A program made the position numbers and the translations under genes. The notes beneath the pieces were generated by a model. That model was not told the DNA's origin. It was given only the letters and a program-made list of their open reading frames with translations, and did no database searches. A stretch of 38,172 nt of DNA from Chlorokybus atmophyticus (Eukaryota; Plantae; Mesostigma and Chlorokybus algae). The stretch is from the NCBI GenBank assembly GCA_009103225.1, contig RHPI01000029.1:1-38172 (forward strand). Direction: 5' to 3'. Numbering within the stretch: position 1 is the stretch's first letter; every line of letters begins with the position of its first letter. Shown here piece by piece: positions 1 through 38,172 of the stretch.

Positions 1-22
1 GTGTATTGTTTCGTCATCCGCT

Positions 23-3000
23 ATGACTTATGAGCAACATTGCGATTTGTCTCAGCATTGCGAATTGTGGGACGACTGCGATGATGTGCTTTCCTGTTGG
101 CAAGATGCACAACGTAAGTTTGTCACGCGAATGCAATGTTGTTTTTTGTGCGGGCATGTACAGTTTACTCTGCTGCTGCTACTTATCGTTCAATGTATCG
201 ACGATCAGTATCCACCGTTGCACCATATGATTTGGCTAATGTTTTTATGTCCGATTATACCAAGTGTGATAGTGATTACTACCAATGCCATCGATGTAGT
301 CACGGGTCGGAGCGTTCCAGTTATATTGTATTACACAACGCAGTGTACATTCGCAAGTTGTTGGAGATACATCCAATGGTAGTGCAGATGTTGTCCCTTG
401 TTAACACGTCCATGGCGCTTTGCGACTTATATAACTCATACAGTTTCACTTCGGGCCAAATTCAGCAGTTGAATATGATTAACGGTCCGTTTATCACTTG
501 GGATGAGTTTACACATCAGAACCAACATGCCATCTTGTTGCTGGAGTTGTTGAGCGAGCTATTATCGTCCAACACTCTGGTTCAGAAATATCAGGCCTTG
601 GCAGAACAACCATTTGGTTTTGACGGCATCCCCACTGTCGGTTCATCTACTATTCGTAGCATTGTGTCTCGTGCACAGGATCGTAATCCTTTGAACATTG
701 CTGGTGAATCAGCATACACATACGTTTTAACCACTTTGTTGCCATTTCCTTCGCGCAGCACAGTTGAAGTCACAGTGGACACCATGTTGCGCGTTGGACA
801 TATGTCGCTGCGTGAGCCTTGTGTTCCTCTTTTGATACACATGGATACAGGTGGTGTGTACAATATTCCTGGTTTAACTGTTGAGTCTGCTCTGTTTCCC
901 ATGTTGTTTCCGCACAATTGTGGGTTCTTTGATGGTAATGTGTACAGCAGACTGTCAGACTATGTCAAGTTCCGTCTTACACAATCGTTCTGTGTTTTCA
1001 CATTGTACAAGCCTTATTTGCTGTTGATGTACCAAATCCGTCAATCACTTCTTACAGTCAGAAAGTGCCGCGAAGTTGCTGTGGACGCTAATATTGAAAA
1101 GTTCCTCAAACACGACCTAATGCCACAATTAACGATGCCATCAAAAACGCTGTAAAATTTCGTGTCCCTGGTGACATCATTGGATCTTCGAGTTGGCATC
1201 GACAAAAGTTGAGTGAGCTGCTGTGTCTGGTTGAGCATTGGGGTATGCCTCATCTCTTTGTCACCATGACTGCAGATGAAGTGTCCAGTACCAAATTCCC
1301 TGAGATCATTGATTTGCAGAATGTTCTCCACAATGTCTCCACGCAACTTAGTTGGCGCGATGCCCCTGTGGAGTGCGCACGTTTGTTTCATCATCGGTTC
1401 AGCACCTTCTTTGAAGAATATATCATGCAAAAGGATATCCTTGGACGTGTGATGCACTATGTTATCAGGTATGAAACACAACACCGTGGATCTTTGCATG
1501 CACATGTTATGTTGTGGTTACATCCCGACGATGTTAAACGAGTTTGCAGTGAAATCACTGCGTTTATCCCCGGAGATTTTAACCATGCAAATCAGCAAAT
1601 CATTGTACCAACTGATTCTAAACTGCGAGTCCTTTATGAATATGTTGTACGCAAGCAAATGCACAAGTGTTCTGATGTTGGCAGTGGCTGCAGAGCATTT
1701 GACAATAAGTGCGACATGGGCTTTCCGTATCCCGTACAACCAGATCGTCGACCTCAGTTCAACACAGAAACGCGCAGGTACGATTATTACAGACCACGCA
1801 CTTGTGACCGCAATGTTGTTCCCACACATCCAGTGCTTTTCTTGTTGTGGGGTGCTCATTGTGTTGCAAGTCACTGACAGTCATTGGAGCAAGTATTTAG
1901 TCAAGTACACAACAAAAATGGAACCTTGTGGCACTGTTGATGATGCATTAGACACCAATGCACTCGGTTTGCAAGTATTGACTGTTAACGAATTGCGCAT
2001 ATTGAACACAATGTACTTGTCCAAACCCATTGCTCCAGCTGAAGCTGCTTTGATATGTTTGGATATTCCCATCATGCAAATGTCGTCCAATGTAACATAT
2101 GTTGACACGCATTTGCCTAACAATCGTTCTCGCATAGTGAACAGTCGTGCACGGACAGTAATTGTGCATCCCATTCATCGTTATTGTGTCAGGCCTGACG
2201 AGGTAGAAAGAGTCACAGTGTACAACTACTTTCGACAGTACATGCACCGAGATGGAGACACTGTGCCACATAACACTGTGCGTACTCTAAGAGACAGACT
2301 GAATGCATTCGTTTATGAGTTAGCTGTCCCGCGCATCATCAGATTCACGGATTACCATCCTGTACACAGCACTGAAGGGTTTTGTTTCAATTTGCTTCTT
2401 CAGCGGGTTACTTTTCGCTCTGAAGTTGATATGATTTCTTTGAACAACCAATCACGCACTTACTATAAAGAATGTGTGTTGCGGGGTTTCATCAACAACA
2501 CAAACCGCAGTTTGTTGACACATGTCACGCGCTATGCCGAACGTCATCTATACAATGATGTTAAGATTCACCATATGATGAATGCCATGATGCAGACCAC
2601 TGATAATGCTATTAATGCCTTGTCTATGGCTGCAGCTGGTCCGACAGACAGTCAAACTGCACCAGAACCTACTACGCAGTATCCAACAGCTTCATCATCC
2701 AATCCTGCATCTCCAGCTTCAACTGTGACAACGGACTCAGATGTATCGGCGCCAATGTTTCAAGGTACATTGAATGTTGAGGAGTTTGCGTTTGCGAACA
2801 ATCTCTCTTTGACCAGCCAGCAAGAATGCACCGCAAGTAGTATCATTGCAACACCGGTTGGTCTACATGTGATATCTGGTTGTCCAGGAACAGGCAAAAC
2901 ATTTTTGACCAAATTCATCACTCACAAGTTGCGCGTTGCTGGGATACCTGTTTTACTCAGTGCTACAACTGGCGCTGCGGCTTTGCGGCTCAGCTCATCA

Positions 3001-4514
3001 GCTTCAACTGTACATTCCAACTTCGCAATACCTGTCAACGGTCAGCAACTCCGGTTTGTAACTGCTATGGATGATGCTTACAAACTGTTACATCATTGTC
3101 GAGTATTTATTATTGACGAGTTTTCCATGATGACATCGCGGTTGTTTGACTTGGTGATGCTGCGCTTACAGCAAGTTCATGGACCAGAATTTCTACAAAC
3201 AATCGGCGTTGTATTGGTTGGTGACCACAAGCAACTGCCAGCAGTTTGTGGACACAAAGTCCAAGACACATCGCAGGTTTGCCACAAATGCCATATTTCT
3301 GCATCACAGAGGTGGCCATTACGTAAGCAACATTTTTTATCTGTTTCAGTGCGTCATGCTTCAGACCCTCTGTTTGCTGAATTCTTGATTCAGATTCGTT
3401 CTGGCATACCCAGTTCAACAGAGATAGCAGATGCGTTAGGTGGCTGTCTGGTCACTTCGGAGTACTTACAACAGTTACCAAGTGATGCAACCATATTGTG
3501 TTCACATGTACAAGACACACTGGCTTTCAACAGCATGATTGTGAGACAACGTTTTGCAGCCGATACCATTGTGCCAATACAAATTACTTCTAATGCAGTG
3601 AACGTGCCCGAGCTACACGACTGGATTCACAAGCCCAAGTTCAACTTATTACCTTCAGTCGCCAAGGGAGCAAAGGTGTTGGTTTTAGAAAACGTTTCAC
3701 TGCAAGATGGTGTAGCCAATGGGTCTTTGGGAACAGTGACGCAGTTTAGATACTACAAAGGTAATGTGAGCAGTTCCTGGGGATTGACGTTGATAATTGG
3801 TAAGTCCAGTTAGTGTTGCGCAATGGTGTGACATATGTTGCATCATTTGGCGATATGATACGATGTTGCGCAACGTTGTTTGATATCGACGCATATCGCG
3901 AGTGTTTGAGCATGTTAGATCGATGTTGCACAACATTGCACTACATGCTGCCAAGTTGGACGATATTGCTTTAGGCGACATGGTACGCTGTTGCGCAACG
4001 TTGTTTGATATCAACGGATATCGCATGATGTTTGTGCATGAATGAACGATGTTGCAAAACATTGCGTTATATGGTTCCATGTTCGACGATATGGAACCAT
4101 ATCGCGTAAGATGAACTGCATCTCATGACCACACTGTACGCATGTACGGTTTGATGACATGGCACATTCAGTTGATTGCCGTATCACCCGTCATCCAACC
4201 ATGCTTTGTATGCAATCATCTCCTCCACCCCATCAACTCTTCTGACCAATCCCATGGCGGCATGGCTTAGCACGTGGTGTTCTGCCGACACAGACCCTTT
4301 TCCTTGCCACGCAGATATACATAGGCAATATATCTGGCGCTGCTGTAAATGTACACCAGTTGAAACATCAAGTCGCAGGGCACTGTGCATACATGCCTGT
4401 CGCATCACCTGCCTCAGACACCTGCCCATCGTCGGAAACTGTCACCTCAGCCAGACACAGGTAACAACGTGGCTCAGTTGGCCTCTGTTTGATCTCGAAC
4501 CTGTGAGTCATTAG
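23..4514 (+). pseudogene. Helitron Rep/Hel transposase (HUH endonuclease + Pif1/SF1B helicase), spliced and frameshifted
   Basis: Intron 114-163 joins ORF 23 in frame to ORF 136. N-terminal ESALFPMLFP resembles Helentron E..FP.LFP. Rep motifs: GSSSWHRQKL..WGMPHLFVTMT, YETQHRGSLHAHVMLW (HUH), KYLVKYTTK (Y2). Helicase motifs: GCPGTGKT, IIDEFSM, LVGDHKQLPAV, KGAKVLVLENV..GVANGSLG. Frameshifts near 1115 and 1862; intron donor at 3761. Degenerate C-terminal motifs (PLFLA..IHR.Q; G..HTCLS.ITCL) at about 4290-4440. Confidence 0.9.
3864..4066. repeat. Imperfect direct repeat (period about 125 bp) inside the Rep/Hel intron
   Basis: Identical 24-mer TGTTGCGCAACGTTGTTTGATATC at 3864-3887 and 3989-4012, with similarity continuing for about 80 bp. 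Confidence 0.75.
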
Positions 4515-4553
4515 TTGGCGAGCGTTACATTGACAATGCACTTGGTTGACAGC

Positions 4554-5653
4554 ATGGACTTTAACGGAAAAGACCTGTTCGAGAGGCTCCACGCTCAAAT
4601 TTCCAATGACGAACCTGGCTCTAAGCGTCCACGTACCAGTAGCTCTGGAGGTGATGCGCCTGGTCGTCCGCTGACAGCGAAACAACTGGTAGCATGTGAC
4701 TCAGCAGGAATCACTCCCGACAAGCTTGAGGGGCTATTCACCAAGCCAGAGGCCGATAAGTTAATTCGCCCTGCCAAAGAGAGAGCTCAAGAGTTTCGCA
4801 TAAACCACGGGGACTCTATTGCAACTGGTGAGAAGCGGAAAATGTACACTGACACACTGTGGTGCATGTGTTAACTGATGCAAGTATGTGTAGGAACATG
4901 CATCTACTACCTCAGAAAGCTCGGCATCGACATTTCTGATGACCTGAAGCGCCAAGTAGCTTACAAGCTGTGGGACACTCTGATGCGCAAGGACAACCCA
5001 GAGCTTCCTGATAATGCAGAGCCAATTTACGCTAATCAGGTATGTATCAATGTGACACTGGGTCATTGGCCAAATACCTGTACTTAACAGATGTTTCACA
5101 GGTGTTCGAGCTGGTTCACATTCGCAAAGTTTGCAACTGGGAGACAGCGCGTTTCATGTCGCAAGGAAAGGCAGAAAAAATCATTGAGCAAATCAACAAA
5201 GCAGACCCAAGGGAAGCTCCAGTAGCAAATGTTGCTGCCAATGAGGTGTGTGGTTATCCAAGTTGATGATGGGATTACTGTGCTTGCCAAGATTAGTCGC
5301 GATGCGTGAGAATGCTATGGTTGCGTAGCAGAGTTCAACAACAATGGGCACATCAAGCCAGAACCCATGCAGTCGCTCCATCTTTTGTTACACTTCTGTT
5401 TTTGCATTGGCTCCCTTTGTTCATATCCTGTACCCGTGGTCTGTTGCCTTGCTTCTACTTCGCTACGCATATATGTTCCATATTCAACATCAATCTCGGA
5501 TGTGTACTGCAGCATTCATAGTACCATTGTTCTTTGCAGGTAAACGATGAGGTCCAGATGATCCTGCGATCCTCGGCAGCAAGAAACAGCATCAATGCCA
5601 ACACCAACATTCGCGCCTCTGCACGTAACTCAAAAAACGTGCGCAACCCATAA
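4554..5653 (+). CDS. Spliced gene of unknown function immediately downstream of Rep/Hel
   Basis: Exons 4554-4827, 4894-5039, 5102-5245 and probably 5540-5653. GT..AG introns (66 and 62 nt, plus a longer third) all keep the frame: MDFNGKDLFERL...IATGTCIYYLRKLG...ANQVFELVH...ANEVNDEVQ. No family recognised. Confidence 0.6.
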
Positions 5654-5661
5654 ACACAGGT

Positions 5662-6012
5662 GTGAAGTTTATCTACAAGTTGACGCATGTGGCAACACAG
5701 AAAGTATATATCGGTCAAAGTAACCACCCAGGTCGACGTTATAAGGAACATCGTAGACACCCGCCTAAGAAAATGTTGCCTGACTTAGATAGCAGTAAAC
5801 CTTTTGAAGAGCAAGTGCAGTTGGAAGTATTAGATAAAGGACATTGCAAGGCGCGAATAGATTGGTTAGAAGCTATGTATATCGCCCAATACGACTCTCG
5901 AGGGTGCAAAGGTTACAATATGGATGAATGCAACCCAGCGAGGTTCAAAGCATTTTGGGCGCGCCGACGTAGTGGTAGCGGTTTTGGCAATAAGAAAAAG
6001 AAAAAAGAGTGA
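5662..6012 (+). CDS. GIY-YIG endonuclease domain protein
   Basis: FIYKLTHVATQKVYIGQS (GIY-YIG), RRYKEH (conserved Arg), LEAMYI (metal-binding Glu), GYN (conserved Asn), basic C-terminal KKKKK. No ATG; begins at GTG or is spliced to an upstream exon. Confidence 0.85.
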   Translation: MKFIYKLTHVATQKVYIGQSNHPGRRYKEHRRHPPKKMLPDLDSSKPFEEQVQLEVLDKGHCKARIDWLEAMYIAQYDSRGCKGYNMDECNPARFKAFWARRRSGSGFGNKKKKKE

Positions 6013-6151
6013 AACTGGCTGTTGTTTGAGTAGGTCACCATGTGTGTTGGACAGTTTGTGTGACACCATGCTTTGGTGTCGATATAATCAATGGGTGCAT
6101 ATTGGTGGTGAGCTTCATAAATGTACGTATGCTACGTATGCAAGAACTCGT

Positions 6152-8828
6152 CATGCGACACTGCCCCATACCATTCCATATCATAACATACGGTGTCACA
6201 GCGATTGATATGCCAACATATGATGTCATATAGCAAGATATGGCAGAATGTAAAACGACGTCAATGGACATTGAGAGTTCCCTGTGCGTCATGTTAACAC
6301 ACGAGGAACACGGGTTCCATGATACAGGTCTACTCAGGGGGGGGGTGGCTGCGAAGGCCCAGCGCCAGCAGCACCGGTATTGTGTGTGTCAACATCCTCA
6401 TCATTGTCACTGCTGCTGAGTTCATATACAGGGAAATCGGGGAGCTCTACACCACGTCGTGGGCGCTGCATAAAAATAAGTTGAAAGCGGCGGCAGAAAG
6501 GACACTCAACTTGAGGGTGAGATCCTGTGCGCAGCTTCTTCAAGCACTGACGGCACAGTGTAGCTCCGCAACATGGCATTGGTAACAACACTTCCACTGG
6601 CTTCTGCTCGCAACAGATCCCGCATGTGTTGTCTTCACTGTCTACCACGCGCTTGCCCTTGTAGTCCTGGCGCACATGTTGCTGCATTTCTTCGGTTGTT
6701 GCTGCTTCACGCAGCAACGGGGCAACTGTGCAGAGGTAGGTACAAAGCTTCTCCCATAGTGTTTGGTATAGTTGCAGTTGCAGCTGCCTTTTAACATCTC
6801 TGCGATTGAGGAGCGATACCTGGCACACCAACCAATGAACACCAAGGTGTTGCATTTGTTGATAATTGTCATAATTGTAATTGTTCAGTACCTGTCCGTC
6901 AAGGTCGATCTCTTTCAACATGTATTTTGCCAAGCTGTCCAACTCCTTTCTGGTGACTTCCAGTTCCTGCTGGAAGCTCTCGAACTGCACGCCATCGGGT
7001 TCAACACGCTCAGGAAATCGCCAGTTTGCCGTTTGAAGACGCAGGACGCTTGTCAACTCTGAGATCTACAACAGAAAGTCAGTTGCTGGAAAATCTAACA
7101 GTGTAGCAACACACACCTTTTTTTGTGTGCAGCAATTGTCTGGTTGGATTCTCCAATCTGGCATTGCAGGCGCGCCAATCTTGCATCATTACGCTCATTG
7201 TGTTGCTGCAACTGTGTGGCCGTGCGCTGAACTTCTGTCAGCTGCTTGCGTAAACCCACGATGCTTGCTGCGTCTGCGTTTTTGACACTTTCTGCCATTT
7301 TAACGTGCTCAGCACGCTCTTCGTGTAATGCACGCTCCAGGTCAGCAGAGCGTTGTTCTGCAGCAGCATGGCCTGCACGCAGACCATTGATTTCACTGAT
7401 CACTTTCAACAGCTTTGCAGCGATCTGGGGATCAGGCTGTGTCTGGTTGCGGCGTAGCTGCTCTGCTTGCTTCAGGTTACGCTCACGAGGACTGTGTTCT
7501 CATCAACTAGTTTAAAATCTGCCAACAATGCCATCAGTGGTGTGTGTCAAAACAATGCCACAATTTCCCTTACTTTCATTGTGTAGACGAGCGTTGTTTT
7601 GTACTTCACGAGTCAGGTGGCCACTGAAGGTGTCGATAGCAGCACGCATAAGCTCAGGTGTAAATTGGTGAGTTGGCAACCGCGGCATTGCTTCCCCTGC
7701 GTTCATATAGTTCACGGATCAGGTGGGAACCTATGCAACGATCACATTGATCACCTGTTTCAGCGTCAGTGACATAAGACGTGGTGGGAGTATCAGGCGC
7801 CATAGACAAGTTCCTACGGCGCTTAGACGGAGTCACACGAAGACCTGTTGGGATACATGCATTCAATGAAACCGCTACTGTCACCACGAAGCAGTCACAT
7901 ACCTGTGGGCACCGTCAAGGCACTGGCATTGGAGTCTTCAATAAGATTAGGATCGTATAAGATTTCGACAGGGTGCAGAACATCATGCAGCGACGGTGGC
8001 AGGGGGGTTGGTTGCTGCAAAGGCCACGTTCCAGCAACTGGCATAAAGGCACCCACAGTAGGATTGAAGTTGTGTCGTGCCACTGCAGCCCGACCCTAAG
8101 TGGCAACAAGTACATAGATGATTACAATCCCACATAAGTCCATCCCATGTGCCATCATGCAAACAGCAACATGCACTCGAAGCAAATTGACAGTGACATT
8201 GCGCATTGTTAAACTCTCAAGCTGTGGAACAGTTTACTATTCAAACATGCACAATGCATGCTACCATGCAGGACTCACCAGATCCAACCAGTACTTTAGC
8301 AAGTCGTCTTGCTGTTGGCGTGTTAATGCATTGAAGGCGTCCTTGTGAACACCGCTAGTAAGGTGAGACCTGAAATTTTGCACTCCCACTCTGGCGATCC
8401 AGCCTTTGTGTAGGCCCGTGAGGTTGCAGCCATAGATGCAACGGACGAAGTAATTTTCGAAGGTGGCAACACGCCGAGAACCCGCCATGGACCTGAGAAA
8501 GAAGACGACGCAATGCACAAACGAACAACGCGGCCGCTAAGCTCGACAATCTTGGCGTCACTGCTGTCCAAGAGCTTGCATGCGACTTGGTTTCCGGGCC
8601 GTGGTAGTCATCGATCATATCGCCCGGGCGCGTATGATATCCCATCATACGCATGACACATTACGCACGAATCACAGTTTGACTGAATCTCTGTTAACAT
8701 GTTGCACAGGGAACTCACAATGTCCAGCGACGCCGCGCCATATTACGTCATATGACATCATATGCCGGCATATTTCGGCTGTGACAACACATGTTATAAT
8801 ATGGAACGATATGGTGCGATGTCGCATG
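6152..8828. repeat. Inverted repeat pair (6152-6231 / 8750-8828) bracketing the RING gene
   Basis: Manual alignment of rc(6152-6231) to 8750-8828 gives about 80% identity over 80 bp, including a 15-nt exact block ATATGACATCATATG. Confidence 0.8.
6334..8488 (-). CDS. Multi-exon coiled-coil + C-terminal RING-finger protein (putative E3 ubiquitin ligase); 1-2 junctions need a 1-nt correction
   Basis: First exon 8488-8279 (MAGSRRVATFENYFVRCIYGC...DL|GTGAGT). Further GT-AG exons (GRAAVARHNF..., GLRVTPSKRRR..., GEAMPRLPTH...), then a coiled coil at about 7500-7117. The last exon has CGIC-x12-PCCGATLCRQC-x13-CPFC. Frame discordances near 7490 and 7117. Confidence 0.72.
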
Positions 8829-9472
8829 GCATGTCGTAAGTGTTTGATTGGCAGAGTTCAGTTAAAATGTGACGGATAACCTCAGTTAATATGACGGAAC
8901 CGAAAATCATGTTTGATTGACCTGAACTGAAGCGCATTCCACGCAGGATACCATATGTGTGATATCCAACATATGCTGTTGAGCATATCGCGACATATGA
9001 TGTCGTATGCTAGCACATCATACGATATGTGATCAAGTGACGCCATATGCTGTGCTGCAAAGCCGCGCGTCGCGTATCATTCGGCGAGATTTGTTGTGAC
9101 TGGGCCGGCCGGCATAGTGCACCCAGACACATCACCGCGCACCACGCACGACGGCCCAGTTACATACGGCACCCGCGACTGCCGGGCTGCGCGGCCTGCC
9201 TGCCTCTCATTGGTTAGGCGTCAATAGGTATCGGCCGCTCGATCTGTCGCCCAATCAGCCGCACCGCTAGTTTTACATCAAAGAATCATGTTTGGTTCGA
9301 GGTCTTTTGTTTTACGACAAGTACCTGTTGCCTGTGACAGCAGCCATGGTCCGTACTTACGGATCATGGCTGGTGCGTCTCGTAAGGTAGTTTAGACCAT
9401 GTGTTTCACCGGCAATAAAAACTGATCGGCAATGTTAAAACGCTGCAAATTAACTGTGCTATGGCGGCTAAC

Positions 9473-9510
9473 TACGGTCAGCTGCGGCAACTAAGCCGCA
9501 GCTGACCGTA
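9473..9510. other. Perfect 16-bp hairpin with a 6-nt loop; candidate rolling-circle terminator
   Basis: TACGGTCAGCTGCGGC-aactaa-GCCGCAGCTGACCGTA, extended by GGCGGC(9463-9468)/GCCGCC(9515-9520). Confidence 0.85.
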
Positions 9511-10151
9511 TTGGGCCGCCGCTGCTTGTGGCCTGGCGGGCGGCCTGGTGCTCCACACCAAGAGCACCAGGCCACGCCGCAGAACTGGTCATGCTGGCCT
9601 AGTGGACGACCATGCTAGCACACCAGGCCAAGGGCTTGATAACCATGGCTGCCGCCCACGGCGCCTTAGTTCATACGACAACCACATTGACCACACAGGC
9701 CATGATGTTGGCCTACTGACAAATCTTGCTAACACATGATCATAGCAGCATACATGCAGTACAACAAGATGTTGATAAACAAGTGCAAAGCACATTTCCA
9801 AGTTGTATAGCTACCTGTACGACGAAACAAAAACACTACCACAAGCCTATACATCTAACCTATGCAATGTACATGTCAACAAGCAATGTACGCACACAAC
9901 AGGCGGCTGACAACCGACAGACACGAAAGGTATAAGCACATACAAAAGATACTTGTACCTCTTGCTTAGTATACAGCCCACTCCTCAGTCCCTCCTCCCT
10001 CCAAGTGCGGCCACATCTTGGCTAGTGGGTAGGGCGTGCACATCTGCATGTCTGCGCAAGCACGTGCATATGAGGACGGCAGTCGTCAGTAGCAGACAGT
10101 CACGGAAGAAACCGTCATTATACCAGAATACAAGATTCTCGACCCCCCCCC

Positions 10152-10256
10152 NNNNNNNNNNNNNNNNNNNNNNNNNNNNNNNNNNNNNNNNNNNNNNNNN
10201 NNNNNNNNNNNNNNNNNNNNNNNNNNNNNNNNNNNNNNNNNNNNNNNNNNNNNNNN
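10152..10256. other. Assembly gap (N run) inside a poly-C tract
   Basis: Run of N flanked by C homopolymers. Single Ns also occur next to G runs at 11726 and 12197. Confidence 0.99.
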
Positions 10257-10259
10257 CCC

Positions 10260-10265
10260 CCCCCC

Positions 10266-10296
<31 letters not shown>

Positions 10297-12800
10297 CACG
10301 CACACACACCTCTTGTGGCCTTGGAGAGCGCAACCCGCTTACTCCCGCTAGGTCTTGAGCCACAGCTTGCCGGGGAGTGCATCCTGGTGTACATGCACAA
10401 CAAACAGGGTACAGTAGAAAGAGTCAGTGGTAGAGGCAGCGCTTTGAGATCAACGCAGCAATAAGCATAGCACAAAGCAATGTATGCTTGTGCTCTCGGT
10501 TGGAGCAGGTCATTGTGTGCTTGAGCACAGCAGGCATGAGCTGGTTAATTAGGCATGTGCACGTGTGCACACAATTGCACATAAACAATGCTCATCGTCA
10601 CACATGTACGTGTGCACATGTGCATGCGCGCACGCATGTACACATGCACGCCCTAGACTTTACGGAGTAACGCTGCCTTATATGCGGCACGGTGGTCAGC
10701 GCTAAGCCCGCGTCAAGTAACTCACTACAGTAACCAATGCATACAGTGATTGGCTCATAGGCTGCACTGTGCAGTGCAGCCTATGAGACGGTTGTTGTAA
10801 ACCTAAGAGCAACATGTGTGTATGCGTTGGGTATGTGGGTACGTATGTGCGTGCATGATGGAGGCCATTAGATATAGTAAAGCAATTTGCATGCTTGCAC
10901 GCATGCCCATGTGTGTGCACTTGCGCGTGCATGTGCGTATGTGCGCCCATTACCTCCCCCTAGCCCTTTCCCTCTCCTTACCCCTACTCACCTTGCCATT
11001 CAGCAGGTGCATCTAATTGCAGCACCGTCCGGTCCCGCGCCCTGAAAAGAGCAGCATCGCGCTCCCCACCGACAGTGAGGATCAAGTGCAGTGCCTGTTT
11101 TAAACACGATTACCGTATTATAATTGTTTGTACGCGCACAAGCAGTCACGCGTATGCACGCCTAAGCACAGGCGCACGCACACACATGTGTGTGCACGCG
11201 TGCGCGCACAGACATGCGCCTGCGCAAGTACTCGACACATACACAATGCTTGCAGGCATGCGCGCGTGCCTGTGCATGTATTCGGGTGCATATATGCATG
11301 TGTGCACGCGTACGCACAGACAGCCGCCTGTGCCTTCTAGTCACCAGGTATCGTTGGCTCATAGACTGCATTGGTCAGTAGTCTATGAGCCAGCCTATAA
11401 AAACTGTCTCATAGGCTGCACTATAATAGCGTGTAGCCCAACAAATGTGCACTTACGCACAATTGCACACTCATGCACACACTAATTGCACAAACGCACG
11501 CTCATGTGCACACACACTCATCGCACCTTGAAGATGGTGGCAGTCACGGACTGGTCGAGGTAGTGCTGGCGTATGCAAAGCCGTGCACTTTGAACGAGTT
11601 CTCTCTTTTCAGCAGCGGCTCGCAGCTTGGTAGTGTCCTGTGCCTGCGCCTGCGCGTGCACCCTCATGTGTGTGCATGTGCACGTTCGACAAGAATCTCT
11701 TGGAAGAGGGGGGGGGGGGGGGGGGNAAGTGTACACACACGCAGACCTGCCTCATAGGCCGCACTGTCAAGTGCGGCCTATGAGCCAACCAATGGCAACT
11801 GCCCAAGCTGGCTCATAGGCCGCACTCTCCAGTGCGGCTTATGAGCCAGCCTCATAGGCTATCCTGCATGATGCGGTCTATAGCCCAACAAGGGTGCGTA
11901 TGTGTGCACATACACTCAGCGCACCTTGAAGATTGCGGAGAGTACAGCCAGCTAGGGTGACATAATGCTTGCATACGCAGACTCTTGACGGCTTGGAGCC
12001 GTGCACTACAAACTCCTCTCTTTTCAGCAGCGGGCTGACTGCCAGCTTGGGAAGCAATTCTTGTACCTGCACGCGTGCGCGTGAGTCGTGGCCAGCTTGG
12101 GGGGCAGTCCGCGTACCTGCGCGCGCGCATGCCTGTGCGTGTCCGTGTGCGTGTGCGTGGCTTGTTAAGGACGGTGGGTGTGTGTGGGTGGGTGGGNGTG
12201 GGGGGGGGGGGGACTGGTTCACATGCATATTTTACACGCCGAACTGTTGCATAGGCTGCTAATCAGTGAGGTCTACGAGCCGCTCATAGGTGGCTTATCG
12301 CAACTACTTCATAGGCTGCACTGTATAGTGCCGCACTGTCCAGTGCAGCCTTTGAAGCAGTTGCTTGGGCTGATAGACCGGTGCTATCAGCCTAAGTAAC
12401 TGCCTCATATGACAATGAGTGTTTGTACATGTGTGCGCTGCATGTGTACGTGTGTGCGCTAACCCTAACCCCCCCGCTCACCTTATAATCTAGCAGGTGC
12501 ATAGGTAACTGCACCCCCCCCTGGTCCCGCGCTTTGAGAAGAGCAGCATCAGGCTCCCCCAACTGACAGTGACACTCCGGGTCACCTTTGCAATGACTGT
12601 TTCACATGTTCAAAGTGTTAAATATGTGTGCACGTGCATAAACAGACATGCATACACACGCCTAAGCACATCAAGTTACATGTGCACACATGCATACGTG
12701 CGCATGATTATGCACACGCACGCGCGCTACAAGCATTTTATTGTTGTACTTCAAGCACGCATACATACACATGTGGGTAATCTCACGGGACCATGAAGCA
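10260..12800. repeat. CA/GT/GCAC microsatellite-rich region with duplicated exon-like blocks and palindromic AGGCTGCAC/GTGCAGCCT motifs
   Basis: 10975-11100 is similar to 12470-12590, and 11515-11650 to 11912-12060. On the minus strand each block ends at a GT donor (AAG|GTGAG or AAG|GTGCG). Confidence 0.7.
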
Positions 12801-12900
12801 GGCGTTGTACTTCTGCTCTCTAGCTGCTCGGTTGATGGCACCATCCATGCCTCCTCCGCCAAGCAACTCTAGTTGGCAGCGCTTCAATCGAGCATCCGCT
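12795..12900 (-). pseudogene. Macrodomain (MacroD-like ADP-ribose binding/hydrolase) exon relic
   Basis: LLGGGGMDGAINRAA...AC matches the LLGGGGVDGAIHRAAG..L..EC signature. An (S)AAN motif sits just upstream in a shifted frame (GCT GCC AAC). Confidence 0.72.
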
Positions 12901-13779
12901 TTCATGAGTTGACTCAAGTCATGTAAGCCGACTTGCTCCGTACAAGTCGGCTTGCAGTATACCAACCACGCAGAGCAACTGTGGTCAAGCCTATTGCTAG
13001 CCAATGCACGACTGTGGGCACCGAGCAATCAGCTTCTGCGAAGAAGTAACACGCACAGCTGCATTAAACTCAGCGGCTTCGTGACCAAGCTAGCAGCCAT
13101 CGGCTATCGAATTTGTCTGCCTGTACAATATGCATGCTTATCCATCACACCACAGTGCAATTCCATCAATCAGCTGCGGGAAAAAACAAACACATGCATT
13201 GGCAACATTCTCTAATGCATGCATGAGCACTAGAAGCAGGAACACTTGCAAGCATCAACAGCTGCTACCGACAGGCGAGAGGCTGCACCTATCACATCTC
13301 AACAGTAATAAGCTGATAAAGACATCAGCCGCAACAATAACATTTGCGGCAGCAGAAGTCTAGCTGAGCAGCTTGGCTGAGCAGCAGCCGCTGTCACACT
13401 ACGCATGCTTGCATTCAACCTATAGCGGCAATGCTACAGTATGCTTTGGCTGTCAGCACCAACCTTCACCAAACAAACCAACAAACATCCACAACCATCG
13501 CCCGCACCACCCCGCCGCCGCCGCCGCCGCCAGCTTGGACCGCAGCACCAGCAACGACAGCTCAGCAGAGTGCATTGACAATCCAGGCTGCGCGGATAAC
13601 TACAAGCTGCAGGCTGCCTGCGCGTTCTGCTGACGTACGCTCGATCCAATCGTTGAGTCATCGGTAGTGTAAACAGCAGCCGGTCGCGGTACCCTGCATG
13701 GTGCGTAAGCAATGCACCCTATGCGGTGGGTGCATGCATACGTACTGTGCATGTGTACTGCTAACAAAGTCCTCTGGCT

Positions 13780-14137
13780 CACAGGCCGCGGAGCACGCGA
13801 CCAGCACTGGTCCTACCGCTGGCATAGGACCATGTCTGGTGCGTTACTGACCGCCTTGGTACCGGACCAGTGCTGCCCTGGCTCGTAGGCCGCGGGGCAT
13901 GCGACCAGCCCTGGTTCCATCAGTTGAACCGCGTACTGCACCAGTGCTATACTGGTACGCAGGCCGCGGGACAAGCGACCAGCCCTGGTTCGGTTAACCG
14001 GTCCAGGCCGTCCGGCTCCGGGGCGGGACCACCAGTGGTCCGGTCACGCCGGACCAGTCGCGGCACTAGTACGCCACAACGTACCAGACATGGTCTGCGG
14101 GCCGCGTACGACTGGTCCGCGCGTTAAAAACCCTGTG
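13780..14137 (-). repeat. Subterminal repeat array (GACCAG/CTGGTC motifs); possible CACTA-like terminus CACAG at 14137
   Basis: Three copies of AGGCCGCGG..GCGACCAGC.CTGGT plus many inverted GGACC/GGTCC motifs. The array ends at CCCTGTG, directly abutting the truncated coding relic at 14159. Confidence 0.5.
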
Positions 14138-14158
14138 CGTTAGACAGCAAGGAACCAA

Positions 14159-15109
14159 GTGGCGCTGCAAGTCCTCATATTTTACGCGGTCACCGGGTGT
14201 GATTACACCAGCTACACAAGCGGCATTACCAAATTGTTCTACTAGCAACATGCCATGGGGAGGCAGCCAGAGTTCATATCGCCCAGTGGGCAACTCACTC
14301 GAGACAAAATGGTGCCCATGTTGCTGCTCTTGATTGGGTGCGCCTGCTTTCACAAACACAAATCATCCTTGAGTCCCACCACATCTGCATCAGCTCTGTT
14401 CTGCGACCTGAACGGTGCGCGCGCATGCAAGGATGACACGCCAGTGATGGAGGCATAGCTCGCCCTCATTAGGAGCAGTGCCTGGCCACACACGTGGGTC
14501 AACCTTGAGGACATGGCGTCTACTCAAGCGCTCACTTACCATTGCCAACGTAGCTTACGTTGGCAATGGTACGCCTGTGGGTTGTCGACATGTGGCTTCA
14601 GTGTTGCAGATCAGAAATGCAGCTGCCCAACCTTGCAGACAGCGGTTTTGACGTGGTAGACGGCGTTGCTCACGCCATCATTGACACCACTGAGAACATG
14701 GTCGCTGCCAAGAGCCGCACCAACCAGCTGCTGCACGAATGCAGCTGCAAGAAGAATCAGTGCACCACCAAGATATGCAAATGCTGCAAGGAAGGCCAGC
14801 GCTGTTCCAGCAGGTGCTCATGCATAGGATGCACCAATTCAGAGGGTGGTCAGCCCACTCAAACACAACATTATGGTGCAGCAGACGGGCGCAGATGCAC
14901 ACAACAATCAGGCAGACGACCCTAGGTATGACTTACCAGCCAGCTCTGAACCTGACGACATCGATGACGATGCCGACTGTAGTAACTCGGAGGATGATCT
15001 GGCGGATGCATGCTCTGACAAGGAAGGTGATGAGGCGAACATTATGGACGACAACAACATGGCTGATTGCTTGGACATAATCGAAGACTTGACTGTTCCT
15101 GAGGAGTAA
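14159..15109 (+). pseudogene. PIN/XPG-like (GCD helix-turn-helix) + C-terminal CXC (tesmin-like) protein relic; 5'-truncated
   Basis: LIFYAVTGCDYTS; ALTYHCQRS; MWLQC..LPNLADSGFDVVDG; CSCKKNQCTTKICKCCKEGQRCSSRCSCIGCTN; acidic tail. In-frame TAG at 14243 and 14456, plus frameshifts. Confidence 0.7.
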
Positions 15110-15389
15110 AGCCATGAACAGCCCATGCCACGACTGCATGCGTCACCTGCTGGCATTCAAGCACTAGCGCCCTCTCACTCCAGTCCGCCACCGCCGCCGC
15201 CGCCGCCACCTTCGCCGCCGCCGCCCCTACCGCCGCCTGCAGCTGACATCTCGGACTATTAGAATGCACAAGTCCGAAAAGTGTAGTGTCAACCCGCACA
15301 TCATTAAGGTTGCGCTCGTAATGTTACGGCGGCGACAGGCCGCTGGTGCTCTTCTCTGCGTGTGCTGGCATTATTTTCTGCATGCAATG

Positions 15390-16463
15390 GCAGGTGGTGC
15401 ACAGCCACGGCGCGCATTGGTCTGCGAAGTATGCAAGTCTTTCGTTGTGAACAACGGCTAGCGTGCACGCATGAAGCAACACCAGAGGCAATGCAGCCAG
15501 TATGAGGTGATGTTCAGCTTCACCGCCTCATGCTGGCATCACCATTGTCAGGGGATGCATGTGCTTGAGTGCCGTGGCAAGCACAAGTGCACCTTGCCCG
15601 AGTTCTTCCAGTCTCAGTGCACTTGCCCTGCATGCGCACGCTCTCCATTTGAGTGGCATGGGCTGCCCATGCGGTACATGCCGTATGCCTACCCGGGCAC
15701 CATTGCAAATGGCCAAGCTTTCACGCTACTCAACGTAACTACACTCTCTCACGTGCAGCGTTGCAGAGTCAGCTTGCGCGTTGTGGACGCGGCCGAGTTA
15801 ACGGCACCGATGCGTTTGCGCTGGAGACAGACACCCAGCACACACTCACAACGGAGGTCAGTGTGCGTGCTTGCAACCTGCTGTGCTGTGTACTGCTCAG
15901 CGTGTGTTGCACAGCACACACCCACAGCGCGCACTGAGAGCATGGTTGCCCTAGCAGAGCGTGTGCGTCAACTGCGTGCAAGGCGCGTACAGACGGCGTT
16001 GCAGCACAGGTGGGTCTGCACAAGTGGGCTGCGATGTCCAAGTGTACTGGCCTGCCGACAAGGCTTGGTATCCAGGACACATATACAAGTACAATACTAC
16101 ACAAGGTGATTTAAGTCACCACACTATTTACCCTATGACCAACCCGGGTGGAGGGTCTAACTTGTGCATGCTCACACAGGACGTCACAGCGTGCGCTTTG
16201 TGGATGGCGATACCAAGCATCTCCAGATCGACAAGCACAACGTTGTCGTCTGCCTCAGCTCACAAGAACATCACTACTGCATTCGTGTCGGCGGTTGCAG
16301 AGTCCCTACCACCCGGAAGGCCATACCTCCTTTGCCTTGTCTCCCATACTGGTCAGGAGCCCCCTGTCATGCCCATCGTCCGGGCATGCCAGTCGTCATC
16401 GGGCATGCCTACAGCAAGACCCTCGCCCGGCTTACCAGCATGGCAACCCGCGCGCGTCTCTGA
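15390..16463 (+). pseudogene. Decayed spliced gene with Cys/His zinc-binding segments and a Tudor domain
   Basis: Intron 16106-16179 joins VGCDVQVYWPADKAWYPGHIYKYNTTQG to RHSVRFVDGDTKHL in frame (MSH6/PDS5-type Tudor consensus). Upstream CEVC...*RARMKQHQRQC contains an in-frame TAG. Confidence 0.68.
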
Positions 16464-17180
16464 CCAGTAGCTAGGTCGTGTCTCTAGAGTAGCTCATGAC
16501 CATAGCCTACATAGGCACCGCGCGTAGCTGCTCAGTTGTGAGTTCAGTTATAAGTCGGGTTCTATATCGAGTGCGGATTTCCTGTGGAAATAGCCTCGAT
16601 ATGACCGTTAGCTTATGTTTTGGACAGTCATGAGTTGACTTGTATAAGTAGGCACAGTGTTCACTGGATCAGCTGGTGACACTGTAAGTGAGAAAGCTAA
16701 GAGCTTGTGAAGCGACTTGAACTACGAAACATATCGTCCCGGTTCCCAGGAATCCCCTCACCGTGTGAGAGCCTGTGCATGTTCTCGTGCACTGTGCTTG
16801 TCTTTGCTGTGAGCTCTGTGTACTTGGTTGCGGAGTGCTTGTTGGTATCAGTCAGGGCATAGCATCCACGTGTTGCTTGCTCATTCACCTCACTTAACAG
16901 TGTAATTTCTCTTCCACTCATGCAAAGAACTGGGTAAACAGCACTACCTATAGTAGTGGCTTGTTGACTTAGAGTGTCACCCTCTTTGCTCAAGTGAGTG
17001 TAGTTGCAGGCTGTACATCAGCATCGCAATCTGTAGTTGTACACATCGCAATGCAGTGCTGTCACCGTCATCGCATAGCGCGCACAAGCGCTAGTGTGTT
17101 GGGTGATAGCAACACTGGAGATCCCATTGAAGAGCACAAACACTCTACCCTTCATCCACTTTCACCATCGCCTCAGCTGT

Positions 17181-19233
17181 ATGAGCAGGCCCACCCCTTT
17201 CTCGCCAATAGAAGAAGGGAACCTCAACAGCTGGAGCCCGGCCTCCAATCTTACCTACGAGCGCGCAAGTGAAGGGAGCTACTACCGTAGCAGCAGAGGC
17301 TCACGCCCCGTCTCCGGCTTCACCTCCTCTCACTCCACTCCTCGACAACGAGCATCTCCACCACCGTCGGACAGTGACGACGAAGAGATGGAGCCTTTCA
17401 GCTCAACCAACTCCCTACGCTTCTCCGGACGCCCTGGCACCACCTCACTTGACGAGTTCATCATCAAGTTCCACTCCAAGATGCGGCAGCAAGCCCTCAA
17501 GGGCAAGGACTGGACAGATGAGGTATCGTTTCATGTGTCCGCCCAATACCTTGATCACGAAGCGCATGATGTGTGGAAGTCGCTGTGTTGCACAGGATTG
17601 ATGGCTATGGCGAGTTGGCCAGCACAATAGCCTCCACGTCACTGCATAGCCCATTGGTTACTGTCCCTGTAGCAGCGACCCCGCCAGCCTCAGTCACGGG
17701 TCTCACTCTAGCTGCAGCCATGGAAAAGGCAGAGAATGAAGAAGTTGAGGTGGTAGTGGCCTCATTGACTCCTGCAGAGATCGAAAGCAAGAAGGCCGAG
17801 CGCCCGATCACATACTCAACCGCACCGCTGCCATCATCAAGGAGCAACAAGAGGAGCAGCAAGCTGCAGCGTTGGAGATGGGTACGCCCCGGCTACCAAC
17901 ACCGAACTCGCGTGCTCCAGCGGGAGGCAGTGTTTTCACCCTCTGCTCAGTGGCATTGCGTGCACCCGCGCTTACGGTGGGCGCGGCCATGTCGGACTCC
18001 CCGTTGAAGGACCTCTACGCCGCACTCCGGCGCACCTTCTCACCTCAAACCCAACAGCAAGGTGGAGGAGTTGAGGCGTTTTCGGCGGAAGGCCAACAAG
18101 GACCCTCTCCGACTGTATTCAAGGTTGGAAGGGTTGCTTAAAGACACTGACTACAAGATCGTCAGTGAGGAGGCGGCAGCAGTGGTGTATGTGGCCGAGT
18201 TGGATCCCACCCTGAGTCAACGCGCCTGACGCTGAACTACAGCAGGCCCCTCGGCTACACCCTCAAGGATGCTTTCGAGACGGCACAAGCCATCCATAAG
18301 CGCGCAGTGTATGAGAAAGCCGTGCAGGACACCAACCGCAGTGCTTCACGGCCTATGGCAGGCACAAGTGCAGAGCCTCTTTGGGGAGACCGCAGCCGAG
18401 AGCCGCAAGGCATCCACAACAAGGATAAACGGTCAGCTCATGCTGCCCTTGTGGCTCCAGTGCTGTGCCACCGGTGTGGTCGACATGGCCACTACTTAAA
18501 GGAGTGCACCGAAGATTACGGCAACCTTGTGTGCGACTACTGCCACAAGACGGGACACTTGGAGACAGTATGCTGGCTCAAGTTCCCTGAGCTGCGGCCC
18601 TCTATTGGTTACAACAACGGCAACAACGCTGTTGGCTACCGCAACAACAACAACAACAACAACAACAACAGTAACGGGGGCTACAATAACAGCAACCACG
18701 CTGGCGGCTACAACAATAGCAACAACGCTGGTGGTCGCAACAACGGCAACAACGCTGGTGGCCACAACCCCAACAACAACAACAACGCTGGGGCCCGCAA
18801 GAAAGAAGCTGGCTACAGAGGGAAAAACCGCCCTCCACAGCACAAAGGACCTGAGGGACGCCCTCGCGCTGGAGCTGCTGCTGTAAAGGCACCAACCAAT
18901 CCACCAGCTATTAACAAAGTGGCAGCCCTGATGGTGCGCGTGGCACAGCTGGAGGAGAACAAGGAGCAGGACTATCAAGCCTGCTATGCTGCTAGGTGGG
19001 CACTGATGGCACCAGAACGGGATAGGGACACTCCCACGCCGTCACGCGTACAACCATCAAGACGTGCGCGTAGGGAAGCTGGCTCGTCGTCAACAGCGGC
19101 ATCGTCGGACGCCACAAATGGTGCTCGGCAGCCACAACCACTGCTGGGACGACGCCGTCGACGACACCGTCGACGTCCACACCAACCACGACAGCAGGTG
19201 CCAGCACTCTTGGCACCACGCTGTCCCCGGTGA
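17181..19233 (+). pseudogene. gag: Ty3/Gypsy-type Gag with two CCHC zinc knuckles, frameshifted
   Basis: RFSGRPGTTSLDEFIIKF..WTDEVSF..YLDHEAHDVW. KVEELRRFRR..LRLYSRLEGLL lies in an alternate frame at about 18060-18230. Knuckles CHRCGRHGHYLKEC and CDYCHKTGHLETVC. Confidence 0.85.
18611..18787 (+). repeat. (AAC)n-rich coding microsatellite (Asn/Gly-rich linker after the knuckles)
   Basis: (AAC)9 at 18643-18669 plus interrupted AAC runs. Confidence 0.85.
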
Positions 19234-19576
19234 TGGAAAGCACCCACGCCGCAACAACCATGGGCGTTGGGTTCGTGGGTGGTGAATCCACCACTCCTGC
19301 CTCCATTGGCGCGACCACAGCGGTCACAACTGCTGCCACCCTCACGGCCGCCACCTCAGTAACGACGACTGCTGCCAGTGCCACCACCATCGCCTCCAAG
19401 AGTGCTGCCGCACCCACTGCACCACTTCCTGAGATTCGAACGGCACCGCCACCAGCACTTGACGTCACACAGCAGGTGCCACGCGGACCACAAGCAGAAC
19501 GCGCCTGGGCATCGGTCTTACGCAACGTGGAGCCCACCACCATTGCGTACGGACCAGGGGGCAACGCACCACGCGC

Positions 19577-21285
19577 GTGGCACGCGATGATCGCATCTTA
19601 CCCCTACCACCTCCAGAGTACCACACGCTGCTGGAACCCACACAACAGCAGCTGGAGGATGAAGTCCTCGCCGGCACTGCACCAGAGATGAGGGATCGTC
19701 TTTTTGGGGTCACCTACCGGCGACCTGCAGTACTGGAGCTGGCCATTCAGTTGTTCTTGGCATCACACGCACGATTACAGGGCGCACCCAGTCAATCGCG
19801 GCAACCCATGCCCGCTCAACAGATCGACTTCGAGCCCTCGCCACTGGACCCACTCGGACTCCAGCGCCACAAAGTACAAGACCTCGTGGTCACCATGTCA
19901 GACATCGCACTGGGCGCTGATCCCGCTCTTCAGGGGCTCACTCCAGGCAGTCGTCAAGAGCGTTTCTCTGCCCGCGAACAGGCCCATCGTTATCAGGTGG
20001 ACCAAGCTGCCCAAGTGGACGCGCGCCGACAGGCGTACGAAGCAGCACACGCCGTTATCGTACCACCCGTAGCGCCGGCAAATGTTGCCAGCGCCTCCAC
20101 GGCGCTAACCACGACGTACTCTACGGCAGACGCCATCGAACAGCCAAGGCAAGCAACTGTTGCAGATAAAGCGAGGGCGTTGGCGCAAGAATTGAGGGGG
20201 GTAATCGCCCCGCTGCTGCCTCCTTTGGTCGAAGACATGCCTGAGGATCAACGCGATGCAGGGCGAGGGTACGTCACCCCGCAAGGGGACACCACACAAC
20301 GAGGAGGAGCTGGTATGGTGGGGGAGCAACAACTCCGTACCGCACTCATCCAGCAAGCAGTCATGTTGCACAGGCCTGAGGGCAACACATTAAGTGATGA
20401 TGGGGATGCAAGAGGGCAGCGCCGCTCGAGCCCGTCTCGTGACATGGCTCGTTGCCAATCACCCTGCTGTCCCCCTGTTTGCCTTTGGCAACCGAGATCA
20501 TGGTTGGGGGCATTCGTTCGCTCGCTGCGACAAGCCTACGACGAAGCTGCCACCACAGCCCCGGACACGCTGGAGGGAGTGCAAGAGGCAATGCTGCGGC
20601 TGCCAGAGGTGGAAGCCGCACGCCAACGGCGGCGCATCGCCATTGCTCATGAGCTGCACGCACAGCAGACTTTCAGCGCACCCTACACGCGCGCGCCATG
20701 ACCGTGCTCGATGTGGGAGTGATACAAGGAAGGTGGGATGCCTACATGGCAGGGATCTTGCGAGTCCCCACCATCACTCACGACATGCGGCGACAGCTAC
20801 TACGCGCCGTATACCTACAGCCCATGCCTCAATATCATCATTGGACCGACACGGACACCGAGCCCACGGCCATGTGGGAAGGAACCTTGGTCAGATAAGC
20901 GGCTCATTCTGTTCGATGGACGTACGCCGCGGAGCAAGCTGAACGTGAGGCAGGCCCACAAACAACGGGTCCGCCGGGGTTTCCTCCACAACCATTGGGT
21001 ACACCCGCGGGCATGATTCCATCTTCGCAGAGGCGGCATCCACCTGCGCCGCCACCACAACCGGCGCCGGAACCTCCAGCACCGAGGCCACCCCGTGTCT
21101 ACCAACCACCACGACAAGGTTGCTTCGGCAGAGGGAGAGGGCAAGGAGGGGGTTCTCCGAACCCAGCAGGCAGAGGAGCTCTGGCTGCTATGCGCTCAGA
21201 ACCCCCAGCTGAGAGAACTGAGGTAAAGATGCAGACAGCTCGTATGAAGAGGCTGCGCATCGACGCCAATGCTGCCATGGTGGCG
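19577..21285 (+). pseudogene. Unknown coding region upstream of the protease; the 20397-21285 part is conserved in copy B (27557-28440)
   Basis: DAYMAGILRVPTITHDMRRQLLRAVYLQPMPQ (copy A) vs DAYMAGIIRVLTITHDIRARLLRAVYLQPMPQ (copy B). Both continue to KRLRI(D/H)ANAAM. Confidence 0.6.
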
Positions 21286-22486
21286 TTGAGTGGGTGCCCC
21301 AGAATGGAGCAAACTTGTCGGTAGCTGGAGGCCACGTGCGGACGCTTGTCGTCCTCTGAATGCGCATTTTTGATGACGTACCCCAGGGGTCTGAAGATCT
21401 GGTGGTGTTGAATGAGGTGGATGATTCTCATCATCTCCCAGAACAGCCCGCAGCGAGGGTTTTCGAGGCCTTGCCCCTTGCCTGCCCTGGAGTGCCCCTA
21501 GCATTCCCACCCAGCTATTAATGAATTGACGTTGCTGAGGGACAGTAGGTGATCTTCGACCATCCTGGAGGTGTGAAGCTTGGAGGCTATACGCAGAAGC
21601 ATGTGGACGTGGACATGAAGATGGCCATGGTGTGCGCAAGGTTGCTGCATTGACAAGGGTGGTTGAAGATGGAGTTGTAAGATACCACAAGGTCATGAGC
21701 AACAAGGAGGCACAAGTAGGTTGCGATTGCGGAGCCCGTATGAGCTGCAAGTGGTGGAAAGCAAGTTGACTATAGGAGTCATAGGCTGATACCAAAGGCG
21801 GAGGCACTGTCAACAAGGACAGATGCAGCGGGTGCATGAAGGCAACATGTATGTACAGCAAGGAGCAAGGTTGGTGGTCAACCATGAGGTTCGAGTTGCT
21901 GTGGAAGTGAATGACTTCAAGGTCATCCATGAGAAGCATGGAGGCGTGAGGAAAAAAGGTGAAGGCTTGCGTGAGAGCAAGCGGTGTGCGTGAGTAATGG
22001 AGGAGCTGATGTTGAAGGACAAGCTGCCCGCGTGGGAGTGTTGAAGGTATTACATGGGTGATGCTTGTATCCGGTCAGCTTGCCCTTCATACAGGAGTCG
22101 AGGGTCGAAGGTACCATGAAGAAGCGCGTGGACTCCAGACTTAGCAAGACGGTCGAGTCAAGACGGACTCCGGACCAGGCTGCTTGGTTGAGTCTTGGGA
22201 GAAATTGCGTAGCTTTGTGGATACGTAAGCTTAGCAGACGTGGCTTAGCTTGTTGGAAAGCTCTAGTTGTGAGCTAGACAGCGTAGCTTACAGAACAGCA
22301 ATCGGCTGAGTATAGCGCACGCGGTGCTATGTCAACAGAGAGGGGTAGTTGACATGAATACCTTTCGTGCAGTTGGCATAAGTGGTGCTTGAGGACTGTC
22401 TGCGCGTGTGGGTCTGGGTCGCAGTAATAGTATTTGACAACCTTTACACATGTGTTGAGGATCGCAGCAAGACCACTGCCAATGCC
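21286..22486 (-). repeat. Inverted duplication of DNMT3-like coding sequence, split by a copia remnant
   Basis: 21286-21557 is the reverse complement of about 23513-23781, and 22338-22486 of about 23312-23460 (nearly identical). The insert is flanked by a near-duplicate GCCAATGC..CCATGGTGGC (21264-21284 / 22478-22500). Confidence 0.9.
21558..22337 (+). mobile_element. 3' remnant of a copia-type LTR element (internal tail + 3' LTR 22039-22337)
   Basis: CAAGCTGCCCGCGTGGGAG then TGTTG...CAACA. The internal tail and LTR share blocks with element 30610-33238 (CGGAGCCCGT, CAAGTGGTGGA, CGGTCAGCTTGCCCT, AAAGCTCT). Confidence 0.8.
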
Positions 22487-23050
22487 AATCCCATGGTGGC
22501 CAACCAAGGCAAGCACGTTACCATCAACGGCCTGGCACCCAAGCGAGTAATGTTGGACACCGGAGCATTGCCTGTCATCATCGGGCGCTTCCTCGCGCGG
22601 TCCCTCGGCATAACCAGCTCCGACTTGGTGCCTTGCCCGTACGTGTTGGACACTGCCACAGGTAGCCGAGATAAGGTGATGGGAGTCATCAGGGAGGCCT
22701 TTTGCAACCGGTTGACAGGGCTGGACCCAACCCACACAACCGAGATCGTCCAGCAATGTGTGGTCACCAATGCCGGCTCCTTCAACTTTCTGCTTGGGCA
22801 GGACTTCAACTTCCTTGTGGGCATGGGCCTCGACTGCTGGACAGAGCGAGCGTGGTTTTGGCCACATTGGGATGAGGATGACGGAGAGGTGCAGGGTTTC
22901 CTGCCTCTCGAGTTGGTCTCGCGCACGCGCGCCCAACGCAGAGTGGCTGCCGTGGCCACACGCAGCCACGCCCGCACACGGGAGGCTGCAACGGCCACAT
23001 ACGACGGCGCTCGGACGCAAGTCGCTGCTGGTGCCACGGTCCCATGTTGA
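22487..23050 (+). pseudogene. Retropepsin-like aspartic protease, copy A
   Basis: KRVMLDTGALPVIIG catalytic DTG motif; FNFLLGQDF (retropepsin LLG.DF). Frameshifted relative to the DNMT that follows. Confidence 0.85.
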
Positions 23051-23101
23051 ACCGTCGACTCCTCTCCCACCCCGTACAACAAGGAGGAAGAGGATGCCAC
23101 C

Positions 23102-23956
23102 GTGGAAGTAACATTACAAGACCCAGCTAAACGACGCTGGCGCGCACAGGTGGACGCACACATCTTGCTCAGCCATCCACTGATCACCACGCGTTTCCTC
23201 AACTACCGAAGCCACAACAAGGTGCAGGACCACCATATGGTGGCCACCGGAGTGGTGGAGTTCCACACCTTTCGCAGGCAACAGGGCATCACGGTGTTGG
23301 AGCTGTTTGGAGGCATTGGCAGTGGTCTTGCTGCGGTCCTCAACACAGGTGTAAAGGTTGTCAAATACTATTACTACGACCCAGACCCACACGCGCAGGC
23401 AGTGCTCAAGCACCACTTACGCCAACTGCACGAAAGGTATTCACGTCAACTACCCCTCTCGGCGTTGCAAGGCAGCCTCAAAGCATTGCCACAGGACATC
23501 CGGCTGATCACTGAAGATCACCTACTGTCCCTCGGCAACGTCGACTTAATAGCTGGGTGGGAATGCCAGGGGCACTCCAGGGCAGGCAAGGGGCAAGGCC
23601 TCGAAAACCCTCGCTGCGGGCTGTTCTGGGAGCTGATGAGAATCATCCACCTCATTCAACACCACCAGATCTTCAGACCCCTGGGGTACGTCATCGAAAA
23701 TGTGCATTCAGAGGATGACAAGCGTCCGCACGTGGCCTCCAGCTACCGACAAGTTTGCTCCATTCTGGGGAACCCACTCAAGGTGAACGCGGCACGACAT
23801 GGCTCCCGCGCACATCGTGTACGTGCCAAGTGGACAAACTTGGCCACCGTGGAAGAACTCATGACCGCAGAATACACGCGCAGCACTCGGCCGCGCAACC
23901 TGCTGGTCGATGACATCCTCGACTCCCCTCGACCCGACACCCCCCTCTGCTCTTGA
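23102..23956 (+). pseudogene. DNMT3-like C5 cytosine methyltransferase (motifs I-VIII), C-terminally truncated
   Basis: Motif I VLELFGGIGSG; IV GWECQGHS; GLENPRCGLFWELMRII; VI YVIENV; VIII HRVRAKWTNL. Diverges from copy B right after ILD, so the TRD and motifs IX-X are absent. Confidence 0.9.
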
Positions 23957-24701
23957 CACGCACGCCGCAACTCCCCAACGGGGCGCCGCATCGCCCCAAG
24001 TTGCTGGACTTGTTTTGCGGAGGGGGAGGCGCCAGCATGGGCTTGTACCGCGCCGGCTTTGACGTCACTGGTGTGGATATACATGCCCAGCCAGAATACC
24101 CCTTCCACTTAATCCATGCCGATGCGCTGACAGTCGACCTGGTTGAGTACGATGTGATCTGGGCAAGTCCCCCCTGCCAGGCCTTTGCGCGCTGTATACC
24201 CGACACACAACGGTGCAGCACTCTCACAAATGGCAGCACAACACTTTGCTACATGACATCAGACAGAAGCTACACGAGTCCAGCAAGCATTACATCTTGG
24301 AAATTATCCCCGACGCGTCCATACACATGCGTGCCGACATGGTCCTGTGCGGCACCATGTTCTCGCTCTCTAAATTTCGACACAGAGTGTTCGAGTCCAG
24401 CCCGCTTCTGTCTGTTGACAAGGTTTGTGACCATGCATTACACAGTTTGGGTGCGTTGTCTGGACACCGCACTGCACATACCAACGCGCAGCAGCCCCCA
24501 CAGCACCAAATGTATCCGATCTATGGGCAAGCGGCTTCACGCGGGACTGTAGCAGGGTGGCAGAAAGCGATGGGCATCAATTGGATCCATGCAGAGTCTA
24601 CTCTGGTAGAGTGCATACCCCCGGCGTACTCTGAGTACATAGGCCGCCAGATGTTGAAGGCGCTAGGGTACACTCTGCACGATTCATCTCTGTCGTGGTG
24701 A
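23953..24701 (+). pseudogene. Second C5 cytosine methyltransferase of small phage/actinobacterial type; one frameshift near 24213
   Basis: [27 protein letters not shown] (I-II), [17 protein letters not shown] (IV). After the frameshift: YILEII (ENV-like VI), [14 protein letters not shown] (VIII), AMGINW, ECIPPAYSEYIG (X). No own ATG; no introns. Confidence 0.9.
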
Positions 24702-25505
24702 TCCACTGCATTGTGGTTCATGCACTTATTGGTCTTGCACACACATTGATAGCGCTGCAGTTGTTGAAAGTCACAATCTCGCTATATGACCTAGTGCGAT
24801 GAAGCACGAGTCGACCAACGCAGTTTGCATCTTCAACAGATACAATCTGCAACAGCACACACCATCACCCATTCACAATCTGTACACGTCCCCACATGCA
24901 CTGCAACCTCCTGAATTGTGGCATTTTTCAGTTCTCACCATGCACAAGATTATTTACAACACAACCCAGGCCACTGATACAATTTCAGCACAATGGCAAG
25001 TGGTCCAAGAGCCAGTGCACGTGCTGTAACTGCACCACTCTGTGTAATTTGCATTGCGCATTACAGCATGCATGGTTCAAGCTCTGCAAAAGCATTGAAT
25101 TGCACACGCAAGTGTTCAAACTGCGCATGACCAATATACACAGGCAATGGTTCAAGGAGCCAGCTTACATGCTGTAACTGCACATGCATAGCGCATCCCA
25201 GTATGCACTTGCAAGCTCTGCACAAGTTCTGCATTGCACACACCGCTGCCAAGAGCCAGGTGCACAGGGTCATAACTTCAAGCCTCGCAGTGGGACCTGC
25301 TGGTAGCGTGGAGCGCCGAGGTCAACACGACCGGTTCATTTGGGCTCAATCACACGACCCACTTGAAACAAGGCGGACTGCAATGCCGTCGGCATGGGCA
25401 ACGCTGCCTGGGCAAGCGGCGGCGCCGGCGGCGCCGGCGGTCCATTTGCAGCGCTCACATCAGACGCACCATCGATAACAGGGACCGCAAGACTGCAATC
25501 AAAAA

Positions 25506-27556
25506 CACACGGATTGACGTTCGGGGACCATGCATGGTCCTTCCACGGACCCCGCGGGCCATACATGGTCCGTCCCCGCGGACCACGAGTGTCTGGTCCG
25601 CGAGGGACGGACCGTCCATGGTCCTTTTGGGGCCCCAACACCTGGCGCGCAGTTGCGCACCACATATGGTCCGTGCCGCACCTTGTATGGTGCGGCACGG
25701 ACCAGTACTCTACGCTGGTTCCTGGATGCGGACCAGGAGTGGGCCCGCGGCTCAGCGGCCCGGCAGCCGCGCACCGTACATGGTCCGTGCCGCACCATGT
25801 ATGGGGCGGCATGGACCAGCAATGTTGCTGGTTGGCGGCCCTGCAGGGCGCGCTACACGTGTACCATGACTGTAGTATCGTTATTGCATGAACGAGTACA
25901 TACGTACAATGTGTGTATCATCATTTAATAAATGACAGGCCGCACTGACTGTCGCCGCTTACCATAAAGTGGACAGTCGCAAATGGTCGGCGGCTGTCAA
26001 TGTATATTGACAGCCGGCTGTCCACGTACACTACGTACACTTTAACTTGACAGCCGCCGACCAGTTGCGGCTGTCCACTTGTGGCCTATATATGTATATA
26101 TGGATATGTGTATACATATAAATATATGTGTATATATACACATATATATATATGTATACAAGCATATGTATATATATGTTGATAAATATACGTGTGTGCA
26201 TGTAGGAATACGCTTAAGGTATACAAGCAAAAATTGTTGACGAATTGCGCAATTTGCAGCCGTGCAATTACTTCATATCTATTATTTCACGTACATACAT
26301 TGTTGTAAGTATATTGATGCGCGTACACATGTGCATCAAACCTTTCATATGTAAAATTATATACATCTCAAATTATGTATAAAAATATAACTGTACAAAG
26401 TGTTATGATTGCTGTACAATTACATAGTCTAAAAAATTCATTATATCAAATTTACATCCATGCGTTGCGCGTGTTAATTACATTATATATAGTTTGTTGG
26501 TTATTACATTACCATAATGTTGACAACCGTTAACATCATACCATGAATACATATGTTGATGATGTTCGCATGTTGCATTGCTAGGCGTAGTTGATGGTAT
26601 GTTTGATTATAATGATTTGTACGAAACGAAAGCGCAAGCAATGTCAGATGTTATGACTTGTAGCCTTACTTGTATAACCTCATAAATGGCCTATAAAAGC
26701 CTCATGCGACCACAGAATCATCGACAGCCCGATAAGGTACACTGGCTGCATTGACAGTCGCAATTTGGCTACTATCGCTAAGCATTGTCACAATGACAGC
26801 CCCTAACAAGTCTACAGATTGTACTGGCGTATTGACAACCGCCGAGTTCGCGGCTACCGGTATGTAGTTTGCCACCGTCCATGTAACTGGTACAGCCTAT
26901 GAATGCTACAGTTGCATGGGCTCAGCCTATGGGCCTATCAAAGTGACAATCTCCGACTGTCCATCGGCAATTACTGCCGCCGGCCGACAGTCGCCAAGCG
27001 GCGCATGCAACACTATATGATATAGGTTGCCATACAACCCTACCGGTACGTGCACTTGTAGCTTAGTGGTTAGGGCGTCGTCTTTGATACGCTAAAGGTA
27101 CTGGGTTCGAATCCGGCCGATGCGTGTGTTAGACTAATCATTCCACTAACGCCGCAGAGCTGGCCGCGGCCTCGTGCGCCGCAGGTTGGGCGTAGCCGGT
27201 GCCGCCGGCAAAGATGTCTCAACTTTTACTGCATTTGCACTCATCTACATTGTTCCATAATACAATTCGGTCCATGGTCCGCTCCGGACCAGTTATGATT
27301 GAAATATTGTAATGATATGATTTTGTCCCTGGTCTGATGGCCGGACCATACCTGGTCCTGACGCAACAGTAATTGGCCGGACCTTCAATGGTCCGTACCA
27401 AGGGACAATGGTACCATTCATGTGAAATTCGGACCATGCATGGTCCGACTGTCCATGAAAGCCGGACCATACATGGTCCGTCAATTTCACTTAGCAGGGG
27501 AAAATCCCGGTCCTGCGTCACGGACCATTCATGGTCCTTGAACGTCAATCCGTGTG
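25506..27556. mobile_element. Non-autonomous CACTA-like element with 17-bp TIRs and GGACCA subterminal repeats
   Basis: CACACGGATTGACGTTC at 25506-25522 has an exact reverse complement at 27540-27556. Dense GGACCATG/CATGGTCC arrays at both ends; perfect 16-bp hairpin 25667-25704; AT-rich core. No matching TSD (aaa vs atg). Confidence 0.75.
27052..27123 (+). pseudogene. tRNA-like sequence (tRNA pseudogene or SINE head) with Pol III A and B boxes
   Basis: TAGCTTAGTGG (A box) and GGTTCGAATCC (B box) at tRNA spacing. Acceptor and anticodon stems pair poorly, so it is not called a functional tRNA. Confidence 0.62.
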
Positions 27557-28426
27557 ATGGGGATGCGAGAAGGTGGCAATGCAACTTGAGCAAGACTATT
27601 GACTTAGCTAGTCACCAATCACCCCGCAATCCCTCTGTTCGCATTCGGCACCAGATTGTTATGGTTGGACGCCTTCCTTTGCTCGATACGGCAAGCCTAT
27701 CACGAGGTTGCCTCGGCAGCCACTGACACCTAAAAAGAAGCGCAAGAGGCCATACTTAGGTTGCCAGGGGTGGAAGCAGCGTGATAACGCCGACGCATCG
27801 CAGCTGCTCATGAGCAGCATGTTCAACAGCCAGAGATTCAGCTCTCTGTGCGGGCACGAGCAACGACGGTGCTAGAAGTGGGGCTGGTCAATGGCTGATG
27901 GGATGCCTACATGGCGGGAATCATAAGGGTTCTTACCATCACTCACGACATAAGAGCGAGGCTCCTGCGCGCAGTGTATCTCCAGCCCATGCCTCAGACT
28001 CACCGCTGGAGTGACGTGGTCAACAATCCAACAGCAACATGGGAAGGTACACTGGTCAGGGAGGCAGCTCATGCTGTACGCTGGACTTATGTGGAAGAAC
28101 GGGCTGCACGGGAGACGGGCCTACAAACACCCGATCCTCCAGGGTTTCCCCAACAGCCACTAGCTACGCCGCCAGGTATGACCCCGGCCACACAAAGGCG
28201 CAATCCCCCTGCGCCACAACCAGGACAACCACAGGCAGCACCGCCAGCACCCAGGCCACAGCGGGTATACCAACAGCCAAGACAAGGACGGTTCGGGCCA
28301 GGCCGCGGACAAGGAGGTTCTCAAGACCAAGCTGGTCGAGGGGCAATTGCCGCACTGCGCTCAACACCACTGGAGGAGACTGCAGCAGCAGTCACCCCAC
28401 GCACACGCTACTGATGATTCAAGCGG

Positions 28427-29041
28427 TTGCGCATCCACGCCAACGCAGCCATGATCGCCAACAAAGGCAAGCATATCACCATCAATGGACGAGCACCCAA
28501 GCGCGTGATGCTAGACTCTGGAGCCCAGCCTGTCATCATCGGACGTTGCCTCGCACGCAACCTTGGCATCACTAACGCTGAGCTGATGCCTTGCCCATAC
28601 GTGCTTGACACAGCAACCGACAGCCGTGACAAGGTGATTGGCATCACCAAGCAGGCCCTCTGCATTCGTCTGTTATGGTTGGACCCTTCCCACAGCATCG
28701 AGGTCATACAGAAGTGTGTGGTCACCGACGCTGGATCCTTCGACCTGTTGCTGGGACAGGACTTCAACTTCCCTGTTGGCATGGGGCTTGACTGCTGGAC
28801 AGAGAAGGCATGGTTTCGTCCCCATTGGGATGAGGAGTATGGAGAGGTTCAAGGATATCTGCCTCTTGAACTGGTGGCCCGCACTCGCTCTCACCAAAGG
28901 TCAGCTGCAGCAGCCACCTATAAGGCGGTTTCGACAACCACTGACAGATCAGCTGCGGTGGTCACCCACACCCTTGATCAGGACTCTCCTGTCCCATACA
29001 ACGAGTCCCAAGAGGATGCCATTGAAAAAGTTGCTCACTAG
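28427..29041 (+). pseudogene. Retropepsin-like aspartic protease, copy B
   Basis: KRVMLDSGAQPVIIG; FDLLLGQDF. Strongly similar to copy A. Ends at a premature TAG where copy A has Gln. Confidence 0.87.
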
Positions 29042-29054
29042 GAACCATCTGAAC

Positions 29055-29570
29055 CAGGGTCACACGGTACGCGCGTATTTTGCAAAAAGTACGCGTTTGC
29101 ACGCGTACAAAGCCGCCGTGTACCGTGTACGTCGTATGTACGCAGTCTGTACGCAGCGCCGGTCAAAAGAGCTAATTCCGCGAGGTCACCCATCCCAACA
29201 TTATCCACACTGTTGACACACCAATCTGGCGACGCGACAGCGTCGCGCTATCATTCAAAAGCGCCGAGTTTATACCTTTGCCAACATTATGCACACATGA
29301 TAATATATGTAAACATATATAGCTAACTAAAAGTGTAAGATGTATCAAGTAGTGGCGGCGGCGGTAGGTGTGCAGGAGAAGAGGGGTGTTAGTGGAACCC
29401 AGTAGTCGTCCAACCGATGTACATGCATGCAAGCACTCTCTCTACTTTGTTATGTAAAATGACATTAAGAAACATTGCGTACTGCTACATACTGGCATGA
29501 ACTAGTACACGTATATACACGTATAGCAATGCCCGCGTATTAAACGTGTATTGCGTACCGTGTGACCCTG
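29055..29570. mobile_element. hAT-type MITE (516 bp)
   Basis: Perfect 18-bp TIR CAGGGTCACACGGTACGC / GCGTACCGTGTGACCCTG; 8-bp TSD ATCTGAAC at 29047-29054 and 29571-29578; no coding capacity. Confidence 0.93.
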
Positions 29571-29578
29571 ATCTGAAC

Positions 29579-30609
29579 GCCACTGGCGCGCATAGGTGGT
29601 CGCACATCTACTACTGACCAGACCACGGCTCACTGCACGGTTCCCTCTTTACAAGGACCAAGCTGCAGTCCAGGAGCAACACCAGGTGGCCACTGGAGTA
29701 GTGGAGTTTCACGTGTTCCGGCGACAACAAGGCATCACCGTGTTGGAATCATTTGGAGGTACAGGTAGTAGCCTCGCCGCTGTTCTCAACACCGGCGCGA
29801 CGGTCACTAAATACTTCTACTGTGACCCTGATCCACACGCACAGATTGCCCTGAGCCAGCACTTGCGCCACCTACACCAACACTACCCGCAGCAGCTGCC
29901 ACTATCGGCACTGCAAGGCAGTCTGAAAGCACTGCCACATGACATCCGTTTAATCACTGCGGATCACCTTTTGGCAATGGGCAACATCAACCTGATAGCA
30001 GAATGGATCAAGGACACTCCAGAGCAGGCCAAGGACTCGCTGATCCGCGCGCGCGATTGTCCTGGGAACTGATGCGTGTCATCATAAACCTGCAGAGCAA
30101 TCAGCTGTCCAGGCCTCTGGGATACATCATCAAAAATGTGCGTTCCGAGGACGATAAGCGCCATCACGTGGCCAACAGCTTTCAACATGTGTGTTCTTTA
30201 CTGGGACTCCCTGTAAAAATCAACGCAGCGCGCCATGGATCCCGTGCTCATCGCGTCCGCGCCAAGTGGACCAACCTAGCTACAATCGAAGATTTCTTTG
30301 CAGCTAAATATCTGCACAGCAGCTGTCCACGCAATCTCACCATCGAGGCCATCCTGGACCCTGGGCGCACAGCACAACCGGTCACGCGACACGATCACCA
30401 GCAATCCTATCAATGCAACCAGCCTGGTCAACCACGTTGTGCGCTCCCCACTTTGATGCCTTACCCAGGATCATACGCTTTCCGCAACCGAGGCGAAGGC
30501 ATGGTGTTGGATGCCAACACAGGCCGACTACAGGAACCCAACGCGCGTGAGCGCGAACGCGCCATGGGATTCTCCAGGCAGTATCACAGGTTCCACGCTG
30601 ACCGACAGC
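29579..30609 (+). pseudogene. DNMT3-like methyltransferase copy B, motifs I-IX
   Basis: VLESFGGTGSS (I). A small deletion removes the catalytic E-C of motif IV and shifts the frame. Then LSWELMRVI, HRVRAKWTNL, a TRD and EPNARERERAMGF (IX). Confidence 0.88.
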
Positions 30610-33238
30610 TGTTGAGGATATTCCTACATCTAGGTCAATAGGTCAGTCGGTCAGCTTGCCCTCTACATAAGAATAGCCGCCAGAAGGTTCCAGGAGACTC
30701 AAGTCAAGAGGTCTAGGCGAGAGAAGGTTCCAGGCGCGTCGGCGAGTCCGGAGTCTGGAGACTTCCAGGCGCTGTAGTAGAATGATTGTATCCCGATGGT
30801 TACTTGACTATTTGGCGTGTGCCATAGCTTATTGGAAAGCTCTTGAAGTTATCTACGTGGCACAACCTAGAAGGCAGGCTAAGGTTGAGTGTGCTAGATG
30901 CAGTAGCTTCTAGAGTAGAAGCATGTGTAGCTGGCGGGTATAAAACCCGTGGACCCAATGGCAATAGATGGTCTTGCATAGTCTCCTGGCGCTGGTGTTG
31001 TGGCGTGCATTTGTGCATGTGCATGCTTGTCATCGTCCATCTCAACAGGTTTTTGGCCCACACACGCTTGTGTAGCGTGTAGTGAGTTGATTCGTGTGAG
31101 TAGGTGTGGATGCTTTGTGAGTAGTAGGTTGCAAGGTCTGCAAGTAGCAGAGGGGCAACGAAGGTCACAAGCATGGACGGCATCAAGTACACGATCAACC
31201 CACTGGACGTTGACAACTACAACATTTGGAGCGTGAAGATGGAGCTGCTACTGGCCCATAAAGAGTTGTGGAAGTATGTAGACCCGAAGGAGACTGTTCC
31301 CGTCGGTGAGGCGAGTGTCTGGGCGTCTCAAGGGAGAAAGGCTGAGCGCTGATTGGCTTGCACATGGTGGACCATCACCTGGTGCTGGTGAGGGAGTGCA
31401 AAGATGCAAGGGAGCTTTGGACAAAGCTTGAGAACCACTTCAAGGCGCGGAACATGGCAAGGAGACTGCAGCTGAGGCAGGAGCTCAACTCGTTGCGCAA
31501 AGAGAGCGGAGAGGCCATTATCAAGTTCATGGCGCGCGCGAAGGCGTTGCGGAGGGACTTGCTCGGTGTTGGCCACGAACTCAAGGAAGTGGAGGTAGTT
31601 TGGGCTGTGCTCTCAGGTTTGCCCAAAGAGTATAGGGTTGTTGTCACTATCTTGGAGTCGTCAACGGAGGACTTGACGCTGGACGGGGTGACACCACGGC
31701 TTCTTCAAGAGGAGCAGCGCTTGAGAAAGGAGGATGAAGTAGAGAACGGAGCTAAACCCGGAGGCGTGGCGTTCACAACTTCATCGAGGTATGCACATGA
31801 GAAGAAGGGCGCTCGAGGCAGCAATGTGGAGTGTTGGCATTGCGGGGAGCGTGGTCATGTGAGGAGCAAGTGTCCCAAGTGGAAGAGGGGGAGGGCTGAT
31901 GGTGAGGAGCGGGTGTGTACGTTCCACGCATCTGATGAAGGAGCGGAGTATCCTGGGTGGGTGCTGGATTCCGGAGCGAGCAAGCATCTCACAAGCGACA
32001 GAAGCAAGCTCATTAACCTCACTCCTTTGACTGAGCCAGTCACGGGGGACTTTGGGAACAAGAAGATGTTGAATGCTGTTGCAAAGGGAGAGGCCAACCT
32101 CAGGTGCAAGGTTGGTGGTGTAGTGAAGAAGGTTGTGCTTCGAGATGTACTTTATGTGCCAGGTGCATCTGCTAGTTTGTTCTCAGTACGTGTAGCCACG
32201 AGGGTTGGTGCTAGAGTTGTGTTTGATGCGGACAAGGCTAGGATAGTGCTTCGAGGCGTCACACATGTGGTAGGCATCAACAAGGGCGGATTGTACTACG
32301 TTGAGGAGGACAAGGCGCACAAGGATGTTGCAGCGACAAAGGTGGTTGACAAGGGAGCATTCAAGACACCACAAAGGCAAGGCAACAAGGAGGCACTGAA
32401 GATTGCTGTGAAGCGGACGAGCTCGGAGCCCGTGGGAGCTGCAAGGAGTTACAAGCAAGTGGTGGAGAGCAAGGTGGCTAAGGAAGAGCCAAGGGCTATC
32501 ACTAGGGCTGGAGTTGCAGTCTCAAGAAAGGAGGAGCAGCTGGTGCAAGGCGGCAACGAGCACGTGCAGCAAAAGAGCAAAGGGTTGAAGGTCAACCAGG
32601 AGGCTCAAGTTGCTGTGGAGAACAAGTTCTTCAAGGCTAACCGCTTTCAGGCGCTCATGGGAAGCATGGTGGAAGAAGTGGAGCAAGAAGAGAAGGTGAA
32701 AGGCATCTTGGCAATCGCGCACAAGAAGAAGAGCAAGGCTAGCATGAGAGCTAGTGGTGCATGAGCTACAAAGGTGAAGGTGTGAAGGTCAAGCTGCTCG
32801 CGTGTGAGTGTTGAGGATATTCCTACATCCAAGTCAGTCGGTCAGCTTGCCCTCTACATAGGAATAGCCGCCAGAAGGTTCCAGGCGACTCAAGTCAAGA
32901 GGTCTAGGCGCGAGAGGGTTCCAGGCGCATCGGCGAGTCCGGAGTCTGTAGACTTCCAGGCGCTGTAGTAGAATAATTGTATCTCGGTGGTTACTTGACT
33001 ATTTGACCTGTGCCATAGCTTGTTGGCAAGCTCTAGAAGTTAGCTACATAGCGCAACTTAGAGCGCAGCACTTAGTTGAGTGTGCTAGATGCAGTAGCTT
33101 CTAGAGTAGAAGCATGTGTAGCTGGCGGGTATAAAACCCGTGGACCCAATGGCAATAGATGGTCTTGCATAGTCTCCTGACGCTCGTGTTGTGGCGTGCA
33201 CTTGTGCATGTGCGTGCTTGTTATCGTCCATCTCAACA
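30610..33238 (+). mobile_element. Complete non-autonomous Ty1/copia-type LTR element (gag + protease only)
   Basis: 5' LTR 30610-31047 and 3' LTR 32809-33238, both TGTTG...CAACA. 5-bp TSD ACAGC (30605-30609, 33239-33243). PBS GGTTTTTGGCCCA at 31048-31060 resembles the copia half-tRNA-iMet PBS GGTTATGGGCCCA. Confidence 0.95.
31173..32764 (+). CDS. gag: Copia-type Gag-protease with one frameshift near 31340; no integrase core, RT or RNase H
   Basis: LDVDNYNIWSVKMELLL, ARELWTKLENHF, VLSGLPKEY (copia gag); CWHCGERGHVRSKC knuckle; WVLDSGASKHL protease; LRDVLYVPGASASLFSV, GGLYYV; then a Lys/Glu-rich non-pol tail. Confidence 0.88.
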
Positions 33239-33243
33239 ACAGC

Positions 33244-33650
33244 AATGTCAGTTGTTGGGACGCGCAATGGACCAGAACAGCATAGCGTGGTTATTGGAGA
33301 TGTGCTTTGCTCTCCAAGACCGCCATGTGTCCTTCGAGGAGCTCGAACACCTAGCGGGGGGGTGGGTTGATCGCGTTCGAAAGACCAAAGCGGCACGCAC
33401 CGCCCTTGAAATCGCTTATATGGAGGAGCAGGCAGCAGTCATTGTGGAGGACATTCCAGTAGTCGCCAACGCTACCTCTTGGTCCCATGCCATTGGACCA
33501 CTGACTATAGGCCAGACGCGGGAACAACTTGAGGCTCTTCTCAACAAGTGGAGGAGTCAGTTCAGTTTCAGCGTAAAGGAACTGGCGTCTGCTCAGTTTA
33601 CAAGATGGACATCGAGCTGGTGGACACCGAACCGATTTTCCGACAACACC
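33244..33650 (+). pseudogene. DNMT motif X and N-terminal start of Ty3/Gypsy reverse transcriptase (copy B continuation)
   Basis: CQLLGRAMDQNSIAWLL (motif X-like), then REQLEALLNKWRSQFSFSVKE / GVCSVYKMDIELVDTEPIFRQ, which resembles the gypsy pre-RT L..F.D.F...G....I.L....P..Q segment. Confidence 0.72.
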
Positions 33651-34755
33651 CACCACATGGCGCCTGCAGTGCGTGCCGTTCACGGCACAAGCAGTTAACT
33701 TCTTCGGCGCAGACGGCACAACCAGGCTGTGCCGTCGGGACTTCCTGGTAAAAAAAGCCGTCCGCGGTCGGTACGCAGACTGCAGTCTTGTGCCGGCGTC
33801 GGCGCCTTTGCTCCCTTGTGCCATTGACGGCACAAGACAGTCCAAGCTGAAGTCGGCACAACAGAGCTGGTGCCGTGATCGGTACAAGGTTCCACATCCC
33901 GATCACGGCACGAGACTAGCGATCCGTTAACGGTTCGTCAATCATTGTGCCGCTACCGGTGCAGAAAACTTATGCCGAGAGCGGCACAGTAGACTTGTAC
34001 CGTAGCAAAGCAGCAGCCTTCTCTCCTCCTGCGCTGTGACCGGCAGCGGATTACATCAATGGCTTGTGCCGAAAACGGCACAACACCCTCGTACCGACCA
34101 GCAGCCTTGGAGCTGAGCTGAGCTGGGTCGGAGCGGATGCTGAGCTGCATGCTTGGAGGAAGAGAAGGAGGCGGCGGCGCGAGCTGCTGCTGCTGGTTTA
34201 CTTGGAGAAGCCAGTGGCGTGAGCTACTGCTGCTGCTGCTGCTGAGCTGCTTATGAGAAGAAGCTGCTTCTACCAAGAAGCAGATTTGGCAGGAAATTGC
34301 ACATCAGCTGGAGCTGGAGCTGAGCTGCGGCAGGTTGGATGAAGCTGTCTGGATTCTTGGGTTCTCGAGGACGGTGAACTGAGCTGCTGCTGCGGAGCGG
34401 AGCTATTGCTGCTGCTGCGGAGCGGAGCTGCTGACATGCTGCTGGGGAGAAGGAGTTATTTCTGCTCACGAGCTCTTGCTGGTAAGGCCAATGCTAGCTT
34501 GTTATTGTTGCTTGGTTTGCTCTGTCAGTGAGGCTTGGTCGAGAGTGTCTCCCTTACAGTCTGTTAGCTTGCTGCTGGGCGTCTTGCATTCAATCTCACT
34601 TGTTCAAGGTGAATGCTTGTAGTTGCTCCGTTTTCGTTTGCTAAATCCAAGATATCAGTGACCGCTGCTGCCAATTATTAGCCCCCAAGTTGTCCGTCAT
34701 ATGCTGTCACTGCTAGCAGTATTAAAGTCCGACTTACACGCTATCATCTGCAGCC

Positions 34756-37700
34756 ATGGCAGGACGCATTGTTCAACAGTCTGCTGTTCTGCGCGAGCGT
34801 GAGCAGTTTGATGAAACGCTTGCACTAATCAAGCATGCTGGTGGGAAGCCACGCAAAGCCAGTGTACGTGCTAAACGGTCACTGCTTAAAGAGATGAGGG
34901 CCGCCCAGCAAGCGCGTCCAACAAACATCAGCCCGCACCTCACTGGAGGAGGAGGTGATTTGCAGCTGCCTGCACCTGCGTCTGCCTTGGAGCTTGAGCC
35001 TGCACCTGCGTCTGCCTTGGAGCCCGAACCTGCACCTGCGTCTGCCTTGGAGCCCGAGCCTGCGCCTGAAGATCAACCACACCTGTCCAACCAGCAGACA
35101 GCAGAACAATCTTCTCAAGAGACGCCGGACTTTGGAGCCGCCGAGCAATCCGATCATTCTGGCAACCAAGAGCCTGAGCCTGAGCAGCCTCCAACCTTCA
35201 GTCGCGACCTTTGCCTCTGCTCCAAGTGCAAAGGCTTGGTAAGTTGCTTCGCTTGGCCTGCGCTGATGAACAAGTGACCATGCATGCACGTTGCTTGAAC
35301 CCTTACTGTGTCGCAGATAATGCAGCCGCGCTTGGTCATCGATGCGCACTTAGCCAAAGACGAGGCGGCCAGACGGCTGAGGAGCATTCCCACTGTGCAA
35401 CCCACTTTGGACAGCTTTGATGCAGACAAGTTGCCTGATCTGCAGCAGACGTCTACAACTTACCTGGACAAGATAATCGAGATCTCATCCATCCTAGACG
35501 AAGCTGGAGTCTCGCAGGACTGCTTCAACAAACTGCTCCCTGTCCTCTTTAAAGGCGAAAGCTCCCTGATGGCTTTGGCTAAGAAGGGATTGTTCGATGA
35601 GAAGAGCGAAGGCTTCAAGCTGCCTACTACTTGCAAGAGCCTGATTGGCATGTTTGAGCGCATGGGGATGCCTTCAACACTGCATTATTCTGTCTGTGCC
35701 TGCGGCCACCTGTTCGACAAGCCCTATCCAAATGCTGAGCTCGTTGTGCAAGACGAAGACTCGGTGCGCTCCAGCTACCGGCAGCGCGAGAAGGAGCGCA
35801 AGGCCATGGCAAAAGAACAGTGCCCAGACTGCAGTCAGAAACGCAAGGAAGGCACGAGTTTCTACTACCTCCCTCTCAGGTCAAGGTTGCAGCTTATGTT
35901 GGGCGTGCCAACCATCTGTCATCAATGGCTCCAGGCCTGGCTGCACCGGGAGCGGTGGCTTGACAAAGATCCAGCAATACCTCCTGCCAGTCAACATGAA
36001 GTCTGGGATGGAGCTCGTATGAGGGAGATCTCCGACTTCTTCAACCCCAAGAAGACCTACTGGCTGCCAGTCAGATGCGAGCACTGCCAGACAGTTCACA
36101 GACCAGGCCACCACTTCACTGAAGGCGACAGTGATGATGGGCCGCAGTGGAGGTTTCGGTGTCGCACCTGCGAGCAGGTCACCTGTCCTTTCAAGCATAT
36201 GGCCTGCGGTGACCCGAGGAACCTCATCTTCATTGGCCACTGGGACGGCTTCACCACAGCCAGCACCAGCCCCCGCAACACGCTGATGATCAACGTGGCC
36301 ATCTTGAACGGAGGCAAGTTGTTGAGCGCGCAGACGTCTTCGCTTCTTCCTGTGGGTTTTGTGCCCAAAGATCAGCTTCCCAAGGGGGTTGACAACATGG
36401 ACCCCTTTCTGAAGCCACTTATAGACGAGCTCGAATCACTGCTGCTTGAGGGCTTCACCTGCAATTATGCCCTCCCCACCTCTGAAGTTTGCCCTGACCT
36501 GCACTCTCAAGCAGCCGGTGCTACCACGCGCTTGCGTGCGATGCTGCTCATCTGGGCTGGTGATCACCCAGCCCAGTGTCAGATACTGAAGATGAAAGAT
36601 GGTGGCATCTTGGGCTGCCGCAGATGCTGGTGTAAGGCCCAGCCCTACATGGAAGAAGCCCAAAGGCCTGTAAAGCGCAAGGCTGCTCCAGAGTCCGACG
36701 ACGAGCAGGTGTCTGCTTGCAAGAAGGCTGTTTCCAAGTCCAGCAGCCAGGCAAAGTCTGCTAGCAGGAATAAGAAGCAGGCGGCTGAGAAGAAGAAGAA
36801 GAAGAAGAAGCAACCTGCCAGCAAGAAGCGTGCTGCTGCATCAACCAGCAATGGTCCAGCTGGTCCTAGCAACTCCCAAGCAGTGGAGCTCAACACCTAC
36901 CAGAAGAAGGTCTACCGCTACGATCAGAACTTCATGCACTCAAGACATCCATGGCCCGAGAGAGAAGAACAGGAGACTCTGACCAACATTGATAAGCTGG
37001 AGACTGCTGCTACCCCTGCTATTGGAACACAAGTCAGCATGGAGACAGGTGTCACAGGCAGGAGCCAACTGTGGCGCCTCTACCATGCCTATGGCTTCAG
37101 CCCACTCAAGGACGTGGTGTACGACGTCATGCACACCTTGTGTGAAGGTCTAGTGAAGGGCCTCTGCCATGCAGTTTTTGCAAAGGGAGCGCACGAAAGG
37201 GTGGTGGATGTTCCCTTGGTGGAGGCCAGGCTTAAGGACTTCACTGCAGCCTTGATCAAGGAAATGCGATCCGGGCGCTCTCCAAAGGGGATTACAGACA
37301 GGCTGGGCTGGTGGAAGGCAGAAGACTACCAGAAGTTTATGCAGGACTTTGCACCTTACGTGACAACGGGCTTGCTGACTTCGCACATGCGCGACGTCTT
37401 CATGTCCTTACACAAGCTCATCTGCCTGTTCTATCGCCACTCCCGCTTCAATGGCTGGACCGAAGACACCCTCAGACTGGCAGACAGCTTACTGCGTTAC
37501 TGGCGTATCAACTCAGAAGAATGCTTTGGCCACAACTTGAGACCTCTAGAGCATGCTGCTGGAGCAGGTCATCTGCTGGACGATATCTTCCGCCACGGCA
37601 GCCATGATGTGTACTGGTGCTACGTCTTCGAGCGCGCTGTCTCAGATCACTTGGAGACCAGCACCAACAACAAAGAGTATGAGTTCAGCTACATACATCG

Positions 37701-38172
37701 ACACGTACGCTTGTGGTACGAGCGGCTGCTTACTGTCTTGCGCGAAGACCAGCGCACGGGCATGGTCTTTGCAACACGCGTTCAGCTGCAGTTGCGGTCT
37801 CATCGCGTGTCCAGCGGTGTTGGAGGTTTCTGGTACGAAGCACCCAGTCAAAGCAAGGCTTTGGAACTCTGGAAGAAGGCTGAGACGTGTCCACACCGGT
37901 CTGAGTCACAAGACATTCTTGCTCGAGGCATACTTATTGGCCAGCTGCCAGGTCAACCCACACCACTAAGCTCACAGCGGTTTGAGATGGTCAGCAGGCA
38001 CATCAGAGCAGATGCCAGGCATCTCGTGCAGAATACGGCTTACCACTACAAGGCTGTGCTGCTTAATGGGGAGATTCACAGGTTAGTTTGCTTGCTATTG
38101 TTGTCCTCACACGTGCTGTTGTGCTTGCTGTCTGACTGCTACCAAGCTTTGTGTTCTACTGTGCAGAACAGA
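34756..38172 (+). CDS. CACTA/EnSpm Tnp2-family DDE transposase, apparently intact (partial; not in the ORF track because there is no stop before the window end)
   Basis: Exon 34756-35238, intron 35239-35316, stop-free frame 35317-38081, intron 38082-38166. Motifs: CLCSKC-x11-HL across the splice, FYYLPLRSRL, VWDG, HWDGF, FLKPLIDELESL, GDHPA, CRRC, YDVMH, WKAEDY, HLLDDIFRHG..WCYVFER. Confidence 0.92.
34969..35058 (+). repeat. Three tandem 30-bp coding repeats (PAPASALE[L/P]E)
   Basis: CCTGCACCTGCGTCTGCCTTGGAGC(TT/CC)GA(G/A) x3. Confidence 0.92.

Follow-up and report, generated by a model that had tools for sequence, protein, structure and literature searches.

We analysed a 38,172-nucleotide window of the Chlorokybus atmophyticus genome (contig RHPI01000029.1), in which a DNMT3-like methyltransferase domain of a retrotransposon is followed at once by a second cytosine methyltransferase. 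The second methylase is probably a dead, single-copy, intronless relic of a small C5 methyltransferase of giant-virus type (an 'orphan DNMT'), which would have been acquired independently of the retrotransposon and would touch the retrotransposon copy only through the loss of that copy's 3′ part; we give this reading a probability of roughly 0.7. A retrotransposon with two methylases would have been a new kind of element. What remains is modest, a further relic of an orphan DNMT of viral origin, here in a streptophyte alga.

The two methylases lie in a nest of decayed mobile elements that occupies about 18.3–33.7 kb of the window. Comparison of the window with itself reveals two diverged copies (A and B) of one retrotransposon, hereafter Gypsy-DNMT, with a nucleotide identity of 69–76% across the matching blocks. 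Between the two copies lies an element with terminal inverted repeats (TIRs). The features of the region are as follows.

18307–23923, forward strand: Gypsy-DNMT copy A, 3′-truncated and rearranged inside, with gag-like ORFs, a protease and a DNMT3-like half-domain.
20398–21198 (gag-like), 22491–22930 (protease) and 23127–23923 (DNMT): blocks of copy A that match copy B.
27555–28363 (gag-like), 28449–28888 (protease) and 29573–30359 (DNMT): their counterparts in copy B.
22382–23050, forward strand: aspartyl protease ORF of retroviral type in copy A, matching PF13650 (Asp_protease_2) at 4.6e-8.
23102–23956, forward strand: DNMT3-like C5-methyltransferase, N-terminal part only, in frame 2, with family homology up to 23923.
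23924–25505, forward strand: single-copy segment from the truncated retroelement to the TIR element, with the second methylase followed by about 0.8 kb of non-coding sequence.
23959–24201, forward strand: N-terminal part of the second methylase, in frame 1 (open from 23914), with motif I and the motif IV sequence SPPCQ.
24204–24701, forward strand: C-terminal part of the second methylase, in frame 3, with the stop codon at 24699–24701.
25506–27556, strand undefined: non-autonomous TIR element of 2,051 bp, multi-copy, between the single-copy segment and copy B.
27557–33650, forward strand: Gypsy-DNMT copy B, truncated on its 5′ side where it meets the TIR element; a copia-like piece is nested in it at 30610–33238.

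The first methylase belongs to the retrotransposon. In copy A, the DNMT3-type domain sits in the pol frame 3′ of the protease, as the original prediction had it. Specifically, ORF 23102–23956 matches PF00145 at 1e-8 (above the cut-off) and phrog_116/363 at about 1e-17, and its best solved relatives in the PDB are DNMT3A, DNMT3C and DNMT3B (3e-7). Gypsy/Ty3 retrotransposons that encode a DNMT3-type methyltransferase were published in 2018 (de Mendoza et al. 2018, PMC5890265). As in those elements, the first methylase follows an aspartyl protease and has DNMT3A, DNMT3B and DNMT3C as its best solved relatives, and the family is present here in high copy. Unlike those elements, copy A breaks off inside the DNMT, has internal rearrangements and contains no reverse transcriptase (RT), RNase H or integrase. 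Gypsy-DNMT retrotransposons are a known kind of element, to which copy A adds nothing new.

Copy B served as the reference for the intact continuation of the DNMT. Segment 23127–23923 of copy A shows 69% nucleotide likeness to segment 29573–30359 of copy B, and this likeness extends up to 23923, which is the third position of the Asp codon in 'ILD', exactly where the departure from the paralogue had been predicted. Beyond 23923, the copies resemble each other no more than shuffled sequences do (the local score is 14, and shuffles average 15.8), and homology to copy B past the break was rejected on this ground. Copy B completes the domain, including the C-terminal motifs (ERERAMGF) that copy A lacks; the frame of copy A runs through 11 unrelated codons and then meets a stop. 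Because the break falls after ILD and the C-terminal motifs are absent, the first methylase is a truncated half-domain, and copy A ends inside the DNMT at 23923 instead of completing the domain and going on to RT, RNase H and integrase.

The junction at 23923 is not a feature of the retroelement family in the reads examined. Two public runs (X1 and X2), which may be the strain that was assembled, were used as assembled contigs over 22800–25600 at a likeness of at least 90%, a level at which older, diverged copies of the junction would escape. Word depth over 22800–23927 is 48–258 in X1 and 29–65 in X2, while over 23928–25430 it is 0.3–9 and 0–3.8, respectively; the Gypsy-DNMT part is in high copy, at roughly 10–60 times the depth of what follows, and the second methylase and its 0.8-kb tail have the depth of single-copy sequence. 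The high-depth contigs of the family leave the window sequence at 23923 and continue, as in copy B, with sequence that encodes PGRTAQPV (residues read by eye). The junction was not found in several copies among the contigs of at least 90% likeness from the two runs. A single unitig spans 23923, and it reaches just 12 nt to the left of it, which is below our criterion for a bridge and confirms the junction weakly.

The reading frames across the junction do not form one coding unit. Three coding stretches lie in three frames, with a change from frame 2 to frame 1 within 23914–23956 and a change from frame 1 to frame 3 at 24201–24204. The end of the second methylase is two frame changes away from the DNMT frame. 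Furthermore, no RT, RNase H, integrase or terminal repeat was found 3′ of the second methylase, where the sequence passes into unique non-coding DNA (24702–25505) and then into the TIR element. The ORFs of 23924–25505 gave no Pfam match, and the single-copy segment contains a decayed duplication of about 110 bp (24995–25107 and 25143–25241). An exhaustive, profile-free search with the C-terminal piece of the second methylase returned 1,497 relatives, and there is no polyprotein-sized protein among the best 150 of these, all of which are at most 488 aa long. A family of two-methylase retrotransposons is not supported. Rather, the evidence points to a chance juxtaposition, the adjacency being a single-copy, out-of-frame junction in the already rearranged copy A.

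The second methylase is recognizable from both of its pieces. Frame 1, from 23914, encodes LDLFCGGGG (motif I) and SPPCQ (motif IV), so that both family motifs are present. Motif I (FxGxG) binds SAM, and motif IV (PCQ) provides the catalytic cysteine. The frame 1 piece matches phrog_363 at 7e-21 and PF00145 at 19.2 bits, just below the 22-bit cut-off, and is 60–81% identical to thousands of methylases of about 200–340 aa, which are mostly metagenomic and include a few named actinobacterial proteins, e.g. from Lentzea. Frame 3 (24204–24701) encodes LCGTMF, RHRVFE (motif VIII, RxR), AMGINW and IPPAY / IPPAYSEYIGRQ, all aligned with the relatives, and is collinear with the same proteins (8e-18 against P0013 and 2.7e-32 against P0103). 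Taken alone, the C-terminal piece (24213–24701) has no match in Pfam, PHROGs, NCBIfam or the PDB sequences; it was identified only through pairwise and exhaustive searches.

A tblastn search with P0103 (340 aa) places residues 6–86 at 23959–24201 (60% identity), residues 88–174 at 24204–24461 and residues 262–333 at 24474–24677. The second methylase thus reads as one full-length, intronless small methylase with a single internal frame change at 24201–24204. It had been called complete, and it is so in the sense of being collinear with residues 6–333 of the 340-aa P0103, with no ATG and no introns, as predicted; it is not intact, the frame change and an altered motif VI being the exceptions. 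The methyl-CpG-binding domain (MBD) insert of P0103 (about 87 aa; residues 175–261) has no counterpart in the window, where the distance from 24461 to 24474 amounts to 4 codons.

The second methylase shows several marks of decay. It contains no ATG that could serve as a start codon. Its motif VI reads EII, against ENV in 11 of the 11 aligned relatives, the Glu being kept and the Asn-Val lost. In addition, its terminal branch in the tree is 0.91, about three times the median of 0.33. Unitigs from the two public runs cover 23912–24119 and 24016–24292 with no differences from the window, and these intervals include both frame-change sites. An origin of the frame breaks in assembly errors, for which a run of six C residues at 23939–23946 had made a candidate, was rejected, as the unitigs of both runs match without gaps. 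The missing ATG, the read-confirmed frameshift, the EII motif VI and the long branch together mark the second methylase, as far as its sequence can tell, as a pseudogene. Neither methylase remnant is likely to make an active enzyme: the DNMT3-like part because it is without the target-recognition region and the C-terminal motifs, and the viral-type part because it has no start codon, carries a frameshift and has lost the NV of motif VI.

The nearest relatives of the second methylase sit on giant-virus contigs. The best relative, P0103, is found at an E value of 2.7e-32 with 51% identity in the search and 52% over 227 columns of the tree. In P0103 and a set of proteins of 270–351 aa, the MBD follows motif VIII and precedes the C-terminal block; four of them (P0103, P0269, P0270 and P0273) have an MBD match that clears the Pfam threshold. 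The contig of P0121 bears topoisomerase II, the small subunit of ribonucleotide reductase (RNR) and a U-box gene; P0127 lies on a 245-kb contig with an intein-containing Rpb1 and a B-family polymerase; the contexts of P0270 and P0279 include mRNA triphosphatase, TBP, kinases, topoisomerase II and YqaJ; and P0124 adjoins an RNA ligase/PNKP gene. No Tudor-bearing protein is present among the 120 best relatives from the P0103 search (187–595 aa).

We placed the second methylase in a tree of 52 rows, for which, as in the alignment, its two pieces, used separately in the searches, were joined by an X at the break. It is sister to a 13-row clade with the MBD insert (93/86), and the pair is sister to the group of P0127 (92/87). 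A placement with the prokaryote-like half of the tree is not rejected by the AU test (delta lnL 9, p 0.128). The signatures HxHKW, C[DN]H..SLG, QM[FY]P[VI]YG and the tail ALGYT, as well as a two-residue insert after motif VI, are common to the window methylase and the viral clade and are missing from the rows of prokaryote-like sequences. Over its N-terminal 65 residues, the window methylase has its closest match in the prokaryote-like half of the tree (81% to P0001). Compared with the small C5 methyltransferases of phages and bacteria (PHROG 363; Lentzea), the second methylase is alike in family and size, with 65–81% identity over these 65 residues, whereas the C-terminal two-thirds is about 30% identical to the phage and bacterial enzymes and about 45–53% identical to the giant-virus clade.

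The nearest clade of the second methylase is, by these comparisons, most likely giant-viral. The original prediction of an actinophage or actinobacterial type stands insofar as the gene is foreign, belongs to the family of small C5 methyltransferases of phage and prokaryote type and is unrelated to DNMT1, DNMT2 and DNMT3; it is refined for the nearest relatives, which occur in the context of giant viruses (nucleocytoplasmic large DNA viruses, NCLDV), with the AU value as given above. The MBD insert that is missing from the window copy may reflect ancestral absence or later loss, both being possible because the window methylase is sister to the MBD clade.

The MBD-insert clade includes P0103 (L001:2028-3050), P0270 (L007:8803-9858), P0269, P0271–P0276 and P0121. 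The MBD in these proteins lies inside the catalytic domain, at the position of the target-recognition region, and among PDB sequences the insert resembles MBD2 (6e-6). For P0279, this region is divided over two adjoining genes, a methylase and an MBD protein. The accessible parts of the literature yielded no description of giant-virus C5 methylases with an MBD insert. Such a protein would unite reader and writer in a single domain, and a maintenance-like preference could result. This giant-virus clade is a more interesting by-product than the locus itself. In three metagenomic proteins of about 450 aa among the relatives (P0122, P0126 and P0278), two small C5 methyltransferase domains are naturally fused in tandem. 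Tandem methylases of this family of small enzymes do occur, but in compact and apparently prokaryotic or phage genes.

As for the order of events, we infer that the methylase gene came first, the retroelement insertion second and the deletion last. A virus-derived orphan methylase gene, itself viral or transposon-borne, would have arrived in the region; Gypsy-DNMT copies and other elements would then have inserted around it; and the 3′ part of copy A, along with any sequence upstream of the methylase, would have been lost through deletions or rearrangements. Between the break and the first downstream residue that can be aligned to full-length viral relatives there are only about 35 nt. The retention of almost exactly one whole coding sequence would be rare from a random deletion, and a selected fusion or a capture could explain it.

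One alternative, which we consider unlikely, is that the methylase descends from the Tudor-fused methylase gene that DNA transposons (Plavaka, Academ) carry as cargo, as an old and diverged fragment severed from its Tudor part by the retroelement. The break just upstream of the methylase domain is the place where the Tudor part would stand, and a DNA-transposon-like TIR element lies 0.8 kb downstream. However, the outer end of that TIR element faces the methylase, which puts the methylase outside it. The segment is at single-copy depth at a likeness of at least 90%, so it is no recent member of a many-copy family; the methylase has no introns; and its N-terminus aligns with the very beginning of viral proteins that stand alone. 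When all ORFs at 24.5–25.9 kb and the larger ORFs at 9.5–19.7 kb and 29.6–38 kb were scanned with Pfam, neither a Tudor domain nor a transposase nor a viral hallmark was found. The same scans gave only a copia gag, a weak CCHC match (within 18307–19233) and an exon with a Tesmin/TSO1-type CXC (TCR) domain.

A one-off capture is kept as a rival because the break is so close to the first aligned residue. All of the sequence after 'ILD' in a Gypsy-DNMT copy would have been exchanged for the transcript or gene of a viral-type methylase, during reverse transcription or by illegitimate recombination, and the resulting non-autonomous chimera would never have multiplied and would have decayed. This account is rather doubtful. 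It has in its favour, besides the position of the junction, that the methylase is intronless and full length and that the two open frames overlap in 23914–23956 with an offset of one base; but the frames do not join, and the offset is real in the reads. The junction is single-copy, the methylase is followed not by a terminal repeat or poly-A but by 0.8 kb of unique DNA and the TIR element, half a DNMT3 domain joined to a whole second methylase has no evident function, and copy A contains other, unrelated rearrangements.

More improbable again is a version in which the junction is a frozen snapshot of a Gypsy-DNMT element swapping the C-terminus of its DNMT3 domain for a captured giant-virus methyltransferase, as a chimera that was at first in frame and later decayed. 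If true, it would show that retroelements can exchange methylation cargo with viruses. The original prediction had offered a horizontally acquired methyltransferase in place of the DNMT C-terminus as one of its two explanations; that explanation is unsupported, the junction being single-copy and out of frame, with no retroelement 3′ end behind it. The other explanation, in which full-length Gypsy-DNMT elements end their pol with a second methylase of viral type, brought next to the DNMT in copy A by an internal deletion, has the adjacency itself in its favour and nothing else, and it is hardly credible when the segment is at single-copy depth and the family at roughly 10–60 times that depth, no relative among the best 150 of 1,497 exceeds 488 aa and no retroelement end follows. 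The original prediction had itself set against these explanations a unique adjacency and copies in non-retroelement contexts, and what was found is largely of that sort: the adjacency is single-copy at a likeness of at least 90%, and the relatives occur in viral contexts.

The preferred reading, an independently acquired relic of a giant-virus-type methylase, has precedents. Virus-derived orphan DNMTs and endogenous giant-virus elements are known in eukaryotic genomes (Sarre et al. 2024, PMC11244446; MBE 2025, PMC12344493). The second methylase resembles the orphan DNMTs in several ways: it is a small C5 methyltransferase with no companion domain, is foreign to DNMT1, DNMT3 and DNMT5, and has its nearest relatives on giant-virus contigs. 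It also appears to be unexpressed or dead, like the Acanthamoeba example (PMC12344493). Unlike the endogenous giant-virus elements, it is only a 1.6-kb single-copy relic that no other viral gene adjoins, and for that reason a giant-virus insertion is a candidate origin only. A literature search returned nothing on Chlorokybus with a DNMT or retrotransposon, or with a giant virus.

The element at 25506–27556 has terminal inverted repeats of 35 nt that start with CACACGG and are 91% complementary. Arrays of the palindrome GGACCATNNATGGTCC lie below both ends (8 matches, against 0 expected), and the core is AT-rich, with a TA-rich microsatellite and many GACAGYC words. A degenerate tRNA-like piece at 27052–27124 scores 22.7 bits with the Rfam tRNA model, below the cut-off, and ARAGORN finds no tRNA in the element. 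The increase in depth at about 25500 indicates that the element is multi-copy, and its right end abuts copy B exactly at the start of the likeness to copy A. The segment 25431–25890 had been considered as a 3′ repeat of copy A and was rejected, as it is the left end of the TIR element.

Copy A also carries inverted pieces of its own DNMT between gag and protease, at 21286–21557 and 22338–22486, which in the self-comparison are 95% identical to 23513–23781 and 23312–23460, respectively. They are a local inverted duplication, younger than the split between copies A and B. Between the two pieces, the segment 21634–21905 resembles the copia-type gag that is nested in copy B. In copy B itself, direct repeats at 30610–31047 and 32809–33238 (91% identical) flank ORF 31358–32764, which encodes a copia-type gag with a zinc knuckle and a Pol beta-barrel domain; 30610–33238 is a short, LTR-bounded copia derivative nested within Gypsy-DNMT copy B. 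Finally, ORF 14560–14925, the source of the CXC (TCR) match (1.4e-5, above the cut-off), is possibly a host-gene exon between a Helentron and the Gypsy copies.
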